A stretch of 64,000 nt of DNA from Salpingoeca rosetta. Taxonomy: Eukaryota > Protista > Choanoflagellata. Below, in pieces: positions 1-64,000 of the stretch. Below the pieces are notes generated by a model that had not been told where the DNA came from, did not search any database, and saw only the letters and a program-made list of their open reading frames with translations. A program made the position numbers and the translations under genes. The stretch is taken from the NCBI GenBank assembly GCA_033442325.1, contig JAWQFM010000027.1, positions 129,844-193,843 of the forward strand, read 5' to 3'. Position 1 is the first letter of the stretch; each line of letters starts with the position of its first letter.

Positions 1-1270
1 TCGATTTGGTTGATGCGCATGACATCATTTTTCTCGGAACTGACGGTCCCGCGCGCGTATCGTGGCGTGTTGCTGTTTTGGTTTTGGTGACTTGCACAAG
101 TTGTTTGGCAAGGCTGAGTTGCCGCAAGCACCGGCAACAACGCAACACCCGCCAGAAGTCGCAGGCCAGTTCCAGGAAGCCGCAGTCACCCTCCCCTTTC
201 CGACCCTTGTTCGCTTCCTGGAAAAATATGGCCTGCTCCCCCATCCTGACTTTGACGGTGCGCTTTTGCTTGTCCGCGTGCTTGTGTTGCTGGCTTTGGC
301 TGCTTGTTGTGTGCGATTTTGCGTTCGGCACAACTGGCGTTTGGTTCGTTTGAAACTTCGCGCTTACTCGTTCAACTCACTTTTGCCGCATCTTCATGTA
401 ATATTCAGGGACCCCTGACGGATTGCGTGAGTTTGTTGAGGCTTGTTGATGACGTTGCGTTTGGTTGACCACGTTGCGAGGCCGCTCGAATTCGCAGAAG
501 CGCCGACTTCTTGGAATTGCATTGCAGTAAACAAGGGTCTTCCATGCTGTGACGAACTTGTCCAACACAGCCACATCCAAAGAATCAAGCAACACACGCC
601 ACACGCACACATGCGCACGCTGCATTGTCCCTTTCAGTTTAGCTGTCCCCCCAATACCCTCAAAGAGAAGCAACCACTCACGAAGGCTAGACCGGTGGTG
701 GCTGGGCGCAGGCAGCTCACTCACTCACTCACACATACGCAAGAAGCAACCGCAAAACAGTGTGCAGCCGATGCATGTTTGAGTGTGCGTGTGCGTGTGT
801 GTTTGACAGTCTGCATGCCCATTTCCCACTTGTCAACACACGAGCAACAGCAACGGTCGCACACACAGCCCCACAGCTACACATATCATCATCCGCTCCC
901 ATCTACGCCGAAGCAACCACGACCACACTCTCTTCCATGTTGGTGTGGCACCCCCGCATCCAACTGCAGCCCCCACACTCTTCCGTCTCTCCTTTCCCTG
1001 TTGGCTTGATTGCTTGAGCGTGCACCACCCTGCAAGTGACAAGCACAGCCCCTTCTCACTCAAACACACACACATAGCACACACATACACACAGACATAC
1101 ACAGCCACACACGCACGCACACACACAGCCACACACGCATTCACACACGCACGCAAACATACCCATCCCGGGTCTTCTTTTTACATTGATCAACCGTCTC
1201 CTCTCCTCCCCCCCCCCCTCCTCCCAACGTCGCTACACCGCCCCTTCTCTTATCCACATCAGTTGCTTGG

Positions 1271-2960
1271 ATGTCGTCCTCAGTGGCACTCCACAACCCC
1301 AGCCACACCTCTTCCCCTGCCTCCCTTTCCTCTGCCCCTTGTTCTCCGCTCTCCTCCGCGGCGTCGTCCCTCTGCCCAGGTGACGACCCCCTCCCGTCCA
1401 AACACACCGCAGCAGGCGTCTGCCCCTTTGACCTTCTCCGCCTTGCGGTTGTGTTCATGGACGACAACGACGACAAACACCAACACGCCAGCTGCAGCGG
1501 CGTGCAGCAGCAGCAGCAGCAACACCGACAACGGCAATCGCAATCGCAGCTGCTGCAGCAGCAGCAGCACAGCAACACCGGCCATGGCCACGACAGGTTC
1601 AGACCGGCCAGCCACCGTGGCAGCGGCTTGAGTGCAGGAAGCAATCCTGACGCCCTTTCCACCACCACCACCACAACCACGACGATGACAAGCACCAACA
1701 GCAGCAGTAATAACCGCAGCAGTGGCAGCAGCAGTGGCTACGAGCAAGGCAGTGACACCCGTGTCCGCCAGCGCCGGCACCCACGATCAAGCAAGGCACC
1801 CACTACCCAACACGATACCCAACGCGATTCCCAACGCGACACCAGTTACAGTAGCAGCAGTGGCGGCAGCAGCAGCAAGAAGCACACCAAGCACACCAAG
1901 CACAACAAGAAGAAGAAGAAGAAGCACAGTGATCAGCACAGCGATCAGCACAGCCACAACCACGGCAGCAGCCAGAAGCGGGACGCGGTTTTGGCTGGCG
2001 GCACCGCCTCCTCGGGTGCGCCCAACACCAAGCGCAGCAAAACGCGGCAGCCTTCCAGCCAGGACGACAGCGGCGGCAGCACATCGGCAACAACGACCAC
2101 CAGCGACCAGCGGGAGCACGGCACAAGCCCAGACGACAGCGACAACAGCAATAAGAGCAGCAGCCATTTCGCGCCCAGCCTGCAGCAAGGCACACACCAT
2201 GTTCTGCGCGTGGGCACTGGCGCCAGCCGCACGCGCGTGTCGCGTCAACACCACGCTGCACCACCATCTCCTCCTCCACGGTTGACAAAACACACGGCAG
2301 CAGCCCGTCTTCGCGCCTCCTCCCCAGGTGCCGAGAGCAGCACCAGCGCCAGTAGTGACAGCAGCAGTAGCGGCTGCGGCGGCCACAGCCGTGCACATCG
2401 CACCGCAGCGGCTAACACCGCCGCCACTGGCAGCAGCAGTGGCAGCAGCAGCAGTAGCCGCCGCACAACCGTGCACAAGCCGAGTGCGACCACCGCCAGC
2501 GCTGCAAGGAACCTCGAGAAGCAACGGGAGCACAAGTGTGGCACCTGCGGGCGTATCTTCCACCGGCGCAACCACCTCACGCGACACGAGAAGATGCACA
2601 GCCAGTCGTTTGACTTTGCCTGCCAGCACTGCGACAAGAAGTTCTACCGACGCGACCAGTACCTCGTGCACCTCCGCTCGCACACGGGCGAGCGTCCGTA
2701 TGCGTGCGCGTTTCCCGGCTGCGGCAAGCGGTTCACGCAGAAAGGTGCACTCAACCGGCACCTCAAGGTGCACAAGGGAGTGGCCAGTCCGGAGACGCCA
2801 GGCGCCATGGCGGCGCCCGCACAGGCACGGCCGTCCCCGTTTGGCTTTGCCCCTCAGGCACCACACCAACAGCAGCCGTTGCCGGGCTCGCAGGTGATGA
2901 TGATGCTGAACCACATGGCCCCGTCCTTTGGTGCAAACGGGATGCAAGGTGCACAGGGCA

Positions 2961-2994
<34 letters not shown>

Positions 2995-3676
2995 ATCTGG
3001 CGGCAGTGGCTTTATGTTCGCCTTCAACCCGTACCTTCCGCCACACATGCAACAACAACAGCAGCAACAGCAACAGCAACAACAACAAGATCCGTATGGC
3101 GGTGGCCTTCCGGGTATGTCCCCTGTCACTACAGCAGGCCCGCACGCCGTGGCGACCACAAGTGCACCCGCTCTGTCGGCAGCGGTGCCACCGCAGCATA
3201 TTCCTGCCGCCTCCCTGGCTGGGTCCGCACCGGCGCTGTGGCAACAGCTCCAACACCAGCTGCAGCAACAACAGCAGCTCCAGCAACGTCAACACCAGCT
3301 GCAACAACAGCTACAACAGCTACAACAGCTACAACAGCGACAACAACAACATCAGCAGCAGCAGCCCTCCAACCTGCTTTCGCTCCCGCATGTCATTGGC
3401 TTCCAACAAGCCCTCAAACAGCATGGGCAACAGCAGCAACAACAACAAGAACAGCAGCAGCAAGGGCCAATTGCACCTGCTCCCGCTTCCCAACAACAAC
3501 AGCAATTGCTGCAGCTGCAGCAACTTCAGCTGCAAATGTTCCTGCAGCGTCAGCAGCCACCACCACCACCACCACAACAACAACAACAACAACAACAACA
3601 GCAGCAGCAGCAGCAGCCTTCGTCGTCTGCGCGCTGGTTCTTTCCCACACCTCCCACCACGACCAACTCCAGGTAG
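1271..3676 (+). CDS. C2H2 zinc-finger transcription factor (3 fingers) with polyQ/polyA C-terminal region; apparently intronless
   Basis: 801-aa ORF containing [44 protein letters not shown], the canonical linker TGERPY, and [23 protein letters not shown] (~2530-2775). Basic KKKKKK patch upstream. The start could alternatively be the ATG at 1457. Confidence 0.85.
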
Positions 3677-4151
3677 TCCACAAGATGGCTGGCTGAACTG
3701 AACTGACCTGAACTCAGGAACGACCTACCATGGGCGCTCACACACGCATCACTGCTTCCGTGCTTCCGTATTATGCTTTGCTCTGCTTTCGTACTTTGTT
3801 ATTTCTCTTTGTGGTGGGCTGGCGACCATCATTCGGCTTTTGCTTGCGTGCAAGCATGTCTGTGCTGCCTGCCATGCTTCGCTGATCACTGTTCTCTCGA
3901 TAAACATGGCCCGAGTCCTTGGTCTTTTTGACTTGAAGGAGCAGTGTGTCTGTGTGTTGTGCATGGGGGGGGTGGTGGTGATGGGAGATGAGGAATGGGT
4001 TTGAGGCACAAGCCTTGTGGGTTGTCACATCACTTCAATCCTCAATCGGTCATCGAGCAACTCCCCAAGCAAGCAAGTAAACAAAGTCAGCAAGAAGTCT
4101 GGTTGCCAGTCATCATGGAAAGCCAGTCATGAACAACAACCTCGAATCCCC

Positions 4152-4300
<149 letters not shown>

Positions 4301-5437
4301 TTTTTCTGCTTCTTGTAGCATGGAACAGCCTCCCGGCTTCGTGTTTGGCGCAGATTGCCTTAGACATGCACGTGAAAGCGCGTGACTTGCGTGGAACGCC
4401 GCTAATTGAAACGGGGCGCCACCCTAACTGCATGCGAACGACATGTGAACTCTCTGACTCTGACGCTGTTGTGTGGGAATGAAGTGACAACCTCTCACGA
4501 ACAGACCCAATTCATTTTCGTTTTGAAACACTCCCCTGTCTGTCTGGGTTGGCTTGTGCACGCCGAGTGCGATGGGCAAGACGGTTTCAAAGTGCTTTTC
4601 GTTTAGTGTTGACAGGGGCAGGCCCCAGGTCACGTCGAAACACCACGGGCTTGGGAACTTGCAATCGACAAGCAATGTCAAGGGACAGACACAGATATGC
4701 GGACACAAACGCTGCGCGAGCGTGGTGTCGTTAGTATGTGTCCATCGGGTACTTGGACTTCGAGACTTCGAGACTTCGAGACTTCGAGAGCGATGCGGGT
4801 GTTGTTGTTGTCGAGCGTCGAGAACGTAAACATCACATCATAGCATCATAGATAGATAGACAAAACACCGGACACGTTGGTGTTTTGTGATTTGACCTTT
4901 GTTATTGCCTTCTTTTGCTGTTTGATTGTTGGCACGTGGTTCCGCACTACTGCACTGGCCTCGTTTCATGGCTTCGCACAGTGAAGCAGTGTAGTGAGGC
5001 CACAAGCAGCCACAACCAACGCTTGAGGCGGGTGGAGCTGGTGTCATGGAGTGGATCCCACTACGATACAACAACGAAATCGACGAGAAGGACGAGAGGA
5101 AGAGACAGAAGAAGAAGAGGAAGAGGAAGAATTGACAAGACACCCAGACACCCTGCCCCTAGCCTGCCCGGGCGGCAAGCCATGTCTTGACGACAGCACA
5201 ACACACCCATACCAAACACCAGTTCGCAGCTGAGTGAGTGCTTGAAGACCGTCGAAAGACAGACACAGAGAGACACACCCACAGAGACGGAGACAAGTGC
5301 AACACATCAAGCAACGCTCCCTCCAACAACCGCCCTGTCGAGGCCACCATTCGAACATCGCAAACCGCTAGCACCACCTCAGCGCGCGCACACACACTGC
5401 CCTACTGTCCACGCACGAGCTCACAAGGAGGCGGGTG

Positions 5438-6573
5438 ATGGGTGGGTGTGCCTCTGTTGCTGCAGCGGACGCTGCCACATCGCATCAGAAGAGTCCGACT
5501 GCTGAAGGCGGCGGCGGAGATGGTGGGGAACGAATGGTCATGGTTGCGGCCAAGCGCTGGCCAGGCATCCTGCGCGTGGACGCGCCGCCCATACCTCCCA
5601 AAGAAGAGCCGGACCCCTCCGATCTGCTCTCTGTTCAACCAGGCGTGCTTCCGCTCGCCGCCACCAATGGGCAAGACAACAAAGCCAAGCTGCCAAACCT
5701 TGCCATTGTTCTCGGTGCGCCTGCCTCTGCTTGTGCGTGATTGTGTGTGTGTGTGCATGCGTGCGTATACGTGCATGTGCATGTGCGTGTGCGTGTACGT
5801 GTGTACATGTGCGTGTGTGTGATTATCTGTGTGTACGTACATGTGCGTGTGTGTGATTGTCTGTGTGCGCGTGTGTGTACATGTGCGTGTGTGTGATTGT
5901 CTGTGTGTGCACACGCACGAGAGTACTTTCAGGTACAGGTTCACTCTTCCAATGTTTGCAACGCGCCATCGGTGACCCCAACTTGCTTTGGCTTGAACAT
6001 GCACACAGGTGGACCAAACTCCAACAAAGGCGCGGTGCTGCAGCACATACAGCAAGACCCAAGCCTTGACGTGACGCTCGTGTGTGCCGAAACGCTGTTG
6101 ATTCGGTACTTGAGGAAGAACGCTGCGGGGGACTCCATCCGAGATGCACTCGACTTTGCAGAGAACGCCAGCGACACCCTCACCATGGTGTGTGTGTATG
6201 CGTGAGTGAGTGAGTGAGTGAGTGAGTGAGTGAGTGAGTGAGTGAGTGAGTGAGTGAGTGAGTGAGTGAGTGAGTGAGTGAGTGAGTGAGTGTCCATGTG
6301 TACCTGTGTGTGTGTGTGCGTGTGCGTGTGCATGTCTTTGCGTCATTCTGTGTGTCAGTTTGTGAACCCCTCTCTGTGTGTCAGCCTGTCTGTGTATCTT
6401 TCTTTGTGTTCGTCTTTGCGTCTGTCCCATCTGTCAATCTGTCCACCTGTCCGTGTCTTCTCCCCCCTCTCTCCGCTTGGTCTATGGTGCACGCGTTACT
6501 CTGCGAGTGGCACATCATCCTGGCGTTGTCCGCAGGTTGTACTGCTCGCTCCCTCATCCAGATGGGCCTTCCT

Positions 6574-6662
<89 letters not shown>

Positions 6663-7120
6663 GCAGCAACTGTTGATGCAACTGGTGACAGAGCACCTTG
6701 CATGCGACGACAACACGCCAGCCCCATCCTCAACGCCAGCAGAGAGAACACGGCTTGTCATCATCGACCTCATCCCAAATCTCCGCGTCTTCTCTCGCGC
6801 GCCGCTCCTCCGCAACCCGGCAAAGCACCTCTCCATCTTCGAGCGGCAGGTGGGCGTATGCATATATATGTGTGTGTGTTTGTGTGTAGTACGCTTGCGT
6901 GTGTGTGTGTCTGTGTGTAGTACGCTTGCGTGTGTGTGTGTTTGTTTGTGTGTGTGTGTGTTTGTGTGTGTAGTCTCGGCTCGTTGCACGGGTGCTTCCT
7001 GTCGACGTACCTGCCGACGGCGCATGTGCACATGTACACGTACAACGCATCCAACACATCCAACACATCCAACACACACACACACACATCCAACACACAC
7101 GCACACACACACACACACAC

Positions 7121-7171
<51 letters not shown>

Positions 7172-7684
7172 ACACACACACACACGCACAACTATGCGTT
7201 TCACCACAGGTGCAACGCTTTCGGTTTGCCCTGCATCTTGAGAGCAGTGCTGTGACAACACCCCTCAAACGCGCAAACACACTTGTGAGTGACGCGCTGA
7301 TTGGCTGTGCTTGTTGGTCTGACAGCTTTGTTGTTGCCCTAGTTGTACAGATGCCTGTGTCTGCATCCACATGCGTTCCTGTGCCTGGCAATCAACCAAG
7401 CCATATGCGACGCACTTCGTTCTCCAATATCTCACCATCTCATCCGCACCTCATCCAACACCATCACCTCGCCCAACATCACGACCACCTAACACGATCA
7501 TCGCAATTTGCTTTAGCCGGACGAGGAAGATGTGCGACGGTTGCAGAAGCGATCGCAGATGCACCAATCCAACACGTTTCCCCTCATCAAGTATGCATGG
7601 TCGCGCATGTGCGTATGCATGCGCCAAAATCAACAGCACGAACCCACGCACGCACTTCATCCACGTTCAACTGCCCTTCAGCAT

Positions 7685-7732
<48 letters not shown>

Positions 7733-7762
7733 GTATATGCGCGCAACTACGCATTGTGGTCA

Positions 7763-7829
<67 letters not shown>

Positions 7830-8899
7830 TGCACCATAGGTACTTTGAGGACAGCGAACGCGTGATCAGTTTGAAGCAGACAAGCAGCGAACCGGCGCCC
7901 TATGCGCCAGCAAGTGCAGACGACATGTTGTCTGCGCAGACACGGCACACATCGCCACGCGTGAAGGCCGTGTACACCTGGCTGCGGGCATACATGCACG
8001 GCGCCGCGGATGGCATCGCGAGCATGCCCCAGACCTACCACGACACGGCAGGCGACGAATCAGCACAAGCCACCCAGTTCCAACTCCAGAGAGGCGGCAC
8101 ACAACAGCAGCACCGTGGCGCCGTGGTGTGCATGTGCAGTGGTGACGCAGAGCAGGAGCTGTTGCGCACCACCCTCGCAGACCACAACATTGCGTGTTCC
8201 CCAGTTGCACTTGAAGACGGTGGTGGCCACAACCGCGCAACACTGACCTTCAGTCTCAGAGACAACATATCAACGGCATTGGCGAGCAGCAGCAGCAGCA
8301 GTGTTGTTGTTGTCGACACCGCCCAACTCAAGCTGGATTCGGTGAGTTCATGTCCATGGAGCGCGTGTGGAATGCGTGATGTGCCCTCTGGTTGTGATGA
8401 TGTGATGCGTTTGTACGTGTGTGTATGCATGCGAGTGTGTGGGATGTGATGTATCGTTGAGTGTTGTTCAACAACACACTCACTGCTGTGCATGCATGAA
8501 CAATGTGTGTTGTCTTGGTTTGTTTCTTTTGGTCCTCGTCGTACGTGCTTCACGGTTCATTCCACCCACCACATGCTCAGCACTCGCTAAATACCGCATT
8601 CAACGCACGACACACACACACCACACCACACTGTGCAATGGTGATTGCACATTGCCCCTCTGACAACCTTCCTTCTGCAACTGCAGGGACGTGTATCTGT
8701 GAGCCACACCTCCAGCAAGAACATCGCGCAGGCACTGGTGTATTGCCAGGCTGGACAGATTCGCATTGGAGACACGTGCGTCGTGGATGTGGAGAAGGCA
8801 GACGTGCATGCGCACAGTGTGGATGGCCTGCTGGTTCTCTTCAGCAGGAAAGCGCGCCAACACGAAGCACGCATACTCAACATGCTCTCCCAAGCATGA
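5438..8899 (+). CDS. Adenylate/UMP-CMP kinase-like protein with degenerate P-loop and N-terminal MGxCxS acylation motif (multi-exon)
   Basis: Exons ~5438-5714, 6009-6187, 6667-6849, 7210-7284, 7517-7590, 7840-8341 and 8687-8899 join in frame at GT-AG sites. The spliced product gives AIVLGGPNSNKG (P-loop-like), LVIIDLIPN (cf. FLIDGFPR) and DEEDVRRLQKRSQMHQSNTFPLIKYFE (cf. DD..E.I..RL..Y...T.P.I.YY). Confidence 0.65.
6203..6291. repeat. (GAGT)n tetranucleotide repeat, intronic
   Basis: Direct inspection. A second array lies at ~39821-39949. Confidence 0.95.
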
Positions 8900-9024
8900 G
8901 ACACGTGACGGTGCACGACGCGGTTTTGTTGTTGTTTAAGTTGTTGTTATTGTTGTTGTTGTTTAAGTTGTTGTTGTTGTTTAAGTTGTTGTTTAAGTTG
9001 TTGTTTAAGTTGTTGTGTTGCTGG

Positions 9025-9055
<31 letters not shown>

Positions 9056-9339
9056 GCACCCTGACGTTCATCGTGGTCGCCAATGTGCACCATGTGTCAG
9101 TCTCTCGGGTAATGTTTGGATCCATATAAAGCCCCACGCGACAATGCATGATCTCTTGACGCGTGTCACCAACAGAGTGATGGGGAGCAGTGTCTAAAAG
9201 TGCAATCTGGCCTTTATTTGAACGGCAGTCTGGCTGATGGATGGTCTAGCTTCGTTTGGTCAACGCTTATAATACCATGTGCGTGCAAGGAACAATGGTG
9301 GGAAGTGGCAGCAAAGAGGCTCGAACATAACCCCGTCTG

Positions 9340-9434
<95 letters not shown>

Positions 9435-9494
9435 CTTCAACATCCAAATCTACTGCACAATTCGCTTACACCAATAGGCTCCACCAACTCTTGT

Positions 9495-9609
9495 CTAGTG
9501 CATGCATAGGCCGAGGCTGTATGGGCTTGGGCGTCGCTTGCGCATGCGATTGGCGCGAGGGAACGATCCGCAGGGCCTTCGCTGCTCGTAACGCGAAACA
9601 GGCACCCGC

Positions 9610-9667
<58 letters not shown>

Positions 9668-11769
9668 GATCGTCATTGTCATCTGTAGCGGTTACCATTC
9701 TGTCATTCTGAATCTGTTGCGGGTCGTTGTGCTGGCCAGCGTAGTGCCCACCGCCCACTTCAATACCCGTCTCTGTGGTCTGCTCCTGCTGCCGCCTGCC
9801 ACCTTGCTGCTCCTGCATCTCACTCGTGTCTACCTGATCCACCTGCCCTGTTGTTGCAGCTACATGCCCATCGTCGCTTCCATACTGCTGCTGCTGTTCT
9901 TGTTGCTGCTGCTGTTCTTGTTGCTGGTTGTTGTTTTCTGCGCCACCCATGTGATCGTCACCGCCAAGACCGACTTCCTCATCGCCACTGCCAGCTTGTG
10001 CTGTCGCCTTTGCTGCCGCGCTCGAACGCATGTGCAGTACAAGTTTGTCGAGCCCACACCGCTGCAGCTCGCACACAACAAGCGGTCCCTCCTGGCCAAC
10101 ACACGCCGCACGCTGCGTTTGTTTGTTGGTATTTGCGTATGTTGAGATCGTGAGCGTGAGAGTAGCGCACTTGAAGTGATGAGAGTGGATGCAGTTGGCG
10201 CAGACGAATAAACGCACAGACATACAGACAGACACACAGAGACACAGACAAGACACACGGAGGCACAGACACACAGAGACACAGACAAGACACACGGAGG
10301 CACAGACATACACACACAGACACAGACACACACACACACACGCACAGACACACAGAGACATACGCATGCAAATAGACAGGCAGACACATGCACGCAGGAC
10401 GCACCAGGGCGGCGACGGTAAACTTGACAAGGGCGGGCACACGGAGTTTGAGGGAGAGCTGGAGGAGGTGAATGCAGTCCAATACATCCATGGACGCCAT
10501 GCGTGGCAGGCGCTGCGAGTAGATGTAGTGGAGCACGTGTGCCAAGGTTCGTGGAGCGACATCGAGGGTCACAACCCCGTGATCGGCCTGCGTGGCAAAG
10601 TGCGCGGCAAACACGGGACTGCCTGCTGCCAGGATGGTTCGATGGCACTTGAACACCGTCTTGGCACTGCCCGCCTTCTGTTGGCAGGTAGCGTGAAGGG
10701 TTTCACGCGTGTGCATGTGTGCATGTGAGCGAATGTGGGCGGGAAGGAACTATGATGGACACAGACACGTTGCACAGGCAGCATCTGTCACCCCAGAATA
10801 TATGCACACACATGCGTACGTGTATACGCAAGCCCCCCCCCCAAACAGACGCATGAACTCACGATGCGCACGTCACTGTAGATGCCAGTCCGCAAGAGCA
10901 TGGAGAAATCAAACGATGTCATCTTGGGCGTAGTGACTGCTCGCAGGTCGTCGTCACTGGGCGGTGCAGCTGCGGGGGTGTGGGCGCGGGCCTTGCGCCG
11001 GAAGAATTCTGGGTCCGCCTGCGCCTCTGTGTACGCGGTCGTGTTGACGTGCTGACAGTTGGAGCACGGCCGAAACAGATCCGGGTTGGACAGCAGTGCA
11101 CGGATGCGCCGCTGCACCTCTGCGTCAGCGACGGCACGTGTGGACCCAGTCACGCATGCGCACACGCGGCTGCCTTGCTCAAAAGCAGGGTGGTAAATGG
11201 GCGATGCCCACGTGAGGGTGTTGGCTGCTGTATCGCAGACAAGGTTGAAGGCGGCGCCAGAGTACGGCGAGTCTACGGGCGCTTCAAGCGTCAGTACAGT
11301 GTTACTGCTGTTGTCGGCTGGCTGTGCATTGTGGTTGCTCTGAAGCTGGGGTTGCATTTGGTGCTGCTGGGGCTGGGAGTGCTCCATGCCGATGGCCGGC
11401 GGCGGGGAGCCCGGTGAGGAAGGGCTGGAGGTGAGGGCAAATGACGATGAGCGCACAGAGACCGGTGGGCTGCAGGCTGGAGATGAACCCGCTGCTGATC
11501 TGGCTGGGGAGGACGATCCCGAGGATGCCAGTGGCTTTGGTGTTGCGAGGGAGGACGCCAACAGCGCCGTCGTCACCGCCGCCACCTGTGCTGCTGTTGC
11601 CTTTGTGTTTGAGGTTGCTGGCAAGAATGGTAACGTTGTTTTTGCTGCTGCCGTCTCTGTGGATGTCAGCGCAGCACTTTGCGCTGGTTCTTGTACTTGC
11701 TGCTGCTGTTGTTTTTGCTGGCAGATGTTGATGTCATCGGCGACATCCATGCTGTTCCAAGCCTGTTGC

Positions 11770-11801
<32 letters not shown>

Positions 11802-11855
11802 TTGCTGTGGATGGGTCTTCTTCGTCTTGTCATGTGCTGTTGGCACAACGAACAT
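9495..11855 (-). CDS. UBC (E2-like) domain - BTB/POZ domain fusion protein
   Basis: Exons ~11855-10863, 10677-10405 and 10112-9495. UBC-like: [35 protein letters not shown]...[13 protein letters not shown] after splicing: [15 protein letters not shown]|[23 protein letters not shown]...VLHYIYS. The start is uncertain (11975, 11855 or 11750). Confidence 0.75.
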
Positions 11856-12636
11856 GGCAGAGTTGGAAAAGGGGAAACACGCCGCGCGTGACACTGCTAG
11901 CGAGTGAGGAAACGTGCTGTTGACGGATGTATGTATGCTATCGTTGCTTGCTGTTTGTATCGCTGCTCGCTGCATGAATCGTTGGTGGCTGTTGGATGTG
12001 AGGTGTTAGCTGGATGGCTGTTGCTGCGAATGCTGATGATGATGATGACGACGACGACGACGATGAGGATGATGATGATCACACAAGCAGCAGCAGCACA
12101 GCTCGTCTGTTGTTTGCTCAAACACCCACAGCACACAGCAACCGCCCCAGTTTCCTCCTTGTTGTTGTTTGGTTGTGTTGTGTGTGGTGTTTTGTGGTCA
12201 AGGGCTGCGTTGTGTTGGTTATTTTAGCGGACATCCGACGATCAGCGGAAAACTTCTTGGAAACGGCAAGGAAGAACTTAATTCAGTTCAACAGAAACTC
12301 GTGCTGTCGCATGCCGTTTGTAGAGTGCGATGAATCGTGGGTATCATTAATAATGTGCGTCATGACGATTCGTTGAAGATGTGCAGAACAAACCGAATAA
12401 GGGGCGTGAACAATGGGTGGAGCGCAAAAAAAGCGTCTCCGCCCTCACGCCCTTGCCAAACTGGACTTTTCCTTTGCCAAGGCTGCGTTGCATTCATTCC
12501 ACCCTGTTTGCCTGTGTCGTCTTTCCTCGCTCGGTTTCGACTGTTGTTTGGTGAGTGGTGATAGTGGGTGGTGGCTGTTGCGCCGCAAAAGGAGTGATGG
12601 TGTGTGTGTGTGTGTGTGGGTGTGTGTGGGTGTGCG

Positions 12637-12745
<109 letters not shown>

Positions 12746-13129
12746 ACGACGTAGTGTATGTGGTGGTGTGAGCACGTCCACTGCTCTCTACACTGAGCAC
12801 AACCAAAACAACAACAATATGTTGTGTTGTGTTGTGTGTCATGTTGTTGTGTCAATGAGAGAACAGCAGTCTCGCTGGCTTGTTCCGTGCTTGCTGCGTC
12901 TGTACATCCTGCATCTTTCCCACTCCTTTCCTCTTTCCTCAAGCTTGCAGTTTCGTTGTCTTGTTGCGTTGTGTTGCTCGCCCTCCTCCCTTTCCCTTCT
13001 GTCAAGACTTGTTTGTCGCCTCTCACAACCCCGCGTTCCCTCCTCCGCTCCTTGCCACCTCTTTCCTGCGTGGTTCCCTTGCTTTCTCTGGCAGTGTATT
13101 CCCACGCGCACACAGCTTCCACCGTCATC

Positions 13130-13388
13130 ATGCCCAAGGACGCACCTCTCCCCGCCGCCCCTTCCGGCGCACAGCAGCCTGCGGAGGCCTTTGACATGGT
13201 CTTCCACTGCCAGCTTGCCCACGGCTCCCCCACAAAGCAGATTCGCGACTTCACCAACGTCAAGCAGCTCTACGAAGCCATTGCCAAGGCGTTTGGTCTC
13301 TCCACAGGCGACGTACGTTGTTGTTTGTTGTTGTTGAAGTTGTTGTTTAAGTTGTTGTTGTTGTTGTTGTTGTAAGTTGAAGTTGAAG

Positions 13389-13460
<72 letters not shown>

Positions 13461-15170
13461 TTAAGTTGTTGTTGTTTTTAAGTTGTTGTGGTTTAAGTTG
13501 TTGTTGTTGTCGTCGTCGTCACGTTTTGCGACCTCGCCTTGTGTCCAGTACAGTTTGGTGGACGTGTTGGTCCCTGGCACCACGCGTATGCTGTGTTTGA
13601 GCTTACGCCATGTCCTCACAACCACCACGCCCACCACCGCCGTGTCCCCCCCCCTGTAGATTCTGTACTGCACACTGAACACGCACAAGGTCGACATGAC
13701 GCGGCTGCTCGGCGGCCAGATTGGCTTGGACGACTTTCTGTTTGCACACGTCAAGGGCCAGAGCAAACCCGTCAAGGTCGTCAAGGACGGCCCCGCGCTC
13801 GGCCTCACCATCTCCGACAACGGCGCCGGCTACGCCTTTATCAAGAAGATCCGCGACGACAGCATCATGTCCCGCGTGAACGACGTCAACGTTGGCGACC
13901 ACATCTCCAACATCAACGGCACAGACCTCACCGGCTGCCGCCATTTTGAGGTTGCACGCATGCTCAAGGAGATCCCCATTGGCTCCGAGTTCACCCTGAC
14001 CGTTGTTGAGCCCAAGAAGGCGTTCGGTGAGTGTGTGTATGTGAGTGTGTTGGTTCGGGAGCGATTTGAACGTATTGGCGTTCATCACGGTTTATTCCGT
14101 GTTGTTGTTGGTGGCGGCGGCTCGATACGCGAGATGAAAGGCCTCTTGTTCCGCGTCTTGTTGTTTTTGGTTTGGTGTCACAGTCCCTGTTTGAGCTTTG
14201 TATGCCACACGTCTTGTCAGACACTCACCCATGGACACACATACACACACATACACACACATACACATACACAACCACACACACACACACACACACGAAC
14301 ACACACACACACACACACCACACCTCCTCATTCCCACTGTTGCAGATGAGGTTGCGGGCATGAAGCCCCGCGGGCAGGCCTCTGGCACTGGCGAGGTGAA
14401 GGCCGGCGCCGGCAAGAAGACGCTGCGCATGAAGCGCGATGGCAACGCCGTCGTCGAGGACGTGGTACGTAGCCGAGGGTGTTGTGGACTGTTGTGTGCA
14501 AGCGTTGGCAAGGTGTTTGGGAAGACGGTTCAGGGTGAAGAGGAAACGCGCACAGCAGTTATCGCAGCATGCCCGTGCCTTGCTCTGTTGGTGTGACGTG
14601 AGTGAAACACAGCCGCTTGCTCTCATGTTTGCCGTTTGCCATCACCATCTCACCTCGCCATACACACGCCACCACACACGTCTGTTGCTCCTTGCCACCT
14701 TCTCTTGTCCTCAACCACGTGTAGCCAACGGATGCTGTTGTTGAGGTTGTGAACAAGATTGATGATCTTCTTGAGAACTTTGTTGGCATTAAGGACCAGG
14801 AGCTGTCCACCACCATCTACGACCTTGCCAAGGCGTCCAAGGAGGCTGACCTCTTTGCTGGCCAGCTCGACGAGCAGCTTGCAGACTTTGAGTTCCCTGA
14901 CGACTTTGTCCTCGACGTACGTCTCTCTCCTGTTGACACTCACGCCACCCTCTTGCCTGTTTGTATGTGTGCGTTTTGTTTGTATGTGTGCTGTCTTCAT
15001 CGAGGCAAACCGAGACTGTGGTGTGCATGTGTTGTGTTGTGTGTTAGTGTTCGTGTGCAGTGATGCCTGTTGCTTGTCCTGTTGCCAATTGAGTTGCTCA
15101 CGTCACGCGCTGTGCTGTGTAAACCTGCGCTCACTCCTGCGTTTAGGTGTTCGAGATGGTCCACAAGTAA
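13130..15170 (+). CDS. GIPC: PDZ domain-containing protein GIPC (GH1-PDZ-GH2)
   Basis: [84 protein letters not shown] and [13 protein letters not shown] are hallmark GIPC sequences. Five exons. The 3' end could extend if AA|GTAAGC at ~15166 is a donor. Confidence 0.93.
13317..13510. repeat. (GTT)n repeat in GIPC intron 1
   Basis: Direct inspection. Confidence 0.95.
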
Positions 15171-16078
15171 GCAAGCACTCGGCTTGTCTGATGGTGCTGA
15201 CCTAACAACTACCCAACCGGTGGCCTTCCCCTTCTTCCTCTCCTCTTGCCCCTTTTCCTCTTCCTTGTGTTCCTCCCCCCAACGTCCCCAAATCACTTCT
15301 CCTCTTCCTCCCTCCTCCTCTCCCCCTTCCTGTTCGCCCTTCGCTCTCTTTGAATCGTATGTGTCGTAGTGCGGCGTGTGCGCATCATGTTGCTCGGTTG
15401 TTGGTCTTGTGTGCTGTGTGAGTTGTGACTAGCACCTTTCGTCCTGTGCGGAGTGCCGTCGTGCGTATGTGACATGATGTTTCTGAGCAATACAAGCACA
15501 AACAGACGCCGATGCAGTGTGCGTGTAGTGTGTGCGTGTGTGCGTGAGTGTGTTTGTACTGTTTGTTTTTCTGTGTGCGCGTGTTTGCGTAGGTGTGTGA
15601 GTGCGTGTGCGCCTGTCTCTATCCTCCTGCAACACTATCCCACAACACCCCCCAAATCCCACAACACCCCACAGCGCCAAATAGGCCAATGAGATGAGAG
15701 CAAAAATTGATTAATTTTCAAGTTTTTGTTTTGTTGGTGGTGTGGAGAGGAAAAACAAAAGAGCACCAGCCAGCAGCGGATACCAACAAAGCCCAAAGGC
15801 CCTGCCAGCTTCTTGTCAACAACATCCGCAACACCCACAACACACGAGGACTGTCGTTGAATACACAAGCACACTGTGTTTGGGGGGTTGCTCACTCTCT
15901 TGTCACCCACTCAAGCGACAGGCAGATAACCACGTTCTCTCACAACCTGTTGAGCTGCTATCGGGTTTTGTGGCACATCAGCCAGTGATTGTCCCGTTAC
16001 CATCATCCATCAATCACAACGCCGCCACAACAGCTGCCAGTGTTGTTGAGTGGGAAGTGACGTCCAACCTGGGACGCA

Positions 16079-18260
16079 ATGTCGACGACAAGCAGCAGCA
16101 GCAACAGCGCTGCCTCCTCTAATGGCAGCGATGGCGATGCGCTGTGGAAGGCGGAGTACGCCATCCACGCCAAGACACACAGCAGGCTGCCTTTGGAGAA
16201 AGACGGACGTGTCGGTGGCGCCGTCTGCCGGGCCATCTTCACCAAGAGCAAGCTGCCCAATGCCACCCTCGGTACCATCTGGTGCGTTCCCTGCCTGCGT
16301 GTGTGTGCATGTGGTGTGTGTAGTGTGTGTATTTTTTTGCGTGTCGGTGCGTGTGTGTATGTGTGTGTGTGTGTGCATGTGTGTAGTGTGTGTTTGTGTG
16401 TACATGCGTGTGTAGATGTGTGTGTGTGTGCATGCGTGCGTAGATGTGTGCGTGCATGTGTGTGTATGTGTGTGTACATGTGTGTAGTGTGTGTTTGTGT
16501 GTCCATGCGTAGCGTGTATGTATGTTTGTGTGCATATGCATGCGTGTAGTGTGCCTGCTCATGTATCTGTGTTCGCGCACGCTTGTGTGTCTGCGTGTCC
16601 GTCTCGGTGTCTGCCTCTGTTTTTGTGTCCCTCCATGTGCCAGTTGTCCGTTTCGTGTCCAATCGCACTGCTTTGCGCTTTCTCCGCCCTTGATTACGTG
16701 CCTACGTGCCTGTCTTGCTCGCAACATCGACCATGCCCACCCCACCCCTCTCACCACGCTCATTCTCGCCACCCTTTGCTCAGGTCGCTGGTGGATGTGG
16801 ACCATCGTGGCGGCTTGACCAAGGAGCAGTTCATTGCTGCCATGTTCCTCGTGACCGATTGCGTGAGTCTGTATGTGTGTGTGTGTGTGTTTGTGTGTGA
16901 GTCTGTATGTGTGTATGTGTGTGTTTGTGTGTATACGTGCGCGTGGTATGTGTCTGTGTGTGTGTATGCGCGCGCATGTGTGTCTGTACATGTGTGTGCA
17001 CACGCGCACCACTTCATGTTTTGTCATGATGCTGGTGGGTGATGCTTGATGCCATGCTTCGCGCGCGTGCAATTGGTTACTAAATCACTTGCCTCCCCTG
17101 ATCACGCACGCCGTGTTGTCGATACGCCTGCACCGATTTGAAACCGTCACAGATGCGGGGCAACAAAGTGCCGTCGACGCTCCCGCCAAACTTGCAGGCC
17201 CTCGTGACGGGAGCTGCAGCGCCGCCCGCCACCAACGGCACCAAGCACGACCATTCACACAGACAACAGCAACGGCAACAGCAACAACAGCAACACCAGT
17301 TACAGCAGCTACAGCAGCAGCAACAACAGCAACAACAGAAGCCTGCATTCCCCGACGTTCCTGAAGGGGTATGTGTCTGTGTGTACGTGTGTGCATGTGT
17401 ATGCGTGCCTGTTGCGTTCCCTCCGTGCTCTTCTTCAACACAACAAGCGAGACGCAAGCACACGCGCGCACTGATCAATACCCTTGCTCACACGCCAATC
17501 ACACACACACACACAATGCGCAGCTGAAGGCAAAGTACAGGCAGATGTTTGCCAAGCGCGACACGGACAAGGATGGCTTCCTCTCCTCAAGCACTGTCCA
17601 CAGCATCCTCAAGAAGGCCGCGGTGCGCTTTCTTTTGTTGCCTGTAAATGTGTGTGTGTGTGTGCATAGTTGTGTGTGTGTGTGTGTGTGGGGGGGGGGG
17701 GGGTTATGATGACTCCTTCTCTCGTCACCTGATTCCATTCCACCCTGTCTTTGTCCTGCCCTACAAACTCACAACGACCACCACGCCACCACCACCACCA
17801 CCACCACCACCATAACTGTGCCCCGACGTGTAAACAGCTGTCGCAGCCCGTGATGGCGCGCATCTGGGAGCTGAGCGACGTGTCACGCGATGGCAAGATG
17901 GACGTGGGCGAATTCATCGTCGCCATGCACCTGTGCACGGTTGCGCGCATGTCATCGCTGCCGCTGCCGGGTAAGCTGCCGCCAAACCTGATGGCGGTGG
18001 TGGAGATGGAGCGCCCGGGGCAGCACGCAGCAGACATTGTCCGCCTTGCCGAGGAAAAGGCAAGGGCACAGGCGCAGCAGCACCAGCACCAGCAGCAGCA
18101 ACAGCAGCAACAGCAGCAACAGCAGCAACAGCAAGTGGAGCAGGGAGTACCGCGACGGGATGAGGCAACAGCAGCATCACTGCCACCGCCATCGGCTGCA
18201 CCGACCATCCCAACCCGCCCCTCCGCGTCCGAGCTCGCAATGTGCCAGGACACCGACGAC

Positions 18261-18292
<32 letters not shown>

Positions 18293-20158
18293 GGAGGAGG
18301 AGCGCAATGCACGACGTGATGGTGGTGATGATGAGCATGGTCGTGGTGCCGCCGAAACGAACCAGCACGACGGCGTCTCTCATGAAGCCGCCGTGCCTGC
18401 AAGCAACACCGATGCTGCACAAGCTGCTGAACAGACACACGCAGCGCCATCGGAGAAGCGGCCGTCCGAGCAAGACGACACGTTTCCTGCCACGTCGCCC
18501 TACGCAGCCCCAAGCGTGCCTGCCCGGCCCGGGAGCAGAGATTCAAATTTGGCGGCACATCCGGCTCGCCTTCGCCGCCGTGCATCGTCAAGCGTCAGCT
18601 TCTCAGAGGACGTACGTGTGCGCGCGTGTGAGAGTGAGAGAATGAGAGAGTGTGCGTTCGTGCTTGCGTGTGCATGTGTGCGCGTGTGCATGTGTGCGTG
18701 TGTTTGCGTCTTGTTTGACGGGCATTGAATCATCCGCGCTCACCTCAGCTTTTGCTGTCAATCCACAACTCTTCAACCCACCACATCACATTACCAGGTT
18801 GAGGTTGCGTACACGTATGCGCAGGGCGAGTACGAGCGTGGGGAGGACGTGGACGTCGAGCGAAACTTCATCGAGTCGGAACTCGAGGTATTCATCATGA
18901 TGATGATGGTGATGGTGATGATGATGATGATGATGATTGCTTCGGCTGTGTTCTTCTCACCAACTCGTGCATGTGCACATGTGCGTGTGCGTATCTGTGT
19001 GTGTTCAGGCGCAGCAAGAAGAGCTGCAGAAGGAGCGGGAAGAGTTTGAGAAGAGAATGGCTGAGATCAGACAAGAGGTACGGGGCGCTGGTCAATGACG
19101 AATGTGTCAGTGTTGTTGTCATTGTGTCGCTGTGGCGAAGCTGTGCTGTATTGTCGCTGTTGTCGGTGATGTTGTGGTCGTCGTTCACTGCACATGGAGC
19201 AAGATGCCTTCATTCACACTGCACTACGTGCGCATGCGTGCGTATGTGTGCGTGCGTGTGTTAACAGGAGGAGGGACGACCACGCCGCGTGATTACGTTT
19301 TCGTTCACGGGCGAAGAGACGGCGACAGACGAATACTCCGAAGACGACGAGCAAGCCAGAAGGGAGGAAGAGGAAGAGAGGAGGAAGCAAGCAGCAGCAG
19401 CAGCAGCAGAGGAGGAGGAGGAGGAGGCCGAAAGGACGAGGCAGGCGGAACAGGAAGAGAGGCAGAGAAAGGCAAAGGAGGAAGCCGAAGAGGAAGAACG
19501 GGAGAGGAAGGAGGAGGAGGCAAGGAAGCAAGCTGAAGAGGAGGAGGCAGCCAAGAAGCAAGCTGAGGAGGAAGAGGCTGCCAAGAAGCAAGCTGAGCAA
19601 GAGGAAGAGAGGAAGAAGAAGGAAGAGGAGGAGGAGGCTGCCAAGAAGCGAGCTGCAGAGGAAGAGGCTGCAAGGAAGCAAGCTGAAGAAGAGGCAGCCA
19701 AGAAGCAAGCTGAGCAAGAGGAAGAGAGGAAGAAGAAGGAAGAGGAAGAGGCTGCAAGGAAGCAAGCTGAGGAGGAGGAACATGCAAGGAAGAGGAAAGA
19801 AGCTGAGGAGGAAGAAGCCAAGCAGCGTGCTGCTGCGATGGCCTCAGAGCCAACAACTCCCGTCAAGCCTCCCACCGCCACAGCCACCACCACCTCTGCA
19901 GTCACCCCAGCCACACCCGTGACACCAGCGGCTGCAACCTCCACAGAGACACCAACGGGCAGCGCGCTAAACACGCCCATCACGTTTACGCCGCTGTCGC
20001 CCATGTCAGCCATGTCTTCGCCACGTGTCTCTCTCGACTCTTCCGCCATGCAGGCGGACCTCCAGGTGCGTGTGTTTGCGTGTCTCGACTCTTCCGCCAT
20101 GCAGGCGGACCTCCAGGTGCGTGTGTTTGCGTGTGCCTGGGTGTGTGTACGTGTGTTG

Positions 20159-20220
<62 letters not shown>

Positions 20221-20307
20221 GTGATGATGAAGAAGATGATGATGCTGCCTTTGCGTTCACGTACGAGCACGTCGAAGTCGTTACTGACTCCTCATCTCCA
20301 CTCCACT

Positions 20308-20383
<76 letters not shown>

Positions 20384-23300
20384 ACCCCACCGTACCAAAC
20401 AACACCACCATGCTGTGCACCGCTTTGCAGGCGCGGCTTGCGAAGGAAGGCGAGGATCGGCAGCGCAAGTTGGAGGAAAAGCGGCGGCAGCGGGCGGAGA
20501 GGCGCAAGCAGCGTCAGAAGGAGCGAGAGAGCGCACAGAAGAAGCACGAGCAGACGCTGCAGGTAGGAGCATGGAAGTGGCAGTCGTTGTGGTAGTAGCA
20601 GCGGTAGTGGTGTCTGCATTGTTGCGTGCGCACGTGCATTTGCTCTGTGACAGCTATTCTTGAATCATCCTCCTCTCTCCTTTCTTTATTGCTCACTTGT
20701 ACAACCTTTATCCTTCCGTCATGTATACATTTCCTTCCCCCACCTTCTCCATCTACTCCACCTGCTCCCCCACCCCTTGCAGGCGATGACTGGCAAGTCT
20801 CGCCGCCACAGTGCGCCTGTGACGCCCGCGAAGACAGCGACCAGCACGGCCCCAGTCATCATCTCCCCAACGCCGTCTGCGCGCGCCAGTGTGGGCACGC
20901 TGGGGCGCTCCCCGCTCCGGCAGCCGCTTTGGGAACAGCCGGGCGAGACGCACAAACTGGCGGAGGAGGAGAAGGAGGAGCAGGAGCAGGCTACACAGCG
21001 CGAGGAGAAGCCAGCTGTCGAGCAGAAGCAGCCGCAACAGCAAGAGCAGCAAGAACAGCAAGAGCAGCAAGAACAGCAAGAACAGCAAGAGCAGCAAGAA
21101 CAGCAAGAACCACAACAGCAGAAGCAGCAAGGGCAGCGGGAGCAGGAAGAACCTGTTGCGGAGGTGAATAAGCAGGAAGAGCCTGTTGCGGAGGTGAATA
21201 CGCAGGAACAGCCGCCACTGTCGACACTGCCAGTTCCGCGCGCACATCGCAAGCAACAACAGCAACTGCAGCAGGAGAAGCCGCAGGAACAAGAGCAGCT
21301 GCAGCAGCAGCAGGAGAAAGACCAAGAGCAGCAGGGGCATGAAGCACAAACGGATGTTGAACACAAGCCGGAGGAAGAGGATAAGAAGGCGAACCAGCCC
21401 GAAGAAGAAGCAGAAGAAGAAGCCATGAAGCAGCATGAAGCCGGCGCGAAGGATGCATCCCGCCTCGCTCATCGCGAGCAGCAGGCAGCGACAGCACGTA
21501 GCGATACAGGAACTGCGGACGATTCGCTACTGGATGAGCAGCTGCAGTCGATTGCGGCCGAGGAGGCAGAGGTGGTGCGGTTTGAGGCAGAGGCAGCAGC
21601 GCGGCGCGAAGCCATCATGCGGGAACGTGAAGAGGAGCAACGCGCATACGAGGAAGCCCAGCGGCAGCGCGAGCGGGAGGAGGAGGAGAGGCGCATGAAG
21701 AGGGAGGAGGAACAGAAGGCAATGCTGCAGTCGTTTGTGGCCAAGCAGCGGCAGCAGGCACCGTCGCCACGGGCACCCGTCTCTGAGGACGAGCAGCGCA
21801 AGCGGGAGGAGATGAAGAAGAAGATGCAGGAGGACGTACAGCGGCGACGCAGCAGTCTCACGCGCACGGCGGCACTGCAGGAGGCACGCGTCGCTGCCAA
21901 GACAAGGGCAGCTCCACAGGTGAACGACCCAGAGCACAAGGAAGAGAAGGCGGTCGAGGAGCAGGAGACGAGGCCGACAGTGCAGCGTGAGCAACAGCAG
22001 CCGCAGCAGCAGCGGCAGCAACAGCACCAGCAGGAAGAGCGACGGGAGTTCTTGCCTGCAAGCACGAGTCCAGCCAAGGCAGCATCGCCTTTGCCAAGCA
22101 AGACAGCCGCTGCCGCCTCTTCGACCACCGCCACCTCCATGCCGCCTGCCTCGTCGTCGTCGTCATCATCATCGACACCAGCCAAGGTGGGCACCATCCC
22201 CCAGTGGAAGCTTGATCTGATGGCTCGCAAGGCGGCGCGGCGAAGGAGTCAGGAGCAGCTTGTGACACCACCACCACCACCGTCACAACAGCAACAGCCG
22301 TTGCAAGCGACCCGACATGCTGCTGCTGCCACAACACCAAGCACTGCTGCTAGTGTCGACTCTGGTGCTCCAAGCACGCAGTCACCGCCACAGCAGCAGC
22401 AACATCAGCAAGAGCAGCAGCAACATCAGCGTGACTGGCGGGACCAGCCTGAGGAGTGGGTTCCACCCAGCCTTCGATGTATGTCATAAATGATGTTACC
22501 ACTGATTGGCTGTTTGCTTGGCTTGTCTGTTCCATGATTGCCGTGGTGTGCGTGTGTGTGCGCGCGCGCGTGTGTGTGTGCTTGTACTTTGTCTTTTGCT
22601 GTTTGTGTGTTTTCACACACACACACACACACACACGCACACACACGCACGCACACACACAACCCTATCTGCTGCAGTCATGCATGAACAGCAGAAGAGG
22701 CAGCAGGAGGAAGAAGAGCAACGCCAGCGCGAGCATGAACAGCGCGAACGTGAACAGCAGCAGGCACGTGAAACAGCCGCCACATCCCCTCCACAGGGCC
22801 ACCACCAAGCAGCAGCAACAGCAACACAACAGCAGCCACAACAGCAGCCACAGCAGCAGCAGCCGCAGACGTCGCTGCGTGGTGTGCGGGGCCCGAGCGT
22901 GCGTCGACCAGCGGGGATTGTTGGGGCAACCGGGCCTGTTGTCCCCTCTGCAATGCCCAATGTGCCCAAGGAACAGCTCGTGCAGCAGGCTGAGGAGCGC
23001 GCAGCCGCACTCGAGAGGGTACGTGCGGGTGGACTTGAAGGCCTGGTGTGTGTATGTTGTGTGTGTATGTTGTGTGTGTGTGTTGTGTGTGTGTGTGTGT
23101 ATGTATGTGTGTGTGTGTATGTGTGCGCGTGCACCGCTCGCTTTCCACCTCGCACCCCTCCCCTCACGCTTCTTCCATTGTTATCACCACCACTCACCAC
23201 CACCACAGGAGCGGCAGGCTGCAGAGTCGGCAGAGGCGCAGATGCGGTCTGGTGGGCTCGGGCTGCGGGCACGCATGGCCATGTTTGGTGGAGCGTCAAC

Positions 23301-23437
23301 TGCACCCACATGGAACCAGGAGCCACGCACACTCGCCTCCAAATCGCCTCGCAGGCTGTCATCCTCATCCGCCTCTTCCGCCACAGCACCCGCCACACAC
23401 CAACACCAGCAACAGCAGCCGGCGACAACAACACGAA

Positions 23438-23476
<39 letters not shown>

Positions 23477-24486
23477 GGCGGCGTCCATCATTCACTGCTG
23501 CTCCCCCTCCTGCTGCTGCATCATCAACATCACAGTCCCGACGAACGAGCACAGATGCGTCTGCCCCAAGCGTCGGTGGCGTCGGCGGCGGCGGCGGTGG
23601 TGTTGTTGCTCGGTGGGCAGCTGCCATGCGGCGGCGCAGTGGTGACATCCCCGTTGAGGATGCCAAGCCTCCACAGCATCAACACACCCAGCACCAGCAG
23701 CAGCGTATGCCATCGTCGCCGCCGTCGTCGTCGTCAGCGTTGACATCGACAGCCCCGCACGGTGCACCGCAGCCGGCGACCGTGTCACCCACCGGCCGCT
23801 TCAGCCGGGGTGGCAGCCTCAACGCCGTCCCACCAACCACACAGCCACCACCTTCATCAGCACCACAGCAGCAGCAGCAGGGGCAGCAGGGGCAGCAGCA
23901 GCAAAGGGAGGAGGAGGAGGCAACAGCTTCGAGTGGTAGTAGCGGGACCCGGTTCCGCGGTGTGATGGATCGCATGAAGATATTTGGTGGTGGCAGCGAC
24001 AGTGCCGTTGTCAACAAACCACGACGCAGGCTGCAGCGCACCCCTTCATCATCAGGCACAACAGCTTCAATACCAACGACAACAGCAGGAACAGCAACGT
24101 CGTCCTCGCCTCGTGTTGGTGGTGGCCCAGCGCGCACGCCCGCTGCCTCCACAACAACAGCGGCACCCGCACCATCGGACACTGCGTCGCATGTGCCGTC
24201 ATCATCCCCTGGGCAGACTGGTGGCGGTGTGCTCGGGCTGGCAGCGCGGTTTGGCGGCGTGTCCACCACATCGTCAGCAGCATCGTCGGTGCCAGGCAGT
24301 GGGCGGTCGTCACGCCAGGTGTCGCGCAAACCAAGCTTCACAGCTGCCGTGTCCTCCGCACAGTTCCGGCAGCACCAGCAGGGACCGAGGAAGGACGATA
24401 GTGGTGATGATGGGGATACGCGCCCGGCGTGGATGAAGAAGCGATCTGGCAGTGGTGCAAGATTCAGCACCATCTACAAGCGGTAG
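16079..24486 (+). CDS. Large (~1,900 aa) scaffold: two EH domains, PP1-docking-like module, long charged coiled coil, low-complexity C-terminus
   Basis: Twelve exons join in frame: 16079-16281, 16784-16862, 17153-17368, 17524-17622, 17838-18611, 18798-18887, 19009-19077, 19268-20065, 20431-20562, 20783-22478, 22678-23018, 23209-24486. EH1: FTKSKLPNATLGTIW|SLVDVDHRGGLTKEQFIAAMFLV. EH2: LSQPVMARIWELSDVSRDGKMDVGEFIVAMHL..LPGKLPPNL. Confidence 0.8.
19500..19825 (+). repeat. Coding tandem repeat (EEEEAAKKQA-type units)
   Basis: Repeated AAGCAAGCTGAG/GAGGAAGAG blocks encoding a charged helix. Confidence 0.85.
20033..20134 (+). repeat. Perfect 51-bp tandem duplication spanning a splice donor
   Basis: ctcgactcttccgccatgcaggcggacctccag|gtgcgtgtgtttgcgtgt occurs twice. 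Confidence 0.95.
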
Positions 24487-24589
24487 CCACGCCAACATGC
24501 TCCTCGTCCTGCACGCTCGTGTGATGTGGTTGTGTGTGATTGTGCGTGTGTGATTGTGCGTGTGATTGTGTGATTGTGTGATTGTGTGC

Positions 24590-24699
<110 letters not shown>

Positions 24700-25374
24700 A
24701 GGGGGGATTACACTTTCCGTCATATTGTGTATCATGAGCAGACCTGTAGTGATGGATGCCTTGATTTGCTGTGCTACCATGCACTGGTGCTTGGTTTCAT
24801 TCTCAAGTGCGGGTGGTTTTGGTTTTTTGTTCTGTTTGGTGCGTTCATTGTGCTTGTGGATGTGGATGGTGTTACATCTCGCCTTTGTGTGCCGTATGGT
24901 CTTCTTGTATCCCTGTGCGAATGTCTCCTCGCTTTGCTTGCGTGTCTGTTTTTACAGTTGACGACACATCATGAACAAAGCGACTCAACGCCAATCTTGA
25001 CGCGCTTGCACAACGAGGACGAGCTAAGCAGCTAAAGGGGGGGCGGGGTGAGGGAGAAGATGGCTGAAGGTGTGTGTGTAGGGGGGGGGGCAAGTGCGGC
25101 AGTGACACGCAAACAGGCGCATGACGCAGAGTATCGACAGCACCAGCAGCAGAATCGTATGAACAGGGGATAAGAAACCATCAGCACAAAGCAAAGGCAA
25201 GAGCAGCCAAAGCAAGAGGGGTTTCAGCTAGCTAATCACACTGACAGGAGAGACAGCACGCGAAGGAAGAAGGGACAAGGGAAAGCAAGCAAGGTACTGG
25301 CTGCGACACACACAAGTGCACAGCTGCTCGCACGCAAACGTGAACACGTGCACATGCGTACGTGTGCGCGGACG

Positions 25375-26165
25375 CTACTTTTTCTTCTTCTTCTTCCCGC
25401 CCTTTTTCTTCTTCCCACCCTTCTTCGCTAATTTCCCCGCAGCTGAAATTGCCTCATACAGTTCACTCCGCATTCGATGCCCGACTTTGATCGTCACAGT
25501 GGGCAGCCCTGGGGTGCGCCGTGGTGTTGTGTGTATGTGTGTGTTGTGTGTGTTGTGTGTGTAAGTGTATTGTGTGAGCGGAAATGGGAAGCAACAGGAA
25601 GCACAGCGGTTCAGCCGCATCAACAACAAATACACACACACATATACACACACGTATACACACGTACACACAAACACACACGTACACAAGTACACTCGTA
25701 CATACATACATACATACGCGCACACACACGTACGCACACCCGCGCAACCCCCTCCCCCCTCGCACCCCCACGTTTTTATACAGCAGTGAGGCAGCGCACC
25801 TTTCTCCTTGCGCTGCTTGAGCGCGTCCAGGATCATCTGTCCGTATGTGTCGCCGATGGTGTTGAAAGAGAGGTTGAGAGTCTTGAGTGTTGAGTTTTGC
25901 AAAATGTTCTCGCACATGCCCGAAATGCCTGCATGCATATCCTCTTCACTGCACTCTGCAACATCGATGCCATTCTCCTGCAGTGACAGCTGGAGGGATA
26001 GCATGTGCGGGGTTGTGGTTGTGGGCGTGTTTGCGTGTTGGGGGGGGGGTGAGACATGCAATGAAGTGTTCTGAGGCGCCAACAGAACCACGGCCACTCG
26101 GCACTCCCAGCAACACAGACACAGACACAGACACAGACACAGACACAGACACACACACAGACACA

Positions 26166-26215
<50 letters not shown>

Positions 26216-26819
26216 CGTACGCAACACAACAGACCTCCTGCAGCACATCGCTCGCGGGGAAAACTTTGGAAATGTCACGGAGACCTGTGGAATGACGGTG
26301 AGCAGGTGGGGAGAGGGAGGAGGTCACACCCGAACACGACGTGTTGAGAGGGGACGGGGAGAGGGAGACAGGAACGATCGGAACAATGTGTATGAGCGAA
26401 GAGCAGCGCGGACGAGCCGCATGGACAGAGAGACGGAGGGACAGATGAACGAACAGATAGAGATCGCAAACAAAGCCAACCACACACCCACACCCACACC
26501 CACACCCACACCCACACCCACCCACCCACCCCCCCCCCACACACACACACACACACATACACACACTAGGTTGCAGCACGTGCTCACCGATGGGCCCGAG
26601 GGTGTTGCCTTCCAGGTCGACGTGTGTAAGCGGAACAGCCGAGAGGTAGCGGAAGAGAATTTCGCCTGCGTGGGAATCAAGTGAACACCGGTGCAGCCGC
26701 AGCTTGCGCAGCATCTCGTTGTGGGCCAGCTCTGATGGCGGTGGTTGAAGGGGTGATGGCGGTGAAGAAGATAACGGTGGTGAGGGCAAGGATTGCGTTT
26801 GATCAAGCTGGGGTTGAAT

Positions 26820-26879
<60 letters not shown>

Positions 26880-28048
26880 CCCCTTACCGAGTGCCAAGAG
26901 GCGCACGCCCTCTGACCCGAGCTTGATAAAGGACATGTTAATCTGGGTGATGTGTTTGTTGAAGCCAAGCCCTTCAGCGAGCGTTGCCAACCCACGCGTG
27001 TCTGCAAACTTGCAGCCAAGCATCTCAAACTTGGTGAAATCACGGCGCTGGCGCAGGTAGGTTGACAGCACAGCTGCATCTTCGTTGCGCAGCGTTAGGT
27101 TCCACAGATACAGCTCCTGCAGAAATGGATAGCCAGTCTCCAACAGCGCATTGAATAACGGCGCTAGTCTGTTGGACGTGGGGAATTCGTGCACATGCAC
27201 AATGCGTTGAGTTTAGTGTTGCGTGTGACGTACGCGTGTGCATGTGTTTCTCTGTCAAAGCTGGCAGCGCTCAAGCTTCGTACACGCTTGGATATCCACC
27301 GCCACAAACTCAAACACATGCTCATGCTTACCTCGATTGCGGGTTTTGTGTTGTGTAGAGTTCAACGCTGTCCACGACGAGATGCACAAACGGGGCACAA
27401 TCTTTGATGGTTGTCTTGACAGCCGTCTCCACAGCTGGTAATAAGAAGCACGCAACCGAAAGGTGTCGTAAGTGTGCTTCTCAATGCACCTGCCCATCAA
27501 TATGCAACGGAGCACTCACGCAGCCTCCGCCCCTGTCCCTGTCAGCATGTCTCTGTCCCTGCCTGCATGTCACACACACACTCACACCCCCACACACCCC
27601 TACACCCCCCACATGCCCACACACGCACACACGCACACACACATACCTGGTATGGCTTGTTGGCCTGCTGCAGTGAGACGCTTCTGATAACCAGCCTAGA
27701 TAACGGGCCAACCACAAGCAGCACGAGAGATGAATGGAAAAGGGAGGGGGAGTGTCCGTCATCTACCATGCCAGAACTGTCGCTTAAGCTTCACAGAGAC
27801 GACACAGCGTGCTGTCTCAAGTGTCGCACGTACCCAGAATCGCTTGGCCAGCTCTTGCATCTGCAGCTGCATGGCTGACGGCTCCTTTGATTTGGAGTCC
27901 TGCACACGTGTGTTTACATCAGACACATCAACATGAACCAGGTGCCGTGAGGGTCGTTGAAGCGTGAAGCAAATTTCCCCACCTTTGGCGCTGTATGACA
28001 CCACGGCACCACGGCACCACCACCGCCGCCGCCGCCGCCGCCACCACC

Positions 28049-28080
<32 letters not shown>

Positions 28081-28167
28081 ATCAACATGCGTGCCTGCAT
28101 GCGCATGCACACACCCACACACACACACCTTCTTGCCGCCGGACTTTTTCTTGCCTTTCTTGACCAT
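25375..28167 (-). CDS. RNI-like leucine-rich-repeat protein with Lys/Gly-rich N- and C-termini
   Basis: Multi-exon. Repeats include LQELYLWNLTL, ITQINMSFIKLGSEGVRLLA, LRKLRLHRCSL, LTHVDLEGNTLG, LSLQENGI and LKTLNLSFNTIGD. Starts MVKKGKKKSGGKK and ends KKGGKKKKGGKKKKKK*. The 5' exon phases are only partly resolved. Confidence 0.75.
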
Positions 28168-28601
28168 GGTCTTTGTTTGTTTCCTCCTTGCTTGCTTGCT
28201 TCCTTATTGATGTCCCTCCTTCCTCCCTCCTTCCTTGCCTCCCTTGTGACTCACTTCCTCCTCCTTGTTCTGGCACGGTGCCACCCTCGTGTGTGTGTTT
28301 GATGGCGGCTGCCTTGTTTGTGTTTGGTCGTGGTGGTGCGCCAGGCGAAAATTTCGGCTCGTCGTCAGCGCCAATTGTTAATATCTTCCACTATTCTTCC
28401 GTAACCGCCGCGCACGTTTGGGCAAACAAGCACAGGAGGAAGGAAGGTGGAGGTTGTGGTGTGGTGTGGTGTGTGGTGGTGCATTCAAACCCTTTGCGTC
28501 TCTTCGTCTGTTTTCTCTCTTTCCATTGGGGCTGCCTTGAGTCCTTTGACACAGGCTAGCAAGCAAGCAGGAAAGCTGCGACTGCTGCAGCGACGAGAGA
28601 G

Positions 28602-29548
28602 ATGGCGCTGGCAGACCATGATATTGTGCGGGTGAGCGGGGAGTATGAGCCTGCGAGCGTGCGAACGCTGGTGTTGGACAACATGGAGCTGATCAGCGTG
28701 GCAGCCTTGTCCAAGTGCACGCGCTTAACAACGCTCTCGCTCGCCGGGAACATGCTGCACGACTTGCGAGCCTTGAGCAACCTGACGGAACTGACCAGTA
28801 TCGACGCCACAAACAACCGCATCTCGTCCCTCAAGGACATTCGTTCCCTCAGCAAGCTCACCACGCTCCGCGTCGCCGGCAACCCGCTCCCGACCGACTT
28901 TTCCGCTCTCCTCAACGACATCAGGAGCCTCCACAGTCTCGTCCGCCTCGATATTGCCACCAAAGACCTCCCATACGAAGGTGTGTGAACTTGTGTGTGG
29001 ATAACACACGCTTCTGGTGTTGCAGGCTCGCCTCTTGAATGTGCATGTGCGTGACCGTGTTTGTGGTTGAAACTGGATTGTTGTGTTTAACTTTCTTTGT
29101 TTCCGTACTTGAACGGTTGTATGTATGTATGTGTGTGTGTTTGTGCATGTGTGTATGTGCATGTGCGTGTGTGTGTGTACATGTGTGTGTGTGTGTGTGT
29201 GCATGAACTCGTGCGTTTGGCATGTGGTGCAATAGGCCATGCCGTTTTTCACATACTTGTTCTTCATTGTCATTCTCAACAACCACTCGCTGGCATTGGT
29301 GTGGTTGATTGGAATGACACCAGGCACCATCGACCTTGAGCTATTGCGGTCACAGCTGCCAACCCTCAGAGTCTTCAATGGTAAGCAGTTGATGAGCGGT
29401 TGCTCGTGCTGCATGGAGGTGGCCGAGAGCGTGTGTTGCTTTGTGTTGACTGACACGTGCGACACCTTGATCATGGACGTTCAGGGCAACGACTGGAGTT
29501 TACAGAACTGCTGGAGCCACGAGAACAACTGCGTGTGTGTGTGTGTTG

Positions 29549-29610
<62 letters not shown>

Positions 29611-30142
29611 TGCGTGCGTGTGATGTATGCGTGCGTCTGCACGTAAGAGTACGTGTGCGCACGCTTGCGCATGTGTATGCATTTGACCCACATTCCAGCT
29701 GACATCCTGTCGTGCTGTGTGGCTGCCCACCCTGCTGCCCACCCCCTGCTACCCAACCAGTGCTGATTACGGACACTGAATTGACGAAGATGGAGCTGCC
29801 TCGCATCATGGATGGCGAGAAGTGGAAGCAGCAGGACACGGAGTTTTCTGGTTCGTGCCTGCTCACAACGAAGACTTACACTGCTGTTGCGGTGTTGAAT
29901 TGATGCGAATCAACCCCCATCATCGCCTACACTCACCCCTCAACGGTCTTTGCCTCCATGTATTCACACGATTTCTTGCTGGTACCATGATCATCATCAT
30001 CATCATTACCAACACGGGCGTGACAGATTGCCTGCAGGCATGTGCGGACTTTTCCGAGTCCATACGTGCGGAGCTGGCAACAGATGAACTGCTTGAAGAG
30101 AAAACCAAATCAACAGACGCAACAACACCAGCAGCCGACTGA
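28602..30142 (+). CDS. LRRC61: SDS22-type LRR protein, LRRC61-like
   Basis: SGEYEPASVRTLVL..LSKCTRLTTLSLAGNML..L..LTEL...NNRISSL..L..LRVAGNPL, plus LRSQLPTLRVFNG (LRR cap), match the LRRC61 layout as I recall it. Multi-exon, stop at 30142. Confidence 0.65.
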
Positions 30143-30388
30143 CACTTGCGATGTTGATGTGTGTGTGTGTGTTAGAGATTGATTACTCGATTGTGTATGA
30201 GTGAGGTGATAACGAATGCGCACAGCACGTTTGGTGCGTGCGTGCTCTTGCAGTTGCTGTTGCGACGAGCGAACGACCAATAAGAGACTCTTGAGATTGC
30301 TTTATTTTACTCGCATGAAGAACCATCAACATACAGAAATGTGTGTGTGTGTGTGTGTGTGTGAGTGAGTGTATGTGTGTGACTGAAA

Positions 30389-30693
30389 TCAGTCGTGTTG
30401 TCGTCCCGCCTGCATCCGCCACACCATCTCGTAGGGATCTGTTCATGGCATTGAGATGCATCGAGATGAGCGGTCTGTGCCAGGGCAAAGTGGATGTGTA
30501 CGACACACATAAACACACACACGCATACAAACACACACACGCACACTCCTCTCCCAGTCCCTTGCGTACATGGCACGTCGAGCTTTGAGAGGCGGGTGAG
30601 GGTGTCCATGTCCTGCGGAGAAATGGTCCAGTTGTCCATGCCGGCCTGGCAGTTCTCAACCAGCTGATCCACAGTGCGCGCACCAATCACAAC

Positions 30694-30739
<46 letters not shown>

Positions 30740-32337
30740 GTGTGTGTGTGTACAATTGATGTGCGCTCTGAACACTTTCCAACAATCCTCACGTGCCATC
30801 ATCATCACCAGGCCGTCACCACCACCACCACCACCGCTGGGCAGACCTGTGCCAACGGCCGACTGCTGCAAGAGCCATTTGAGAGCAACTTGTGCTGTCG
30901 TTCGTCCGCACTCCTTTGCCACGCCGTCCAGCGCAGCAAGCAGCGGCCACACCTGTAGCGTGTGCGTGTGGGCGTGTTGAGTTGGTTGAGAATGGGTGAT
31001 GAAGCAAGCAGTAACTTCTTCGATGAACGTTTGCAACACAACACAACACAGCGCAACACAACACAGCACAACACACACACACACACACCAACACAACACA
31101 ACACAGCGCAACACAACACAGCACAACACACACACCAACCACAACGCCATCCCCGCCTCCCATGTGTACTACGCACGAATGCCTGGTCCTTGAAGGTGGA
31201 CAGGCCCGGATGGGACTGCAACTTCGACCCGTGGCTCTCCGCCCACGCAACGCGCGACCCCTAATGTTGGGACACGACGACATGGCATTGTGTGGTGTTA
31301 GTGTGGTGTATGCGTGTGTGTGTATGTGTGTGTACGTGTGTGCATCAGTGGCATGAACCTATGTGCAGGATGCAAATTGGACCACGCAGACATGACACAG
31401 ACACAAAGACACACACAGACGCACACACATACACACACAAATAGGCACACACGTACACACACAGAACCCCCCCCCCCACATATGCACACACGCACTGCTG
31501 GTGCTGGTGCGTTGCGCTTGATTTTGCCCGTCAGCCAGCCGCCCTGGAGTGAAGAAGATGCAAGGATGGCACGTGACCAAGTGGTGAGCTGACATGTAGT
31601 CGTGTAGAAGATTCAGGGGATTTGTGCTCCAGATACACACACAACATGCACGGGTTTCATGCTTTCCTCATAATGCCACCATCAGTCACACACTCTGACA
31701 CACACATGCATCACCATTACCGCCACCGCTGCCATCACCATCCTCACCTTGAGCGGTGACCAGGGCATGAGGCACAGCCCCTCCCGCTGGCACACTGGCT
31801 GCAGCTCCCACTCCGTCCAGCGACACAGCAAGCTGTACTGCGCCTGCACGCAGCACGGTGTTTGTGTTTGACGGGTGTTCGAGTGTCAATGCACAAGATG
31901 GAACCACACACGCCTATTCGCAGCAGCAGCAGCCTCAGCCATTCCACTATCACCATCATCACCACCATCAACACTACCAACACAACCAACAGCAATCATC
32001 ATCACCNNNNNNNNNNNNNNNNNNNNNNNNNNNNNNNNNNNNNNNNNNNNNNNNNNNNNNNNNNNNNNNNNNNNNNNNNNNNNNNNNNNNNNNNNNNNNN
32101 NNNNNNTCTAAATTTTTTTACAGTGTCCCCCCGTTTCGTAGTTACACTCAAGTGTTGTGCCTTCCTACCACACTCAAAAAAAAACATGTTCTCATTCATT
32201 TACAAATGTATCTCCGTTAATTTTTTTCAAGAAGCAGCGTGTGAGTGTGAAGAACGGAGGGAGAGAGAGAGAGAGAGAGAAAAAGCAATCTCCAGACATG
32301 CCGCCCGGCAGACAGGCAGAGAGACATAAAGAGATAC

Positions 32338-32409
<72 letters not shown>

Positions 32410-33712
32410 CACAACCCAGAATCTCAACGCATGCACGCACGCACACACACACACACACACACATACATACATACACACACGCACACAAAATATCCCCCCC
32501 CTCACACACAGCTGACCTTGCCCTGTCGAATGAGATCATGGATTGTCATGAGCGTTTCCTCAATTGGCGTGCCATCATCCCAGCTGCATGTGCATGTGTG
32601 GATTGTGTTCGTGTGTCTGTGAGTGCGTGCAAAAGCGTATTTGTATGCGTGCACCTACACGCGGGTACACGACGTACAGGGGTTGCAACCCACCAGTGCA
32701 TCTGATACAAGTCGACGTAGTCTGTCTGCAGTCGCTTCAGGCTGGCGGCGATGCTGTTGACCACGGTGCAGGTTCAAACAGGGCGCAGGGCGCAGGGCGC
32801 AGGGCGCAGGGCGCAGGGCGCAGGGCGCAGGGCGCAGGGCGCAGGGCAGGGATTGCAGCATTTACTCTGATTTGCACATGGTTATGACCTGATCCCTTCA
32901 AAGAAGCAAGCGCACACAGCACTCCACCATTTGGCTCTTCCACGCTGACACACACACACACACACATGTGCAAACCTGCGAAGGATGTGCTTGCGGCTGA
33001 GGCCGACGCCGTTGATGTCCTTGTCGCCGCTCCCAAAGCGAACCTTTGTGGCAATCACTAGGTGTGCAACAAGGCAGCGTGTGAGCGATGGGGTGAGCAA
33101 AGCGAGCGAGCACGCTAGCGACTGAGCAAGCAAGCAAGCAAACAAGCGTACAGTAGTGCGCATGCGATCACCATCCCCTTTGCTTACCAAGGGATTCTCT
33201 GTTGTCTCGCTCCTTCATCCACTCGCCCAGGATGGTCTCTGTCCTGAAGGCACAACGGATAGGAAGGGTGAGTGTGGGATGAGCAGATGACATCGCTCGA
33301 TGAGCGCACACGCACGCATGCACGTGCGCACGCGCTCTAGACTCTCACACACACACATACGCACACACGTATGCACACGCACACACACTCACACACACAC
33401 ACATACGCACACACGCGCGTGCGCAAGACTCACTCTCCGCCAGAGTACACGTCTGCTGTGTCGATGAAGTTTCCGCCCAATTCAACAAACTTGTCCAGGA
33501 TGTCAAAGGACTCCTGCTTCGTGCACTGCTGCAAGCCTACAAGCGGCCAGAGAGGCAGTTAAGGAGGAGGAGGAGGGGGGGGGGAGGAGAAGAGGATGAT
33601 CGGCCAGGGATTCAAGCAAGTAGGCGACAGTCAATCGCACTGTCAGTGAGTGAGGTGATTCAAGCAATACGACAGTGAGTTCGCGTTGGCTCATTCAAGC
33701 AACCACACTGCG

Positions 33713-33774
<62 letters not shown>

Positions 33775-33855
33775 GAGGGATTTGCCAAACGTCATTGTGC
33801 CCAGGCAGATGCGTGACACACGCAGCCCGCTGCTGCCCAAGAACGTTGTTTCCAT
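30389..33855 (-). CDS. Aldo-keto reductase (Tas/YajO/aryl-alcohol dehydrogenase-like); one exon probably lies in the N gap
   Basis: [90 protein letters not shown] and a C-terminus [17 protein letters not shown]. The catalytic D/Y/K/H tetrad is present. Confidence 0.88.
32007..32106. other. Assembly gap (100 N)
   Basis: Run of N inside the AKR gene. Confidence 1.
32780..32850. repeat. (AGGGCGC)n heptamer repeat in AKR intron
   Basis: About 9-10 copies by inspection. Confidence 0.95.
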
Positions 33856-34559
33856 CGTTGGCGTGCGAGGTAGTGGGTGTTGAGATGGTGATGGCAAGAA
33901 ACAGGCAGTGCAAGAAGAGTGCTTGACGCAAGTCATGTGGTTGTCCTCCGCTTTGCTAATTGCACACACCTTGGTGGGTCGCAATTTGCAACGCATACAC
34001 GTGTACACCAGGTGTTGGTATCCACCGAAAATTTCTTCTGGGCGCTTCTCTCGTTGCGTTCGTGATTGCGGGGCGGTCGCAAACACCACAAAAAGGTGTT
34101 CTTGCACTCGCTTCTCGCACAAAGCACATGTGCGTGGCTTGAAAGACGAAGCAACCTCCTCCTTCTACCTTTTTTTCCACCTTTCTTTCATCTTGCTTGC
34201 TTCTTGCCCGCTTGGCCACGCGCTCACATATCCATCATCACTGGTGCGTGCTTGCGTGTCTGCCTTCTTGCCCTGCCTCTCTGTATGCATGTGTGAGTGT
34301 GTGTGAGTGTGTGGCGCGTGCGTGTTGGGTGGGGTTGTTGCACTCACTTTCCCTGCCTCGTCATTGTTGTAGTCAAAGGTCTGCGCGGCTCCTTGCTGTG
34401 TGCCGTGTGTGTGTGTGTGTGCCATCCAGCCAGCAAGTCGCTGTTGTCGCTCACCGTCATCATCATCATCAATGCCATCACCATCGTCGTCAACGTGTGT
34501 TTGCCTGTTATCCGTGCACAGTGTCTTTAGAGAGCACAAGTTAGAGCACACAAGCAGCC

Positions 34560-38431
<3,872 letters not shown>

Positions 38432-39054
38432 GCTCACCCCCCCCCCCTGGTTCCAACCTCAACTCCAAACTCCAAAATCCAATCCAATCCAACTCCAATC
38501 AACCATCTGTCCATCTTTGGTGCAGAGTGATGTGTGTATCGTGCCTCGTGTGTCGCACCAAAGGCACGCTTCTGCTGTTGTGCTATATTGCCCGAGTGTT
38601 TCGTGTGTTCGTGTGTGCACGTTATGTGTAAATCTCTCTCTCTCTCTCCAACCCCAACAACACCAAAAACAAGTCGAGTCTGTTCGTTTCACAATGCAGC
38701 AGCTTGCACTGGTTCTCCCCTTTCCCACCACCACAACATGGTTTTTCTTCTTCCAATCTTCCACCTTTGGTGTTTGTATCCAAATGAACCGACACTAATG
38801 ACATGAGACGAGCAGACGGCACACCTCAATCACTGCTCTACTAGGCTGCACAACAACAACAACAACATCAACACATGGGCACTACACACGTGTGGAATTG
38901 AATGGCACGGGACACGCAAGGCTGGCTGTTTGATTGATTAGCGTGTGTGTCGTGGCAACAGCGTGGAAGACAAGTGACACCGCACACACACACACACACA
39001 CATGTATGTGATGCCACTCGACACACGACCGTGTTACACACCACCAATGCCGTG

Positions 39055-41452
39055 TCACACTGTGAGCTGTTGCATGTGTTCCCGCAGCGCGTGCACGGGC
39101 TGGTGCGAGTCCATCGTGTCGGTTGTCTTCATCGTGGTGGCGGCAGGAGGTGAGTGGCTGTTACTGTCTTCTTCACCATGTAGGTATCGAACGTACGCTG
39201 TGAGCGACAACGATGACACTTGCTTCTGCTGATGTAGTTGTGGTATGGACACACGCACGCCTCGCTGGCGGCCCCGCGGTGTTGTGCGCGATGTAAGGCC
39301 ATGGAACTGGCACACGCCATGCAGAATCATGCGTTGGTACGCATCAGCACCCAAGATGAAGGCTGTGTCGCCACCACGCTCGGCATACAGGGACACGTGT
39401 TGTGGCAGCGGCACGCACGCGGGCTGCCGCACCACCGCAAGCACAAACTCCTCCAGCTCAGCAACAGCAGCCTGGAATGGTGCGCACGTGTGCGTGGTTG
39501 TTTGTGTTTGTTTGAGTTTGTGTTTGTTTTGAGTCTGTGTTTGTTCGTTTGTTGTTGGCAGACAGCCAAACAGGGCCAAACGAAGCGGAAAAATGTCGCA
39601 CACAACACAACCACGCACAGCACAAGATACCACAACCAAGCACAGGGCCACACAACAGCGGTCAGCACAACGCAGCCTCACTGATGGCTGCCTGTTGTTC
39701 TTGATGGCGAGGCGGATGCGTCGGTCGACTTTCAGATATCGCTGCTCGTTGTGGCGGTGCACGGCCGGCACACACGACCTGGCAGTGATAGATGGATGGA
39801 TGGATGAAGTGTAGAGATCAGCGAGTGAGCGAGTGAGTGAGTGAGCGAGTGAGTGAGTGAGTGAGTGAGTGAGTGAGTGAGTGAGTGAGTGAGTGAGTGA
39901 GTGAGTGAGTGAGTGAGTGAGTGAGTGAGTGAGTGAGTGAGTGAGTGAGCGTGAATGCGCGTTGAATGGGAGTTGTGTGGTGGGGTTCAGACAGGCACAG
40001 ACGCAGTCATGTATCTTCAACACAACAGCAACACCAACAACGACAGCATCTGCAGCAGGATGTGGAGCAAGTTTGCCTGCATGCACCCATCACTGTTGTG
40101 ACTCACTTGTTGGTGCGACGCCGGCTGCGTGGGTTCGTGAGCACTTTGCTCTGTGTCTGGCTCGGCAGTGAATTGAATGCGTCCCATTGCTAGCGTAAAA
40201 ATGGTGGCGGAAGGGGTGAGGTTGTGAGAGTGACGCACATCCGTCAGATGGTCATGATGGTCATGATCGTCATGATGGTCATGATAGTCATGGTGCACGG
40301 CGACACAGGCACAGACACAGTCACACACACCCCACAGACACGCAGAAACACACACATACACATACACACAAACCTTGAGGTCTTCCGATGAGCCGAGCAG
40401 CTGCGTGAAGGCGGTTGGCTTGTGCTCGGGCCTTGGTCCCGTCATAAACGCATATGGATCGACCTCCTCACCAAACTCGTCCCCGTCATCGTTGCCAACG
40501 TCACCACCACCCCGACCACGCTGCTGTGCACGGCTCTGCTGTGCTGCCAGTCGGCGTGCAATCCGATGAAGGTTGCGGTCTGTAAGAAGCGGGAGGGGGG
40601 ACAGCGGTGGCAAGGCGACCATGGATTGTGGCGGTGCACACGATAATGGCGTGTGAAGTGTGTGGGCCCAGAGTTGGATGGTAGCATCAAGAATGCCCCC
40701 CCCCCGTTCATGTTACACACGCATAACAAGACGGGCCAGGAAGCTCGGGTTGCGAGAGCAGCCACAGCAACCACAGCACCCACCACAGCATCCACGACCA
40801 GCAATGACAGCATCCACCACAACAACCACAGCAATCACAGCAACCATCAGCACCACCACCAGCACCACAGCAACCACGGCAACCCTGAGCATCATGGGTA
40901 CCGTTGCGGTCGCGCTGGCCACGACGACGGCCAGGGGTATGGCGGGCGGATGCAGGGGATGGGACACGGAAACGACCAAACCGCGAGCCAACACGCGGTG
41001 CTGTATCGCTGCTGCCACCATCTCCACGTGCACGGTGGCGATACCGGGACCGGCTGTGAGGCTGGCGAGCACCACCGTTCACGGATGCGTCGGCCGCTTG
41101 CACCCCTCGCTGCTGTGCTTGCTGCAGCTGCTGGTTGTTGGGCTGCTCGCTACCCTCATCGGCAAGGGCCACACTGCCAGGAAGGTGACGGAGGGGGGGG
41201 GGGAGGGGAAGGAAGCTGGTTGTGTTACAATGCGATTGACGGTTGCGAGATGGCACCAAGGGGGTTCAACTGTTCGGTGTGACAATTTGACTGTGCGACA
41301 AGAGATGCGCCGCCCACACGTCACAAACGAAGCGCACAAGCGCAGCTGGGCCATTTCATGCAATGCATTCGGGCTCACTTGAGCAAAGCGATGGTGAGCT
41401 GCTCTTCTGCATCCACTTGGGTCTCGTAGAACTCACGGTCGTGCACCACCAT
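39055..41452 (-). CDS. R3HDM4: R3H domain protein (R3HDM4-like, R3H-associated N-terminal domain)
   Basis: PGRRRGQRDRN|DRNL (R3H-associated motif), EQRYLKVDRRIR, and the R3H core AYQRMILHGVCQFHGLTSRT. First exon MVVHDREFYETQ starts at 41452. Confidence 0.75.
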
Positions 41453-41621
41453 GGTGAGTGTTTGGACAGTCCAAAAGTAAACGATGCGTGCGTGCAAGGA
41501 AGTCGCTCGTGTGACAAGCGGGTGGTTGTCGTTGCTGCTGCTGCTGTCGTTGGGGTCGTTGGGGGCCGGTTGGACCGTAACTTGACAGCTGTGACAGTTG
41601 GTGAGGCACAAGGGTGTGGAA

Positions 41622-46141
<4,520 letters not shown>

Positions 46142-46377
46142 GCACGTGATGATTGATGATGATGTTGATAAAGGGTGGTGGTGATGATGGTGGGGGCTGA
46201 TGGTGATGCTGGTGGAGGCTGATGGTGATGCTCAATGGCGTGTTGTGTTTGTTACATTAGAATCAGAGAGTGACACGAACGCAGTGCGCATCCGGATTGC
46301 GCTTATGCTTTTCATCCTGTTGCGTTTTCCATTTTGGGCCCAAGGCACATATGTGTTCTGTTTGTGCTTTCTGTGTG

Positions 46378-46429
<52 letters not shown>

Positions 46430-46946
46430 GTGTGTGTGTGTGTTGAGTGTGTGAGTGTGCATAGCCGCATAAATGACTTGCCAGAGACGCTGTCTTGTCA
46501 CAGCGTTTTGACACGTGTCGTGCGTCATGTTGGCTGAACTGTGTTGTGTGTCCACCCCGCATCACTTACATCACACTGACTGTACATCGAACATCACAAC
46601 TCCCACAACAATAGCTAACAGGCTCACTTGCTCCGGTCGTGGTGCTGTTTACATGCTGCGACAGATGCGCCAACATAGACGATGGGGCAACGAAAAGAGG
46701 AGACGTGATATGATGACAATGGGCTCACAGCACACTCAAAGGGCGTGTCAACTTATCATTCAACCCATCTACCAATCAAGCAACCGTCCATCCATGCAGT
46801 CAACTCAGCAAGCATTAAGCAGGCAGCGTTGCACCAGTCACAAAGCAGCCACTCCAATCACTCGCAAGTGCTCCGATGTGTGGACGACGTACGACATGCA
46901 GCAACACGACAACACGCACGTTACACTCAATCTTCATCTCTTAAGA

Positions 46947-49900
46947 TCACATTGCAGCAGTGGCAGTGTCCTTGGGCAACTTGCTCTCACCACCATCGCC
47001 ACCATCAACGCCATCAGTCCCAACAGCAACACTCTCTTCACAATCCTTCTCCACCACAGCCTCCTCCTCCTCCTTCAAGTCCAAATCACCACCAGCATCG
47101 TCATCACCGTCGTCATCGTCGCTCGAGCCGCTGGTGAGCACGTTCTGCAGCTCAGCGAGGGAGAGCGAGTCGCTCCTGAAAACGACGTCAGACGAGTCAC
47201 CGGCATCGCCAACCTTCAACTGCCCGCACTTATCGAGCACGGGGATGTGTTGCACGGCCTCCTTGCCCTGCTCCTCCGTGATGGTGGTGCCTGTGATGTA
47301 CTTGAAGAGCTCGGCCGGTGACTGCACATCGGGGCAGCCCACCCGTTCAAAGTACTTGCACACGTTCTCGCAGTCGCGGTAGAGGTACGCCAACGCACGC
47401 GCATGCTGCGTCTCCACACTCTGTCAGCATTGGAAATGACGATAAAGAAGTGTGAGGCACAGGAGGGTGGCGTGGATGAGGAAGAGGGGGAGAGAAAGAG
47501 AGAGATGTACGCACGCACGCACGCACACACACACACACACAGAGAGAGATGTACGCACGCACGCACGCACACACAAGCACACACACACAACTACACATAC
47601 ACACGCACGCACAAGCACACACAAAAGCACACACACACACACCCACATTCAAGCACACACAAATATCATGTGCATGCGCACCTGTCCAACGTCGATGATC
47701 CAGGCCATGCGGTCAAACCAGAGGATGTTGTACTCGCTCAGGTCGCAGTGGACAAGATGGCACTGGTTGTACATCGTGCACATGTAGTCGCACACCTGCT
47801 GGTAGCACCGCACCAGGTTGCGTTGCGACTTGCGCTCCCAGTCCACGTCCTTGAGCTTGGGGGCGGGGCGGCCGTTTCGTCCAATAAAGGACATGACGAG
47901 CACGTGGCGCCGCTGCAGATACACATGCGGGCACGGAATGCCGGCACGCTCCAATCTAAACATGAGGGCATGGACAACGATTGTGGTGGTTACGTGTCGG
48001 GGGCAGGGGTCGGGGGCAGGGAGGGTAAAGTATGTGAGGTGCGTCCAGGTGTACACGAGCACATCAACATAAGTCAACAACAGGCAATGAGCAGAGACAA
48101 GCAACAATGCAAACAGACAAAAGAAGACAAGAAAATCCCAAATGCAACGGGGACCACCAACAACGCCAGCATCACAGGGCAGCCAACACAACGAACACAA
48201 CGCACCTCGCCAGGTTCGCCATTTCCTTCTCTGCCCAGAGCTTGACCAGCTTGCGCGCGTGCTGCTTGCCCACGCGGCGGTCGTACCGGCGATCACCGTG
48301 CAGAAACTGCTGTCGCTGCGTAAACTCCGTCAGCGTGGTCTTGAACACCTTCAACGCCACCTCAACCTCGTGTCCTGGCATATCGCCATCGTCGTCACCG
48401 CTGGGTGTGCTGTCAATATGGGCGCCCTCAGCACCATCAACACCTTCAACACCTTCAACGCCAGCACCATCGTCGTGTCCATCGTGCTCGTCGCCGCTGT
48501 GTGCTGGTCGCTGCGTGCGCGTGCCGTGAAAGATGACGCTCTCCTTGCCCGTGCTCACGGCGCCGTCGACCTCATTCAGGTCGCCAGCGTTGACCATCTT
48601 GAACACAAGCACGCGCGTGTTCTTGTCCATCGCCATGACGGCTGTGGAGTGCTCCTTGCGCTCGTGCAAGCGGGCGGCGTGGCGTGCGTCCTTGTCTGCA
48701 AACCGCTTCAACTGGTTGTACACGCGGTTGCTCAGCCGCACGTCGTTGTTGTTGCGCTTCACGCCCTTCAGGTCGCCACTGTTGAAGGCAACACAGATGG
48801 TGGATGATTGTGGTGAGAAGAAGAGCGGCACACGTTGCACAAGTCATCGTGGCAAGTCATCGTGGCAAGTCATCGTGGTAAGTCATCGTGGTAAGTCATC
48901 GTGGCAAGTCATCGTGGCAAGGCGTAGAGTGCACACACACACACACACACATACACGCACACGCACACATACACGCACACGCACACACGCACACGCGCAC
49001 CAGTTGAATCCGATGGGAAAGTGCTTCTCCATGCGCTTGCGGTTCCTGCGCTCGTTGTCGTGCTTGTTGTGCTTGGTGACAATGGCACCGCCCATGTCGC
49101 GAAAGGAGCGCACCCTGTGGTCGTACTCAACTGCCTCCTCCTTGCTGTCGTCCCACTCCTCGTCCTCTTCCTCCTGACTGTTTGCCGAGGCAATGAACGC
49201 AATGAACACAGACGGGGGCAGCAACGACACGCGTGAGCACATGTGTGACGATGCACAGGCGAAAGAAATCATCATGCAAACACTGGTGCACGCAAACACA
49301 CACATACATACACGCAAACACACATAAAACGCAAACACACATAAAACGCAAACACACACGCACACACACACGCACACATACATACATAAACGCAAACATA
49401 CACACATATACACGCAAACAGACACACACACTTCGCCTCCCTTTTCTTGCTCACTCACGTAAAGTCGTGGCTGGGCGGGGAGTTGTCGACTGGGTAAGTG
49501 CGATGGTTGGACATGCGGATCTTCAGCTTGCCCGTGGACATGTTGGCAAGCGTCTCAATGTGGTCAAGCTGCTCCTCATGCTCTTCATCCAGCTGCTGCT
49601 GAAGCATGAGCGCAATCATAAAGTCCTGCGACGTGTCCTCGGAAGCGCCCTGCTGCTGTTGCGCAACTGTGCCGAATGTCGCGGTGGTGGTCGATGCAGA
49701 GGACGAGGAGGAGGAGGTTGCCTGCGCATCCTCCAGCGCTTGCAGCTTGGCAGCAAGCTCTGCATCGCGACGGCTCTGCTCCTCTGGCGTGAGCGCCTCC
49801 GCCTCGGCCTCAGCGCCGGGCTCAGTTGTCGTTTGCGCTGGCTGTGGCGCGGTCATGGACATGCCGCCGTCCATCATCATGGGGGACGAGTGCGTTGCAT

Positions 49901-50186
49901 TGGCCTCACCTTGATGGGCCTTGGCGTACTGCTTCTCCTCCTCCTGCAAGCGTCGAGCAAGCTCTGCGTCTTGTCGGTTGAGCTCCTGCTCCAGCTGAAT
50001 TGCGGCGAGGGAGGGTGGCTGCTTGGACGGGTCTTGCTGTTGCTTGGATTTGGGTGCCGGCTGCTTCCAAGGTGCCGGCTTTCCCCATGGCGATGCGCGG
50101 GTTGGGCGTGCCGCTGGGGCGCTCGTCTGGGTGCTCGGTGTTGGGGATGTGGCCTGAACAGGCGAAGCTGCGACATCGGACGACAT
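46947..50186 (-). CDS. RIOK3: Atypical Ser/Thr kinase RIO3
   Basis: RIO kinase motifs STGKESVIFHG, ALKVFKTTLTEF, WAEKEMANL, LVHCDLSEYNILW and IIDVGQ. The RIO3-type N-terminus has SPWG, DFMIALMLQQQLDEE, IVTKH and RLHERKEHSTAVMAMD. Confidence 0.9.
48841..48919. repeat. 13-bp minisatellite (AAGTCATCGTGGY)x6 in RIOK3 intron
   Basis: Direct inspection. Confidence 0.9.
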
Positions 50187-50757
50187 CTTCGTTGTTGTTG
50201 AGAAAAGGGAAAAACGGTAGCTGTTCTTCAGGTGACCAATAGATATGCAGATTATTAAGTGGTCGAAAGGGCGGCTAAAGCGGTTACAAGAAGGTGCTGC
50301 TACTGCTCTTAGCTGGCTGGTTTGGTTGATGTGTTGCGCGCGCGCGTGTGTGTGTGTGTGTGCGTGTGTCGCTGCTCGATGTGAGTTTGCAACGGTGAAG
50401 AAAATGGTGCGATATGAGCAGCAGGTGCAGCGTGGTGGCTGGCTGCGCAAGTTACACAGTGTGACAAGGTGTTGCGCTGCTGCTGTGTGTTTTTTTGATG
50501 ATGTTACGCACCAGACTGAATTCAGTTTTCAGTGCGATTGAAGAAATGTTGGGGTTATGGTTCATATTATTCGGACACAACACAAGCAACGCAAACGACA
50601 GGCGACAGGCAGAAACGAAGCCAACAGCAAGAGCAGAAGCAGTTCAAACACAACAGACACAACAGACACACAACTCAAGACACACAACACACACACATCA
50701 AACACAAGACACAACGATTGTTTCGTCTACGAAGAAAGGCCAAGATGCATGGTCGCT

Positions 50758-51229
50758 CTACTCCGAGGGAGGGAAGAAGATGGCAGGGGCGCCGGGGCGG
50801 CAGCTGCCCTTGGTCTGTGTGTACACGCGCAACAAGGAGGTGGAGCAGACACGGAAGACAGGGTTGTGTGAGATGTGTAGGAGGGAGTGAGAGGGAGCAC
50901 GACACATGGCCGGAAAAACAATAAATTGCACCCCCAAGCACATGCTCACAAACCACCATGCACGGTCGCAAGCATGCTCGCAAGCCAGGGCATTCGCACC
51001 TTCTCGTCGGCCTCCTCGACAGGCTGGACCTCAATGGGGAGATCAAAGATCTTCCTGAGATACGGCAGGTTCTCCTGAAATTGTGGTGGCGCAGAAGCAT
51101 CGACAAAGCATCGATCGACACAGCATTGACACAGTAACAAGAAGGAAGGTAAGCGTGAGCTTACACATTTGCTGACAGCCGAACCACTCATATCCAGCAC
51201 ACTGTGCGTGTGCGTGTGTGTGTGTGTGT

Positions 51230-51263
<34 letters not shown>

Positions 51264-51538
51264 GCGTTGTCGACAACGCTTGGCTCACCTTGAGGACTTG
51301 CGTCTCGTTGAAGGTGACAGTGAGGTCAAAGGCGGCACTGCCCTTGGTGGCGGCCTCATCACGCTTCATGGCAACAAACGGCATCAGCAGCTTCTTGTGC
51401 TTCGCCATGTCAGGGTCATTCTGCGAACAGCAGCAACAATACATATGTTTAGCGGGTGGAGAAGGTGGCGGCCGTGTTTGACGCGGGAGTGGTGAGGGAG
51501 CAGTGAGTACGACAACAGGAGATGCCGCACAAGGGAAG

Positions 51539-51578
<40 letters not shown>

Positions 51579-54427
51579 GCATACGTACACACGGGCATAC
51601 GTACACACGCACACACACACACACCCGCCACCCGCCACGACCCAAGACACCCAAGACAAGTAGACAAACGGCTGACCTTGAACTGCTGGCTGACGGCCTT
51701 CATGTCCGGGAAGCGCTCCGCGGGGGTGGCGCCGTCCGGGTTGTAGTTGTCCTTGAGGTACGTCAGGATCTTCGCCTGCCAGTCAGGATACGTCGACGCA
51801 ACATACAGCACAACTGCAACAAGCAAAAACAAATGGGCGAAAAACAAGGTGCACAACACACGGCGTGAGTGTTGTGTTGTGTTGTGTTGTTCGGGCGTGT
51901 CGTGTAAGGAGTTGTGCAGGACAAGGGAATCGAAGGAAAGGGTGCGAGGCGGACATGGACCAAACAAAACCTTGTGACATCACGCTGTCAACCCCACAAG
52001 CAACCAAACTGTGTTCCGCATCTTCACACGCACGCAAATGCACACACACACACACGCACACACACACACACACACGCACACACACACACACGCACACACA
52101 CACACGCACACACACACACGCACACACACGCAAATGCACACACACACACACACGCAAATGCACACACACACACACACACACACAAATGCACATGCCCGTA
52201 CCGCTGGTGATTTCCTGGACGGGCCCCTTCTTGCGGGCCTTTGCCTTGTTGATGCGCTGGCGGAGGTCCGTCTCCACGTCATCGAGGTACCGCCCAGAGG
52301 ACAGCATGACCTCGTCCACGGGGCCGGCCTCGGGCCACCGCGCCGTCGTGATGCTCTCCTCGTGCCCGAGCAGCGCCCAGATGTGCTCGCACACGTGCGG
52401 GCAGATGGGCGACAGCAGCAGGGCCTGCACCGTCACAAAACGCTCGACAACGCCGGCATGCAGGGGCTCGCCCAGGCCGACGCACACCTTGCGGTAGCGG
52501 TCGCGCGCAGCCTGCAGGGTGAAGAAGCCCGCCATGAGGGCCTCGCGGAAGTGCATGCGCTTGTACGCAGCGTCCGCGTCGCGGATGGCAAGGTTGATCT
52601 CGTTCTCAAACGCCTTGTCGTTCACACCCATCTCCCCAGACCGCACGGCAACAGACCTGAACGCGTTGTGTTGTGTTGTGTGGTGTGTTAAGACTTTTGA
52701 GTGTTCGCAGTACGAATTGTGAATCACGACCCCTGCAACCAAAACGCTTCAGCAACTGCACGACATTCAACACAAAGCCGTGCAGCCTGAAACACCACCA
52801 CCACCACCACCAACGCCACCACGCGTGGGCCTATGACTCACGGGTCCTGTGCAGCGGCGTCGTCGGCCTTGCCGTCCTTGAGGAGGGCGATGCTGTCGAC
52901 CACAGCCTTGATCCACTCCAGCTCCTTGTACAGGCGCAGCACGTTGGCATTCGCCGTCTTCTCCTCAAAGTTGGCATCGTCGACACCGTCGCTCCCATCA
53001 GCAAGCGTCATGCGTGTTGCTGCCAGTCATGTGTGTGTGTGTGTGTGTTGTGGTGAGAACGGTCGTAACGATAAGCGCGAGCGTCAGACACAACAAGAAC
53101 CTCACTAACTCCGTCACTCGCCCAGTGACTCGCCTGCTTGCAGATGCAGGCATTCGCAATCAAACACACGAGGTGTTGCGCGTTTGACTCACCGTCGGTG
53201 CCATACTTCTCGATGCACTGCTCGAGGGTCATAAAGTTTCCGGTGCTTTTGGACATCTTGGCGCCGTTGAGCATCAGATGGCCGTTGGCGCGGAAGCTGC
53301 GCGGCCACCTGCTCATACAGTGGCAGTTGTGGCAGCAAGAGAATGGGAGGCGGTAGTGGTGAGCTGGAGATTGGGAGGGAAGAGAGAGAGAGAGAAGTGG
53401 GACGCGCATACATAATGGCATAAACAAACGCACACGCACACATGCACATGCACATGCAAACACAAAACTGCAACGAGCATACAAACACAACTAGCACACA
53501 CAAACACACGCACGAACCAACGCACATGGCCTTGTTGTCCTCCCAGATGGCGACGTGGTTGTAAAGGCAGTAGGTGAGGTGGTTGGGGATGAGGTCCTTG
53601 CCAGAGACGCGCATGTCCAGCGGGTAAAAGTACTGAAACTCGTTGCGCAGCTTGTCCAGCACGTCCTTGGACACCTTGCACTCCTCCGCAGCAGGCTGCT
53701 CCTTCTCAGAGAGGAAGACGTAGTCGAAGAACTTCTCGTCGCACTGCTCCGGCGTGATGCCGTGCGGGTTGCCGTGCGCGCCCCGGAAGTCGCCGTCTGC
53801 TCCGTCGTGATGGTGACAGCGGCGGGTGGTAGCGTGGGGGGGGGGGGTGGTGATGGTGAAAGCAGGCCGGGAGTGCAGAAAGCATGACGAAAGCAAAGAA
53901 AGACAATAACACCAAAACAACAAACGAAGAAACAGAAAGACGTGACGCGAAAGCAGGTGTCATCCTTGAAACGGCACAACAACGAGCGGGAACCGAGCAT
54001 ACATACCCTGGAGGAGGTGGGCGATGGTGTAGTAGGCCATGTAGATGGTGGAGTCTGAGAGGGACTCGATGAGCCAGTTCTCGTCCCAGGGCAGACGGGA
54101 GCCGAGGCCGTACAGCCGCGAGCACGCGTGCTCCTTGAGCCAGTCGAGCGTGTGGGCAAACGCGTGGCGGGACGAGTCGTGGTAGCACTCCAGCTGCGCC
54201 AGGGCCTCCTCTGCCTGCGCGCGCCACTTTGGCTCGCCGTACATGAGGTACCACTGGTCTGTCAGGGCAACAACGCACTCGTCGCCCGAGCGGGAGATGA
54301 CGAGGCCCTCCGGCTCAAAGTACGTGATGGCCTCGCCGCTCGCAATCATGTCCTCCTTCACCTGCGGCTTGGCATCCTGGTGCACAGATGCAGTCACACG
54401 GCAGAGATGGTGAGGGGGAGGGCGGGA

Positions 54428-54506
<79 letters not shown>

Positions 54507-54933
54507 GTGTGTGTGTGTGTGTGCGAAGGTGAGTGTGTGTGTGAAGGTGAGTGTGTGCGTGTATATGCGTGTGTGCGTGCATGTGCGTGTGTGTGTTGTG
54601 TGTGCGTACATATGTGTGAAACGCAGGCAGCGCGTGGCGTGCTCGATCAGTGTACAGGGTAAGCCACAAGGCAAGCCACACAACACAACACAACAAAACA
54701 ACCAAGCAAAGTTACCACAAGTGACACACCTTCCAGGCGACGTAGGTGATGGTTGGAGAGATCCAGCAGTTGGTCTGGCCGTACATGGTCTCGGGGCGCA
54801 GCGTCGCAGCAACAAGGTACACCTTCTTGTCGCCCAGCTCCTTCAGGCACTGCACAGTCAAGGAACCAGGGTAAGGGTGCATGCACGCAGTTGGTGAGTG
54901 TGTGTGAGTGTGTGTGTGTGTGAGTGTGTGTCC

Positions 54934-54998
<65 letters not shown>

Positions 54999-55328
54999 GG
55001 AGCACTAGAGCAGCAATGGCACACCGATGATTGCAAAGCAGGAAACACCACCCCTGCCAACGACTCCCACGCCCACCACCATCCACACCAACACCGTTCC
55101 TCGATGCCTCGCACCTCTGGCAGCTCGAGCATGCGCATCTTGATGCCCGTGTACTCTTGGGGCCCAATGCCCTCGCCCTTGGACCGGTCGTGGTCCATGC
55201 ACGGCTGCTTGTCCTTGGGCGAGTACACCGCGTGCCGCTTGTGAAACTCAATCTTGTGCTTCTCCTTCAGCTTCAGAGCGTGCCAGCTGCATACGTGTGT
55301 GTGGTTGGGGGTGAGCGCGCGCGCGCGC

Positions 55329-55402
<74 letters not shown>

Positions 55403-57243
55403 TGATGGGTGCGTGAATGTGTGGGCATGCGAGCTGGTGACAACACGGGACATCGTGTGTGTGTGTGTGTGTGTGTGCATGTATGTATGCATGTCACGCT
55501 CCCGACGCACCGGGCAAACGCGTCGTAGTACGGGTTGTAGTCCGTCGTCACAAAGGAGCGGCGCCAGTCGGCCTGAATGATAACAGACACGCACACATCA
55601 ATGTCCATGCATGCATGCACGTATGAGTTGGAAGGTGTATCCGGACGTGACAGTGCTTGACGGTGCGGATCAACAAAGGAAAAGGTGTGATGCGGTGTAT
55701 GTGTGTGTGTGTGCACCTTGAGGCCGAAGCGGGTGAGGTGCTCCTTGGCCAGCGGAGGAAAGTACTCGATCCAGTAGTGGGGATCAGCAAACCTGCACAC
55801 GCGAGCAGACACCAAACGCCAACAGGAATAGGGCAGAGTTCGTCAGCAAGTGGAGGGTGGGGATGACCGAGAAAGGCGTGCAAGTCGGTATTCACGAGTC
55901 AATGTACACACACACACACATACACACACACGCACACGCACACACGCACACACACACACACACACATGCACACACTTTGGGATTTCCTCGTCTGGGATGC
56001 CCATGTCCTGGAGAATCTCCCACTTGTACTTGGCGCGGCCCTCCTTGGCGGCAATCTTGGACTTCTTGGCCTTGGCGTCCTTGCCGTTGCCTTTGTCCTC
56101 CTCTTCCTCCTCCTTGGGGAACTGCGGTGGGCAGCCGTACGTCTCCATCTCCTCCTTCAGGGCATCCGCAGACGCCTGACAGTTGTGTGTGCGTGTGCGT
56201 GTGCGTGTGCGTATGTGTGTATGTATGTGGGAGGGGGACCGGGCGAGGGGGGATTGTGAGTTCAAAAAGGAAAAGCGGTAGTTTCGGGAAAGTGGAGAGA
56301 CTTGTCCGTTGGAGCTTGCAGACAAGAGAGCAGCCAGCATCGCCAACGTCCACACACACACACACACACACACATACACGCACGCACCCATGCACACACA
56401 CACACATGCACACACACACACAACACACACACACACGCACGCACTCATGCACACACACACATGCACACGTATAAACATACACACACATAAACACACCTTG
56501 ATGGGCATGCCGGTGCAGTGGAAGCCAAAGGGAAAGAGGATCTTCTTGCCCTTGAGCTGCTGGTAGCCAACAGCAAACTCGGCCTTGGACATGGTGAACA
56601 TGTGGCCAAGATGCAGCTTGCCGTTCATGTACGGGTACGGGAACGTCACAAAGTACGTCTCCTCCGCATGATCCTTGCCGTTCTGGTGGGATGAGAAAGT
56701 GAGCAGAGGTGAGGGTGGGTGGGAAACGTGAATGGGAGAGTGGGTGAAATAGGGGGGAAAAGGCGGCGGTGAGGTGAGTGAGGTGAGTCGGATGTGTCAC
56801 CACCATGCACTCCATATGTGCCATCGTGCACTCTACATGTGCCACAATGTACTCCAGATCTTCCGCTTGCACCACCCTCCAATCTGCAGCCCCCAATCCA
56901 CACCAAGTGAGCAAAGCAACCAAAACAACCCCACAAACCGACACACACACACACACACATGCACAAAGCTGCCACACCTCTGGCGCATCGGTCTCGAAGG
57001 CCTTCTCCTTGGCCCAGCGGTCCTGGGCCTTTTTCTCCAGCTCAATCAGGAAATCGCGCTTGGACTGCATGTTGTGTGAGAGCATGGACAAGTGGTTGGT
57101 CGTCGTCACACTCAGTGATGGATGATGCTGCTGTGCACTGCGAACGCTCCTTCGGAACCACACCAATAAAGCGCCACAGAACAAAGGTTCCACACAAAAC
57201 ACACACACACACACACTCTCTCTCTCTCTCTCACTCCCACCAT
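50758..57243 (-). CDS. LARS1: Cytosolic leucyl-tRNA synthetase (CP1 editing core missing from this assembly)
   Basis: [14 protein letters not shown] (HIGH motif), [62 protein letters not shown] and KMSKSTGNF. Many GT-AG introns; last exon ends [16 protein letters not shown]. Confidence 0.96.
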
Positions 57244-57691
57244 GGCGGCGGTTGGTCTTGGTGGTTGTTGGTTGTTGTGTCAGCGTGCAGGGGCAGGCAC
57301 TTTGCTTCTCAGATTGGTTGGTTGGTTCCAAAGATGGAAATGGTGCGCCACACACCGCGATGACAGCGTGTGCTGATGTGAAACAAAAACCGCGTGCAGA
57401 CTGTGCAGTTACGGCCTAATGCGCACGATATGGTATGTTTCGCACACAGATTAGGCCAAAATTACACTTAGTGCATAGCACGTATTTGAAAAAAACCAGC
57501 AGGGATTGAACCGCTGTCCTCGAGACGTGATATGGAGGGAGTGGCTCGTCCGACTGAGCCAAACAAGCCAATTGTCTATTTCGTTGAAATCTTCAGTCAA
57601 TTTTCTACAACCGAAAGCCAGCCAGCCACAAAAGCAACAAGCACACGAACCGCAGGACCACACTCACATCTCTCGCACACACACACACACC

Positions 57692-57747
57692 CACCAACGA
57701 CTCATCCACTCACCAACGACTCATCCACTCACCAACGACTCATCCAC
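57692..57747. repeat. 19-bp tandem repeat (CACCAACGACTCATCCACT)x3 upstream of the ZZ gene
   Basis: Direct inspection. Confidence 0.9.
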
Positions 57748-57862
57748 CTTCCAACTGTCGCACGGCATCGCGGCCGCATCATTCACCATCATTAGCGCCA
57801 GCGACACATACGTCTTTGCTTCCTCTTCCCACCCCCTCGCCTTTGAGACCACAGAAGCGGCG

Positions 57863-58678
57863 ATGTCGAGGTTTGCAGCAGTACGGATTGATGGGCACAG
57901 CCATTGCATGCACCATTCGGCATTGCAACACGAGCTGCACAACCTGCCACATGGCTTGGACGAGCCACATGCGCCGCAATACCACCACTCACTCGAGCAG
58001 AAGCAGGGGCAAGGCCAAGAGCAAGGCCGGGAGCAGAGTACACACACAGAAGACAGCGCTCGGGTGTCTTTGATAAGATCTCCAAAGCGCACGGCGTTTG
58101 AGGCGTCACCGGCACTACCAACGCAGGCTGACAAAGCCTCGCAGCAACAACAACAACAGCAGCAGCAGCAGCAGCATGGAATCGTGGGACCGGCCAAGCG
58201 GCCCAACCAGCGCATCCACTCCGACAACGAGGCGCGCAGCGATGACTTGACAGTCAAGACCATGAGCAACAGCGAACCAAGCATTCCGACGTCCTTCAGC
58301 ACCCATAGCAACAGCAGCACAGGCCAGGATGCTGATGATGCCCCCAACGCTCATCACGACGACGCCGACCGTGCTGATGCGTTTGAGCAGGCAGCCAGCA
58401 CGGACAACAACCACGTCGCGTTCGATGTCCCGTTGGTGGCATCTGTGCACGAGACCTGGCCGGCAAAGGACTACGAGCGTGCGCTGCAGCCCACGGACCT
58501 GTACATCTGCAAAGGGTGCGGGTACTTTACGGACTGCGTGCATTATCGCTGCCGCACATGTGCCGACTACGATCTGTGCCCGGCATGTTTTGAGGCCATC
58601 TTCGACAACCACCAGCAGGAACCCAAGTGCCAGCACCCAAAGTCCTCCTTCATGTACATGTGTGATGGCTTTGATTGA
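57863..58678 (+). CDS. ZZ-type zinc-finger protein (single exon, ~271 aa)
   Basis: C-terminal YICKGCGYFTDCVHYRCRTCADYDLCPACF...H matches the ZZ consensus (C..C...Y.C..C.DYDLC..C). The N-terminus is low complexity. Confidence 0.78.
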   Translation: MSRFAAVRIDGHSHCMHHSALQHELHNLPHGLDEPHAPQYHHSLEQKQGQGQEQGREQSTHTEDSARVSLIRSPKRTAFEASPALPTQADKASQQQQQQQQQQQHGIVGPAKRPNQRIHSDNEARSDDLTVKTMSNSEPSIPTSFSTHSNSSTGQDADDAPNAHHDDADRADAFEQAASTDNNHVAFDVPLVASVHETWPAKDYERALQPTDLYICKGCGYFTDCVHYRCRTCADYDLCPACFEAIFDNHQQEPKCQHPKSSFMYMCDGFD

Positions 58679-58703
58679 TCTCCCGAGCAAGGGGGGGGGG
58701 GTT

Positions 58704-58737
<34 letters not shown>

Positions 58738-59046
58738 TGTGTCTGTGTCTGTGTACGTGTCTGTGTGGGCGGGTGGGTGCACATGTACGTGCACACATAG
58801 CTCAGGATGTTACTGTATGTTGAATTGGCTTACGACAGATTCTAATCGATCATATGCGGGTGGATATGCGTGGTTGCGTGGATGTGTTTGTCACGTGTTG
58901 GCACGCTGGTGCGTGGGCCACATTGTTCCGTCAATCGTGATTGCGGCTCAGCTTCCACCAGAAGCGACCGTGTCAATACAACACAACACAAGCGCTCCTT
59001 AAAAAACGTGACTGCCGTCTCGCGACATCCTGCTCTGCTCTACACA

Positions 59047-59135
<89 letters not shown>

Positions 59136-59371
59136 GCAAAGTCGCTTGGAGCCTGTTTACTCAGATTGGAAGGGAACAGTCGGTATGATTCGCTTTGGGG
59201 GGTTTCGAACACAAAGAAGAGAGGAAGAAAGAAACAGGAGGGGGAAGAGAACAGGGATGATTATGGCCAACCACAAGCGAGCAGGTGTTGGCGATGACGA
59301 CAACGACAACATGACGCACAGAGAGAGCACCAAGGTGCATGCGTGTGCATGCCCGTGTGGGTCGCTTGCGC

Positions 59372-59755
59372 TCACTTCATGTGGTCATACTTCCAGTCAT
59401 CGAGGTAGAGAAGGCACTCCTTTGCCGCCTGCATGGAGGTGAAGCGGGCAAGGTAGGACGACGCACCGGCCTTGTCGTTGGTGCCGGAGCGGCGAGCACC
59501 ACCAAACGGCTGCTGCCCAACAACAGACCCCGTGCTCTTCGCGTTGATCTGATGGTGATGAATGAAGAAGCATCGTGGCCCGTGGTTGGACAAAGTGGTG
59601 GCAGGCGCATGGCATGGTGAGGAGGGACATGGCAGTTTTTGGTGATGACCGGTCGCACAAAACAAGCGCGCGCACACAGGACATGATATTGCAGAGGGGG
59701 GGGGGGAGGTTCACACACATCTAAGTGCATGCACACACTCTCTTTCTCGCTCGCT

Positions 59756-59814
<59 letters not shown>

Positions 59815-61302
59815 CACGACGACAAACGCACGTAGATGTTGCCTGCGGCGTGGCGCAGCTTCTTGAGACCCGTGTCAATGACGCTGCGGTCGGCAGAGAA
59901 GATGGAGCCCGTCAGGCCGTATGGTGACGTCTTGTTCACAAGGTCAAGCGTCTCCTCCCACTGGCTGTTGGTGTGGTGATGTGGTGGTGGTGGTGGTGGT
60001 GAAGAAGAGATGTGTGTGTATGTGTGTGTGAGAGAGTGGTGGGTATGGCAGGTTGCAGTCGCTGTTTCGACGGAAATAAAACCAGCACAAACGCAAACAC
60101 ACGCAAACACACTACGCGACACAACATACCAAGCCGACCCACACAGACATCACACCACAACACCACAAAAACAACAACAACAGCAGCAGCAGAAGCAGAA
60201 GCAGAAGCAGCAACACTCACTCGTCTGGGTAGACGTAAGCGGTGATGACGGGCCCGAAAATCTCCTCCTCCATGAGCTTGGAGTGCGGGTTGGTGCTCTG
60301 CACGAGGGTGGGCTGCACAAACCAGCCGACGCTCTTGTCCGCCTCGCCGCCTGCAAGCACCTCCATCTCGCTGGACTCCTTGGCGTAGTTGATGTACGAC
60401 ACAATCTTGTCAAACGCCTTCTCGTCAATCACAGCCGTCATAAACGTCTTGAAGTCGTCCGGCTCGCCAACCTGGATGTCGCGCATGCAGTCAAGCATGC
60501 GGTCGCGGAACTCGGGCCACATCGACTCCGGCACATACAGCCGCGAGCACGCAGAGCACTTCTGTCCCTGGTACTCAAATGCCGAGCGGATGGTGCTGTA
60601 CACCGCGTTGTCGAGGTCCGCCGTGTTGTGCACGTAGTGGAAGTTCTTGCCACCGCACTCGCCAACGAGCCGCGGGTACGTCTTGTACTTGTCCAGGTTG
60701 TCTGCCACGCCCTTCCACAGCGTGTTGAACGTGCGCGTGGAGCCCGTGAAGCTGATGGCGGCGAGATCTGGCGACGACACAATCTTGTCGCCAAAGGTTG
60801 GCCCGGCGGCAGGGACGAAGTTCACCACGCCGTCGGGCAGGCCGGCCTCGCGCAGCGCCTTGAACACCACGTAGTTGGACAGGGCGGCGTTCTCGCTCGG
60901 CTTCCACAGCACCACGTTGCCCATGATGGCCGGGGTTGCGCCCAGGTTGGCGCCAATGGCCGTGAAGTTGAATGGCGGGATGCCGGCAACAAAGCCCTCC
61001 AGCCCGCGGTACTCGACCCTGTTCCACACGTGCTGCGCGTGGTGCGCGGGCTGCTCGGCGTAAATCTCGTTGGCATACTTGACGCCAAAGCGGTAGAAGT
61101 CGGCCGCCTCCGCAGCAGCGTCAATCTCCGCCTGAAACATGTTCTTGCCCTGGCCAATCATCGTGGCCGCAAGGACCTCGTTGCGGAACTTGGTGCTCAG
61201 CAGGTCCGCCGCCTTCAGGAACACCGCCGCACGGTGCTCAAAGTCAAGCTGCTCCCATTCCTCGCGCACACTCAGCGACGTCTGCAGTCCAGCGTGAGAG
61301 GT

Positions 61303-61333
<31 letters not shown>

Positions 61334-62671
61334 GGTGTGTGTATGTGTGTGTAAGTGTGTGTGTGTGTGTATGTGTGTGTGTATGTAAGTAGGAGTGTGT
61401 ATGAGTGTGTGTAAGTGTGTGTGTGTGTGTGTGAGTGTGCATGAGTGTGTGTGTGTGTGTGCGTGTGTGGTACGAATTTAGTGGCAACATGCATGCGTGT
61501 CATTTGAGCCCCATCACTGCCACACATGCATGCCACACGTGCATGTGTGCAACAACACCAAACGCGACCGCAAAAATCGCACATCGCAACATACGTCAAT
61601 GGCCTCCTGAATGAGCTCCGGAGATGCGAGGTGCACGCGGGCGACGGCGTGCTGGTGGTCAGAGCACTGGCGTGGTGGCAGCGGGCACATGACAGCGTCG
61701 ACACATGAGGGTGGTTTCAATTGAAGAAACAAGGGCGTTGATTGGCAGTGAGCAACAAGTGACAATAAGGAGGAGCAGGAGGAGGCACAGCAACGCAAGC
61801 TAAAAGGTAAGCAAGTGTGCACGTGTGCGTGTGGTGGGAGGTGGGACGGAGGAACGGAAGAGCAAAGGCTGGGTCACCACGCACAAGCACGCACACAAGC
61901 GTACACACACGTGCACATGCAAACACATGCACACCGTGGTTGCACCGTACCGCGCGCTGCTCGATGGTGTTGCCGGTAAACACCTCCTTGCCGTTGATGA
62001 CGCAAGGAATGTCCACTGTCTCGGAGCGAACGCGGGCGCACGCCTGCATGTTGTATGCATCGCAACGTGAGCGCTGGTGAGGATACTTGGAGAAGCAGGG
62101 GAAGCAGGGATGGCTGAGGTGCAGCGAAGGCCAAGGCGCAGCGCCAAGGCCCAGGTGCAGGGAAGGCAAGGAAGGCAGGGAAGGCAGGGAAGGCAGGGAA
62201 GGCAGGGGAAACAGAGAACATAACAAACACACACACACACGCACGCACGCACATACATACGCACGCACGCACCGCAAGGAGCTCCATGCGCTCCTCGGAC
62301 TCGGGTGGGTACTCGCGAACAGGCTCGTTCGAGATGGGTGGCAGCACGGTTGTGTGCGACAGCGGTCGTCGGCTCACAGAAGCCGCCAATGCCCTGGCGT
62401 TTGTTGTTGTTGTGGAAGAAGAGGGAGATGGAAGGAGTCGATCAAAGGGGGGACGATCATGATGCAGGAGCCGGCTTCGGCGAGGCACAGAACAAGAGGA
62501 CGAGCTTGCGTCACGCGTCTCGACACACACACACACGCACACACACACGCACACGCACACACGCACACGCACACGCACACGCACACACGCACACGCACAC
62601 GCACACACACGCACTTACGATGCAGCCCTGGGAGCAGTCTGGCGCACTGCAGCCATAGCGGTGCTCGCCAT
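59372..62671 (-). CDS. ALDH4A1: Mitochondrial delta-1-pyrroline-5-carboxylate dehydrogenase
   Basis: Presequence MASTAMAAVRQ, then NEPV, ATMIGQGKNMFQAEIDAA, PPFNFTAIG, FTGST, GECGGKNFH, SAFEYQGQKCSACSR (catalytic Cys), EEIFGPV and GQQPFGGAR.SGTNDKAG. Confidence 0.96.
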
Positions 62672-63505
62672 GGTGGTTCTTGGTTGTGGGAGGAAAGCGA
62701 CGAAGATTGAGTGAACAAACGCAAGCCTGGTGTGCGTGTGCGTGTGTGTGGGTTGTCAAGATCAACAGAGCAGGAAATGAACGAATGATGAGGAAGGAGA
62801 AGGAAAAGAAGCAGGGCAAAGCAAAGAAGAGCGGCAGTGACAGACAGACAGCTCTGTGTGTGTCGTGAACAAGTGATGTCTTCTTTGCTTCCATCGCTGT
62901 GGCAGCAGCCCTTGCATCAACGCCTGCAACAACGTCACACCCTCACCACACACTGCCAATCAAGCAAGAAGGCAGCAGCCCCAGCCCACACATAACGTTC
63001 TCGCACCGGAAAAAGTCGCTGGGCCTTGCTTGCTGTGCAGCAGAAATGACCGGCTGGTTTTTGTGTTGTCAGCAAAACTTTCGCAATCGCTTTTCCAAAT
63101 ACTGCGAGAAATAGCTAAAATCTTCACCAATTACTCCGAACGACAATATGTGTGTAATTTCAAAGAAATTTCCAGGACAGCTGTGTGCTGAGTTTGTGCT
63201 GTCGCTGTCTGTCGGTGGATGACCTTCAATCTTTGATAGTTTTCCCAACTGCGAATCCCACCGCACTCTGCCGTGCTCGCAAGCACTGCTGCTGGGTTGG
63301 TTGTGTTTTTCCCAACCGAACCTTGGCCTGCAACCCTCCAGCACACGCACACGCGAACCACACCACAACGCAAAGCCGCAAGGGCAACACACAGCACCCT
63401 ACGAGAAAGCAGCCTTAGGGTTAGGAATCGCCCACTGGCCGTGCTGCCCTTGCTTTGCTTGCTTGCTTTCTTGCTTGCTTGGTTGTAAGAAGCAGGCCTG
63501 AAAAA

Positions 63506-64000
63506 ATGGCGCACCGCCCAGGCCAAGGAGAAGGGGAGCGAGAGGAACAGCGACAACAACAACAACAAGGTTCTGCCAGCGCACCTTCCTCCTCCTCATT
63601 CTCCTCCACAGCCAATGTTCCACCTCCTCCCCCTCCTCCTTCACCGCCGCTGCGTACTTCCTCTTCCTCCGTGCCGCCAGCACACAGCAGCGCGTGGTTG
63701 CGTGAAGCAGCTGCGCCATCCACCTCGCTCGAAGCGACGCACCCATCGACAAGAGCAGACGCAGCACCACCCAGACCACCGGTTTCGCTAACAAGACCAG
63801 TACTGGCCACCCCGCCAGTGTCGCCATCACGACAGTCACAAGCAAACACTTTAATGACATCACCATCATCGGACACGGCTGTGCCAGCCTTTGCCAGTGC
63901 TGTCGCCGCAGCACCTCCACCTCCTTCTTCTGCTCCTCCTGCCGCTGCTGTCGCAACCCTGCCGACAAGCGCATCGACAAGGACAACACCGACAACGATC
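63506..64000 (+). CDS. 5' end of a Pro/Ser-rich hypothetical protein, runs off the window
   Basis: The ATG at 63506 opens a stop-free frame to the window end (MAHRPGQGEGEREEQRQQQQQ...PPPPPPPSPP...). It is divergent from ALDH4A1. Confidence 0.55.
   Translation, partial: MAHRPGQGEGEREEQRQQQQQGSASAPSSSSFSSTANVPPPPPPPSPPLRTSSSSVPPAHSSAWLREAAAPSTSLEATHPSTRADAAPPRPPVSLTRPVLATPPVSPSRQSQANTLMTSPSSDTAVPAFASAVAAAPPPPSSAPPAAAVATLPTSASTRTTPTTI

What the first reader, a model, noticed from the sequence alone, without database searches (positions are those of the whole stretch)
18560..19320. Neurabin/Phactr-like PP1-docking module hidden in small exons of an EH-domain protein
Seen: splicing 18611 to 18798 gives RRRASSSVSFSED|VEVAYTYAQGEYERGEDVDVERNFIESELE|AQQEEL. 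A second, canonical RVxF match (RRVITF) follows at ~19283. Known, from my recollection of these families: neurabin/spinophilin have KIxFS..I.VF.TYS.EDYDR.NE.VDP.....EYELE, and Phactr has RFSDYVEVA...YDR, i.e. the RVxF-phi-phi-R string that remodels PP1 specificity. Inference: a PP1 regulatory subunit that uses EH domains instead of PDZ or RPEL modules, which would target the phosphatase to endocytic sites. I know of no described EH + neurabin-motif architecture.
Basis: partly seen in the sequence, partly recalled or inferred. Interest (0 to 1): 0.8.

Follow-up and report, generated by a model that had tools for sequence, protein, structure and literature searches.

The report
EH-domain protein with PP1-docking string
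A choanoflagellate gene for a large endocytosis-type scaffold protein carries, just after its two EH domains, a short stretch that matches, residue for residue at the known contact positions, the segment by which animal neurabin/spinophilin and Phactr proteins grip protein phosphatase 1; binding is likely but unproven, because I could get neither relatives nor junction reads.

Summary
A 12-exon, all GT-AG, 1,924-residue gene (window 16079-24486, + strand) joins 18611 to 18798 in frame and gives the quoted peptide. RRVITF lies at 19283-19300. The second EH domain and the V-S-F motif share one exon, so that link does not depend on splicing.

Evidence for a PP1 dock:
- **PDB search:** the junction peptide hit only spinophilin from its PP1 complex, aligned in register from V-x-F to E-L-E, with 20 of 51 residues identical.
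- **Motifs:** V452-S-F454 is followed by V-E-V-A at Phactr1's spacing, then a Thr matching spinophilin T461, then Y-E-R and E-D-V-D.
- **Shuffles and real-protein controls:** the score of 64 beat 2,000 shuffles (best 57) and 150 real EH/coiled-coil proteins (best 45).

Evidence that keeps it open:
- The PDB E-value is only 0.7, and a neighbouring segment hit influenza PA at E 0.2 by chance.
- The W motif is unclear.
- No orthologue was found.
- The read-laying run failed, so no junction reads exist.

Verdict: probably (about 0.55) a PP1-docking string of the RVxF-phiphi-R type in a new EH-domain setting. It is not a neurabin, Phactr or intersectin, since no PDZ, RPEL or SH3 domain is present. 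This makes it a new variant of a known kind, of moderate interest.

The parts
16079..24486 (+). Whole gene: 12 exons, 1,924 codons plus stop. Exons: 16079-16281, 16784-16862, 17153-17368, 17524-17622, 17838-18611, 18798-18887, 19009-19077, 19268-20065, 20431-20562, 20783-22478, 22678-23018, 23209-24486.
   Evidence: Assembled by hand and checked. Every intron is GT-AG, the frame is continuous, and there is a single terminal stop.
16136..16862 (+). EH domain 1 (about residues 20-94), split by intron 1.
   Evidence: Residues 40-108 align at 40-47% identity to EH domains of many library proteins. Pfam did not call the exon-1 half on its own.
17524..17996 (+). EH domain 2 (about residues 167-252), exon 4 plus the start of exon 5.
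   Evidence: Pfam EH scores 2.1e-8 on exon 5, with EF-hand/EH hits on exon 4. The closest matches, at 46-52% identity, are intersectin-like proteins.
18570..18611 (+). End of exon 5: basic run L-R-R-R-A-S (a Kemptide-like basophilic kinase site), then the non-canonical RVxF-type motif S-V-S-F (V452, F454) and S-E-D.
   Evidence: V-S-F-S aligns with spinophilin I-H-F-S.
18798..18887 (+). Exon 6 (30 residues). It holds the phiphi strand V-E-V-A (18798-18809), T463 and Y464, the Arg motif Y469-E-R471 (18831-18839), acidic E-D-V-D (18843-18854), and the start of a helix ending in E-x-E-L-E.
   Evidence: This is the only [YFW][DE]R in the protein.
19009..19077 (+). Exon 7 (23 residues): the charged helix continues and aligns with the spinophilin helix that follows the string.
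19283..19300 (+). Second, canonical RVxF motif R-R-V-I-T-F (residues 516-521).
   Evidence: the only match to both the strict and the Hendrickx-type RVxF patterns. Alone it is not beyond chance (P 0.17-0.37 in shuffles).
19310..19837 (+). E/A/K-rich coiled-coil-like region (about residues 525-700), built of 117-nt tandem repeats.

Best explanation
The gene encodes a 1,924-residue scaffold. It has two N-terminal EH domains, a disordered linker, a roughly 50-residue PP1-docking string, a long charged coiled coil, and a low-complexity tail. I propose that residues 452-487 bind the PP1 catalytic subunit the way neurabin/spinophilin and Phactr1 do.

Proposed contacts, all inferred from the alignment:
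- V452 and F454 enter the RVxF pocket.
- V458-A461 add a beta-strand to PP1 strand beta14 (the phiphi motif).
- T463 takes the pocket used by spinophilin T461.
- R471, stacked on Y469, salt-bridges PP1 D71 in the C-terminal groove.
- The following acidic helix (exons 6 and 7) runs along the substrate grooves.

This would block part of PP1's substrate surface, while the EH domains bring the enzyme to NPF-motif partners. A phosphatase would then sit inside the EH endocytic/actin network. Budding yeast reaches the same end in trans, with Scd5-Glc7 acting on the EH protein Pan1.

The R-R-x-S site just before V-S-F, and the Ser inside and after it, make kinase-controlled docking plausible. The nearby canonical R-R-V-I-T-F could be a second or back-up anchor.

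What is shown: the gene structure by sequence, the EH domains, and the in-register motif match. What is inferred: the splicing in vivo, PP1 binding, and the targeting role.
For: Gene structure:
- The gene model is clean, with GT-AG at all 11 introns.
- EH2 and V-S-F lie in the same exon.
- Exons 6 and 7 have coding codon usage in frame.
- RNA-like runs hold the share of words expected for exon-only RNA.

Match to known PP1 strings:
- Of 177,635 distinct PDB sequences, only spinophilin from PP1 complexes 3EGG/3EGH is hit. It aligns from V-x-F to E-L-E with 20 identities and 7 similar positions in 51 columns.
- Spinophilin's own segment does not find Phactr1 in the same database, so this match is stronger than the one between two accepted members of the group.
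- The contact positions named in the literature are all matched. These are the RVxF, the EVAD-type phiphi at the same spacing, Y-x-R (PMC7599070), and T461 (PMC6235537).

Statistics:
- The score of 64 compares with a best of 57 in 2,000 shuffles and 45 in 103,805 residues of real EH/coiled-coil proteins.
- The exon-6 segment is the top hit in the whole window.
- A V-x-F at the right spacing adds an independent factor of 0.004-0.025.
- A literature-shaped composite pattern occurred in 0 of 5,000 shuffles of this protein.

Precedent: Scd5-Glc7 regulating endocytic EH-protein complexes in yeast (Zeng et al. 2007, cited in PMC4775215).
Against: - The PDB E-value is only 0.7. A neighbouring 41-residue segment hit influenza PA endonuclease at E 0.19-0.5, which is clearly chance, so hits of this strength do occur at random.
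- By my scaling, the alignment score alone is expected about 0.4 times per proteome.
- The first RVxF lacks the basic residue directly before V. No Pro-hydrophobic W motif follows R471; F481 is only a candidate.
- No Pfam family matches the peptide.
- No orthologue or relative with the string was found. The four protein searches and two metagenome scans were all blank for it. Conservation, the best test for a short motif, is therefore missing.
- There are no junction reads.
- The region is very acidic and leads into a coiled coil, a composition that inflates such matches.
Confidence: 0.55

Rival explanations
1. Chance resemblance. The segment is just the acidic, disordered lead-in to the coiled coil of an EH scaffold and does not bind PP1.
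For: - The PDB E-value is 0.7, and an equally strong but plainly meaningless hit to influenza PA was found next door.
- About 0.4 matches of this score are expected per proteome.
- This 80-residue stretch is 23% Glu.
- No Pfam family matches and no conserved relatives were found.
- The first RVxF is non-canonical and the W motif is missing.
Against: - The match is in register at every literature-defined contact position, across two exon junctions.
- V-x-F at the right spacing is an independent event with probability 0.004-0.025.
- The score is 19 raw units above the best of 150 real EH/coiled-coil proteins and above all 2,000 shuffles.
- The protein's only strict RVxF lies 62 residues away.
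Confidence: 0.3
2. PP1 is docked only by the canonical R-R-V-I-T-F. The upstream neurabin-like string is irrelevant, so this would be an ordinary single-RVxF PP1 interactor with no groove remodelling.
For: R-R-V-I-T-F is the only match to both RVxF consensus patterns in the protein. The upstream motif S-S-V-S-F lacks the usual basic residue.
Against: One strict RVxF is expected by chance in 17-37% of shuffles. Nothing after R-R-V-I-T-F resembles a phiphi or Arg motif. Phactr1's own motif, LIRF, is also non-canonical and still critical (PMC7599070).
Confidence: 0.1
3. Intersectin-type linker plus an extra exon. V-S-F-S-E-D and the following charged helix would be the conserved EH2-to-coiled-coil junction seen in intersectins (V-T-F-E-D-K-R-K-E-N-F...E-L-E-R-R-R). 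Exon 6 would be a lineage-specific or alternatively spliced 30-residue insert with no PP1 role.
For: - The best EH2 matches are intersectin-like proteins that carry V-T-F-E-D...N-F...E-L-E at the same place after EH2.
- With exon 6 left out, the junction aligns to them with scores of 40-52.
- Exons 6 and 7 are both phase 0-0, so either could be skipped without a frame shift.
Against: - Those scores come mainly from E/K/R-rich coiled coil and are lower than the spinophilin score of 64.
- BLAST found no match beyond residue 260 to any of the 150 proteins.
- No SH3 domain is present.
- This reading does not explain the Y-x-R, T-Y and E-D-V-D identities.
Confidence: 0.1

Closest known systems
Neurabin-1 / spinophilin (PPP1R9A/B) PP1-binding domain
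   Same: It is the only PDB family hit. The alignment is in register over RVxF (I-H-F-S against V-S-F-S), the beta-strand, T461, Y462, Y467-D-R469, E-D-V-D (identical), and the E-x-E-L-E helix. That gives 20 of 51 identities. As in neurabin, the string lies upstream of a coiled coil.
   Different: There is no PDZ domain after the helix, no F-actin-binding N-terminus and no SAM domain (Pfam). EH domains are present instead. Neurabin picks its substrates mainly through the PDZ domain (PMC12185105), so substrate choice here would have to work differently. There is one residue less between F and the strand. Val replaces the Pro and Glu the Met of the P-M pair that I take, from memory, to be spinophilin's W position.
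Phactr1-4 PP1-binding C-terminus (RVxF-phiphi-R-W string)
   Same: The RVxF is non-canonical. F-S-[D/E]-x-V-E-V-A has the same spacing as Phactr1 LIRF 519-522 and EVAD 527-530. The Arg motif is Y-[D/E]-R (PMC7599070).
   Different: The strand-to-Arg spacing is three residues longer, which is the neurabin spacing. There is no P-W motif, no RPEL repeats, and the string is not at the C-terminus. A PDB search with the 33-residue N-terminal half found nothing.
Yeast Scd5-Glc7 acting on the Pan1/End3/Sla1 EH-protein complex
   Same: PP1 is brought to the EH-domain endocytic and actin machinery (Zeng et al. 2007, cited in PMC4775215).
   Different: In yeast the PP1-targeting subunit (Scd5) is a separate protein without EH domains, which uses a simple RVxF-type motif (my recollection). 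Here the dock would be built into the EH protein itself.
Intersectin (EH-EH-coiled coil-SH3 x5)
   Same: It has two N-terminal EH domains followed by a charged coiled coil. It gives the best EH2 identity, 46-52%. A V-[ST]-F-[E/S]-[D/E] element sits at the EH2/coiled-coil boundary.
   Different: There are no SH3, DH, PH or C2 domains. There is no detectable similarity beyond residue 260.

Membership tests
RVxF-phiphi-R-W string PP1 cofactors (Phactr, neurabin/spinophilin, PNUTS, PPP1R15) | RVxF-type motif with V/I and F/W two residues apart | tested here: met
   V452-S-F454 aligns with spinophilin I449-H-F451. It is non-canonical because Ser, not Lys or Arg, precedes it, but Phactr1's LIRF is non-canonical too.
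RVxF-phiphi-R-W string PP1 cofactors (Phactr, neurabin/spinophilin, PNUTS, PPP1R15) | phiphi beta-strand a few residues after the RVxF | tested here: met
   V458-E-V-A461 starts four residues after F454. This is the same spacing and the same E-V-A letters as Phactr1 EVAD 527-530. It aligns with spinophilin I-Q-V-F.
RVxF-phiphi-R-W string PP1 cofactors (Phactr, neurabin/spinophilin, PNUTS, PPP1R15) | Arg motif: Arg with a stacking Tyr two residues before it | tested here: met
   Y469-E-R471 aligns with spinophilin Y467-D-R469 and has the form of Phactr1 Y534/R536. It is the only [YFW][DE]R in 1,924 residues.
RVxF-phiphi-R-W string PP1 cofactors (Phactr, neurabin/spinophilin, PNUTS, PPP1R15) | W motif: a hydrophobic residue, usually after Pro, 4-8 residues after the Arg | tested here: inconclusive
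   No Pro-hydrophobic pair follows R471. V477 and E478 occupy the aligned positions, and F481 at +10 is only a candidate.
RVxF-phiphi-R-W string PP1 cofactors (Phactr, neurabin/spinophilin, PNUTS, PPP1R15) | Nanomolar binding to the PP1 catalytic subunit through these motifs | not testable with these tools
   This needs a complex prediction or a binding assay. The structure tool folds single chains only.
Neurabin/spinophilin (PPP1R9) | PDZ domain directly after the PP1-binding helix | tested here: not met
   Pfam scans of ten of the 12 exons (the two shortest, exons 2 and 9, were not scanned) found no PDZ. The helix runs straight into a coiled coil.
Phactr | RPEL actin-binding repeats, with the PP1-binding string at the C-terminus | tested here: not met
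   There is no RPEL hit in Pfam. The string is at residues 452-487 of 1,924.
Intersectin | Five SH3 domains after the coiled coil | tested here: not met
   There is no SH3 hit in the ten exons scanned.
EH-domain network proteins | EH domain (an EF-hand pair that binds NPF motifs) | tested here: met
   Pfam EH scores 2.1e-8 on exon 5. Both EH regions align to many EH proteins.
Phostensin/taperin (PPP1R18, TPRN) | Match to the Pfam Phostensin or Phostensin_N families | tested here: not met
   No Pfam hit was found for exon 10, for 22100-22477 or for the C-terminus, even at E up to 10. Only the short P-x-W-[KM] motifs are present.

The most novel reading that the evidence does not exclude
This would be a fifth family of RVxF-phiphi-R-type PP1 cofactors, found in the closest unicellular relatives of animals. 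In it the extended, groove-occupying PP1 string is built into an EH-domain scaffold, so PP1 becomes an integral, kinase-switchable part of the EH endocytic/actin network. The first half of the string is Phactr-like and the second half neurabin-like. That would point to a single ancestral opisthokont PP1-binding module from which the Phactr, neurabin and Bni4 strings descend.
Probability: 0.4. Interest if true: 0.6.

Novelty: new variant of a known kind. Interest (0 to 1): 0.45.

Why it matters
Only four protein families are described as using the extended RVxF-phiphi-R-W string, which wraps PP1 and reshapes its substrate grooves (PMC12185105). In each family a different neighbouring module chooses the substrates: PDZ, RPEL/actin, WDR82 or G-actin.

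An EH-domain version would add a new way of choosing substrates, namely through NPF-motif partners. It would place PP1 inside the endocytic network by a direct fusion, where yeast uses a separate subunit. Because it combines Phactr-like and neurabin-like features in a choanoflagellate, it would also bear on how these animal PP1 regulators arose. The organism is a tractable model, so the idea can be tested directly.

Tried and rejected
**RNA evidence**
No junction reads were obtained.

**Orthologue hunt**
- A word search with exon 5 found nothing among proteins of 142-451 residues.
- A word search with the 75-residue junction peptide found nothing among 41-131 residues.
- A word search with exon 12, given through a stop-free reference, found nothing among 372-1,185 residues.
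- The exhaustive representative search with exon 5 gave 692 hits, all through the EH half. None of the 150 listed carries the string, and none matches beyond residue 260.
- The only close relative, P0012 at 82% identity, lies on a 597-bp Tara metagenome scaffold that ends inside the exon.
- Two metagenome scans were blank. Exon 6 alone was too short for that tool.
- The full-length 1,924-residue product could not be searched. It has no reference, and I did not type it. The length window of the word search therefore never reached full-length relatives.

**Family scans**
- Pfam on ten of the 12 exons and on the junction peptide found only EH and EF-hand. There was no Phostensin, PDZ, SH3 or RPEL.
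- The Atlas look-up of exon 12 gave nothing usable.
- PDB searches with exon 6 alone and with the 33-residue first half were blank.

**Rejected idea**
- I considered that the region is an intersectin-type EH2/coiled-coil linker. The similarity is weak and driven by composition, so I kept it only as a minor rival.

**Paper not held**
- Ragusa et al. 2010 (PMC2924587) is not in the library. Spinophilin contact residues therefore come from later papers.

Full report
**1. What is in the sequence**

The window is eukaryotic. GC content is about 55%, and introns are short, 121-502 nt in this gene. Earlier notes of this scan name the genome as the choanoflagellate Salpingoeca rosetta. I did not verify the name myself.

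On the + strand I assembled a 12-exon gene, 16079-24486. Every intron is GT-AG, the frame is continuous, and there is one terminal stop. The product has 1,924 residues.

Exon 5 ends at 18611 with V-S-F-S-E-D, followed by donor GTACGT. Exon 6 (18798-18887, 30 residues) begins V-E-V-A-Y-T-Y and ends E-S-E-L-E. Exon 7 (19009-19077) begins A-Q-Q-E-E-L. R-R-V-I-T-F lies at 19283-19300 in exon 8.

One structural point does not depend on splicing. Exon 5 alone holds both the second half of EH domain 2 and the V-S-F motif. The EH-plus-RVxF link is therefore written in a single open reading frame.

**2. Are the small exons real?**

I have no junction reads. I kept those letters away from every search tool afterwards.

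Two indirect lines support the model:
- Exons 6 and 7 have the codon usage of this gene's other exons in the proposed frame. Their scores are +28.6 and +47.1 bits, while no 90-nt intron window exceeds 6.3.
- Ten runs from four studies hold 0.52-0.57 of the sampled 31-letter words of 16000-21900. Three other runs hold 0.90-0.93. An exon-only transcript of my model predicts 0.558-0.572.

The word-share result fits spliced RNA as a whole. It cannot resolve the two small exons, which account for under 2% of the words. Both small exons are phase 0-0, so either could be skipped without breaking the frame. That remains open.

**3. What the protein is**

Pfam finds an EH domain on exon 5 (2.1e-8) and EF-hand/EH signals on exon 4. 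Residues 40-108 and 163-251 align to EH domains of many proteins. The exhaustive library search with exon 5 gave 692 hits, all through the EH half. The best EH2 identities, 46-52%, are to intersectin-like proteins with EH-EH-coiled coil-SH3 architecture.

Beyond residue 260 nothing in that set matches. Pfam finds no SH3, PDZ, RPEL or Phostensin domain in the ten exons scanned. The order of parts is:
- EH1 and EH2;
- a Q/E/A-rich linker;
- the string, residues 452-487;
- a charged helix;
- R-R-V-I-T-F, residues 516-521;
- an E/A/K coiled coil made of 117-nt repeats;
- about 1,200 residues of low-complexity sequence.

There are no NPF or DPF motifs, so the protein would read such motifs in partners rather than carry them.

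**4. The resemblance to PP1-binding strings**

A 61-residue junction peptide searched against all PDB chains hit only spinophilin from its PP1 complexes (3EGG, 3EGH). The alignment is in register, with 20 identities and 7 similar positions in 51 columns. The matched positions are:

| This protein | Spinophilin |
|---|---|
| V-S-F-S | I449-H-F-S |
| V-E-V-A | I-Q-V-F |
| T463-Y464 | T461-Y462 |
| Y469-E-R471 | Y467-D-R469 |
| E-D-V-D | E-D-V-D |
| E-x-E-L-E | E-x-E-L-E |

The literature assigns roles to exactly these positions:
- the RVxF motif;
- the phiphi strand that extends PP1 beta14;
- the Arg that salt-bridges PP1 D71 and is stacked on a Tyr two residues before it (PMC7599070);
- the pocket taken by spinophilin T461 (PMC6235537).

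The first half, F-S-E-D-V-E-V-A, has the spacing and letters of Phactr1 LIRF 519-522 and EVAD 527-530. The second half has neurabin spacing.

The fourth element, the W motif, is not evident. No Pro-hydrophobic pair follows R471, and F481 is only a candidate.

These cofactors form a small described group of four families (PMC12185105).

**5. Is it more than chance?**

For:
- The spinophilin 53-mer scores 64 against the spliced protein. Two thousand shuffles gave a mean of 34.6, a standard deviation of 4.6 and a best of 57.
- Across the six-frame translation of the whole window, the exon-6 segment is the best hit, 49 against 41 for the next.
- Among 150 real EH and coiled-coil proteins (103,805 residues) the best score is 45.
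- Spinophilin's own segment fails to find Phactr1 in the PDB, so this match is stronger than the one between two accepted members of the group.

Against:
- The PDB E-value is 0.7.
- As a control, I searched the neighbouring 41 residues that contain R-R-V-I-T-F. They hit influenza PA endonuclease at E 0.19-0.5, which is plainly a chance match of equal strength.
- Scaling, a score of 64 is expected about 0.4 times in a proteome of 7 million residues.

The local alignment score does not credit the V-x-F upstream, because a gap cancels it. A V-x-F at one of four allowed spacings has probability 0.004 with this protein's composition and 0.025 with a generic one. Together this gives roughly 0.002-0.01 expected chance cases per proteome.

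I read this as suggestive to fairly strong, but not conclusive. The second RVxF alone is not beyond chance (P 0.17-0.37).

**6. Conservation**

This is the test that would settle a short-motif claim, and I could not run it.
- Three word searches were blank.
- The exhaustive search found no relative with the string.
- Two metagenome scans were blank.
- The only close relative is a 597-bp marine metagenome scaffold that ends inside the EH exon.

The word search accepts only proteins of 0.55-1.75 times the query length. The spliced 1,924-residue product has no reference, so full-length relatives were never within reach. These blanks therefore say little.

**7. Mechanism proposed**

The string would bind PP1 as in neurabin and Phactr, occupying the RVxF pocket, beta14 and the C-terminal groove. 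That would exclude some substrates. The EH domains would bring NPF-motif partners close.

L-R-R-R-A-S, just before the motif, is a classic basophilic-kinase site. From general knowledge, Ser inside or after RVxF motifs is a known off-switch in other PP1 cofactors. Regulated docking is therefore plausible.

Yeast offers a functional precedent in trans. Scd5 targets Glc7 (PP1) to the endocytic machinery that includes the EH protein Pan1 (Zeng et al. 2007, cited in PMC4775215).

I found no paper that joins an EH protein with an RVxF string.

**8. Verdict**

The protein is not a neurabin, a Phactr or an intersectin, because a defining domain of each was tested and not found. It probably works like the first two at its PP1 interface; my confidence is about 0.55. 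I class it as a new variant of a known kind, of moderate interest.

Noticed in passing
window 20032-20134: A perfect 51-bp tandem duplication (2.0 copies, 100% match) spans the end of exon 8 and its donor site. This gives two equivalent in-frame donors 51 nt apart. Using the second would add 17 residues.
   Followed up: partly
window 19478-19797: The E/A/K-rich coiled coil of exon 8 is built of 117-nt (39-residue) tandem repeats at 80-83% match. This points to recent internal expansion.
   Followed up: partly
window 22185-22250 and 24421-24450: There are two P-x-W-[KM] motifs: I-P-Q-W-K-L-D-L-M-A-R-K at residue 1293 and R-P-A-W-M-K-K-R at residue 1905. From memory they resemble the paired N-terminal motifs of the PP1 regulators phostensin and taperin. 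Pfam gives no Phostensin hit even at E up to 10. The first motif is the subject of another note of this scan.
   Followed up: partly
window 23209-24486 (exon 12): A short motif ending in F-G-G occurs three times (R-M-A-M-F-G-G, R-M-K-I-F-G-G, A-A-R-F-G-G), and [RK]-P-S-F-T-A-A occurs twice, all in an S/T/A-rich tail. The word search and the Atlas found no relatives.
   Followed up: partly
window 13696-15063, + strand: The gene directly upstream looks like a GIPC-type PDZ adaptor: a PDZ-like open reading frame followed by a GH2-like C-terminal exon. I read this by eye only. GIPC is also linked to endocytic traffic.
   Followed up: no
window 16282-16783, 18612-18797, 18888-19008, 20066-20430: Introns begin with (GT/GTGC)n-rich runs and often end in CA-rich tracts. 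They also hold long triplet microsatellites, (ATG)13.7 at 18897-18937 and (TGA)28.7 at 20159-20244, as well as (AC)37 at 20309-20383. This agrees with another note of this scan on UG...CA intron arms.
   Followed up: no
window 19289-19360: V-I-T-F-S-F-T-G-E-E-T-A-T-D-E-Y resembles a stretch of influenza PA endonuclease (I-H-I-F-S-F-T-G-E-E-M-A-T, E 0.19-0.5 in the PDB). I take this as chance, and it served as a caution on weak E-values.
   Followed up: yes
L001 (Tara metagenome scaffold, 597 bp): An uncultured marine relative encodes the start of exon 5 at 82% identity. A CAG acceptor sits at the same place just before L-S-Q-P-V-M, so the position of intron 4 seems conserved.
   Followed up: partly
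P0050, P0124, P0039, P0141 (intersectin-like proteins): These proteins share a strongly conserved V-T-F-E-D-[KR]-R-K-E-N-F-x-K-G-Q-A-E-L-E-R-R-R element at the boundary between EH2 and the coiled coil. That is the same position as V-S-F-S-E-D in this gene. I do not know whether this V-x-F has any PP1 role in intersectins.
   Followed up: partly
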